Assembly (NCBI GenBank): GCA_964057225.1
Contig: OZ059898.1
Span: 5,642,001-5,706,000, forward strand
Reading direction: 5' to 3'
Origin: Auanema rhodensis
Lineage: Eukaryota > Animalia > Nematoda
DNA length: 64,000 nt
Every line of letters begins with the position of its first letter. Position 1 is the first letter of the stretch. The translations under genes and the position numbers were made by a program. This document shows positions 1-64,000 of this stretch, in pieces. The notes under the pieces were generated by a model. The model was not told the origin of the DNA and did not search any database. It saw only the letters and a program-made list of their open reading frames with translations.

Positions 1-613
1 GTATTCGAAAAAATGAAATTTATTTTATTTTAAGCGGAAGAAAGATTTTCATGACCAGGCTATTCTGAGAGGTCATTGAAAGTTTAAAAAAAGGAAATGG
101 AATGAATAGAAAGAAAGAGCTGCAAGCAAGACGTAGAAAAAATAAGTTTTAGATGGCTCAGCTTCTATCATCCTCATCTGATTAGTTTACTCTATTGAAT
201 TTTACTTTTCATTCTCTAATGAGCTTAATATGGATATCAAAAGAATAATCTGACTTAGAAGGGCTCATATGAAAGAAGAAAAGAATTTGTATGTTGGCAG
301 TTGGTAGAGATAATAGAGGAGAAACGAGAACAAGCAAAGAGGATTGTGGGGGGGGGGCAAGAGGAAGGGGGCATTTCGATAGAATAATTTGAAGAATTTT
401 TTTGGTTTCATACTGAATACTAAATGAAAAACATTTAGAATGAAACTGAATATTCAATGATTACTATTATGTTACAAAACAGATTTTTGTCACTGAGTAG
501 ACTATATTTTGAAATAAAAAAAGTTATTTTTATTGAAATATTTATTATTCTTTATTGTATTTCATAGACTAAAACTACATTTCATATTCATAACGAACTA
601 TATAGCTTGCTTC

Positions 614-627
614 GTTGCCATGGTAAA
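614..627. promoter_or_regulatory. X-box (RFX/DAF-19)-like site, or ATG micro-exon plus splice donor
   Basis: GTTGCCATGGTAAA matches 13 of 14 positions of GTHNYYATRRNAAC, about 240 bp upstream of the exon at 861. The same bases read ATG|gtaaat, which would splice in phase 0 to GCA at 861. Confidence 0.4.
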
Positions 628-860
628 TTCTCTCACTCATCAGCCTAAAGAGAAAAAGATTAATCTCAAACTTAAATAAGTGAATGAACAAGATTTTCAA
701 TTAGGAGCTGCAAGAAATAATTAATTCAATTTCTAGTCTTAACGTTAAAAAAAGAACAATTGATAGTGGTATTATACATATATCTAAATATAGCTATGTG
801 GTTTTGAAACAAGAAAAAAACGTTTATTTTCTCAGCAAAATATTTTTTTTAATATTTCAG

Positions 861-2200
861 GCATATGATTACTCAGAAGAAATAAGCCAACATCAAAATT
901 CTAAGCGTGATAATCAATCTCCTACACTTGTGAAACAGAAAACAATCGAAAGTGTTCGATTTGTGATTGAACCTACAGAAATTGAAGATAATGTTGAATA
1001 TAGAAGTCCCTCGACTTCTGAAATATCGGGATCTTCAACTTCGGAACGGCTATCGTGTTCACCTACAGCTGCCGGCGGATTTGCACATCCTATTGTTGGA
1101 TATCAAGCTGCATCTGGTGGCAGTGGAATGACTTCAACTGAATCTGTAGAATCGAATGGTATATGGATGAAGCAGATTAACTCAGAAGCAGATGTAGTAC
1201 CTGTTAATAACCAAACTGAAGTGGTCAATGAGCCAGAACGAGAAAATGAAATATCTAAAACGGAAAATGAGCATTTACAGAATATTGTTCGAACTATCAT
1301 TCAGATTTTGTCATCACAATTTCAATGTGCCACTGTACTTACACTTGACATAGGTAACAGGTATGTGCTTCTTTATTTTTTAAAAAAGAAAATTCTTTTA
1401 GTGTAATTCTTAAAATAAGGGGTTTCGAAATTTTACATACCATTTGCTCTATCAACGTGTAATTATAAATGTTTTCGAATAACAACCTTCCCATCTAGCA
1501 GTTTCTTTTTCCTTTCTATATTACAAAAAAAATACTTTTGAGATTCAATCACGAGGGGTTAAAGGTAACCCAAATGAACAGTTGTTGCGTTGATAGAATA
1601 GTCACAAAAGTAAAAGATGTAGGAAAGATGAAAATCTTTTACGAGAAACAAAAAGGCCAGCAGCCGTCTCTCTGCAATTACAATAAGTGAGAGAGAAAGG
1701 CTGAAGATAGAGACAAGAAAAAGCAACAGTTGACGTTTTGGAGATTAGGCGACGAATAAGACCGGATAGATGAGAAAACAGCTTCCTTTTCATTTCGCAT
1801 ACAATTGCTCAACCAAATACTTCTCTATAGTTGAGAAAAAGGGATAATGAATGGGAAAAAAGGGAGTAAGGGAGTGGGGAAGTAGACAATTCCGATAACA
1901 TTTCCAAGTAAAAATTTTTTTTCCAAAAAAAAAGAAAGTTTTATAGTAAATCCTATAACATTCTCAATTTTTAGCTTGCGAGACCTCATAGTAGCATTAG
2001 CAAGACAACATTTCCAGCGAGTTCCAACAGATCTTTTGCATTCTCAGTTAGGTTCTGTTGTTTTAGATGTTGTAAATCCATACTTGGATATGCCAATTCA
2101 ACCAAATCGGAAACAATTTCTTAGAGAATTATCTGTTATACTATATAATGAACTGTCATTTTTCCATATTTTAAATTCTGTACAATCAATACCTGATTAA
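861..2200 (+). CDS. PCM1 C-terminal-domain-like protein (exons 861-1360 and 1975-2200; 5' end uncertain, possibly ATG at 620-622 or outside the window)
   Basis: Acceptor atttcag|861; donor AG|gtatgt after 1360; acceptor ttttag|1975. The phase-2 junction AG+C gives Ser in frame, with stop TAA at 2198-2200 and AATAAA just after. The spliced C-terminus ...NIVRTIIQILSSQ...GNSLRDLIVALARQ...LLHSQLGSVVLD...FLRELSVILYNELSFFHILNSV aligns by eye with recalled vertebrate PCM1 (...IKAIMKEVIPFL...SVRRMVLTLTQQ...FFHKQLGSILQD...LLVEISEVLFNELAFFKLMQDL). Confidence 0.75.
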
Positions 2201-2313
2201 TTATAAATAAATTGAATGTATTTGTAAAATGCATTTATAATAATATAGTATATATAAATAATTGATGAATAAAGATTTAGAAATTCTACAATTTTTTGAA
2301 AAAATACAAATAT

Positions 2314-4266
2314 TCAATTCCGAAGTATTTGGAAAGTATATGGTTTTACATTATTCTTAGTTAAATAATCTTTCATTAATAACAAAACATTCTCTTTGCT
2401 TGCCTGAAATTATAAAATAAATAATTAAAAAGAAAAAGAATTATATATTCAAACTTTTAAATTGATATCCAATTGTAGAAAAGATTCATTTATATTTTCT
2501 ATCATTTTAGTTTTGATTACATATCCAATATAATGTGGATGATCTGTTATAATGGAGCGAAGACAAGCTATAGATCTTTCCACAATTCGAATATCATTAG
2601 AATTGAGTAAAAATGGAAAAATAGTTATAATTCCTATAAATGTTATGATCATTAATCTTTGAAAAAAAAGATCAATGTTATACCTGCTGCAACTAGATAT
2701 GAATTTCTTTCTGGACTAGCAGCAGTGAGCATATTAGCCAATGTCCATAAACATTCCTATGTAAAGTTCTTTAAAAAATTATTTTTTCTCATATATTTGA
2801 TACTTTCTGCATTTTATTATCATTTGCATCATCAGCTGCTCCTCTCATTATATGCTTGAAGATTTGATTATCTTCAAAGAGACAATCAACATGATTTACA
2901 TTTCCGGCGGCAACATTTGAACAAATCCAAGCAGCTTCTCTGCTTAAATATCGCAAAGGAGATTTCAATGCTTTCAGCTATAAATAATTAACTTATTAGA
3001 ATAAATATATAATCAATATTAACAATAGTGTTATAGAATTGTGGATGTGATAATACTACTTCAGTTTGACGATCATTACCAGTTGCTATATTTCCTAATA
3101 TCCTTAAGCATCCGTGCATATAAGTAAGATCATTCTAAATATATGTCAATTAATAAGGAAAGACGAAAGCAAGAATAAAAACCTTATTAAAAAGAATTAC
3201 AATGTGATCTATAAGTTGTTCTTGACTGGTTATTACTTCAATCTATTTTATTTAAATTTATATTATAATAATTCAAATATTAATAACTACCTGTCTTCCT
3301 GTATTCATATCATCAGCTAAAGCAGCTATTGCCCATAAACAGTCTTTTATGATAAAAGGTGATGAAGGAAACATTATCATTGTTTGATGAAAGCCTTTAA
3401 CTAATTCAACAACAACCTTAAACATATCAGCAACACAGGATGCTTGAAAGAATTTCTCACCATTATCGGAAGATTTGTAATTCCACCACGTACTATGTTT
3501 AGAGCGCACCATACTATGTTTCGAACAACTTTAACCTCTTTTCCATATTCTTTAGATAATAATATATCTCCTATTAACTATAACAAAATTAATGTAAAAT
3601 TGAATATAAATATACTTCTAGAATTGGGTTATCTCTACATTTTTGTTTACAATCACTACAATCTGCGGCTACGTTACCTACAGCCCAAAGTGCTTGAGCT
3701 CTTAATTGACTTCCACGCGGGCTGACCAATGCCAATTCGAATAGGGTCGCAACGGCATTCTAAAATTAATTTTTCAAATACTTAAAAAATATTTCAACTA
3801 CTTGTTCAACAATCAAATGACACATATCATTGGAAATACAAGCTAAATTGGTTAAAATCCAGGCTGCATCAACTAATCTAAGCTCATTTCCTCCATCACT
3901 ACACAGTTCCAATGATTCACCTTCTATATATTCCAATAAACTACTAATCTGAATTTTAAGATTAATTAAGAAAATAATCCAAGCATGTTCAAATCACAAG
4001 CTTTGAATAATCTGATATTTCAGCATTTTGTTCTTCAGACGAGAAGGCCTGACGAAAATAAAGAATAGCAGACTCCTGATTATAATAATTTCAATATTTC
4101 AAAATGTCATTATAATTACTTACTTTTGCAGCTTTTGATGTATTTTCTGTTAATAAACTTAAATAGTTAGCAGTTTCCGATATAGTATTAATTTTCTTCA
4201 TTTATATATGAATAATTAATATATTTGATGATTTCTTACCGTATATGATGAAGTATGTCTACTCAT
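2314..4266 (-). CDS. Divergent importin-alpha-like armadillo-repeat protein, multi-exon
   Basis: Spliced exons give successive ARM helix-3 motifs: AAWILTNLA, ALWAVGNVAAD, IVWCALNIVRG, CLWAIAALAD, LRILGNIATGNDRQT, REAAWICSNVAAGN, ECLWTLANM. These match the importin-alpha WxxxN series. ATG at 4266 follows an acceptor-like ttttgaag; the last exon ends ...YTFQILRN TGA (2316-2314). The first-exon junctions are less certain. Confidence 0.85.
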
Positions 4267-4793
4267 AGCTTCAAAATAATATCCGACCAATTACAACAGA
4301 AATGGAGACGTGAATGAGACATGTGATCACGTGTTAAACGTGAATTATCTTGTATTTATGAAATATATTTATAATTACCTTTTTGGAATTTCTATATAAT
4401 AATAATTTAAATATAGTTATATAAGTAATATTTATTTTTTTAATTCTATGAAAACTACATAGAATTCGATTGTCCCGCACATCAAAAGTGACGAAATGTA
4501 TGAAAAAATCATAATGGCAATGTATTGAGTAGCACAGACAAAAAACTTTTCAAAATGAAAAAACAAACATCTGTACAAAGCAAAATGTTAAGAAATATAT
4601 AAATTATATATATATAAATATATTAAATTCTATTTTTTTTGAAAAGAAAATATGAAAAGCTAAGAATTGTTGGTTATGAGAGAAAAAATTAATTAAAGAA
4701 TTACATTAATCAGATCATGTTGTCAGTGGAATGTAAGTCTTATGTTGACTTTAAAAGGCACAATATGCTTATTAACTGACCATTTGATGACAT

Positions 4794-7700
4794 TTACAAA
4801 ATAAGTTTGGTCAAGAGGGCAACAAGAAGTACACTCATCGTTGATGTGTATGGAGAAGATTTTACTGTTGTTGTAGCAGCAGTAGTGGTAGTAGTTGAAG
4901 TGGATGTTGTAATATCTTTTGGATGATGCATGGTCGTATGATCCATATCTGATGAAGCTGGAGCTGGGGTTGTATCATCCTTAATTATAACTTGAGGATC
5001 TGCATCACGAGATTCTTCAAGAATATTTGATGGTTCATCCTGTAAGTAAAAATTATTTTAAAGCATGTTATTAATGATTTTAATTATACCTTAGATACAG
5101 GAGATGTAATAATACAGCTGGAGTTGTATGATTGAGCCCATTGAATGTGAATTCCGTACACATGGAGTAAAGCATCATAGCCGCATTTCTCCTCCAATTC
5201 GTCAGATGCACAGTTAAGAATTTCATTCATACTGTAAATATATTTTATATATTACTAAAGATTCGATTGAATACTTACATTGGGCACATATCAGTTGTTG
5301 CTTCCTTGGATAAAGGATCAACACCTCCAATCTTTTCAATACATTTACGTCCAGTAGGAGAGTTAGTATAGTCAGAAAGACATTTACCATATTGAACTTG
5401 ATCTTTCTTAGTTACAGGCCTAAAAATAATTAAAAATGAAATTATATTATTGTAAATTGAAACATACTTGTTACAAATGCTATCCATAAGCATGATATTA
5501 GCAGAACTGACAGGCTCAAATTTACATTTCATCTTTTCAATACATGGTCTGTATTTAGAATCAAAAGCATGACAGAAGGATTCTAATTGATTTCCATCAC
5601 TATAAAATAATTTTTTTATTAAAAATTAAAAATTAGTTGGTATTCTTACGCAATGATAGAAATAGGTCTGAAGCTGAAAGTATCGAGTGAGCTTTCACAA
5701 TCCAAATATTGAACAACATCTTCTTCTGAACATCCAGTTAACAAGTCAACAGTTGGAGCAGAAATCTAAAAATAAATTATATTGTTTATGTCATATCAAA
5801 TTATAGCTAATATAATATAATTTAAAATATTAACCGAGCATTTGTGATCATTGATACGTCCATAGTCAGACATAACATCGTATGAATATTCCAATGCAGC
5901 TTCTCCACATTTAGACATAACCTATAAGAAAATTGATTTATAATATGATAAACTTTATTAGATTTACCTCTTTAGCCATGCACTTAGCAGCATTGTTAAG
6001 AGAATCGCAACGCCCAGCGGGGGTAGATGAAATGAATTCAGACATGCAGGACACACCCTGAATTGATTCAAATTTATAAGTAAAAATCAAAATCAAAATG
6101 AATACCATTTGACTAGTAGCAACAGCCTTGAGACAAACTTTATGATGATCAAAAGCAAGTTTAGTGTTACAGATCTTTTGCATCATTTTCTTCAAAGCAA
6201 TATGTTCAGGTATAGCACAAATTCTGGTAGAAACAGAACATTCATCCATTTTCATAACATCTTCGCAAATCTAAAAAGCATAATTAATAATTATTTTTAT
6301 AATAAATTATTATTACCTGGTCCATATTATCAATTTCGTTAATGAGAACCATTGGTAGCATACGGTACTTGGAATAGAACGGTCTTGTACATTCCTCATA
6401 TGATTTCAGTTTTTCCTCATCACACACAGGTAACTGTAATTAGTAACAGTTAGAAAAAAATTTTGTTCAAGTTATTTTACCTTTGGTTCAACCTTTTCAG
6501 GAACTGGATGAGCATTAACTGGAACAATTGGAGAGGCGGAAATAGGACACAAATCTGGTGAAGACATTGCACGGAGGACCTATGTTTTAGATTTAATCTT
6601 TGAGCATCTTTCAAAAAACTCACGTTTATTGGCTTTTCACCACATTTTTCACGAACAATATCTTCTGTACAGTCAACGAACTTTGGCAGAACATTGCGGA
6701 ATGAAGAAAGAGTAAATTGCTTTACAGTTGATATGGTGGATCGAATACATTTAGCGAATGTGGGCTCTTGAATCTAAAATAGAAAAAATAAGAATTTGGT
6801 AGAATATGTAATGAACCTGTCCGAAAACACAGCTCAAGTTATCATCAATAGCCTTGGCTGGATCTGGCTGATCACAAATTCCATTTCCAGCTTGAATCAT
6901 GCAACTGGATACAACACATGGTGTTCTTCCAGATAACAAGAATGAAGCACAAGTACGGAATTCATCTAAATAACATGATGAAAAAATGAATTAACAGAGG
7001 ATGTTACCTGTCAAATTACATCCACCAGCAAACACAGGTGCAAGACTGTTAATGTTTTTAATCATTGACTGTAATCCACCTTGGAATAATTCTTCCATTC
7101 TGGATCCAATATCATTAAGTGGAGCTCCGCAATGCTCAATAATAGCTTCCTCTTCGGCACTACATCCAACTCCAACAATCTTTCCAATTGGGAGTTGACT
7201 AGCAAGCTTGCAACGGTTATCAATAGCAGTAGCAAACTTAGTGACGTAGCTAGTAATCCAGGACGAAGCTTTCTCTCCACATTCAGTCTGAATATAACAT
7301 TTATAAAAAGGAAGAAAATTTTATAACCAATACCTGAATTGTTGATATAGAACAGCTGAGAAGTCTGTTAGCTGATAAACAAGCTTGAGTTGGAGCTCCG
7401 CGCGAGAAGCTAGAAACACAAGCAGCAACAACATCACCTTGTGAGGTCTTACGGAGACATTGACGAATCTGAAAAAACAAACAAACGTAACCAAAAGAAA
7501 TGAAGAAAAAATTATTGGAAACCAATTTTCCCTTTAGTATAAAATATATTTTTTAGGTTAACTGACCTATTTTGGAAATAGGTCATGTCGTGTGCCAATT
7601 ATCGATATTTTAAATGTTTAAATTGGCATTCGCCTTTTCACGTGATTGAGTTGGTTTCAAAGAAATATTTTTTCAAATTTAAATGATTATTCACCTGTTT

Positions 7701-10700
7701 GTATTCTTCGGCTCCATCTCCACAAGCGTATTCAAACATGGCAGTCATTCCCTTAGCCCATAATGGATGACATGGAACTTCAGCAGAACATTCCTTCAAT
7801 GTTGATCATAAGAAAAATTGTATTCAGAGCCTAAAGGAATACCTTGAATTCCGCGAATGCTGCACAAGCTTCATCAATTTGTCTTGGCATCTTAATCACT
7901 GATAAAGGATGTGGTTGGAAAGCTGTAAGTGGCTTAACGCAAGATTCGAATCTGAAATTCAATTATGTGTTCGAATATACATGAAACTTTAATTACTTCT
8001 TCTGCTGATCAGGAGTGCAGAGAGGAGCAGGTGGTGGTCGAGAAACTGGAGCAGAGGTAGTGAGTGGAGCCAATGGACGAGCTTTTGGTAATCTGAAGTT
8101 AGTTATGGTAATTTTCATTTAATAAATAATTAAAATATATAAAATGTTTTAAGCTTACTGTGGAACAACTGGATCTGGTCTTTTAACTGGACGAGCAATG
8201 ATCTCGTCCAAGTTAGATGGAGCAACAGTTGGGCATCCTTCTTCTTCACCCAAAGATGTCATCTGAATAAAATAAGTTTGTTATAATAATCACATAGTTA
8301 AACTTACATCATTTTTCAATTTTCTCAAGTCAGTTAAGGCTTCAGAAGAGCATGTTTGTTCAACAGCTTTTTCTCCACAGGAGAATGTTTCACGAATCAA
8401 ATAGAAGGACTTGCAGAGTAAAGCTTCTCCATGAATACCCTTAAAAGAGAAAACATTAATTAATTATATTGTATTTTATGAAAACCTGAAGCATCATGTT
8501 AACACTGTTTCCAAGATTGGAAAGACCACTTTGACAGTTAGTGTTTTGGTTGCTCTTTGCTGATAATTCTTGAAGACATGGACGATGTTTTGCTAACAAG
8601 GGACGAGAATCAAGAGCGCAAATTGGAGATAAACCAATTCTGAATTGATATATACTTATATACTAAATATTCTACTCAAAGTTACCTTGCTAATGTATTT
8701 AAAGGAGAAGCAAATGAACATCTCTTATTATCTTTGAAAACATTAGCATGAAGGCATTTCTCATAACGGTAAAATTGTTCACAAATGTTGGTAACAACAG
8801 TAGAATTTGGTGTTGCAACCTGAACATAATAACTGAATTTATGAATCGTTTTTCACTTTTCCTACCTCCAAAAGGAAATTCAAGTTTTGGAATTGAGAAA
8901 GCTGCTTGTTGATCTCAATAAGTTCGACGAGACAAGCCAAAGCGGCATTTTCCTAAACAAAAATGATAAATAATATATTTTATAGTTAATTTGTATTATA
9001 TAAAAAAATATTATACAAACCTGATCATCTGTGCACTTTGGCAATTGTGATTGAAGGTGGAATTCACCATCATCTAAGTTGACATGTTGGGATTCATTCT
9101 TCTCTTGCTCATTGAAGCATTTTTTCTCAATGATAACATCATTGATCTTCTCTTGTAAGTCGATAACCATATTTTGGCTTTCAACTTCACAAGCGTCATT
9201 CATTGTGACAATGGCGCAATCAAGATTTGAATTAAATGCTTCTAAGGCTTCACATTCGTTCTTGGCATCCTAAAAAGCAAAATATAATCATAATTGACAT
9301 TCAGAGAAAATTATTCGTACAACTTACCCTGATATTGCATTTTTCTTTTTCCAAAGTAGCTTGGAAGCAATCAGAATGCTTAGCAATGTCATCTTGCATT
9401 TCGCAGAGCTTTTCAGCTACGGCTTTAAATGGAGATTTAGAATAGTCCGAAGAGCAAACATCATAAATATAGTACATAGAGTTAACAGCATCAGCCATGT
9501 TAATAGAAAGTGTCTGAAAAGGTTGGTTCAAACTTCGCATACTTTTGGGAAGTTTCATACTTTAGCTGTAGTTGTTTCAGCCGCTTCAGTTGTGCTCTGA
9601 GCATCGGTTGAGCGAGCTTCATCTTCATCTATAACTGGAACTGGGGCTACAGTAGAAGTCTGAAAAATATCAACTTTTAATTTGTTGTTTCAAAAAAATG
9701 AGGTTTTGAAAGCGACCAGTTTGTTCAATAAATAAATGAAAAATAATGTCGCTGTTACGTGAATTCACGCAACGATCCAAACAAGATACTCACAGCGACG
9801 TTCATGGAAGAAGCAGCTGGAACAGCAGGACAGCGGATAGCTTGAGTAATATGCTGAGATTCCTCTAAGACAGGAGGAAGCATTTCCAAAGCATCGGAAC
9901 TACACTTATTAGTAAATCTGAAAACAAATTGAATTATATGAATTGGTAAAGCTATATTTGAATTACGTTTGGATGCATTCAACATCTTGAGCAATAGATG
10001 AAACTAAACGACAGAATGGTGAAGCAGTTTCATCAAATCTAAATCAAAAATATTATATGTTGACAACGTTTTAGGTAAAGCTTCTAACCTAACAAAGCAT
10101 TGAGTATCACGTCCAGCTCCGAAACAGCTGTCATATTCACGTACAGTAGGCAATACAAGCTGACAAGCATAAACTTCAACGTCTCTCCAAGCAACAACAC
10201 CAGCATCAGGTTGACAAGCTGGTGATGCTCCTTGAATACAGATGTTATATTCTTCCATTAAAGAACATCCACGTTCAACTTTCTCTTGCCTTAAATATCA
10301 TAATGCTTTATAACAAAAAACTTGATATAAAGGAAAATACATTTGTTTGTTAGCCAAGAAAGATGAATTCTCAAAATATATATCATTAATTTCGTGAATA
10401 AAGAGAAGAATTGGTTCAGAACATTCATCAATACGAAGCTGATGTTCATATGGACACTCTTGCTCAGCAGTAGGTGAAGAAGCTGATGCTGATGTAGTAC
10501 TGCCACTAGTGCTACTAGTAGGAGCTTGGCTGGATTCTGAAAATATTTTGATTTGAAACTTTTTGAATATTATTATCAATCCAATTAAAATTGTATGAAT
10601 TTGATCCCAATTACAAAATGCTTTATCAATCTATATGCGAAATAAATGTAATGATCAACATCACCATCGTAATTAGTTGTTGACATGAATGATTTCTTCT

Positions 10701-11434
10701 TTACTAATGATGAAACGAAATGATAAAGACATTTTGATAATGAACAGTCGGATATGACATATAGTCTAAGAAGATACATGTACATCGATAGATGTATGCA
10801 CATATACATATACTCAATATCATTTTTAGAATATGTTTGGGGTAAAGAGATAAATATGTCTGTGGATAATCCAGATAGTTTACCTGAGGTCATCGGAATT
10901 GTATCCTCTTCGTCCTCTTTGTCGTCTTCCCGCATTACTTCCGGATGAGAGGACGTTGGGGATTGCGTAACGATTTCATCAAATGGATCAACTGTGTGAT
11001 GGTGATGAGCTGCTGGTCCCGTTTCATCCGATCTGAACATATAGTGAATATTCCATAAAAATTTTCTCTCAAACAATGGATATTGTGTGGTATACAAGAA
11101 AATATTTTTCCATTTTTTCCTTCGTCAATTATTTGATTTTCGTATACTTTTTGCCAAACCGATAACCCAAATACATAGGTCTGGTCACGAAAAAAAATGG
11201 TTTATAATCGGTAATGCGAAATCTGACACACGATAGCTAATCGAAGAACAAAAACATAAAAAGAATATTTTAGATTACCAACCTATCATCACAATCTGGC
11301 TCACCATCTCCTACCCAATCTTCGGGAATGCAAGTTCCGTCTTTGCAGGTAAAGGTGTTTGGTGGACATTCCGCAACTATCAGGCACATGTTGGCCAGAA
11401 GAACGGCTGACAACAAGGTCAGCCGGATATTCAT
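4794..11434 (-). CDS. Secreted, probably GPI-anchored protein: signal peptide, LDL-A module, about 7 Cys-rich (CPG4/DUF19-like) repeats, Thr-rich stalk; many exons
   Basis: Starts [54 protein letters not shown] (ATG 11434, acceptor ttacag just upstream). Repeated Cys-rich helical units follow (e.g. CTPDQQKKFESCVKPL, CSEEDVVQYLDCESSL, CDEEKLKSYEECTRPF) with P/T linkers. Ends TTTTAATTTVKSSPYTSTMSVLLVALLTKLIL TAA (4796-4794). The repeat family name is inferred from Cys spacing. Confidence 0.85.
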
Positions 11435-14400
11435 CTTCTGTCTGTAATTATCGCAAATTATTTAGAAAATGGTTTAACAGAACTAAAAAGAAGAAGTAAA
11501 AACAATAAGAATTATATAATAAACAATATAAATTATAAAAAATAATAAATTTGAATGAGAAAGGAAAGTAACTTCAGAAGATATTGAAGAATATCAAAAG
11601 AATAAATGTAGGAGACACAAACTACACACTACTATAAGAATCATGATCAGACATTCTAATCTCATTGAATCATCTAAGCGAAGAAACGGTATAACTATAT
11701 GTGGTCTTTAACTTATTTAATATCTCTTTTCCTTTGATTCTAACATACATTCTTTGAGTTTCTTTTATCCTTTCTAGCATATTAACTAGGTCTAGTTTCT
11801 ATTATATTGATTCATACATAATGAATTACAAATTTCGTTAAAACCTACCATTTATATACTACATATGTTATAAATAATAATAAAAAGAAACAGAAACACC
11901 AAAGTTGTTTGCAACCAACTGTTATTCAACTTTGTGAAAAATGACTCAAATGATAAAATATAATAAGAAAATACCGGAATAATAAAAAAAATGTCTGATT
12001 CTTTCTATAATTTCGATGAAAATAAGTTGGATGGCTTTACTGTATATTTCTAGGACTATTGAAGATATTATAATGAAGCAAAAAAGATTTTGTAAAAAGG
12101 GTTTGAGAGAAAGTAAAATTGAAGGTGAAAGCCTCTGACTTGTCTTCCGAGATGAATTGAAGAGGTAGATGAGATGAAGTGCGAGCCTCAAGCGAAGTCT
12201 AGTTCATACTTGCCAAATTCACTCAAAAAGAAGAAATAATAGAATAAGGATAGAAACAGGAGAACTATATTCCTTAAATGATTTTAAAATTTAAAGTTTC
12301 CGGGAAAAATGCATGATGAAACCACTTATAACCAACAAATGAGAACGAAAAATGTTAAGTGAGGTATAGTTCAAAATTGAATAAAGTTAAGAACAGATAG
12401 AATTGAAGAACTAAAATTGATTAAAACAATATATGATATAATACTATTATAACTAAATAAATATGACATAATGAAGAATAAATATTATGTTTTAAGATTA
12501 TATTTCTACAAAAATGGAGACTGAAAACGGGTAAAAAGGCCCCTCATCTCTTAACCGAAACGGTCCTTGCCTTCTTTTAACCACCTTCCCCTTCTCTTTT
12601 GTCGTTTTCTCTGATTCTCTTTTTGCCTTTCCTTCTTACGATATTTTGCTCTTTCTCTCTATTTTCTCTCTCATTACTCTTCACTCTTCATAGGTTCTCT
12701 CGCCCTCCCGTTGGTCTCTTCTGATTTACAGACAGCCCACCCTTTTTATCTGAGACTGTACCATTCCGTCATCTGATTCTAATGGTAGTGGAGGTTAGGA
12801 TACTGGGGTATCAGTTGACGGGTTGTTGATCATCGGTAGTAGAAAGAGAATACCAACAAGAGAGAGTATCAAAGAAAGATAAAGAATGAAAGAGGGAGAG
12901 AAAGAAATGGCTCGAGGTATAGGAAGAGAGGTGTCAGAATTGTGGGGGGGGGGGAGTCGGAATACTAGGGGGTATAACCTAGTTAGAAAAGAATTCAGCC
13001 AGTCAACCGTCCCTACCTATTACATTCATGCGTTCATCATAGAACATGACAACCAACTATTTAAGAAACTATTAATTACATATGAAATAAGCATTTGAAT
13101 AAGAATATTTAAAAATGATATTTATAATAAAATATAAAACTATAACAAGTATTTATATAATAGTTATTTTAGACTTTTTAGTTTTTGTTGAAAAAACTAT
13201 GACCAATTAAAATAATTTCTTACGAAAAAGGGCAAAATGAGGAACAGGTAGTAACTCGATAATTTTCCTTTATGTCTATTTATTTCAAAAAAAAAAACAC
13301 ATCAAAGTATATCGTTTTGAATGAAAATATAAAATCTGATAATTTAGCTATTCTTCAGAAGACTTAAAGATATATAAGTTTAGAATATTTCTTTTTTTTT
13401 CATTTGATTTGTGATCATGATCGTTGCCAATTGAAAAGATTTTAATACGATCATAATTATAAAAGTTAATAAAAAATTAACAAGAAATGGAATAATTTCG
13501 AATACAATCTTCTGGACGTGAAGAAGTAAGAGAAAAAAATTGTTAACTATAAATCGTGTTTAGATATTGCTATTGTATTATAACTATTTAAATTATATTA
13601 TATAGTTAGTAAGCAAAAACTTGATTTGATAAATGCAAAGAAATGAAATGAGATTGTTTAGAAGACTAAGACAGGAAAGTATGATTCATTTATCCAGTAT
13701 TCACTCCGATTTTCTGACTCATCACTGTTTATAGCATATGTATGTATATACATACATAGTATGACATTCAGGTGACAACATGATTTGATGTTTTAATTTC
13801 TCTTAATTGTGTTCGGAAAACTTCTCTGCGCTTGTCAACAAGCTGCTAAATTATAAAACTTTTTGAAGCAAAAAAAAGTAAAAAAGAAACTCGAACTGTT
13901 ATGAATAAGACAGAGAAGGTGATGACAAACAAGGGGAAGTAAATGATGATATTCAGTGAAATATAAAGATCTCGGTTACGAAGAGACAAGATGACGAAGA
14001 AAGGATATCAGGTGGAATAATTCCTTGAATTGGATGACTCGTGAACACGTTCATTGAAAGCTCTCGGCGTCCAGAATATAGTTTTCTGACGACAACGGAT
14101 GCAAGTCGGAGGATGAGCGACCGATGATGATGTCGGGAAAGTATGACGGTGTTCAAGCCAGAAGAAAAGAGTGGGCAGTTAAAGAGAGCTCAAGGTCAGA
14201 TATAGTCAAGTCCCATATCAGAAATTAAGAAGATAAGACGAGGTGAACAAGGGAGTGAAACAGTTGAGAAAAATGGAACAGTTGATGATATTTTTAGTTG
14301 AAAAACGAAGAACCAAATAGATGATCAAAAGATGACGAATAAGCAAAAAAAATAATTTCTTAGTGGCTTATGTCATGTGCTTATCAAAATTTGTAACATA

Positions 14401-15532
14401 CAGAAGAGTTTGCTAGGTTCTAAATGTTGATTAAATGGAATGAAACTTCACATTGAAACATTTAAAAATACGAAAAAGAGGGGGAAAATTCAATTTTATG
14501 ATCATCTCATGACCTGAGGTCGATAGAAACGGTTGTCACTTCAATTCTTTTATAAAATATGGTGTCATAGTCTTTTTTCCAATCAGTATCAAGACCTACT
14601 ATGCATGTTCCTAGCCAATAGAATAAGGAAGAACTTTTTTGTTGTAGAATGACCTTTTCCGAAAGTATCATCAAAGAATTATTCTAAATTTTGTTATAAC
14701 GGTCCATATTTCAACAGTTTTTTGTTCAATTTCTCAGCTGGATATTTGAAGCCAGATGGATGAAAAAATAGGGTTAAGTGGATTAAGAATGACTAAAACG
14801 ACTAAATAGAAGATGAAATGAAACCTGCTCTTAACTCAGTAGTTTCAGAGATTCTAATAATATCTAAGGAAAAAAAGAGATTATAATGATAAAGAGAAAT
14901 AGATGCAAATACTGGTTAAGAATGCGTTATGCCTCAGTTTCATGTATACGTATCATGTATACATATGTATATACATGTGTATATATGTAAAAAAAACTGG
15001 ATTTGATGATCAAATCTAAAGTTTAAGAAAATATTTTTCAAACAAGAACATCATACCTACAACGCTTTGAAATATAATATTAAAAATTAAAATTATATTT
15101 ACGTAGCGATACGATACAAAGCCGAATGGATGGTTCGGAATAGATGTGACAACGTTGAACAGCACCGCCACATTTGAGTTTGGTAATCCGGATATCCTGA
15201 GGGCATCATCGTATTCTATTCTTTATCCTAGCCTTTCTATGAAATTCTGGTTTTCAACTAAACGAATTTCTAATAAAAAGTAAGACCAAAAGGAAAAAAA
15301 AGAAATGTGTTATGATTCGTATTATAATCAGCGTGACGTCAGTATTAGTGTCAAATAAGAATATTCATTTAACTATATAATTCAAGAAAACGTAATTCTT
15401 CCATAAAAAAACTCTGATATTTTTCTAATTTTGTTCATAAAAATATAGAATTGTGCGTTATAATCCAGTTTGAAATTATATTTAGAACAGTATCGTTTAA
15501 AAAATTTAAAGAAAATTTAATTCGGAATATTA

Positions 15533-15538
<6 letters not shown>

Positions 15539-15590
<52 letters not shown>
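15539..15590. repeat. (TA)n microsatellite
   Basis: About 26 TA units read directly. Confidence 0.95.
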
Positions 15591-15595
<5 letters not shown>

Positions 15596-16473
15596 TGTTT
15601 GAATAATGATTAAAGTACAGTTATCATTAAATTAGAAATTATGTTTACAACAGACAAAGTTGGACTAAGAAATGTTCGTTAGAGTAGGTCAAGGCAATTC
15701 AGAAGACTGATAATCACTTCTAACTGATGAGGAATACTAGCCGATAAACGCATAGCTGGCTGGTACAAGAGAAGAGAAAAGAGGACAACATAAAGATTGT
15801 TGGAATATCAGAGAGAAAAGAGATGAAAATTAAAAGTGAAGAATACAACCACGAATTGGAATACAGAGTCCCCGAGATCATCAGAAAATGAATTGAAGTA
15901 GAGCGATGACAAGAAAAGCGCCAATATGGATAAGGACTTCGGCCAAACAAGGACAGCTCACCTTTTTAGTATTTTTAGTTTCTCTCTCTCTTACTGTGTC
16001 TTTACATCCTTCTCTATTTCTCTGTTAAAATCTCTCTTGCTATCATTTTGCCTTGTTTTATCTTTTATCTTTGAAATAAGCATGAAAAGTCAAATTTGTT
16101 TGATTTTTGACTTCCAAAATTTTTTTAAACATTTGACCTTATGAGAAATATGATAAATCTTTCATTTCTTCTGGAAGTTTCCATTTTTTTCATAATAATA
16201 ATGAAATTGATTTGATAATTGATCTAAATCTTGTCTCTGTCTTATTTTAAAGTTTTGTTTTATGATAAGAAAAGCAAAAAAAATTAATTTTAAATATATT
16301 TATTATGCAAATTTTGTATTTTTTTTGTATTTATAATAATTATCATCTATAATGATTAATGAAAGAATAACATGAATATTTTAAAAGAGAAAAATGTTTT
16401 CTTTTTAATTAATAATGGCAGTGAATGAAATGAACAAATAAAAAAATAAAGCACATAATAGAAATTAAAATTA

Positions 16474-19400
16474 TTAACGGTTCTTCAAGCAAACTTGGCA
16501 TCTGGACACACGATCCTTGATAACTCCATACTTGAGAGTCTGGGGCATTGGCTTGCGGAATTGCTTATCCTACAAAATTATCGATTATTACACAAAAATG
16601 AAAAAAAAATGAAATTAAAAAGATTTCACTAATACTTACTTGATCAACAATAGCCATCCAGAATCCGTGATTGGTGGCATAGTAGTTACATGTTCCTATT
16701 CCGTGACATTCGATGAATGGCACAGCACGGAAGTGCTCCATACAGGAGCCAGGAGATTGAAGAGACTGTCCAGTACCTTCAGCTCCAGCAGCAGTATGCT
16801 GAATAATAAGATTAATACTTAATTTTAGATGAATAAAAGCATACCATAACGAATGAATAACCAGACCAGAGACCACTCCAACCAGCTGGACATTCTGGGA
16901 TCTTTGTATCTTGTGAATGAACAGCGATGATTTGTGTTGGAACTTCACATACGGCACATCTAGAAACGTATGGCCGGATGGAGCTTCCACTAACCTGAAG
17001 CATTATAAGTGTTTTAGAAAAAGATTTTTTTTAGAAATTCATACTGGGTTCATGGTTGATGTCATTGGTTCCTCGGTACTAAGCCAGTATGAATAGTCAT
17101 TTCTGGATGATATGTGACAGACGGAATTAAGGTTACAGAACATGAAAGGCATGGTATTGAATCTAGATAAACATGATCCTGGTTGTCCTGAAATTTTTTT
17201 TGCTTTAAATTAAATTAAAATTTTTCCTCACCAAGATCTTGACCGCTGGCTCTTCCATTTCCTTGTACGTATAGAAGGGAATATCCAGTCCAAAGAGGTT
17301 GAGCACCATTTGGACACTGAGGAACATCAACAGTCTGTGAATGCTTAGTGAAGGTGAATCCACGACTAGGAGCCCATCCTCCTGGAGTTCCAGGATAACC
17401 GGGTTGACCAGGTTGTCCTTGAAGACCGGGACGTCCGGGCTGTCCACGTTCTCCGGAGTTTCCAGGCTCTCCGGGTATTCCAGATGAACCTGATGGTCCT
17501 GGATATCCGTCCTGTCCAGAGCTTCCAGGGTATCCAGATTTTCCTGGTGGTCCAGGAAGACCTGGAGATCCATTTTCTCCGGGATATCCTTTTTCTCCTG
17601 GGTAGCCAGGCTCTCCTGGTTCTCCTTGAGGATTACGTTGTTCGAATGGTGCTGGAAGACCTGGTGGTCCAGTTGGTCCTGGTCTTCCTGGAAGTCCATC
17701 CAAACCATCAACTCCGGGTTGCCCATCATCTCCTAAAAAGCGAACTTAATTAAACATAACAAGTGTTTCAATTACCTCTATCTCCCTTGTATCCTGGGGC
17801 TCCTGGAGCTCCTGGGTACCCATCATCTCCACGGTGACCATTAACTCCAGGAAGACCGGCATCTCCATTTTGTCCTGGTCCTCCTGGCATACCTGGGCTT
17901 CCAGGATAACCTGGTAATCCTTCTTCACCGCAATCTCCGTCAGGACCAGGAAGTCCTGGGAGTCCGTCAGAACCAGGATAACCTGGGGCTCCATCATGTC
18001 CTCGTTTTCCATCGATTCCAACAAGACCAGGCTCTCCGATAACTCCTGGTAATCCAGAATCTCCGTGTGGTCCCGGTAATCCAGGAGGTCCTGGATATCC
18101 TTCGTCTCCGCAATCTCCTTCAAGACCAGGTTGTCCTGGCATTCCATCAGGGCCGGGATAGCCACTAGGTCCAGCAGGTCCGGCAGGACCATATGTATCC
18201 TGTCCTGGAGCTCCAGGAAGACCATCATCTCCTGGAAGTCCGGGAAGACCTGGTTGTCCATCATTTCCAGGATAGCCATCGATTCCAGAGTCTCCGGGCT
18301 GTCCAGGTAAACCAGCAGCTCCTTCACGTCCAGGTAAACCGGAATCTCCTGGATATCCAACGGGTCCTGGCAATCCAATATCTCCCTGTTAATAAAAAAT
18401 AATTTAAAAAGTTAAATTTTGAATCATACAGTTAATCCAGGAAGTCCAGCTTGTCCGGGATAACCATTGATTCCTTGAGCTCCAGTTTCTCCAACAAGTC
18501 CGGGTAATCCAGGTTGTCCTGCAAGTCCAGGAAGACCATTATCCCCAGGAAGACCGGGATAGCCTTTTTCTCCTTGAAGTCCTGCTGGACCCTAAACAAC
18601 GCCAATTAGACCAGATCAAATAATTATTTATTTACGGGATAGCCAGGTTGTCCAGAAAGTCCTGGAAGTCCAACTTCTCCACAATCTCCTTCACTTCCGG
18701 GAATGCCGGGTAATCCTTCACGTCCCTGTTTACCAGGAATTCCAACAAGTCCTGTTTCTCCCTTGGGTCCAGGCATACCAGTCATACCAGGCATACCAGG
18801 AACACCAGGAGTACCGTCCATACCGTCATAGCCAAGATCTCCTGGTTCTCCGCTCATTCCCTTTGGTCCAGGGTAACTGTCTCCAACCTAAAAAAAAATA
18901 TATAAATATTATTAAAGGTGATGGATGCATACATCTCCTGGGTATCCCTTATCTCCAGCAATTCCTTCTTCTCCAACCAATCCGGGTGGTCCATCTGGAC
19001 CAGGTGATCCAATATCTCCAGGTAATCCAGGATATGCCAAAGATCCTGGATCTCCGGGAAGACCTCTTCCTCCAGGAAGTCCAGGTTCACCTGGCTCACC
19101 ACTAAGACCTGGTAATCCATCATTTCCAGGAATTCCAGGGTATCCTAAACCAGTACTTGTAAAAAAGAAGTAAGTTTAATGTTACCATCTTGTCCATTCT
19201 CTCCTACAAGCCCAGGGTAGCCATCTTGACCTTGATCTCCAATTTCTCCTGGTTGCCCATCATATCCAGGTAATCCACTATCTCCAGGAGCACCATGAAG
19301 ACCAGGGAATCCAATGGAACCGTCTTCTCCTGGGAAACCAGGTTGTCCAGGCATTCCGTCAATACCATCTTGTCCTGGGAATCCACTAACTCCAGGTTCT

Positions 19401-22400
19401 CCACAGTCTCCTTCAAGTCCAGGGACTCCATCACGACCAGGATATCCTTCTTTTCCTGGGTATCCATTCTCTCCTGGGGCTCCAGGCAAACCAGGAAGTC
19501 CTTCTTGTCCGGGATATCCATTATCTCCAGGAACTCCCTGAGGACCTGGATATCCTACTTGTCCTGGATATCCATAGCCTGGTTCTCCAACAAGACCTGA
19601 AACAAAACAATAAACAGTTGTTTTCACAAAATATCTAGTAACCTGGTAAACCCGGAAGTCCAGGAAGACCATCATCTCCGAGTTCTCCGCAATCTCCATC
19701 AATGCCGTTGAATCCAACTTCTCCTTGTTGTCCACGGTGGCCAGCATCTCCTGGAGATCCTGGATAACCGGGAAGACCGGAGGCTCCCTTTTCTCCTGGA
19801 ATTCCAGGGAATCCATCTGGCCCAGCCTAAATATTATAATGAAAATAAATATTATCAATTGTAAGCTTACAGGTCCAGGAAGACCAGAGAGTCCATCAGC
19901 TCCAGGCTCTCCTGGCATTCCAGGAAGACCATCAGGTCCTGGAAGTCCTGGTTCTTGATGAAGCATTTGTTGTGGAGCTGGCACTCCAGGTGGTCCTTGA
20001 GCTCCTGGTAATCCAGGGAGTCCATCAGCTCCAACTTCTCCGCATTCTCCTGACTCTCCAGGTTGTCCTGGGTAACTGTCTCCTGGTGGACCTTTTGGAC
20101 CAGGAATTCCAAGCTTAAATATATCAATTTTTCATGAAGAATAATATTGAATTTACCATTCCTTCGCGTCCACGTTTTCCGTCAAGTCCGATCAATCCTT
20201 TTTCTCCACGATAACCGGGCAATCCGGGTTCTCCAGATAATCCAGGAGCTCCTTCACGACCCATCAATCCGGGAAGTCCAGGTAAACCTACATACATAAG
20301 TTTTAATAACATACAGTATATAATCAAATACCTGGAGGTCCTCGTTCACCCTTTAAACCGTCCATTCCAGGAGGATTCTCCATTGGTCCAATTATTTCTC
20401 CAGCTTCTCCCTTAAGTCCGGGGTATCCAGGTATTCCTGGCAATCCAGGAGATCCTGGAATACCATCGCTTCCACCAGGTCCAGGCTGGCCGGGAACTCC
20501 TGGCAGACCACAGTCTCCCATTTCTCCGTCAGGTCCTGGAGGACCAGGATATCCATCAACTCCTTGTTGTCCAGGTTCTCCCTTTAAGCCAGGAAGTCCA
20601 TCTGGACAGTATCCACAATCATCTCCTCTTGGTCCATTATCTCCAGAAGTTCCAGGGTATCCATCAAGTCCAATGCGTCCTAATATAATTCACTTAGTTA
20701 TTGTTGAACAATCCAAAAGAATTTACCATTTTCTCCTGGAGGTCCAGCTAATCCCATCATTCCGGGTGGTCCAACTTTGTTTACTCCAGTTCCAGGAAAA
20801 CCTTTTTCTCCTGGCATACCAGCATCTCCAACATCTCCTGGAAGACCAGGGAATCCGTCACGTCCGGATTGTCCGTCAGGTCCAGAGGGTCCCTGTTTAA
20901 GGAAATTACAAATAAAATGTATTATACTGCTTTATTTTTACTTGAACATCATATCCTGGAGGACCATCGTCTCCGGGCATACCACAATCACCGTCATCAC
21001 CAGGGAGGCCAGGGTTTCCAGGGTATCCGGGATAACCGTCTTCTCCGCGATCTCCCTTTTCAGAATATCCAGGAAGTCCAGGAATTCCGTCCGGTCCCTG
21101 TAAAAAGATATGCTTTTCACTTTTCATTAATTTTTAACATACAGAAACTCCTGGAGCTCCAATCGGTCCACGAGGACCAACAGGTCCGGAAAGACCATCG
21201 CGTCCAGCGTCTCCCTTAGGTCCAGGAACTCCATCAAAACCTTGAGGTCCACGTGGTCCAGGATCTCCATGACCTTCACCAAGTGGTCCAGCTGGTCCAG
21301 CCTATTTAAAATAATTTTAAAATATCAAAAGTATTTATTATCATACATCTCCTTCAATTCCAGGGCGTCCGGGATAACCTGGTTCTCCAGCTTCTCCTTT
21401 AGTACCAGTGTAGCCAGGCAATCCAGCCAAACCAGGTTCTCCTTGAGATCCCTTCTCTCCGTAAGCTCCCGTCATTCCATCTTTTCCTCGTTTACCACGA
21501 TTTCCAGCATCTCCTGGATCTCCTTTCTGTCCACGAAGTCCATGATATCCAGGTAATCCTTCTTGACCGGTTGTTCCTGGGGGTCCGACTGGCCCATCAC
21601 GACCTTTTTCTCCCTTCATTCCTATAATGTTCTTATTTTATTAATTTATTCTATAGTTTTAAAATTATACCAAAAGGTCCCATAGGTCCTTGAAGAACTT
21701 CAAGCTCTAATGGAGCTGAAGCTCCTGGGAAATATCCTGGAGGTCCAGAAGGTCCGGCAAGACCTTGCATACCCTTTTCTCCCTTAACACCAGGTGTTCG
21801 GATACCCATGCGTCCCTTCTCTCCAATAGGTCCGGGAAAACCTGGTGGACCATATGGACCGGGATCTCCCTTAGTACCCTTGTGTCCGGGGTATCCATTA
21901 TGACCGGGTGTACCAGGTTGTCCAGGAATACCTGGCTCTCCCGGTTCTCCACGTCTTCCAACAGAATTGATACCTGCAATATGGATGAAATTAGTTAATA
22001 TTTATTAATAACTGATCTGACCTCCTTCACCAGGAAGACCGGGTGTTCCATGTCGTCCAGCATTTCCTGTTGGTCCTGGCATTCCTGGAAGTCCAGCCAA
22101 ACCAGGTCGTCCAGGGAAACCCTAAAAACAAATTACAAGCATTAAAATCGTCGATACAGTTTAATTTTAATTCCGATTCTAGATTCAATTTCTCAGGTTT
22201 TTCTTAAAAAAATCATTTTTTTAATGTTTAGTTTTCTTTAATATGATATATCAAACTTGGACCGGCTTCCATTAGAAATCGCTAAGAAGATTCAAGAATA
22301 TGACTCATTCATTGATTTCAAATATCTATCCCACTGGCAAACGTTTATCTTCTCACTTGGCTCCCTCTATATTGCACATCTACTCCCACAACCCTTTCCC

Positions 22401-23251
22401 TCTGTCTCTTCTTCATCTACGCCTCCTTCTGTTGTGAGGCCTGTTACAACATAGGCTGGCTATGAAGCAGCTTTGATATAGCTTGAGAGTACGAGACAGA
22501 GATATTAGGTGAAAGATATTGAGAGAAATGAAAGAAAGAAAGAGATGAGCAAGACAGGCAAGAGTGAGTGCATTGACATTGATTCAAAAGGATGAGAAAA
22601 GTTTCTTTGTAAACTATTAGTAATTATATGGATTGATGATAATATGACATTTAAATGTTATTCCCCATATGTTGTATTGAATACTTTGATTTTAATCTCT
22701 ACTCTTTCTAGTTTTAACTTTGTTTTTCACTTCAACTTACATCAGTTCCATTGCATCCGGGAATACCTTCTTCTCCCTTCAAACCTGGTGGACCATCAAG
22801 TCCAGGTAAACCAGGATATCCAGGTGCTCCATTCAATCCTTAATGATATATTCATATATGAGTATAGCATACAGTTTTTTGCTTACCTCGGTCTCCTCGG
22901 GATCCCTTAGCTCCGATATCTCCAAAATCTCCTTCAGAACCGACCATTCCGGGAGCACCTTGAGGTCCTTCCAAACCATCAGTTCCTGGGGGTCCAGGAT
23001 GTCCTGGCTCTCCAATAAAACCAGAAACACCCTTGAAAAAAACAACTTTATGTTTTCAAAGCTGCACAGTATTTACCTTTTCTCCTTTAGTTCCTGGGCA
23101 AATACATGGTGGTGCACAACCTTTACATGCAGCAGCTTCTGTAAACCTCCTAAACATATCATTTAAGAATTTTATAGGATAATTTCAACACATACGCTTC
23201 CGGATAGAAGGAATAGAGGCAAAGAGCCAGGAGGAGACCACGTATCCACAT
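16474..23251 (-). CDS. emb-9: Collagen type IV alpha-1 chain (EMB-9 orthologue), multi-exon
   Basis: Signal peptide [19 protein letters not shown]; 7S start [20 protein letters not shown] and GCNGTDGFPG match recalled C. elegans EMB-9; long interrupted Gly-X-Y region; NC1 domain [19 protein letters not shown]...GQDLG...[10 protein letters not shown] with TAA at 16476-16474. Confidence 0.95.
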
Positions 23252-26200
23252 GGTTCAAACCTCCGACAGCTCTCTTATGACCCAGAGATCTTAAAAAAAT
23301 AAAAGTTAATATATTATTTAATTAAATATTATAAGAATTATTGTTAAGTATAGCAAGAAAAATAAAATATTTTAGTCAAAAGTAAAAACGAAATGTTGGA
23401 CGAGGGAAAAGATATTAGATCCTGCGATGTAATAAGATGGCTGGGTGTTCAAAAAAACTATTATGATATGAAAGATAATATTCAAAAAATCAAAATAGTA
23501 CTATTGGTTAGAAAACTTTGAATATTTTCAAAAATCTTATTTTATTAAATAATACACATTAAATAAATAGAAAACAGTTTTTAAATAGTTGAAAATAGAA
23601 AAAAAGAAGTAATTTATTGAGAAAAAAAGATTGAAAATTATAAATTAAAACATGAAATATAATTAATATAATGAATGAATCTTTTATTGTTATAAACAAT
23701 ATAGTTAAAATAATAAACAGAAGTTATAATATTATAATTCATATGTAAAAGTGTAGTGAATATACTAATTTTTGAAAAAATAAATTAACAATGAATTAAA
23801 ATAGAAAATTAACAAATAAATATGCAGAATCAGTCAATTTGCGAATGAGGTTAAGATAAAGATTACATCGAGAATGTGGGGTGTGTTAGTGGAAGCTAGG
23901 AAAGGGTGCCTGGAGTTGACTGAAAAGCAGAAGAGATCAGAGTTAAGAGAAGAAACAGATGGAGAATAGATATAGGATTAACAGGAGAACGACATAGAAA
24001 TAAAAGAAAAGAAGTTGTAATAGATATAGAATAACGAATGAAGAGAGTATAAGGATAAAGAAATCCATTAGAGAGTTTTGATGTGAATGTCAAAAAGTGG
24101 AGAGATTAATAGAAAAATATAGTGATCAAACCAAAGAAGATAGAAGAAAATGAAGAGACAGAGACACAAATAGGCAACTAAATGGATGTAACAATACATT
24201 TGTAGACTGTTAAGCTACCATTTAATTCATTTTCACAAAAATCTTTTATTAATCTTATGAAAATTATCTAATTTATGTTAAACGCAAAAGCATTTGAATT
24301 ACAAAATCTAAATAACATGTTTATACTGAGAAAGTTTTGATATTTCATTGAAAATTGGGCATACGGTAACTTCTTCTACTTGTCTCTCTGGAAAATAAGA
24401 GAAGCTTTATCTTAATGATAACTTTGACAATTTGTTTAGTTCAACAGACACATGATTTTCCATTCAGCATCATCCATCCCCCTCGTATCCCATTTAAAGC
24501 CAGATGGTTTTAAACATTTTTTTCTCAACAATCCGAGAAGAGAAATAGGAAAAGAGCGATGAATAAATTTTTTTAACACGTTTGACAAAGTTCAATAGAA
24601 GTACTGGCAGTCGACGGCAGAAGCTGTTAGACTTTTTATTATATTTCGTTCACTAACATTCTATCTTACTCCTCTATCCAAACTTTTTCATCATCTTTTC
24701 CTTTATTCTCTCATTTAACCTCATTCCTTTTTATCTCTGACACAATGAGGTTAGGCAACTGTTACTCTCCTAAACTCTCTATTTCATATGAACTATCATC
24801 AATAGCATAAGTGTCTTTGCAAAAGTTTGACCAAGGCCCTTCCCCTTCTCCTCAAACTCCCCCTGACCTCAGACAGCCAACTGTTTCTGCTCTCAACACA
24901 TTCTGCTGCTTAAACTGTTCCTATTCTGTAACTGCTCTCTGATAGGCGGAAAATAAGAGATAGTGAGAAAGAATGAGATTTAGAGAGAGAGCAAGAAAGC
25001 AAAAAAATAGATAGAGAGGCTGAACGATTAAGAAAGATTATATGAAAAATTAGAGAAATACAGATAATTAGTAGACTATTCAGAATTATCATTCGTATCC
25101 TAAAACAAAAAATTGACCACTATTTATAATTTTGTTTTGATATTTCTTATAAAATAAATTAAAAATAATTATATTCAAATCAAACAAGAAAATTTTGGGT
25201 GATATGTAATTGAAAGTAGTATTGTTTCATATTTATCTAGCCATTAATGATCATTCCTAAGAGCTTAATGATGATGATGGATATGCTTAGTGAATGTTTA
25301 AGATCTTATAAAGTTCAAAAGTATACATTTCTTCTTGAAAGTATATTTTTCTAATTTTACAAACTTTGTTCCTTCAAGTTTCAGATAGAAATGCAATTTT
25401 ATGAAATTATGAATTTGTATTCTTCTGTAGGGTATAACTTGAAATTGAAAAAATGGTTATTACATGAATGTGAATTAAAGTAAAAATAACAATAATACAT
25501 AAATAATTCAATAATTATAAATAATATATAAAATATAAACAAATAATTATTTTAAGACTCAACAGCAGACGGAAATATTAGTAAATGTGAATTGTATTAA
25601 GTCGGAGATCGAATCGAAGACAGAAATGGCGTCGTTGATGACAAAAAACATTACAGCTGCTCTTTCTCTCTCTAGGTCTTGGACTTTCTTTTCAGCCTGT
25701 TCTCTATCGTCTTTCATCATTCCTATCCTCCTCGAATGTTGCGAGAGATATCAGAAATATAATGAAAGTCACAAGAGAAACAGATAGAAAGTAAGAGAAG
25801 CCAGAAGGAATGAGGTCGGTAAGAAGATGAAATAGAGAGTGCAGAGGTTTTTGATTGTGATAAAGAGAATTGATGATTCAAAGTAGCTTCAACAAGAAAT
25901 AGATCTTTGTTCGATATTAAAAATTTTAAATTTTTCTTCCAAAAAAAAACTTTTAGTCTTCATCGTTTTATAATTACAGCGTGCTTCGTTACAAATATTA
26001 TATGTTACTTAAATTATATTTAAAACTATCGGTTGATCTAAAAGCTAAATAGATAGATGGGCTTAATGATTCAGATAGATGGATGAGTGATGAATCAAAA
26101 ATAGAATAGTTAGGATAATACAACAGGCGACCATAAATATATCAGAATAGATCGTACACATCTAACTATATGTGTACAAAAGTGATGACAAAAAATATCT

Positions 26201-29200
26201 TTAATCATTAAGAAATTAGATAATTTGAAAATAAAAAGAACTAAAAACTAAGAATTTTCTTCCAGATTTTAAAATAAAATATTAATGGATGGTTTATGAG
26301 AAGAGGCAATATAATCTAACGAAGTATAAAGAAAAGATGGGGACAGAGGAGGAATAGATTCTAAATTGAGGCAAAAGTGCTGAGATGAGCATCAAACATA
26401 TAAACAAGATGAGACAAAGTGCATATGGGCAACATATGCGAATTTTGTATAAACTATCTAAATCAACCACACGATGTTATAGTTATTGAAAATCTTCACT
26501 TAGCTTCTTATTCTTCTTCCTTTTCCATATGTAGATCAATTGCTTTTGCACTTTAAGCAGAATAGAGAAGAGAAAATGGAAAGAAGACAGAATGACCAGC
26601 GTAAGATGGTTGATGCAACGAAGAACAAAATGATTTTAGAAAGAATCGAGATGAAACTAAATGTGCCAGGGAGCATTATTGTTTGAATGAACAAGAAGCT
26701 TAAACCTAAGCTTATAACAACTTTCTAATAAGCAAAAACGGAAATAAGGGAATAGTAGTAGCGTCCGGAAGTTAATTCAGAAAAATAGTTTTAAAATATT
26801 TATACAAAAAGATTTTTTCTTTAACTTAAAATTCTTAATCTCAAAACAGCTGTTTTACTTTTCTTTGTAAAAAAGCGATGAGTAATAGCTGAAAAACAGT
26901 TCTATTTGTATTTTTAAATAGTTGAAAAGATACAAATTATATGATCATTCACACTAACTATATAGATATAAATAAATTATTTATTTTTAAATTATAATTA
27001 AAATTCACGTGCACTATACTGGAACTACATATTATAGATATATATGTATATACACCCAACATACTCATCATTCTCATTAGCAATAATACACAGATCGGTT
27101 GAGTTTTACCATTTATTTCTTTTAATAATTCTTAATATTTATAATAAATATAATACATAATGTTTAATATATAAGCTTGTAATTATATATGTTATAGTTT
27201 TATTTTATATTTTTATATATTATATCATTGTATTATAATACAAATTATATAATTATTTAGAATTTACCTGTTATTTCACTAAAATATCTAACGTAAATCT
27301 AAATCATTCGAGATAATCTATTTAAATCCCATAGTATTATCAATTTCTCTTTCATTTCATTCTCGAATCAAATTTTTTTATCCATCATTAATGACAACAT
27401 TCTAACCATTCGATGACATTTTTGTCCAAAAAAAATATTTGGAATCTATTTCTAGTTATATTCAAGTATTTTCTTAATTTTTTCCAAGCAGTTCCTGTGT
27501 AATTCATAGTTTTGGAGGTCATCCAAGAACATAGGAAAACGTTGGCCAATGTATCAACTTGGTCCTTAATTCATTTTGTTGTTACTTAACTCATTAATAT
27601 AACTTAATATTTATATATTTATAATAATTTTTAAATTTCACTGCTTACTGAAAGTTTTATATTCTAAAAACTGTATTATATGCTTTTTATTAGTTTTATA
27701 TTATCATCTTTTTCTAATAAAACACGAAATTTTCGAATCAAAAATATGCTTATTATATCTGTGGAAGTCTTTTGAAGAAAAACAATATTTGAGTTACAGC
27801 ATCTGAGTATTTTTGAGCTCAACTTGAAAAGGAACGAAATATTTGAGTGCTTTCCGGATTTTAGTATCTGTTTTCTTGTTCATCTCTTCAATGCTTTTTG
27901 TAGAATGAGCGATTTGTCAACGTTAAACAGGAACAGAACACTTATTGGCAATCTCTGCTACTCGTCAAGTGCATTCCTTTTTCAGTTCAACAAGCTTTAT
28001 AGTTTTTTTTTAAATGAAGTTGGTTTGTTGTGACTTCGGCGATGTTTTAAAGCTTTATCTCTTTCTTCCTGTTTCATATCTTTCTCATCTGTTTGAATGT
28101 TTTTAATGTTGTTCTTTTCTTGGATAAGTTGTTGTATATAAAAGATAATATCTCTAATAATACGCAATGGCAGCGTTATATTTGAACCTCGTAAACTTAG
28201 AATATATATTATTACATGCTTTGGTCAAGATTCACTACTTGAGAAACGTTTTGTGTACTTTGCTTCTCGAAGAGTGTGAAGAAGTTTAGGTCGAGACCCC
28301 AAGAGAAAGGAAGAGAAATAATAAACTGTATATTAGCTTGAGAGAATGCTGGAGCATGAATGAGAAGCAAAGTTGAAGAGGACGGAATGTGAAGAACTGA
28401 AGGTGGATCAGGCTTCAAGGCACAAGAAGCTTGGTTACAAACAATCATCATCTTCATCATCAAACCAGGCCAGACGGATGGATGCATGCAGATTGTGTTC
28501 CATCGTTTGCCTCATTGCTACGACTAGCCCAGCCAAGGTAGCTCTTGGAATCGTTAACAAGAGCGAATAAGGAAGAGAGAGAGAGAGAGTCTATTAGACA
28601 ACTATTATATAGCATTATTGTAAAATCTTTTTAACTTAATATTTAAGATCTTCAATGTATTTTTCTTTTATGGAAACAGACCCAATGACCCTTTTCCTGT
28701 CGTTATTTTCTCTTTAATTAAAGGATTATCCATGTCAAAGTACAAAGTAGAATTGACGATCAAAGTTACTCGCTAGAAATACTTTGAATATACTATCTTC
28801 TCCTTTCATTTGTTATTCAAACCCATCAATTTGACTTGTAACTAGCACACAATTCATGGTTACAGTCTGTCAGTAGTCATCACTACAATCTTCTCATATT
28901 ACCTCATCTTACCTATATATACTTATGTATATTTCCAAACTATTCTTTTGTAAACTAGCAACCAATTAACAGAATTTTCTTTTTAAAAACTCAAAATAGT
29001 CAAAATCGAATTATTTTGGTTGGCTGACTTTCTGTATGTTGATCATCGTTTATCTGACTTTCCAGTTAATATCTCTTACTCAAGCTTTATTCGCATATAT
29101 TAATTAGATTTAATCTCTTTATTATATACTTATATACATATATATCTAATAAATCTTGTTCATATTATTATATTCTTTTGTTATAGTTCTATTACTATAT

Positions 29201-32200
29201 ACTGTAGATGAGAAATTATTAAGTAATTAGTTTGTAATTGGCAGTTTTCTTCTAGCCGCCTGCTTTCATACGTTTTTCTGATCCTCTCTCTTCGTTCTCG
29301 TTTTCTCTTTATCTTAGAGCTTCTCTCCTCCTTTAGTGAGTGAGTGTCAATCATAAAGCCAAGAATGCTTGCAAACCGGCTATTTACTTTTTTTCTGACC
29401 AAGTTTGACAGCTGGTCAAAAGAAGTTGTCTTAATCATTTTTCGCAACTTCATCTACTTCATTAACACAATTTTATGCACAACGATTATGTATTTTATAT
29501 TTTAGTTTTTACCTAAATACGTTTTTTTACCATTTTTGATTTATAATTACCCACTTTCACTCTCAGGTTTCTCTCTTCTATTCACTAATTAGTGTACAAA
29601 ACTAGCAATTATTTTGAATTTTCTTTAATTGCTTTGCATAGTTTGGAAGAAAAATATTTTTTTTAATTTCCTTTGAACAAACTGTTTGGCTAATACTGTC
29701 TTGACAGCATAAGAATCAGTATAACGTCTTCCTTGTTGTCTTATCCGTCATTTCTGGTCGTTTTCGTTTGCCATCTATTCCTATTGTGCCCCCCATGTTG
29801 GGAGAGCTGCCCCTGTCTGATCTAACTGGTTTCCTCAGTTCATTCCATCATTATCAGAAGACGAAGGCTTTCCGTTGTTACCAACTGCTTGATATTACTG
29901 TTTCCCACAAAATGTAATGACGACGGTTGAATGATATAGCCATAAAGCCTTCGTTGATGATGTAGTGCTGATGACGATTATGACCGAGAACGAAACGTAT
30001 CATTCGAGCGTGCACGTCGTCGTTTGCATTGTCTGATTTGTTCGCTATCGTCTTTCGTTTTTTTTTGCAATTTCGCTCGACTAGTGGTTTAGGTACAGAC
30101 AATTGACAATCCTTTACAACTTCTTATAGCATTACGTTGACCTGATTAATAGTCGTGTTTATACTTCAAACTAAAATTACTGTTCGTTATATAGGCTTCA
30201 AGAAATCATAGTATTTGTAAACCTATTTCAACTTTAACCGATATTTTTCATTTAACTTTCAAAATATTTCTCCTTGACCGATAATTTAATTTTTATCTTT
30301 CATCAATGTCTGTTAATTATATTTTTATACTGTATATACTAAATATAATTCTTTAAGTTTAGTTATTCATATTTAGTTCTATCTTATCCTTCAATTTCAC
30401 CTCGTTTCATCTCTTAGTTCTCATATTATATTTGATCTTTTCATCAATGCATGGCTTATACAACAAGTCCACACCCTTTTACGTTCTATATGATCTTCTG
30501 AATCATCAACTATTTGATTCCTCTATTTTCATAATCTTGTTCTTTCTCTCTCTTGTTGTTTCCCTCTCTTCATCGTTTCCTCTTCTATATTGTTATTCTT
30601 ATAATATTTTCTTTTTCTTAATTTTATAAATGATTATTCAAACTACAAATATAGAGTATAGATTAACATAGACAAACACATCCTTCATAAAACCTATATT
30701 ATCTGTTTTTGAACTAACCTGTAAGATTTTTATTGAATTGTTTTGTTTATCTAAACCTATTTTCATATATCTATGCTATGTTATATATGTATGTAATAAA
30801 GATATTTTGTTCCACTGAATCAGATAGAATAAGAGAGATAGAGATTTTTAATGTCTTAGACCAAGAATTACCTTGTAAGTTAGCCGGTATGATGCTCTGT
30901 GTCCATCAACTTGGTCTAAGTATGTTGAACGTCCTTCACGCTTATTTCCGCAAACACGTCAACATATTTATCTGTACTTCTGTGATCTCTTTATTCTCTT
31001 CTTTCTTCATAGGTCCAATATCAATAAAATTTGGGTTTTCTATCTTAAACTTTTGAAACAACTTGAAAAGTTATTCAATGATTTTAATATTCTTCCTATA
31101 TTCAAGCTTATATTTCATGCTGTATTGCGTCAGCGTTAGTTATCTCATGAATCACGTATTCGTCTGGATATTCCTCATCATCCCAACCAGAACTCAACTA
31201 TGTCTTTGTTTCTTGAGAATTGAGAAAAGAATCTCTCTTTCATTTTAAATCGTATACAAAGCCACAATTTACTTCAACATGTTCCTATACCAATCCATAA
31301 AGATACAGCTTGAAGACCACCGGCTAGGTTGCTATCTAGATTGTCCACAACCACTAACATGATGCACAACAAACGGCCTTCGATCCGTAAATTTTGATTT
31401 TGAAGTGTCGTTCCAGCTTCACGTACACTTTAGCTGGAGATCGTTTGCACTTCGATAATACCTCATTTCCGGAAATTTGGAAGTTTATAATGTGTATTTC
31501 CGCGTCAAGTATCTTCTTCTTGTATTCGTTTGTGCCTCCTGTATCTTCCGCTCTTCCGGCGCTTTCTGTTTTCTCATCATTCCTCATAATGTTTGTGCAT
31601 TTTGCACTCAAAAGCGTGTTTCTCGTTTACTTTTGATCATCTTCAGGCTTTTTTTCGTTTCTAAAGTGTGTTCTTGTTTATTGCAAGCCCTTGATTATAT
31701 TTCATTTCTAAATGTTTAAAACATGATTTTATTTTTGACAAAACTAATTCATTTGAGATCCTCTAATGATATTATCTCAGTTACTACTTAGATTTAATCT
31801 CGGAATCTTCTTAATTGGAGTAACTAGTCATGGTCATTAGCCTGATAAGATTATCATTGAACTTGCCCTTGTCTTAAGAAGTTTTGTGGGAACCCATTAC
31901 ATTCCTATGGAAAATTTTTCCATAAAATTCATTCGTATTCCTGATTTATACGTTAAATTGTCGCAGTCAATGTTCATTTTAGTTCACATTCCGTTATTTT
32001 CTGATTTAAATCATTTATATGTATTTGTACTTTTATTCTTCTTTTCATTTTAATTGTATTTTCACAATTCGAAATTGTTTCTAATTGAAAAAAAATTAAA
32101 ACAAAAGACGTTGAAGCTTTCTTTAAATGTTAAATGTGAGTGATTTCAAATAATTGGAGTAGTTCAATTTATCAAACAAAATCAAATATTTGGTTAATTC

Positions 32201-34081
32201 CTTAAGCTGTCATGTATACACAATTCATCGATTTATAGACAAAAAATTTTCTTTTTTTTATTTTTTCAAAAACATGGATTGAATGCAGAAAAATATTTGT
32301 TTAACAGTGATCGCTTGATCTTCAAAGTCCACTAACTATTACATATGTAATCATTTCACATATGTAATTTGATTTTTTTGTTTAAAATGTGGTCATTTGC
32401 CCACGTATTTGTTAGAAGCATTAATGTTGTTAGATGATTATTCTAGTAAGTTTGCTTGTACAATACGAACAACCGAATAACACGTCTTCAAATATTTCAA
32501 ATGACGTAAGTAAGACTCCCACGCGATTTACGTGGAAATCATTTATACATTAAGATGTCTATAGCAATTTCCCCTATCGAATTAGTTAGAAAAACTTTAG
32601 CAAACTTAAAAGCGAAGGTGTCTGTTGTCTGGTTTTTACCTTATAATTGTTGGCAAAAGAAACATTCGAAAGTATTATTTAAAGCTTGTTACCCTGTTCT
32701 TTCTTGTGTTTCCTGCCTAGCATCAACTGTACAAGACGACGATGCAAGCTACTCTGATAATCTTTGTTCCGACCTACTATAACTTTGTCATCTTCTATTT
32801 TTTCTTCAACAGAGTTTTCTACGAGGAAAGACAAAAGCAATTTATCCTAGTTTTCTATATTTCTCAGTAGTTAGTCGTATATCGTATTTGATACTAAAAT
32901 AGTTGTTGAAACCTTTTCTCACTATTCTATTCAATCAAGTGAAAGTAGTTTTCATTCATCTTATCATTTTCCTAAATCATTTTCTCTTCTGTTTCTCATC
33001 ACTTTCCATAGGTGGATAGAATGGATAATCGAAGTGGTGAGAGCTATCTTTTAGTCCAAAAAAACAAAGAAAATTACACCCATAGATACAGATTTTTTGG
33101 TGGTTTTTTTTCGGTAAAATGTATTAGATTGTTTAAAATGCTTTACAGCTGTTTTTTTTTAATATAATTTCTTGATTGATGTAATCTTATTCATTCACTT
33201 CCAGTTTTCTTATACTAATCTTACGCAACATTTGGGCTAATATACTTAAAAATATTTTTATGAACTTTTCAGTATGTTGTTCGTATTTTTTCTTAAAAAC
33301 ATTATTTTATTGTAAGGAAATATTTTCTTAGAATTGTCAATATTTATTCCATGTTCTCTCTCTCTCTCTCTCTCCCTCTCTTGTGAAGACTTTATTTCAA
33401 AATACTTTTTTTCATTTCAAATATAACTTTAATAGATATTCTTAACCTATATCTTAACTTTAATTCAAACATTCAATCAATGTATAAATTTGAAATTGAA
33501 CATCTGGAATTGTTTGATGATCTTCAAGTAGAATGTCTGCTGATACGAGTATGTTAGACATATACCATACACAGGTGCTTTCCAGACAACCTTTTCTTTG
33601 TTTTCAATTTGCTCTTTTCTTTGAAATTTCTTTATTTTCATTTCATTTTACCTCATTTTATCTGTTTGTTGTCTCTTTTGACGTTTAAAACGGTTTCTGT
33701 TCAAAAAAGATGATGAACGTGTATTCGTTTATTTGTTCATATATATTATTTATCTAATTTGAAATTGTATTTGAATTTATATTTATTAAATAAAATATTA
33801 ATTCTACAGTTTAATATCTTTTGTAAATTTCTTTTATTTTAACTGTTTGAATATCTCAACCTTTTTTTTTGTCTTTTGCATATTTCTTATTGAATCAACG
33901 CTCCTCTTTGCTCGTTGTTGTCTCGACTCTCAAGAGTTTTCATAATCTAGTTTTGATGGCCTTCAGAACTCTATGTCTGATATCAAACATATACTTTCTC
34001 ATTTTTTTGCTCTTATAATGTACAATAATATTATTTGTAATTCATAGAAATTCAATAATTTTCTATTTTCAGATCAGAATC

Positions 34082-35402
34082 ATGGCGAAACCTTACGAGC
34101 CTCCTCCAGATTATGTAAGTTGTTTTTCTTCAAATATGATGAATTTAAAACTATTTATTTTTATAAAATAATTTATATAAAACTTATGTCATTTATTTGA
34201 CAGAAAAATATAATAATATGCCAATTATATGGATTCTTCACATTACAAAATACATATATCATATAAAATATGAAAACTATAATTTATAATTCAACATATA
34301 GAGATATTTACATCGGTACCACCTTGAACTATTCATCGTATGAACAATTCTCATTTTTTATATTCAATTTCAAGAATTATACAGTAGAAAATATAAATTT
34401 ATCTTTTTTTTGGGGGTTATAACTCATTCATCTTCATCCAATATACTTACATACATACATCTGTTTTCAACATAATCTTCTGTCACCTTTCTTGTTCTTT
34501 ATTTCTCTAAAATTTACTTAAAATTCACTGTATTCTATATAGCTATGTAAAAGTTTCTGAAAATTTTCTGGTTGACTGAATCATGAATAGATCAAACACT
34601 ACTGAAGCATAGAGGTGACTTGAAGACTTGCACCTAATTTGCGAGAGAAAGAGAGTTGTTACACGGTTATTTCCTTTTATGTCCAGTCTGTCTAGTTAGA
34701 AAGCTTTATTTCACTTTTTTATAGCTCTTACTCATACATCTCATTAAGAACTTACTGTTTCTGTATGACTCATGTCCTGCAGCATAATATTGTTGCCGAC
34801 GTTGGCCAGTTGACACCATCTTAGTATCCAGACTTCTGAACATGCCTCGGCGTCCTAACGGAGGACATCAAAGATGGCTTATCATCTCTCTCTCTTTTCT
34901 TCTTCTTCTCTTTCTTTCATATTACCCTTTTTTATATGTTATTCTGAATGATTCAGATAACAAACATGACGACGTTCAAACGTTCAAATCATATTAAATT
35001 TTTTTCATCTGACATCAACAAACTCGAAGATGAGAAATGACTATCCTCACTGCCCTAGTTTCGATAATAATCATCTTTTCCAGAGTCCAAGAAAAGATTT
35101 TGTCCGATACCATCATTACGATCGAGATTATTTTCTTTCATTTTCTAACCATTTATACTTATCTTTTTAATCTTTTATAACTATACATTAGATACATATA
35201 TACATACATATATGCATACATATATAGATATCTTATACATATGTATGTCTAAATAGTTTTCTTTTTTTCTTTTTTTAATTTTACTTTAATTTTTTTATAA
35301 ACTAACCTATTCTCTAATAGTTTTCTCATTAATCTCTAAAAACCTTTTGTATTATTCAAAGTTTTAGATTATTCCAATAGAAAATAGCTTTTTCAGACAT
35401 GT

Positions 35403-35460
<58 letters not shown>

Positions 35461-38132
35461 ATCTCTGTTCATCTCTACCTCTTTGCTTTCTTAGACATTC
35501 ACCCTCTCTCTCTTTCTCTCCCCCCCCCCCAACCACATTTGGCATGACGTTTGCATGTTGAAGAAAATCATCCAATATCAACCATTCTCCAATCATTTTC
35601 CTATTTCCTTTATAGTTTCTATAGCTTACATCTGCCATCCATTTATGACTTTTGAAATCAAGCTGCCCTACCCTCTCATTGCTTTCTACTTTGTCTTCAA
35701 GGGCAACAACTAGTTGTGTTATTCAGATTCAAACAATCATACATGTAATCCTTTTCTATTTTCTTTTTCATTCTATACGTATGGTTTTATCTAACACTGA
35801 TATAGCTATATACATATAATTAGATGAAAGTATACATACAACTAACGGAAGTAGCTATAATTCTACCAAGACTTAATATCTTATACTTATTCAATTCTTC
35901 CTCATATTCTCATATATTTCTGATTCTCACAAATCACAAATGTTTTTGATCGTTCACCTTTTCCCTCATTTTATGATTTAATTCTTCTTCTATTTCCATT
36001 TTTGTACCTTTCTAAGAATATCGTTTGTATGTGCAAATGATATTTTCTCGAATTCTATTAGGCAATTGGGATTATATTTGCTTGTCATCAATTCCATTTT
36101 GAATTTTTCATGGTATCATGGCAAATAGTTCGATTTTCAAGTTATTTCATATTGTCATCATTCAAAACTTTTTTTATATAATTTTAAATTCCTAGTAAAT
36201 TCTGCAAGACTTATAAAATAAAAATATTAATCCTTTGTTTTTAACCGGAAAAAATGCAATCAAGACTACATATCTCTCTCACTCTCTGTCCTTTCTGCAT
36301 CACTACTTTCAACGACATTTTCTTTTTTTTGTTTAATTGAATCTTTTTATATTAGCTTTATAACATAAATCATTATTTGCTATTTAAATTTATCAGAAAA
36401 TATCTTTGAGCATACATATTTCATCTTTTGTTTTCTTTAGATTTCTTTTTGCATTGTCACAACCCAGATTTTTCTCTCATATATACAGAATTTTATAAAA
36501 AGAAACATTTTTTTCATTCACTGAAAGAAAGAGAAACATTTTTTTGTTAAATTTATGTACTTTGACAAGCAAAAGAAAACTGAATACAACACTGTTGATG
36601 AGACATGCTTGTTTCACGGGTGAAGACACATCCGAGGCTATCATCTGTCACAATCATTGTCATATCCGGTTCTGTACACTCTGCCCTTCGGCTATTTTTC
36701 TTTTTCTTTTTCAATTTCTAGGTTTCTGTTACTCTTCAATATTCTGTATCTCTTTTCAATCTACATCTTCATGTCTCTTCTTTTCTTTCATGTTCCATGT
36801 TTCAGAAATACTTATTGCTAATTTCTCGATAGACAGTTTAGTCTTCAGCAAATTTGAGTTCAAAATTGGAAATTGAACTTTGCAAGTTTATACTAGGTAT
36901 ACATAAAGTGATATTACAACCTTAAGTTATATATGTAATATATAGTAATAACTTTTACAATTTTAATTTTTATAATTAAATTACCACATACAACAAATAA
37001 TTTTATATTATTATTATTTTATTTTTAAATTTAATAAAAATAATTATTGGAAGAAATGAGAATATTATTTTCTTTTTCTTTCATTTTTACATCCGTATGC
37101 TCATTCACTATGACTATGATATCAGGTTCGGATATTATAGTTCTGAAAGTCAGCTTAATGTAATTCACAATGATGAATAGGCAATATAGTCTCTATATGC
37201 TGTGGATTTAGACATGGTTCACGTAGTCGTGTCCATTTTACTTGAAGCCAGCATGTCAATTTTGTGAAAAAAACTTATTTATCGAAAGAGATCAATGCAT
37301 AAAGCTGACCAGTAAAGTAGCTATAGACTGTGAACGATGTGAAAGTAGTAGAGACAGTTACTCGTTTTTCATTTTCGTTCAACAATTTTTTAAGCAAAGT
37401 TGGTGTCATTTAGATGACATAACTACCTAGTATGATGGTTTTGAAGCTTCTTCAAATCTTGTTCTTGGTCTAGTTTCTGTTTTTGACTCTCGTTATTATA
37501 AGAATGCTTTCTCTTGTTTAAAAGCACCTTATAGCTTTAAGCTATAAAGTCAAATGATTCTCATTACAGTTTTTATTCTCCTTTCTCTCTTTTAATTCTC
37601 TTTCTCACACCCTCACACTCTCACCTTCAATTATTTTTTGTCTTCAGAAGAAAAAAGAGAAAATATTCACCAATAATTTTTCATATATTTAGATATACAT
37701 ATATATAGTATTCACATATTTATGTATATACTTTATTTTATTCTTTTTTACAAAAATATTATTAAATTCTCATATTATATTCTATAATCTTTTCTCTCTC
37801 TATCTCTCTCTCTCTCTACCTTACTTATATACACATAAAAGATATTATGAATCAACATAAAATCTTTTCACTCGTCACTCGTCACATTTCACCTCAATCT
37901 CCTTATGTCTCAGAGAGAAGATTATATGAAACATAAAAAAAACTTTCCTTCATTTCATATGACAATGGTCAAACATTTTCTAATCAAATTTATTCCTTTT
38001 CTTTCTTTTTCTTTTTCAATAAATTTCTGTTACTTCCGTTTTTATTAATTTCTTGAATAGTTCTTGTAAAGAAACTATTTCTTTTTAACAGTTTGTTAAT
38101 CAAAAAGTGACTATTTATTATATGTAAAAAGA

Positions 38133-38204
<72 letters not shown>

Positions 38205-41200
38205 ATATCTTCTTCACTTTATCCTCTTCTTTTCATAAGTCTCCCTCTTATCTATAGATAGAGATGTTAATAAATCTAATGACAATAGTGAATTGCTAAC
38301 TAGTACTAATTATCCTTGTTGTTATTTTTTTCAAAAAATAAAAGAAAGTTCTTTTTATCCTGCCTTTAAGCAATTGCCCAAGTATTCATCTGTTTATAGA
38401 CAAATTGTCCTCTGCATAACTAGTCGTCAGATTTGTCATTTCCTCCTTTATCTGTTCAATAGTCGTTGTCGTAATTTCCACTTATTATCTTTTTCTTTCA
38501 GTTATAATTCTTTTTCTTTATAAATAAAATTATATTCTTGGACTAATATTTCATATATATGAATGTATATATGTATACATATCTATCTTTGATTAATGAA
38601 GAAGTTTGTTTCATTCTTTTGATTTTCTTATCTTATATCTCTATCGTATATAATATTATTTATTTATTTAACTAATAATTATTATTAAGATATGGTCTAT
38701 CTAATTAATTTATAGTATTATTACTATAGATTAATATTATTTTGATTTCTTCTTCTTTATTTCAGTATAAAATTCTTATTTTCTTTAAAATATTTAATAT
38801 ATTATACTAGTATTCTTATAAAACTATTAAGATTCTAAACATAAACAACTAATTTTTGTGAATTATACCCATTATTCTCGAATTCATTGTAATAATTCTT
38901 AGTAAAGCCAATTTAACGTATCATTGATGATAACTGATATTACAATTCAGTTTTTTCAATCTTTAACTATCAAATCACAACAGTCTCAATTGGTGTTTTT
39001 ATCTATTTGAATTGACCTATTGAATAATAACCTTATAAGAATTATTGAATTGTCTTTTTTCCTGTTCGCCAACTCTTTACTTTGATTCTAACTATTCATA
39101 TAGTTACTATAAACTATTTTAAGTATGCTTCTCTCTTCTTATTCAATCATTTTCAATTATCTGTTTCGAACGAATTGTTTTCGTTTTTTTTAAAGCACGC
39201 ACCTCACAGCTTTCTCCCAGCTTGAATGAAAACCGAAGAATGACAATACGCAGGGTAGTTCGACTCATCGACAAGACCAGGCTAGTATGTATGTACCTCG
39301 AACTCAAAGGCTGAATTCTATTTGGTCATCTTTTCTATTCTTTCGCCCCTGCTCATTCGTGTTCTTCATCATTGCGTGTATTTCCAGTTTTTTTTCATTC
39401 TCACAAGAATATTCTGTTTCAAGCTGTCTAGAATCAGACTTTTCCATGCTTAACAAAACATGTAAATTGTCGACGTCGGAAGAAATTGAGTGAGACAATA
39501 CGCTAAACGTCACATATATCAGCTTATTCAACTAATTTTTTCATTTTATATATTTATTATTCATCTTTATATAAAATTATATCAATTTGATTTTTCAATA
39601 TCAAACACTTTTCCCGCCAGTATATTTGTGTTTTGATTTTGCGAGATGAATAAGACTTATCTCGTGAACTTTTATTGCTTCTTCAATCTAACAACCTGCT
39701 TCATACACACATATATACTATATATATTGACATTTGCTTCAATAATTGTCAATGATATTCATATAAATATATATAATTATCTTTAAAATTATAAAAATTT
39801 GTTAAGAAGTCATCATCCTCATCAAACAAAGTGTGCAATCTGAATAGTTTTTTCTGTGTTTTTCAACATGTGTTGACAGGCTGTCTGTCTAGCTAAACTA
39901 GTTGTACAAGTCTAGAAGATGAAAAAATAGAGGAAATGAACTAAGAACTGAACATGAGAAACTTCTGTCGATTATATAAATTTTAGCTATTATGCTAATT
40001 ATATCATATAATTTACTCTATTCTAACCACATTAAATACAATAAAATATAATTGGATTATACTATTTGTAATAATCAAAAATTAATTTGAAGTTCCGCAA
40101 ATATAGTAGTCCTAATCTATTACATTATTATTGTATTTAATTTTAATTTCTAAAATATTTCTTAATTTTCTAAAAAAATATCTGTTATTGTAAGTGAGAT
40201 AAGAAATATTTCCTTTTTTGTATTAAAAATAGTAGAATAAAGCAAATTATATGATTAAAATATAATTTTATTTTGAAATAATTATAATTAATTTATATTT
40301 TATAAAAAAATGAATATATTATATATCTTATTAACTATTTAAATTTGATTTAAATAAAAAAACGAATTGAAAGAATATGGACATTTGAGATGTACATTAC
40401 ACATTAACTGCCACCTTGTTTCGTTTTTTGTCTTTATGTTCTTCTCTCAATAATCTAAAATGATTTGTTTGTTTGCATTTTTCAATCTTAAACAAAGTTT
40501 TTGTACATGCGTAAATGAAGAAGTAGAAAGAGGATATCTCTCAATTTGCTGTAATTACTGACATCTTCTTGTATGGCTTGCCGTATATTGTCTATGAGAC
40601 AACTGTTGACAACAAAACGCTCATGATGATGATGATGATGATGATGGCGGTGACGATCATGACAACGATGGTGATGTCGTCCATGAAGATGACGATCATG
40701 TTCATCTTTTTCTGTCCAATGTTTCCTGCGGGTATGGTTCTCGTCAAACAATACATGTACATATATGACGATATAGCCATTGGTTATCGTTGTTCACATG
40801 AATATCATCTACCTGAACAACTCGTCGTCATGATTATTGTCATCTGATGATGATTTTCAGTCAAAATTACCCTCAGGATATTTGCGCATTTATTTTTGAT
40901 TTTTCATGCATATTCATGATCTGTTCCAATCCGTTTTTTTCACAATTCGTTTCAGTTTTCAATCTCTTTCCCTCTCTTAACTCATATCATCTTCTCCGGT
41001 TTTTTCAACTTTCGATCCCTATTCTCTCATTCAAATCCCGCCTATTCTCTCCAAGCTTCACAACTCCTCTCCTTTTTTCTCTTTTTCTCTCTCAATTTCA
41101 TATCATCTCATTCTTCTATTCTTCTGACTTTTATGCATAAGTCCAATATGTTTTTATATGAGAATGAAAGATAAATATACCATAATGTACTATTAGTTGC

Positions 41201-43736
41201 AGTTATTCGACTTATAACATATAATTCTCATTTATTTTATTTTAAAATTTAAACATTTTGAACAATAATAGATTTGATGACATACATGAATTGGTTTCTA
41301 TTTCTCATCTTCAATTCTATTCTTTTAATAAGCTCTTAAAGCTCTCTGTGATGAATAACCTAGTTGAACCGTTCTCGAACATATTATTTGCTCATCTGCT
41401 TGTGTCAGTCAGGTCAATATTAATAGATGAAATCGATTATACTGAATTATTGTCTTGCCTTAAGTTGACAGGGTCATCTTGTTTAACTTGTCTAACAGAA
41501 GATTACATCATTCAATCTTTTTCTCATTAAATATTATAATTGAAGAATTTTTTTAATGTGAACTCTATCCAATTAAAGTACTTTGACCATTATTTTCACA
41601 AATAAAACAGTTTTTACTTCAAATTGTTCATTTTTTAAATTCCAGCCTATGGTAGATGAAGAATGGGAGAATAGAAATCGAGTAAGTTACTTTGAGCACT
41701 TTCCCCAAAAGAGACAAATATCTCCACACGTTTCTCGTCGATTTGTCTCCAGTGTTATATTCGATCCAGTTGTTCTTGATCAGCAATCTCACAGGTTTGG
41801 TTTCATCTTGTTTATATCTGAAATATATAGAAACGTTTGAATGTTTTAGATACTCTAAATACGAAAATCAAGATTTTCAAAACGATATGTTACGCACGCG
41901 ACAGTTTCCTGAGGTAATTACAACTGATTTCAATTTTTATTATATATGCTTATGTGTGAATACGTATGTACTTCTTATTTAATAATCTTTAGGTGGCCGG
42001 AATTTTCGGGTGTGATGACCAACCTTCTCTACGTCGTTTTGTACGTTTCAATGATAATTCTTCTCTAACGTTCAGAGAAGTGCCATCGACTGGCCCAATT
42101 GAACAAGCCACAACATTCTCAAAATGGTTCAATTTTCTATTTGAGCTGCATATGAACATGTTTTCTAATTTTAGTTCTCGAAAACCGGCTTTTTTTACCG
42201 GTAACTGGACATTCAGAGAGAAGAAACCAAGCTATAGGCCATCACTTGATTCACATGAAACGTTTCGACGGTAAGTTGATTAGTTTACATTATCTAGTTT
42301 TTTTTTCTAATTGGCTTGTATTTCAACACAATATTGGAGTTAATTTTAAAATTTTACAGTGATGAACGACCATTAAGTATCAATCTATCAGATATTCGAG
42401 GTTTTCGAAGTCGTAGTGAAGCTTCCGGTGTGAGGTCTACTCGACCAGACTTTCTTGTAACTACCCCACAATGTAATCCCGAGGAACAGAGATCACATGT
42501 TCTCAAGGTTACAACACCAGAATCTTCCCGTCATACTTCCAGCCGTTCAAGCTCATCCAGCTGTAGCCCTATTGACTATACAAGTTAGTTTTTAATATTG
42601 TTTCTTGATGAAAAACATAAATTTAGCTCGAATAATACTCGATGATGCACCATCAGCAGTTCTTCGTGCAAAGCCAAGAGAGGAAGCACGGCGTCCACAT
42701 GAATCAAAGTACCTTTAAAATTGAATTGGAAACATATATTTGCGTTTCTCTTTCAGTATTCATCTCCGAAAAAGTTGTCCCGATTTGGATGCAGTAGGAG
42801 CATTAAGCAGGATAGAAGAACCTAAAATGATTGCTAAGAAAAGAAATCGAAGAGCAAAAGAAAAAGCTTTAGAAGCAAAATGGAAGTCAAAACCTATAAA
42901 TGTATATTTTTGAAATTTTTATTGTTTTAATAAAAATTTAATTTGTAGGAATGGTGCTTAGATGATGTTTTATTATGGCTTCAACATCTTCATTTGGATG
43001 AAGTAGCATCATTACTAATTGGATATGATATAAGAGGAGATGACTTATTACAATGGAATCATCAATGCTTAAGTATTTATTAATTTTTTTTCAATTTTTA
43101 AATATTATATTTATAGCTCAATTAGGTGTTAGTGATTCGATTAGTCGAGATAAAATATTGAAAGAACTTGATGAACTTAAAGAGCGGGGCCCTGAAAAGG
43201 TTGAAAAGAAAATGAATCAAACGTTGTTTGATCTTGTCAAACAGACCAGTTATGATCAAGTAAATAATCAATTATATTATATTATAATTTTTTGTTATTT
43301 TCTTCTAGGTTTTAGCAGTTGAAACTCCGTTAACGCCTAGAGATATTACAGTAACCCGAGGTCGTTTTGGATGTTTACAAATCACAAAAGTGAATGGATC
43401 TAACTTGGCTTTGAAGGAACATGATTGGTCAGAATGATGATTTCTAATGTTTTCCTTATCAAAACAATTATTTCAGTCTTTTGGAAATAAATGAGAGATC
43501 TGGTGAACAATTCAAGTCAGCCTTGATGTTAACAAAACTCATCACATCATCAAATGGAGAGCCAATTCGATTTGTTATTTTACGAAGAAAACATAATGAT
43601 CATAGCGATGATAGTTCTGTAAGTAATTAAAGATCAAAATAATTCATATTTTTATTTTAAAATAAATGAAATTTTTTTTTAGAATGAAACATCAAGTAGT
43701 GGAGTATCATCATCCCCGCAATCACCTATTGAATAA
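34082..43736 (+). CDS. SAM-domain protein with a C-terminal degenerate PDZ-like region
   Basis: ttttcag acceptor 9 nt before ATG 34082; 33-nt exon MAKPYEPPPDY|gtaagt; phase-0 acceptor ttccag|41646; then small exons giving a Ser/Arg-rich region, SAM (EWCLDDVLLWLQHLHLDEVASLLIGYDIRGDDLLQWNHQCLTQLGVSDSISRDKILKEL) and a PDZ-like tail (LQITKVNGSNLALKEHD.LLEINERS...IRFVILRR). Stop TAA at 43734-43736. Linkage of the first exon is inferred. Confidence 0.8.
35406..35460. repeat. (TC)n microsatellite, followed by a C11 run at about 35520
   Basis: Near-perfect TC dinucleotide run in the long intron. Confidence 0.9.
38136..38198. repeat. (TA)n microsatellite
   Basis: About 31 TA units; source of the spurious IYIYIY ORF. 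Confidence 0.95.
40622..40705. repeat. (GAT/CAT)n trinucleotide repeat with degenerate flanks
   Basis: catgatgatgatgatgatgatgatg followed by degenerate gat/gac triplets; gives poly-His, poly-Met and poly-Ile ORFs. Confidence 0.8.
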
Positions 43737-45237
43737 ACAAAATATATAGAAATTTAATAGCTTTAGCCATATATGTTTTGTTGTCTTTATTTTTCTTTTT
43801 TTTTTTGAAATCTAACTTTCCGTTCTTCTCTTTATATCTCTTTCTTTCTTTACTAAAAGCAATCTTTTCTAATATTCTGATCATATCTGTGATAATACAT
43901 GTGAAAAGAATTTATGCTTGTTGTCATACATATACTATATGTATGTATATTGTATATTAATATGTTTCAAAGTATCATTATCACTTTTTTTTGTCTTTTA
44001 TTTGTGTAAATAATTGTAGAAATTTGAATGTTTAAATGATTTTAAAATGATTATTTAAAACAAAAAAAAAAGAATAAAGAAATCATATTTCATTTCTAAT
44101 TGTTTATATATAAATATACATATGTATACTTTTATTAAAAAAAAAGATATAAATAGTTTAATGTAGTTATATAAAAGTAAAATTTTAAATAATTTAGTAC
44201 AACATATCAATCTTTTATTTAATTTAATTGAATAATCATTTAATTAAGATATAAATAAAATTTTCTTAGTTCAAGTGTAAGTACATAATACACATCTAAC
44301 ACCATTATTTTGACAATAAAAGATTTTACATTGAATTATATAAAATTAAGGCTTATCAAGTTTTAACTTACTACTTAAAATTAAAAAAATATATTTATAG
44401 AAAATTTGTAATAAAACTGTTGAATTATATGTAAAGTTATTATACAAGAAACATCACATCTATATTTATATGTATGTAAAAGTATTTTGTTTGTTTGTTC
44501 TTTTAAAAATATAATAAAGTTGTAATAATATATTTTTATTATAAAAGACATAATATACACATATTATAATAATATTATCTATTATAATCATAAGAATTCC
44601 TAACATACAAGGCTGAAGATTATGCCCGTCACATTGAAGAAAAATTGAAAATATAAGGCAAATAGAGATGATCCTAGAAGAAGGAATTGTTTAATCATCT
44701 ATGAAAAACACATTATGTACAATCAAAAAACGATCTAATTGAGGTAATGTGATATTCAAAAAGAAAAAAATAGTTTGGTGGATATGGGGCAATGAAACAT
44801 TTTGAAAACTTAGAGAGAAAGGATTATGGTTTAAGCTCATGCGACATCTAGCAGCTTGAAAAGGCACTCTGTCATATAATTTTCTTTGAAAAAAAGAAAA
44901 GAAAGAAATAAGGCGTAAATACATAAAATGTAAAAACAGTTATTAAATTAAGAAACGGAAAAATCGTTTCAATTATTCTTTTGTCCTTAAAATGAACAAA
45001 ATTTATGTGAAGATCACAGAAAGAGTAATGATGACCATAGTCTAGTAGTATATGATATACATACATATGTTTTTTATAAATTTAACTAGAGAAAATGAAG
45101 AGACGGATATGAATTTTTGTGAGAATTTGGTCTAGTCTTATAACGTTTTCAGCTATAGATGCTATAGCTTATGTTGCCGAAAGATGGTAATGAGACCACA
45201 TATGTATATACTGGTGATAATTCTGATATCAGAATGT

Positions 45238-48200
45238 TTACATTCGGCTCATACGAGCAACAGAAGCACAAAGCTGTTGTTGACTCATGTTACACCAGCC
45301 ACATGCAGCTTGACAGTTTTCGGACATCCATTGACGTCTTCGGCTACAGAAGTTCTGGGCACGCCAGAATGCGCAAGACACATGGCGATCGTGACATCCT
45401 GCAACTTGATAGATGAGAAAAACTTTGAAATTATGTCAGCTTACCGGTTCGGTTATCTGAAGGATTGTTACAGAATTTACAACTTCTTCTACAGTATCTG
45501 TTCATATATGTGGCATTACTTTGACATTCACCTAAATGATATTATAAAAAATAATAAAAGAAACGGTTTGATCAATACCTTGTCTAGCCCAAGCATCACA
45601 GCAAGGATCATCATTATAACAGTTATTACTATTGACAGCATTATTGAATGTCTGAAATATATAATGTTTTAAAAACATATAAATAAAATTTGATTAGTTA
45701 TAGTATACTATCTTATATAATTAGAATTACTTACTGGTCTTGGAGTTGTTGGTTGAGGAGCTGGTTGAACTCTAGTTGTGCCAACAGATTTTCTGTTTGC
45801 AGCTGGAGTTTGTAATGCTGGTGGGAGTGGAGGTGGTTGAGTAGACTGTAATAATCATTTGTTTTAGAATAGTTATCTTTATCTTTGTTTATACTTGTTG
45901 GAAGTTATTTGGTGCAGCTGAAGCCGTTGATGGTCCTGGACGACACCATCCATTAACACAATTTCCTTGCCAGCAAGCATCGAATCCTTCAAATCCACGG
46001 CAAATACCATTTTGACGAACCTTAGCAACACAGTGAGCATTTCCACGAGTATCACACCAAAGGTATGGAGATCCACAGTTTGGATTCTGGCGAGAGCATG
46101 TTGGACGTGGAGAATAATGATAAAGGTTATCAGTATAAGCATTTGATAATCCTGTAAATTGTAATTTCATATCAGAATACTATTTGAAAACTATTACCAT
46201 CAATGTTTTGCTTATCCCAAGGTCTCATTTGAGCATAACTGAAATGCTGAGAGTTGGCACAAGTTCCAATATCTGGGGGATAGGCTGTTTCACGAGCAAT
46301 ACGGTTCTGACGAGCTTGACGCCACATTTCCCAGATGAAATCGACAAAGCAATGATGGAGGAAGAAAATTGGATCGTTGGCTGATGTGCTAGGTGGCTTC
46401 ATGTCTCCTCCAACCCACAAATGGATAGAAGAGTGAGAGTATTCCAAAGCTCCAAAATTAGGACGGAATGGACATCCTGAAGTAATTGAAATTAACATGA
46501 AAGTTTAAGGAGCTTGATAACAAACCGTTTTGGGGAGCAGTATAAGCTAAAACATTCTGAATTTCTGTTTGTCCCAGAAGATTATTAATGTTCGTTTCAC
46601 TGAATAGACGTCCCTCCGTAGCTGGACGACGGATAATGTTTGGACGACCTTCAAGAGTACGGAATCCAGCGAAAGCTCCACGAGATACTTGACCAGCTCC
46701 ATCAATTTCTCCAATGAATGGAGCAGTGAACATGATTGAATCTCTTGGATCAGGAAGATAACTGTCGAGAACAGAATCCCAGTATGGCATGGCGACTCCG
46801 GGATCAATCATACGAACAGCGATCTCAATTCTGAAGATATTCATTATATAAATCCGTTCCATTTCAATTGTTACCTCTTCATGTATTCACGATGCCATGG
46901 TAAGAAACCTGGCCCTGAGTGAGCTCCAGAGGATGATCCAACTTGACGATGCATGACACTGATTCTATCATATTCTCCACTTCTCTTCAATTGAACGACG
47001 GCACTATTCCAACGAGAACGCTCATTGTCAGTCATCATTCTACAAAATGTTTCGGGTATTTGTGTGATTCAATCACAAAGAAAAAAACTCTATTTTCAAA
47101 TCATTATCGTAGAATAATTTGAAAAAAAAAAGAAAAGAAATTAGAATTACCTGTATTCCTTTCTTACAGCCATACGGTATGTTTGACCATTTGGTAAGAT
47201 ACATCCACCACCTCCCATATGTCCCTGTAAAAATATTTTAATAATTGAAAGAATAAAATATAATTGAAGTTATTCATTAATCTTCTCATCTTTTTTTTAT
47301 GAATCTCCTAGATTATCTTATTTCTTTTTTCTGTTTTTTCATGATCTTGATCAGACTTAGGTTAACACAAACGTTCGTCAAATAACCGTTATCGGAATGC
47401 CGTTGTTTTTGATCGTAAAAACAATTGTTCAGAAAATCTGGTTGTATTTTTCTTTTTTTCCGAAAACTGAAGTAAAATAAAAATGAGATGATGAAGATAG
47501 GTCTTGAGAACTTAGAAAAAATGGTCACATTGGCCAAGAAACCCCCAAAGATTAATCGTTAAAGACAAAATAATTTTCGCAATTAAATTATAAAGTTTTC
47601 GTACGGTTTTGTATTTTTCAAAATCATTAAATGAACAATAATATCTTGAAATGGTTAGTTGACCTTTAATGAATGCATTTTTCATGAAAATTGTCAGTAT
47701 AGTATATCAGTAATTTTCTATTTTTTTCAATTTCAGGATCACATCTTCTATAATTAAATTATAGGAAATGTTCTTGAAAAAAGTGATTGATATCGAAATT
47801 TTAAATTAAAAAAAAGTTGTTGATGTCATCTCTTTCTATATATATTTATATTTAAAATATATAAATGTTTCATAGATATCATACGTAACTTGGCACGTGT
47901 TTTAACACAAAATGCTTTTTTTTGAGTTGAAAACCGTTTCGAATTTGTGATAAGACAATCTGTTAGTATCGACACGTCTTGAGTGTCCGGTGACTAAACC
48001 GATTAGATGATGACGTCAACTACATAATCGTTAACACCATCTGACCTTGTACGTCTTCAGAGCAGATCGAAAGCATCGACCGAGATTTCACCGTCAGAAC
48101 TCTTTCTTCAATTCTGGGAATTACATGCTATTTTTTTCATTACATATTGTTGTTTATACGTATTGAAAATGAATGAGATGTGAAGATTTTCTTCAAATAG

Positions 48201-48594
48201 TTTTGATTTACTTACCCCCATGTATGGACAGATACAAGCAATGCTCATGCAAGCTTGAGCTGATGGAGCAAAACGTGGAGGAACGGCAGGAGTGAAACCA
48301 CCTTGATTTGGAACACCAGGAGCACCTATACAAGACAAGAGTACAAGATATCAAGAAAATTGTTTAAGTTACCTATTTGATTTTCAAAGGCTTGTCTCTT
48401 CTTAATAGCTTTGCGAGCATTACGATCCCATTCTTGAATCATCATACACGTATGTTCCATATCTGTAATGAATAATTAAATAATTAATATAAATTCAAAT
48501 GTCTACCTTGATCTGGAGCAATACTACAGTTAAAGTCGGCGACAACATCGGTTGCTGCCCAAAGGACAACCGCCAAAAAGAGTTCAAGTTTCAT
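45238..48594 (-). CDS. Secreted tyrosinase (type-3 copper protein) with two C-terminal ShK domains (nematode tyr family)
   Basis: Signal [19 protein letters not shown]; CuA His in [20 protein letters not shown]; CuB His in [14 protein letters not shown]...[10 protein letters not shown]; Cys-rich segment; P/T linker; ShK1 [35 protein letters not shown]; ShK2 [35 protein letters not shown]; TAA at 45240-45238. Paralogue number not assigned. Confidence 0.95.
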
Positions 48595-51500
48595 ATCTCT
48601 GAAAGAATTACAAATAAAAATTGAATAATAACTTGAATATAAATATAATAATCAAGAAATAATAAATAATAGCTTATGATGATGTTCAGTATTAGTTAAA
48701 GAAACAGCAGATTGGACGATATGGTCATATGAACCAATGGACTAGACCATGCTATAGAATAGGGAGAAAGTAATGGGCGGAGCCCCTCAACTTCTGATTT
48801 GAAGTATAGGGCAAAAATAGAACGGAAAACAATGAAACAGATAGTCTTTTCATTTTGACATGACCTTTGAGAGTATATGAGAGGTATGTGTAGTATTAAT
48901 TGAAAGCAAGTAAAGCATTGTATATGATGTTGAGAAAAAGCTTAATTATTCATTTGTATGGTAGAGTATAAATCATATAATATATACATAATACTATGAA
49001 AATACACTTACACATACAACTTCTTTCTATAAAGAAATTTAAATATTTCTATTTGAAATCTTACTAAAGCTATCATCTTTCTTTTAAATATCAATTAAAT
49101 CAGTTGTATTGTGTATTGAAGGTCATAAGAATATTAATGAACTCCATGGGGCATATGAAGCTTTTCTTCATTTTATAAGAAAATTTGATAATTTTTTGCA
49201 AACAAAAGATGTTACGATGAACAAAGGAAGTTAATTTTAGATGTGAAAAAAAAACATTTTTTTCTCTATTTCACTTTTTTAATTTAAATTATAATATAAT
49301 TATACTTTAACTATTAAAAATAAATTCTTTAAATAGATTATAATATGTATTATATGTACTAAATGTCATATATCATATTTCTCTTGATGATAAACAATAT
49401 AACTAATTGTAATCTCAACTTACTCAATGTTTGGTGAATAATTGTAATTTTTTTTTGGAAAAGTACGAACGAAATTGCCCTAATCTTCAATTTGATGTTT
49501 TCAATTGTATCATAAACCGTTTGTATGAGAAGCAGATCATGAACAATAGGACAAACTTTTCGCACATTCCGGGCCAAGGAGAATGACCGTATATGGGTCG
49601 TTTCTGCTACATCTTTATTGAACCTAGAGAAAATATCTAATTTTTCCTTTTTACCTGGTTTATGAAATTGACTAGAAAATGTTAACCTGATATCAAAAGT
49701 CAGTCTTATCCTGTTATCAAATGTCGCTGTTGGATTTTGAAACTAAGAGAACTAAAGTTGCAAAAAAAGATGAAACATAGACATGTCTTATGGAAAACAA
49801 GAGGTCAAGTTCAAAACTTTACTATGAGATCATCACCCAGGGAATGCCGGAAAATAGTTAAAATCAGCTGCTGTTAACTGATAAATGGAAAGATTTTCTA
49901 CAATTATATACAGAACTAAGAAAGAAAATTCTGAGGAAAAAGTGGAAATACTCTAACAATGAATGATAGAGAGGGACGGAATGTTTCTTGAGGCTTCACG
50001 AGAAAGAAAGAAAGATAGAATAAGTTTATGTGTGTATGTGTGCATAGTGTATACACACCCATTTCCATCGTTTGGCATTTTTCACTCATTTGAGTCAAAA
50101 TACCAGTTTGAGAAATAGAGAACAACAAAAGCTTGTTAAAGTAAAACTTATTAAACGGAAATTGTAATGAAAAAAGTCGTGAAATATGTTTTTTTTCTTC
50201 TAAATATATATTTTCATACTAACAACTTAAAAGGTTCTTGCTAAATGTATTTGGTCACCAATCATTCTCAGAATATTTGTTTTTTAGCTTCGACAGGAAC
50301 TGTATGGACAAGATGTTCAAGTTTGGCTAATGAAGCAAAATGTTATTTTTTACTTTTGTATATGTCATTGACATGATTTCTACTAACTGTCAAGACTATA
50401 TAATAATGATTGATTGGCATATTATTTATTTTACTAAAATGCTTCTTCAATTATGTCTAATTCGAGAATTTAAAGGTAATAACAACAAATAGAAACCCTT
50501 TTTCTATTTTTCATGCAAATCGCTAGAATTGAATAGAGATGGAAATGAAAAATGGAATGTAGTGTAAGTAAAAATAAATTCCTTTGAATCAGAATACACT
50601 GGGCAAAGAAGTACGGGGAGATTAGGTGATGAAGATGAGCGTTCATGTAGTATTCCTTCAAGGTCTTCAATATTTTCACGAACATGCGTGAAGTAAGGAA
50701 AAAAATTTTTTTATTTCTTTGAATTTCACATTTGACTTCTGACCTCAACCAGAATAGATTGTATTGAAATAACTGAACTAATGACTGATGATGTGACTAT
50801 GAAAAGGATGTGAGGGACAAACCTGCTACTTGTAGATGGTCAAACAATTGTTTGGAGAATAAGTAGAAAAAGATGAAGAAGAAAAAAAGAACAAAGTTAA
50901 AAAGTATGAAAAATTGAAGGATGAAGAATGAAAATTGAACAAATGACCTATTGTCATCTTCTTTAATAGGTTCAAAGTTCATGCATTTTTGTTAAATCAG
51001 TATCAAAAATGATTTTGTTTTATGCAAAAAAAGGTTTGTAATCATGTAAGCATCCGGAAGAAGTACTGTATAAGAAGTCAAATACGATGCTGTTTCTTGT
51101 AATTTGCACTAAACTTCTTGAACTTGGAAAATGGTCAAAAGACATAAAGAAGCTCAACCGATCTCGGCGGGAAACTGATGTAAAATGATTCACGTGCTTT
51201 CCGTAAAGGACACGCAATTGGCACGTAAAATAAGTTGCCAATGTGATAAAGAAAATGAAATTACAAACAAAGCAATTGTCTTTGATGTTTCTTTCTTGTT
51301 CTTTCACATAAACCATGAAATACAAAAGAGAACATATCAATATTATTTTTTCATCACAAAAATTTTAGTTGAAGAAGAGAAAAAAATTGAAAATTCGTAA
51401 TGAATATATCTCTAACTGGTAACTGACATGACGTCGTTATAGGTATATACATATAAAGAACAAAAACAATATAACGCAAAAGGCTAGTAGCTGATCTAAT

Positions 51501-54500
51501 GAGACGATTTTCGATTTTATAAGAAATAGTTTTGGCTTGAACATTATAAAATGTAGGTTAAGTCATTATTGAGATCGAAAAAAAAATGTTTTTTTGTATT
51601 TTTAGCTTTAAACTTTCAGCTTTTTTATCATTAATTATAATTCTATTAACTTAAAATGTTTGAATAAGAAGATAAAAAAATTGCAAGAAAAATTAAGTTG
51701 AATAAGTAAATTGATAATAAATATTTTGATTTTGCAAAAATTAAATTTATAATCAGTATCTGTGACTTTAATATACAAACTATTGAAATGATGACCTTGA
51801 TCAAAGCTGAAAATGGTTTCATTTACGAAGCTTCTATTGAAAAGATTATAAAAAAAATTTTTTTTTCATGAAACGGAAGCATTTTCTCGGTTTCATCGAA
51901 GGAAAATCCGAATATTAATATATAAATGTCTTTTTTCGTTTTCCAATGCTATTTGGAAATGCTTTTAAATAGGAAACAAAACCGTTTGTAGATGGAAGGA
52001 ACGACAAGAATGGCGAGAATAACATGTAATTCTGGACATTGCCCTTATATGTAACGGTAAGGGTGTGAAACAACTAGATGGCCAATAATTCGACGAAGAA
52101 CTGCCATGGTCATCAGCGATGTCGTTGTCAAGAATCCTGTTACAATTAGAGTGACACATGCATGTAGACGTCATTTTTATCAGATGCCTTCAAAAGATGA
52201 AACTATAAAAGGTTTACGTTTTAAATGACTGTTTAAGGTAGTACACGATGACTGAAAACAAATACGGAGAATTCTGATTAGGAATCTCGATTCATCATGA
52301 ACATGACGTTGTATGACTGACAACAAGTATTTATGGCACTTGTGATACTAAACTGTGATACGAAGTACATGAATCAGAAATATCTGTAAATGGCAGTAAA
52401 GGTTATATTTTGGAAAGTTGCAGAGTCTATGTGTGTATACAATGGCTACTGAAGCACGACGTCGTTGTCAACGACAACGAGCATCATCACAAAACGATCC
52501 TAGAAAAAGGTTAACAAGCACATCTTATTTGGTACAAACAAGTTTCTCATGGCAACAAAGTAATCGAAATTCTTGAAATTCAACCTATGAAGCTCAAGTT
52601 TACAATCAAAAGTGCGAACATTTGAACGGCTAAAAGAACCATAAGGAAATAGAATTTCCATCATGTTCTTCTTAAACAGTTTGAAAAAGTTTTAATAGAA
52701 TGATGATTGAAGGTTGATGTTATGTTATAAAGAAATCAAAAATAAGAAATATTTGATATCTAACTGACTTTCATCTATGAATGTCATTTCAAATACTGTT
52801 TGAATTCGAATGACAACGAAGAAAACTTTTCAGAATATTTGAAGAGAAGATGTAAGTTAAAAGTTTCCAAAATATGAACAAGTTTATTAACTAAGTAAAA
52901 ACAATAATTACTATTAAAGCTAGACTAAACGGGTTAATTAAGAAAGAATATTTTTTAATGAAATTGAATCATTATATTTGAATTCTAAGTTGATTTATTA
53001 AAAGAAAAACAAAAAATGCTCTTCGAAACAATTCTCATTTTAACTATGCTAATTAAACTAAATAAAATAGTTTAATGTTTTTTTAGTTAAATCAAAACAA
53101 CTGAGAAAGGATATTTTAAGAACATAATGAACTTTTAATTGTTTCTCACAACATTCTTTATATAGAGTTGGTATGTTTTTCTCAAAAAAAGGGTTGGCCG
53201 CACTGGACCAAAGGCGGGATTCAAGAAAAAGCAGGTCTCTATTACGAAACTAGCTAAACTAGATGGTTACCAGAAACGATAAATTTACGAAAAATAATAT
53301 TTATTTCAATGAAAAATGGTAATACTAATTAAAGTTCTTTATAAAAATTTATAGATTTTTATTAATTTATGTCTGCAAAAGTGTGAAGGTGTTTTGAAAA
53401 AAAATGTTTTGACTGAACAAATATAAAAAAAAATGGGTTTTGTTTGAATTTTTAGAATTCCATCAAAACACTTTGCATACAATTCTTTTTGTAAAAATTT
53501 CAATGATGAAGTCAAGAAGTCAAGGTTATATCTTCAGAATATTTTAAAGGTAAAAAGCTAAATCTGAAATGAGCAACTTAATTTTTTATTTGAAATTAAA
53601 CAACTTGAGAGATTGTAATTGAACGACCAACGGTCGTTTATACTAACAAATTAAACGAACTCATGAGCTTTGTAGCGTATACTGACGACAGTCTCGTCAG
53701 ATTAGCTGCGACATGACCTCCAAAAAAAATATTTTTTCCTTTTAAATTTGAACGACAATGCAAAATTAAGTAGACTAGACTTGATACACGTACCCATACT
53801 TTGGGCAGTTGATCCAATTTCTGTTCTACGAATCCGATAGTTTTGAAGGAAAAAAAACAGCTTACATGAAAACAAATTTTTTGAATGGGAAATACAAGAA
53901 AAGAAAAGTACTGTTGAAGTTTAATGGAATATATTTTATGTTAAAAGTAAAAGAGTTTATATAGTTGTTTCAACTCAGGTGTCATACTCCCATAAACTGA
54001 TTTTTCTCTTTGATAACTCATATTGATCAGATTTATAGATTATATAAATTTATAAGACTTAATTGTTCTTATTACCGGTTAAACTTTCGATAAAATCATA
54101 TTGACTTCAAACTTAATATTCCGAAAATGAAGAGCAAAAAGTTTTTTTCCCTCATAATAATAATAACAATATTGGAAACCATATTAAACTTAACTTGATT
54201 TTATTTGATCAAGATTTCTATATTATGTTTGTGAAAAACAAAATTTTAAAAATTTTGTTTGTTTTATTATTACGGTAATTCGTTTAAAATTATTTTAAAT
54301 TTCAAAATGAAACACATTTAAACTTTATTTAATTGAATGTATTGTTTTTATTCCACACGTTGTAGAACTTTTTTTTGATTATGATGATGATGATGTGTCT
54401 ATGATTTTCAACAGGCTTTTTGCATTTCCTCGACTATTTTGATACTGATTGACGTAAAAAAACGTTTCATTTAATGAATAACCATTGGATTCTTCAATCT

Positions 54501-55038
54501 CTTAGGTTTCAAAATGAAACAGGTATTGAAGTAACAGTTATTTTGCTTTTCAGTAATAGTCATCTATGTGTTTCGTTCAGTGTCTTCTCCATGGCTTCGA
54601 GATGGTCTAACTGCCTGTACACTCTGTATATGGTATAGTATATTGTTGTAGACAAGTTCCGTCGTATTAACATACTTGTAACTTTCATTATTTGGCCACT
54701 TGTTGTTAAGAAAAGTTTTCTTAACAGGACCTGTACTTCAACATAACGTGCATTTTTCGAAAAAAAAAGCTAGAATAGTAAATGAAATAGACAGAGGAAT
54801 AAAGAAAGAAAAAGAAAAAAAGCGAAAAAAACGCAAACGAACTCCAAGAATTAGAAAATAAGATATGGTTTAAGCTATAAAATGGATTGGTTGAAGAACA
54901 TTTAATGAAATATAATCAATGATCTCAGAACGTTGATAAAACATAATTAGAAGAAACATTATAAATACATTCTTTTCATTTTTTTCCAGGAATATAAGTT
55001 TTCAGACAAACTAAAATAAACGTCCTTAGTTCAAATTT

Positions 55039-55995
55039 CTATTTGAATTCTTTTTCTGACAATCGGTCTGTGCTACATCCATATGCTGAATTATCATATT
55101 GTTCTTTTAATTCCTAAATTTTAATTTATATAATTTAAAACATAAATTACAAATACTTGATATTAATGAAACGTACGTTATATTTTTTTTCTTCTTCTTC
55201 AATTAAGTTAATAAGTTCCAACTCTCGAGCATATCCAGCTTGCAAGTTTTTCTCTAAAAGTTGCAAATGCTCCTGTAATTATAAATAAATTATAGTTTAC
55301 TCTATACAAAACTAACTTTAACGACGATATTTCCTGTTGGATTATCAAAAAAATCTGATTCGTCATTTGAAACTTTAAATTCCTTGACCTCATTGAAAGG
55401 ATGTAAAATCTGAAACTCAATGTCAATCTTTTCCAGAAACTAACTTAAACACAAACTTTATGTACTTCCTCATTTATCATTTGTTTAGCAACATCAATAA
55501 AATCTGTTTCTGCGCTTTGTGGAAGATCTGCTATTAATCGATCTGCATAGTTTATATACTAAAACATATACTAAAATATATATTCTTTAGATGTATCAAA
55601 GTTCTTACTTTACGAATATTCAATAAAATAATTTCAGATACATGAATCATTTCATCTTTCATAGTTTTTAATCGTTTTCTCTGTTCTTCATTTTCAATAA
55701 TATTTAAATCTTTTTCTAATTCTTCATCAACTCTGAAATTATTATTATTCTGATTAAATATATTGGATAATCTATAAATTTTAAAAATTATTTATTGTAA
55801 TTCCTAAAAACGCTCAAATTATGTTAAAAAATAAATTTAATATCATAAAATAAAATTTATTTAAAATTTTAAAATAATTAATTACATTTTTCGACTTTCA
55901 TTTTCTTCTCTTGCTATTTGACGATATTCAGATAATAATAAATTTGTTTTAATTCTTTTTTGAATATTTTTCTTAACAGATTGAATATTTTGCAT
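55039..55995 (-). CDS. Uncharacterised acidic/coiled-coil protein of about 200 aa, 6 exons
   Basis: Hand-spliced with consistent phases: MQNIQSVKKNIQKRIKTNLLLSEYRQIAREENESRKI|VDEELEKDLNIIENEEQRKRLKTMKDEMIHVSEIILLNIRK|YINYADRLIADLPQSAETDFIDVAKQMINEE|FLEKIDIEFQILHPFNEVKEFKVSNDESDFFDNPTGNIV..|EHLQLLEKNLQAGYARELELINLIEEEEKKYN|ELKEQYDNSAYGCSTDRLSEKEFK TAG. GT-AG introns throughout. Confidence 0.7.
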
Positions 55996-56404
55996 AATTA
56001 AAGGAATGAAACTGAAAAACTTTTGTAAAATATTATATAATTTTAAATAAAAAAATTACAAAGTTTAAGGATTGTCCACTTCAACTAATTTAAAAATAAT
56101 ATGTTTTTTATATTATAAATATTTTATTAAAAAATATTTTTTTATATAATAATTATGATAAATTATATAAAATTTGAACCTAAAAATATTATATTGGTAA
56201 TAGTACATAGAACATTAAATATTTAACTGAACATGTAAGTTTAACATAAAAATTTGGGAAAATTTGAAAAGATTTTATATTTTAGGAATTGAAAAGTATA
56301 CAAGTAACAGAAAGTAATGAAATTTAAAAGTTTATATTTTCTGAGTTTATTGATCCAGTAAGTATTTTCAATTTCTTATGCTATCTGCTTCATTGAATTT
56401 TTAG

Positions 56405-57313
56405 CTTTTACGACTTATTTCAATCATTATTGAACCTGAAAAAACTTTTTGTGAAAACTTAGATTTATCTAGTGATTGTTCATACAGCTGCAAATTATCA
56501 AAATTATCGAAATGAATGGAGAAAGGTTATAGATCATATTATACAAAAGTATTTACAATGTTTTAACAATTACAAAAGAAAATCATATATTATCAGTATC
56601 AATTTAAACTTTTATTGCCACTTGGAAGTTCAAATGAATAAGAAAAACTGAACTTAATCTCTGAATCAACAAACAATGATGATATTCTATTATTGGACTT
56701 TGTTGACCAACATTGAAATTTAACATTGACGGTTTTGAACGGAATTTTTTTTTATTCTTTCTGAACTTTCTTATTTCAGCATTTATCTGGTCTGAAATGC
56801 TATACAGATAATTTGAGGAAAAGAAACATATCTTCTTGAAGTTGATGATGATGTCACTTTTGGAATTAAAAATTTTTCTTTGTTGTTTTCCGAACTTAAG
56901 TCGTCATCACAATACGCGAATAGTTTAAATTGCTATAGATTAAAAAACTGTAAAGTACATCGAAATAAAAATAATAAATGGTTTCAATTTATTTATTTTA
57001 AAAAAATTCAAAAAATTATATTTTAGGTATTTACCAAAAAACTGAATATTCAAAAGACTATTTTCCTGATTTTTATAGACGAATGATATATTATACTAAT
57101 TATTATGTTATTCGAAAAATCATTGAAAATGCGAAAAATGTGGAATTCTTTTGTTTAATTTATTAATAGTTTTCAGTTTAATTGAACAACTATTTTATGT
57201 TTTTCCTTTATTAGATTGATGATGTTTTCGTTACTAGGATGCTACGTGAAGAAGCTGGTATAAAATTGCTGAAAAGTTCATTTATCAATCATGATGATCA
57301 GAAAGAAGAATAA
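56405..57313 (+). pseudogene. Degraded GT31 beta-1,3-galactosyltransferase/fringe-like gene
   Basis: Ordered GT31 motifs across intron-separated pieces: IYLVIVHTAANYQNYRNEWRK; FKLLLPLG; ESTNNDDILLLDFVDQH*NLTL; HLSGL; YLLEVDDDV (DxD); EYSKDYFPDF; IDDVFVTRMLREEAGI. In-frame stops TAA 56639-56641 and TGA 56714-56716, plus frameshifts near 56462 and 56815. Confidence 0.75.
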
Positions 57314-57412
57314 TTAGTAAAATGTATATTTAGTTTAACGAAACGTAAAAATACAGAAAAAATATTTAAAACATTGAATATTAAAAAAGTTTATTATATA
57401 CTTAGATTACTA

Positions 57413-59352
57413 TTATATTTTAGTCAAATTGTTTTCTTCTGTATCATTGATTTCATTATTTTCAACATTACTAAGATCAACACCTTTTGTATTCGGTAAA
57501 AATATAAAAGATATAATTAACGATATTATGCCAATTCCAACTACAACAGCATATGGTGCTGCTGCAGCTAAATTTGAAAAATATGCCATCTATAAGAACA
57601 AGTGATATATAAATATTATTAAAGAATTGTTTGATTATATTACCTGTGGAGCTAATAATGCTCCAATACGAGCAAGCAATGAGCAAGTACCAACCCCGAT
57701 TGTTCTTATTTGGGTTGGAAAACATTCAACAGCAACAAGATAACATGCATCCCATGTAACTTCAATAAGAGAAACACCAATGATGTTCGTAATAACAACT
57801 AAGAAATAATTTAAATTTAGAAAAATCAAAAGAAAATACTTGTCCAATCTTTCCATGTATTACCACTGCAATCTTTTTCTGGAGCAAATATCATTATAGT
57901 CATAATAAATATATAACATATAATCATAAGGGATTGTGGTAATTGATGAAGACGACGTCTATCAAAGCTTGGAATATAATAATCAAATATAAATACAAAC
58001 TAAAAATAAAATATAAATTAACCAAAAATTATAAGATAACAGACAATTTTAGCAAAAGCTGTTACAAAACCTGAAACGAATTGAGTTACATAAAAGCTTC
58101 CAGCAAGGTTTCCAGAATTCAAATCACTTCCGAAAGCAGACAAACTGATTAAAAATTTATTAAGAAATGAAAAATTTTAAAAGATTACCTTGTACTAAAC
58201 CATAACGTTCCTAATACAATAGTTGTTATAGCCATTTTTCTTGATGAAAATAAATCTTTTATTGTATATATTTTTTCATTTTTAATTTCTTCATCACAAT
58301 ATGCTGATTCTATTTTATCTTTATCATATTCTATGCCGCTTAACCATGCTATTCGTTTTTCAGCATTAATAGCATCATGAATTCGATTTTTCTTGTAATA
58401 CCTAACTGAAATTTTATTAACATTATTATGAAAAGTTATAATACCATTTAGGTGTTTCTGGTAGAAGAAATAATATGACTGGAAGTACTGGTAATGATAG
58501 TAATGATGTAGCTATAGCAGCACTTCTCCAATATGCACATAACCAGCATACAAAGGTAAAAACAACTCGTGCATAACCCTTTTAAAACAAAATTTTTAAA
58601 AAAATTAAAGAAAGATCTTACCCAATTAAAAAATGATCTTAAGAAAACTCTTTGTTGAGGCAATATCAATTCAACTATATATGAATAGAATACAACCAAT
58701 ATACAAGCAATACTACTTCCAACAACAAAACGTAAAATAGCAAATACTTGCCAAGATTGAACAAATCCTAAAGAAAGTTTTGAAATATTATATATTTGAA
58801 CTTCGTCCATACCACTGCCAATTCCGAATGAAATTCCAATCAAAATTCCACAAAAGGATACTGGACGACGACCAAAATGATCACCCAAATGCCCATAAAT
58901 TAATGTTCCAAATAAAACTCCCAAAAATTGAATAGTTGCTACCTAACATTTATAAAATTAATTTTTTTCTCAAAATCTACTCATGATCAACATACTAATG
59001 TAGCATCATATCCAGATTGTCCACAATATAAGTGAAAATCCTCAACCATTGAATGAAAAATAGGCTTTTCAATTATAATATTCGAACATTTTTTAAGTTC
59101 ATTACATTGTTGTTTTTTAGATAATTTACAATGCTCTGTAGACCAATGAAAATTTGTATCATTACATTGTCGTGTTGGAGTAAAATTATAAAAAATCTAT
59201 AAAATTCAATAATCAATATTTAATTTTTAAAAAATAAATTATTATAAACTACATACAGGAAAAATTTGCTGGCAGCAGAAAAAAAGAGCAAACTGCCATA
59301 GACAAAAACATAAAATATGAAAACGGTTGATATTCAAGTTTGTGGTACTCAT
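57413..59352 (-). CDS. MFS transporter, SLC22/organic cation transporter-like, multi-exon
   Basis: MSTTNLNINRFHILCFCLWQFALFF..., Cys-containing first loop with SMVEDFHLYC, GHLGDHFGRRP (MFS motif A), LRFVVG, YIVELILPQQR, LPETPKW, VECFPTQIRTIGVG..ARIGALLAP, LPNTKG; TAA at 57415-57413. Confidence 0.93.
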
Positions 59353-59945
59353 TATATCTAAAGCATTTAAATAAATATTCTTTATATATTTTTTATAAAT
59401 TATATATGATAATTAATGAGAATTGGTCAGTATGGCTAGTAAGCTACTGAAATTTCAATTCGATAAGAAGCATTAAAAGTGGCTTATCAAATACCTTTAT
59501 GATTGTTTCTTTTGATTAATTTATAAAAGATCATCTTTCATATAATTTTAGTTATTATTTGAACTCAAGTTCGTACTATACACTTACTGTTATCTTGTTC
59601 AGTAATTTTTAATTTAATTTTTCACCATTCACTGAAAAATCAATGATAATTGTTATCTTTCAATTATAAAAATTCATAATTTTCAGTCTTTCACATACAT
59701 TTTTTTGATCTTTCAACTTTCGCACTAAGAAACATTTTTTTTTTTTTGAAAAGAAAACCCTTAGTATATTATTTTAAATTTCAATTAGAATGAAATACTA
59801 TTTTTGGCGCAAAATAAACTTCTCACAATGATTCAGAGTTCTATTGTGACAGATTAATTAATGATTTTTTGATATTTATCTGGATTAACATCTAAATTCT
59901 ATTAATTGTCCTTGAAGTTTTATTGACAAGAAAATGAATAATAGT

Positions 59946-60115
59946 GGGGCGTTGTCATAGAAAAGAAAAGTTTCAGGTTGGTCACATAACGTAAAGAAAA
60001 CTTCTAGACATAGATGACATCAACGATCATGAGACCATATACTCATCATTTATATATAAAAGATAAATAAATTGTACATACATATATGTATATACAGACC
60101 CATTGACAACGCCCC
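59946..60115. repeat. 170-bp segment bounded by perfect 12-bp inverted repeats (MITE-like or regulatory dyad)
   Basis: GGGGCGTTGTCA at 59946-59957 and TGACAACGCCCC at 60104-60115; no clear target-site duplication. Confidence 0.55.
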
Positions 60116-63100
60116 TCAGTTAAGTTTTAAGAAAACAAAAAATAAAAAGTTGTAGAATAAATCTATTCGATATATTCGATATAATATATATTCAACGTTT
60201 TAATCACAATTTTAAGAAAGATTTTTCGTTGTTGGTAGCAGTTTTTTAGTTTTTCAAACTTTTTTCAGATTTTTCTTGCACTTACGGAGCTCTTTTTTTC
60301 AAATTTGAAACATCGAAAGGCTCGTAGAATGTATGCTTTGCTATCGTCAGCCTTGTCTCGTCTTCAACATTGCAGCTTCTTGGTCGTAATCATCTTTTTC
60401 TTCTGTATTTTCTCTCGCTATCTCTCGCTTGGTCGTAGAACCATCCTCATCGTTGTCTTCTTCTTCTCGTCGGGTGTTGCTACTTCTTCTATCATCCACC
60501 GCAACTTCAGATTATTGCAGGTGTTTGCCCTCTCGTTCAAGCCAATAGCACATCGAAGAAACGACACAAAGCTGCTTCTTCTTCAAGTACAGATTCTTAC
60601 TTTAATCGCCAATCGTTTCTTTTTGTTCTTTTTTTTCTTCTTTTCTCTTTTTCATTTACTATATCACGAATGTTCACAAATTTTCTTCTGAAATCGAATA
60701 GAAATTTAGTCGAAAAGCTTAATATGAAGATACTAGTTCTATGGTCGTATTTGTTTTCTTTCTTTTCTTCCTCACTACATGAAAATGAAAAGAAAAGTTA
60801 CAAAAGAATCCAGATGACCATCAATCGCACTTCCTTCTTTCATATCATTTTGAACTCTTTTTATCGGCAAATAACCAGGAAATAATCATAAAGAAAACAG
60901 GAAATGCTAAGTAAAAAATGATTTTCAGTAAAATTCCTGGAAAATACTAAATTGATCAGCCATACATTTGAAGCTCCAAGTCTTCATAAGTGTATATTTT
61001 GACATTTCGGTGTGAATTTTCAACAGTTTTGTTGACATTATTATGATCATGCACAGTTTTTTTTAGAAGTACTACACAATACTTCTTTTTTTAACCTCTC
61101 TGTCTCTCCGTCTCTCTCTCTTTCTTGCTCTCTAGATGAGAATGCAAATTTCAATGGTAAAAAAGGAAGTTAACGACAAACGATGATGACTAAGACTAGT
61201 CAACTCTGCCATATTTCCTCTGAAAAGAAAATCTAAATGAAATTGGGTGTGGGCGAAATAGATTGGAATGGAAATACAGATCATAATAACTACAAATCAC
61301 ATTTGATTCAATGGAGAAGAAAAGGAAACGCCTACAGAAGCAATACGGATCATGATCATCAGCGCCAAGTTTCTAGCTGAAACCACAAAAATGAAAACCT
61401 GGTCAACTTATTTTATAATTATTTTTCTATTCAATATATTATTTAAATTATTTATATTATATATTTTTGTATATTTTACTTTAAATTTAGAATACATTTG
61501 TTTTGAAAATATTTTATTAACTTAATTTACTTCCAATTTGAAAAAAACTAGATATGATTCATTACAAATTTTGAAAAATCTCAGTTTAACCTTTAGAACA
61601 TTCAGAATATACTAAGAATATCTTTACTTTTGATACCAAAATACATTCATTTCTCATCATTTGGAACACACCCTATTTCACCTCTTTCACCCAACTACCC
61701 TGACATTGCAAACCGGGTTTCATGATCAGTCATCATCAAGTTAAATTCTTATAATTTTTTTCTAAATGTTGTTCTTCTTTTAAGTTGAAAAGTTGGATTA
61801 GGCATCCAACTTTGCTATAACATAGTTTTTTTTCCATCATGCTTGTATTTACTTGGAAAAGAAAATCTAAAGTATACGAAAAATGTTTTAAAGAAATCAG
61901 AATAAGTGAAGAAAAAAAAGATTTCTTAAAGAAATATATGAATATTTCTTGTTTGGTAATATTACCTTTATGCTCAAACTACAAGTTTAATACTTTTTTT
62001 TTTCAATTTCTAAACATCCTTTTCATATATGATGCTATTTCTTCTTTTTTTTTATTTTCTTATTTTTTCTATGAAATATCAATTTGAAAAGAAATCAATA
62101 TATTGTATAATACATGCATATATGTATGTTTCTTCTATATTCATCTACATATCTGTATAGTTTCTTAGAAGAAGAAAAAGTTTTTTTCTCAATCCTGAAC
62201 ATTCATCGAACATCAATGAATTCAGAAGGCATTGACTGCACGAACAGTTTCTTCATCATAGGCAACCGACGATTATTATAAGAGATCTTGTTGTCTTGTT
62301 TGTCTATAGACTTATGCAGAATTCTGAAAAACAAACAAATATCTGTCATTCAGGAATTTTAGAATACCTTTAACGACTCTTTGATTTAATTTTCGGACAA
62401 CAGAAAAAACATTTTTCTTTTTTTTTCTTCAAATTAAAAAGAAAAAAGTATTTTCTTCAAATGATAATTATTAAACTGAAACAATTTCATCAATCGTTAC
62501 AGTAAAACAAGAAGATAAACTTGAATTATGCTAGGAAAGTTCAAAAAAATATTCATGCATTTCTATACTGAATATCTTTCCTTTTTTTGCAAAAAAAAAC
62601 GTAATTAGGTGTTTTAAACATATTTATTTTCTTAAATATTGACGATCTTTGATTGACTTGTTGAATAGATTATTTGTTTAAAGGATATTCAGTTGTTCTG
62701 GCTAGTCTTTTCATACATGTAATTTTGAAATTAGCATGGAACATGTCACTGTTCTTAATATTTTGAAACATTTGTAATTTAAGTTATATCTCAAACTATT
62801 AAAAGATTTTTAATGAAATTTATTAAGATTTCTTTTTATGCTGCATGTATATGATTTGGGAATCATGCCAATGATTCTGTTAGTAAATTGAAATTAGCGG
62901 ATATCGTTCGATTTCAATCACCTTTAAGTTTTTTTTCCAAATAAATATATCGGTCATATCGTTGTATATGTCGCATAGATTATCATAAATGTTTGCTATT
63001 GAAAGCAAAAACGAAATGGAAAATATCTTAAACTTGTTTTCACAATGCTTTCACATTTACCTTTTCATTTAACCGCTCATTTCCCTCTTTCATCTCACTT

Positions 63101-64000
63101 TTCCAGTTATCTTACTTCTCTTTTTGAACTTCTTTTTCTATCTTTGCCGGTGGCCTTATAATAAGATTAGAAAACATAAAAAGAAAAAAAATTAAACTCT
63201 ATATCCATATTTATATCTTTATAACTATATGTGTATAGTTTAAATTATATTTCAAATATAAATAAGAATTTTTAAATTTATTTATATAATCTTAAAAACC
63301 AATCTTTATCTGCATGTTCAACAATCTTCTTGGCATGGCTTAACAGCAATGTTTACATGACGGTTATCAGGTCATGCTCACAACTTCTTCGAATAATTTT
63401 TGGCTTTCCGTTCGTTTTCTTGTACTATTCAGAACTTTCTCTTCTATCAATTTGCTTCTTCAAGCTACTACACATACACTTCGTCATTCACCTTTCATCT
63501 TGTCATCAGCTCATTCTATCATCTTGATTCTTCCAAGTGAAACAAAATGATGACCATTGACCAATAAGCTTCTAAGAACATGAAAAGCATGGGTAATCAG
63601 TAAACTAGACTGTCACACATTTACTGTGACACATCCCTATTCTTCTCAATTCATTCCTTTATTAGTTCTAAGAAAAAAAGAAAGAATTTTATTAATTGTT
63701 ATTAATCTTCAATACCATATTCAACCTTTTGTATACGTAAATACCACTTTCTAAGTACTTTTGTCATGTTATACACACTATGCCCCCATGCTGCTTTACC
63801 AATAAGATTTCATACTATTGAAGAACAGATTCAATGTGATTTGCAATGATGATCGTTGTTCGTAGTCGTTCTACTACCGACTATGAGAAGAGGACACACC
63901 CACATCTGAAATTCCGCTCTGACCGCACAACGACCCATCATCAACATCTTCTCCATCTCTTTCGTTGACGATATTCTATCCATCGACAGACCCCCACACC

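What the first reader, a model, noticed from the sequence alone, without database searches (positions are those of the whole stretch)
861..2200. Nematode gene carrying a PCM1 (centriolar satellite scaffold) C-terminal-like domain
Seen in sequence: two exons splice in phase and end in about 100 aa containing HSQLGSVVLD and ELSVILYNELSFFHIL. From memory, the conserved PCM1 C-terminal region has HKQLGSILQD and EISEVLFNELAFFKLM at near-identical spacing, and the two preceding helices also align. Established view: PCM1 and classical centriolar satellites are generally described as absent from C. elegans. Inference: this nematode keeps a PCM1-family protein that ends right at this domain, which could mean a satellite-like or ciliary trafficking system in a lineage with only sensory cilia. 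I cannot tell whether such nematode homologues are already catalogued.
Basis: partly seen in the sequence, partly recalled or inferred. Interest (0 to 1): 0.85.

Follow-up and report, generated by a model that had tools for sequence, protein, structure and literature searches.

The report
Nematode PCM1 orthologue, last two exons
The region holds the last two exons of a nematode version of PCM1, the scaffold protein of centriolar satellites; the match is real, but nematode PCM1 genes are already published and named in public databases, so this is an ordinary new member of a known family.

Summary
Observation confirmed. Exons 861-1360 and 1975-2200 join in phase. Spliced transcript contigs from four runs of one study carry exactly this junction. 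Both quoted motifs are present.

The last exon alone hits Pfam PCM1_C at E 1.3e-4, which is below the gathering score. A profile of it with its rhabditid relatives matches a spirurid plus canonical PCM1 profile at E 3.8e-12 (97.6% probability).

The gene is orthologous to a 926-aa Auanema protein. They share colinear exons, the same last-intron position and phase, and an ARM-repeat gene downstream. The Auanema gene hosts mir-86 in an intron, as is published for C. elegans Y56A3A.7, the published putative PCM1 orthologue.

The protein ends at the domain, as do the nematode homologues recovered here, apart from two fused gene models. The domain models as a four-helix bundle covering positions about 210-319 of the 628-position Pfam model.

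Interpretation partly supported. The homology is real, but nematode PCM1 orthologues are already catalogued (Kuhn 2014; Pachinger 2025; UniProt names). A ciliary role is untested. The nearby X-box-like motif is no more than chance.

This scan also flagged the same gene on the adjoining window (s1-419263).

One lead: the syntenic Caenorhabditis auriculariae gene lacks this domain.

The parts
1..860 (+). 3' part of the intron that precedes the penultimate coding exon; the upstream exons lie outside the window
   Evidence: no contig lies on 1-857 in any of four runs. All four contigs that enter at about 858 carry 255 or more further letters that lie nowhere in the stretch laid (1-4500), so exon A is spliced to an exon before the window start. 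Acceptor ttcag| at 856-860.
861..1360 (+). Penultimate coding exon (166 codons plus 2 bases): a Ser/Thr-rich, acidic linker, then helix 1 and the start of helix 2 of the C-terminal bundle
   Evidence: It aligns colinearly with Auanema P0001 residues 713-848 (E 4e-6). The Auanema exon has the same boundaries (P0001 691-853).
1361..1974 (+). Last intron, 614 bases, GT..AG, phase 2
   Evidence: The joint 1358>1973 (cut +2) is present in all four runs. Auanema has its last intron at the same place and phase, AG|T against AG|C for the Ser codon. Low-depth contigs lie inside it at 1375-1933. No Rfam match.
1975..2200 (+). Last coding exon (74 codons after the split Ser codon, plus the TAA stop): helices 2-4 of the PCM1_C core
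   Evidence: 68% identical to the C-terminal end of P0001, residues 853-925 (96 bits, E 6e-23 in a library of 1.8 billion). An HMM built from spirurid and canonical PCM1 fragments alone finds it at 38.3 bits. Contigs stop at 2195/2196, so the stop codon itself is not covered by RNA.
1233..2185 (+). Span that encodes the four-helix bundle (about 1233-1360 plus 1975-2185), equal to Pfam PCM1_C model positions about 210-319
   Evidence: The AlphaFold2 model of the Auanema orthologue P0001:800-926 has four helices, mean pLDDT 87.5 and pTM 0.74. Pfam aligns P0001:800-926 residues 13-119 to model positions 210-314. The mapping onto the window is by the alignments; the limits are approximate.
2206..2211 (+). 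AATAAA poly(A) signal 6 bases after the stop codon
   Evidence: Read from the sequence; not covered by RNA contigs.
614..627 (.). X-box-like palindrome GTTGCCATGGTAAA inside the upstream intron; not part of the gene model supported here
   Evidence: the X-box pattern with up to one mismatch gives 13 matches in the window against 15.5 expected, so no excess; no RNA contig covers 1-857.
2314..4216 (-). Convergent ARM-repeat gene with introns of 42-48 bases; a conserved neighbour that supports orthology of the locus
   Evidence: tblastx against the Auanema gene L001 25275-27229, exons 47-82% identical, summed E 3e-157. The Auanema product carries Arm / ARM_PUB hits on record. Small CT..AC joints in RNA contigs. 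Single exons give no Pfam hit.

Best explanation
Window 861-2200 holds the last two coding exons of the nematode orthologue of PCM1. This is the gene family that includes C. elegans Y56A3A.7, Brugia Bm10731 and Auanema CAI4229105.1. The rest of the gene lies upstream of the window.

The two exons encode a Ser/Thr-rich acidic linker, which I infer to be disordered, followed by a four-helix bundle of about 110 aa. The bundle corresponds to the most conserved core of Pfam PCM1_C, model positions about 210-319 of 628. The protein stops 5 residues after the bundle, as the nematode homologues recovered here do (0-22 residues after), apart from two fused gene models. Nematode PCM1 is therefore a naturally short form that lacks the second half of the PCM1_C model and the vertebrate tail.

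Shown here: the gene structure, its transcription and splicing, the homology of the domain, and orthology to the Auanema gene.

Inferred from the family: the protein is a coiled-coil scaffold of cytoplasmic, satellite-like granules, and the terminal bundle acts as a conserved protein-binding module. Nothing here tests localisation, partners or a link to cilia.
For: Splicing. Domain homology: the last exon hits only PCM1_C in Pfam (E 1.3e-4). Fifteen of 20 aligned homologues hit PCM1_C and no other family, with spirurid ones above the gathering score at 45-47 bits. Comparing the rhabditid profile with the spirurid plus canonical profile by hhalign gives E 3.8e-12 and 97.6% probability. An HMM that excludes the window finds the last exon at 38.3 bits. 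Orthology: both exons are colinear with the C-terminal 215 aa of Auanema P0001. The last intron has the same position and phase. The same convergent ARM-repeat gene lies downstream. Link to the published C. elegans orthologue: the Auanema gene and its Caenorhabditis auriculariae counterpart both carry mir-86 in the homologous intron, and mir-86 is published as intronic to Y56A3A.7 and its Haemonchus homologue (PMC2835999, PMC3282659). Published orthology of Y56A3A.7 and Bm10731 to PCM1: PMC12094185. Ending at the domain. Fold.
Against: The single-exon Pfam score is below the gathering cut-off, and the full-length rhabditid and strongylid proteins give no whole-protein Pfam hit. The upstream four fifths of the gene are outside the window, so coiled coils and the mir-86 intron could not be checked in this genome; no mir-86 lies in the window. 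RNA contigs end at 2195/2196, so the stop codon and the 3' UTR lack transcript support. For function: the C. elegans reporter is non-neuronal, and C. elegans satellite-like foci are described as forming without an identified PCM1. Fold searches give only generic helical-bundle matches (Foldseek E 0.3 or worse; best Z 8.5), so the structure says nothing about mechanism.
Confidence: 0.88

Rival explanations
1. The gene is a PCM1 orthologue by descent but no longer a satellite scaffold. Nematodes keep only the N-terminal coiled coils and the bundle, and the protein has taken on another, non-centrosomal and non-ciliary role.
For: [quoted passage not shown] SAS-1/SSNA-1 satellite-like foci are described without a PCM1 scaffold. 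Nematode proteins lack everything after model position about 319. The Caenorhabditis auriculariae orthologue has even lost the bundle.
Against: The bundle is conserved across Rhabditina and Spirurina, 68% identical between the window and Auanema while the linker is only 29% identical. That argues for selection on the same module that is conserved from fungi to vertebrates. No nematode PCM1 has been localised or knocked out.
Confidence: 0.3
3. The similarity to PCM1_C is chance between amphipathic helices, and the gene is a nematode-specific protein unrelated to PCM1.
For: The single-exon score is sub-threshold. The language-model atlas search returned only bacterial helical proteins. Fold matches are generic.
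Against: Profile-profile E 3.8e-12. There is an unbroken chain of homologues up to proteins scoring 45-202 bits on PF15717. No competing family was hit. Reciprocal searches have been published.
Confidence: 0.02

Closest known systems
Vertebrate PCM1 (pericentriolar material 1), Pfam PF15717 PCM1_C
   Same: It shares the conserved helical core of PCM1_C, model positions about 210-319, including the ...ILYNELxFF(H/Q)L... helix. It is a long gene that, in the Auanema orthologue, encodes a Glu/Lys-rich N-terminal two thirds that looks like coiled coil by eye (no prediction was run).
   Different: Nematode proteins are about 740-930 aa, and vertebrate PCM1 is about 2000 aa (the latter figure is from my own knowledge). 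They stop at model position about 319 of 628, so they lack the second half of PCM1_C and the vertebrate C-terminal tail. The single-sequence Pfam score is below the gathering cut-off.
C. elegans Y56A3A.7 and Brugia malayi Bm10731 (published putative nematode PCM1 orthologues; Pachinger et al. 2025, Kuhn et al. 2014)
   Same: The same family by transitive evidence. The window gene is orthologous to Auanema P0001, whose gene hosts mir-86 as published for Y56A3A.7. P0001 is 40% identical over 316 aa to the syntenic mir-86 host of Caenorhabditis auriculariae. Filarial and other spirurid homologues align with the last exon.
   Different: The C. elegans and Brugia sequences themselves could not be fetched, so there is no direct alignment. 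The only Caenorhabditis orthologue available (C. auriculariae) lacks the bundle that this gene has.
Drosophila Combover (CMB)
   Same: It is a short, divergent invertebrate PCM1 orthologue whose recognisable homology is largely restricted to the conserved C terminus, part of pfam15717.
   Different: CMB has been localised and knocked out, with cytoplasmic foci and ciliary and centrosomal phenotypes. No nematode member has been.

Membership tests
Pfam PF15717 PCM1_C | Whole-sequence score at or above the gathering cut-off (27.4 bits) | tested here: not met
The last exon alone scores 21.3 bits, E 1.3e-4. The Auanema orthologue's domain scores 21.5 bits.
Pfam PF15717 PCM1_C | Significant profile-level homology to bona fide members | tested here: met
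   hhalign of the rhabditid group (with the window exon) against the spirurid plus canonical group gives E 3.8e-12, 97.6%. An HMM of members scoring 45-202 bits on PF15717 finds the window exon at 38.3 bits. Fifteen of 20 aligned homologues hit PF15717 and nothing else.
Pfam PF15717 PCM1_C | Coverage of the whole 628-position model | tested here: not met
   Only positions about 210-319 are present. The protein ends there, as do the other nematode homologues recovered.
PCM1 orthologue group (nematode branch: Y56A3A.7 / Bm10731) | Colinear orthology with a full-length nematode member, with conserved gene structure and neighbours | tested here: met
   Exons A and B match P0001 residues 713-848 and 851-925. 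The last intron has the same place and phase. The same ARM-repeat gene lies downstream.
PCM1 orthologue group (nematode branch: Y56A3A.7 / Bm10731) | Intronic mir-86 in sense orientation (published for C. elegans and Haemonchus) | tested here: inconclusive
   Present in the Auanema and C. auriculariae orthologues. Not in the window. The homologous intron would lie upstream of the window start.
PCM1 orthologue group | Reciprocal best hit of the full-length protein to human PCM1 | not testable with these tools
   The upstream exons are outside the window and human PCM1 was not retrievable. Reciprocal searches for Y56A3A.7 and Bm10731 are published in PMC12094185.
Centriolar satellite scaffold (functional class) | Forms cytoplasmic granules that hold centrosomal or ciliary clients; loss gives centrosome or cilium defects | not testable with these tools
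   No nematode member has been characterised.

The most novel reading that the evidence does not exclude
The PCM1_C core bundle, the only part of nematode PCM1 that sequence profiles recognise, is kept in this species, Auanema, strongylids and spirurids. It has been lost from the syntenic mir-86 host gene in Caenorhabditis, as seen here in C. auriculariae. That loss would explain why C. elegans is still described as lacking PCM1. Species like this one, not C. elegans, would then be the nematodes in which to test what the conserved bundle does. Nematode PCM1 would also be a natural minimal form that ends exactly at the bundle.
Probability: 0.4. Interest if true: 0.45.

Novelty: new member of a known kind. 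Interest (0 to 1): 0.28.

Why it matters
It adds one more nematode orthologue to a family that is published but uncharacterised in nematodes. The modest value lies in three points.

First, it gives independent support (domain profile, gene structure, mir-86, neighbouring genes) for the contested claim that nematodes have PCM1.

Second, it shows that nematode PCM1 proteins end at a confidently modelled four-helix bundle, which delimits the conserved core of PCM1_C.

Third, it raises the lead that Caenorhabditis may have lost that core. That bears on whether C. elegans satellite-like structures really form without a PCM1-type scaffold.

Tried and rejected
- The language-model atlas search with the last exon returned only bacterial helical and TetR_C-like clusters, which are uninformative.
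- Fold searches gave only generic helical bundles: FAT domain, SRP54 N domain, dynamin stalks and designed bundles. Foldseek against PDB gave E 0.3 or worse. The ESM Atlas shape search gave TM 0.5-0.6 to SRP54_N and unnamed clusters. VIA-align wide gave a best Z of 8.5, under the tool's own bar of about 13 for helical bundles. I therefore make no functional claim from the recurring SRP54_N resemblance.
- A word-indexed search with the Auanema C-terminal region found only the query itself.
- Rfam found no mir-86 or other RNA family in the window at gathering score. In 1-2500 at relaxed threshold it found only a chance SNORD50 match, E 0.9.
- The X-box reading was rejected as chance.
- Single exons of the ARM-repeat neighbour give no Pfam hit. 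One earlier call failed on a stop codon in my coordinates.
- A text search of the supplements of PMC12094185 for the list of sequences in its Fig. 1C found nothing.
- The species of the window was not identified. No protein identical to the window's was found in the collections searched.
- The joined spliced protein was not built or searched; the exons were handled apart by reference.

Full report
**What is in the sequence**

Reading 1-3600 shows four features of the gene's 3' end:
- an acceptor ttcag| before 861 and a donor ag|gtatgt after 1360;
- an acceptor ttttag| before 1975;
- a TAA stop at 2198-2200;
- AATAAA at 2206-2211.

Exon A (861-1360) holds 166 codons plus two bases, ag. With the c at 1975 these form a Ser codon, and the frame then runs on to the stop.

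**Transcript support**

Four public runs from one study hold the stretch. Their contigs behave as RNA.
- All four carry a joint that skips 614 bases with GT..AG ends, which equals the 1360/1975 junction.
- The neighbouring minus-strand gene shows joints of 42-48 bases.
- No contig lies on 1-857. Each contig entering exon A at about 858 continues for 255 to about 1090 letters that lie nowhere in the stretch laid (1-4500). So exon A is spliced to exons upstream of the window start.
- The 30 letters reported before the joint stay open in the frame of exon A (my reading).
- Contigs stop at 2195/2196, so the stop codon and 3' UTR are not covered.

These four runs are one study and count as one piece of support.

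**Is it PCM1_C?**

- Exon A alone hits no Pfam family.
- The last exon hits only PF15717 PCM1_C: E 1.3e-4, 21.3 bits against a gathering score of 27.4, model positions 266-316 of 628.
- An exhaustive HMMER search of 1.8 billion representatives gave four hits. The best is a 926-aa protein of Auanema sp. JU1783 (P0001, CAI4229105.1). It is 68% identical, scores 96 bits, and the match lies at its very C-terminal end. An Ancylostoma fragment is next. A third fragment shares its cluster with Elaeophora elaphi 'PCM1_C domain-containing protein'.
- A profile search added 13 more fragments. Most are spirurid, and their precomputed PF15717 hits are on record.
- Of the 20 aligned sequences, 15 hit PF15717 at E 0.01 or better, and none hits another family.
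- The spirurid sequences score 45-47 bits. One canonical fragment, P0019, scores 202 bits.
- hhalign of the rhabditid-type group, which includes the window exon, against the spirurid plus canonical group gives E 3.8e-12 and 97.6% probability over 54 columns.
- An HMM built only from the spirurid and canonical fragments finds the window's last-exon reading frame at 38.3 bits.

The homology is therefore real, even though a single exon scores under Pfam's cut-off.

**Orthology and gene structure**

- Exon A aligns colinearly with P0001 residues 713-848 (E 4e-6), and the last exon with residues 851-925.
- The alignment runs straight through the splice junction: VLTLDIGN-S-LRDLIVALA in the window against VLTPDICQ-S-LLDLIITLA in Auanema.
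- In the Auanema locus (L001) the gene spans 15.2 kb. Its last two exons have the same boundaries as exons A and B.
- The last intron sits at the same codon and in the same phase, AG|T against AG|C.
- A convergent ARM-repeat gene follows directly in both genomes. By tblastx its exons are 47-82% identical, with a summed E of 3e-157.

I could not read that window.

**Link to the published nematode PCM1**

Pachinger et al. 2025 (PMC12094185) state that Kuhn et al. 2014 identified putative PCM1 orthologues in C. elegans and Drosophila, and that reciprocal BLAST confirms this. Their Table S1 lists Y56A3A.7 and Brugia Bm10731.

Two papers report that mir-86 lies in an intron of Y56A3A.7 and of its Haemonchus homologue. 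Rfam finds mir-86 in two related genes:
- in an intron of the Auanema gene, at 84 bits against a gathering score of 64;
- in the homologous intron of the syntenic Caenorhabditis auriculariae gene P0027, at 77 bits.

P0027 is 40% identical to P0001 over its first 316 residues. It shares the zinc-finger and topoisomerase III genes upstream. Strongylid full-length orthologues carry the UniProt name 'Pericentriolar material 1 protein C-terminal domain-containing protein'.

The window gene therefore belongs to the already catalogued nematode PCM1 family. The field is not unanimous. A 2025 paper calls the C. elegans orthologue putative and uncharacterised. A 2026 preprint still says none has been identified.

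**The protein end and the fold**

The nematode homologues recovered end 0-22 residues after the domain. This holds for the full-length proteins from Auanema, Ancylostoma ceylanicum and Necator, the 370-aa Angiostrongylus model and the spirurid fragments. The only exceptions are gene models fused to a neighbouring gene. Pfam aligns the domain to model positions about 210-319 of 628. Nematode PCM1 thus lacks the second half of that model.

AlphaFold2 on P0001:800-926, with the homologue alignment, gives a four-helix bundle with mean pLDDT 87.5 and pTM 0.74. In the window this maps to about 1233-1360 plus 1975-2185. Fold searches return only generic helical bundles. The structure therefore gives no clue to mechanism.

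**Function**

By homology the protein is most likely a coiled-coil scaffold of cytoplasmic granules, with the bundle as a conserved binding module. This is inference.
- For continued selection on the bundle: it is 68% identical to the Auanema sequence, while the linker is 29% identical.
- Against a role confined to cilia: the C. elegans host-gene reporter is non-neuronal.
- The X-box-like palindrome at 614-627, noted earlier as s1-397795, is no commoner than chance, with 13 matches against 15.5 expected. It also has no transcript support.

**A lead seen on the way**

In C. auriculariae, the gene and the 10 kb downstream of it hold nothing like the bundle. The best HMM score is 2.6 bits, against 34-38 bits in the positive controls, and the locus has no assembly gaps. 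If this holds across Caenorhabditis, it would explain why C. elegans is described as lacking PCM1. C. elegans itself could not be tested here.

**Verdict**

The gene is a real PCM1-family member that ends at the domain, but the family is already known in nematodes. It is a new member of a known kind, of low to moderate interest.

Noticed in passing
L002 10001-22005 (Caenorhabditis auriculariae, GCA_904845305.1): The syntenic mir-86 host gene (P0027, 564 aa) is 40% identical to the Auanema PCM1-like protein over the N-terminal 316 aa. It has no detectable PCM1_C core in the gene or in 10 kb downstream (HMM 2.6 bits or less, controls 34-38 bits, no N gaps). This may be a loss of the domain in Caenorhabditis.
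   Followed up: partly
L001 21465-21537 (+) and L002 18866-18938 (+): mir-86 precursors (Rfam RF00808, 84 and 77 bits) lie in the homologous intron of the Auanema and C. auriculariae PCM1-like genes. This extends the published C. elegans and Haemonchus host-gene relation.
   Followed up: yes
window 1144-1200: Three of four runs also hold a form that skips these 57 bases. The skip is in frame and removes 19 aa of the linker, at roughly 30-45% of local depth. It has non-canonical ends and a 4-base CTGT microhomology. It looks more like a deletion allele or a reverse-transcription artefact than an intron.
   Followed up: no
window 1375-1933: Low-depth contigs (about 5, against 18-29 on the exons) lie inside the last intron in all four runs, while the upstream intron 1-857 has none. 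This could be retention of the last intron or a separate transcript. There is no Rfam match, no repeat copy in the window and no conservation with the Auanema intron.
   Followed up: partly
window 2195-2320: All transcript contigs of the PCM1-like gene end at 2195/2196, just before the stop codon. The stop codons of the two convergent genes are only about 113 bases apart, so their 3' UTRs must be very short or overlap.
   Followed up: no
window 16565-19984 (-): Exons of a type IV collagen gene lie in the GC-richer part of the window: the C4 domain at 16565-16987 (E 2e-16) and collagen triple-helix repeats at 19145-19981 (E 2.5e-27).
   Followed up: no
window 4462 onward: A highly represented transcript starts here: contigs of 4.7 kb at depth 83-151 in two runs. 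It was not identified.
   Followed up: no
P0029 (Heterorhabditis) and P0031 (Necator): Public gene models fuse the PCM1-like gene with its neighbours, topoisomerase III upstream and dolichol kinase downstream. This can mislead name-based annotation, for example 'dolichol kinase' and 'DNA topoisomerase'.
   Followed up: no
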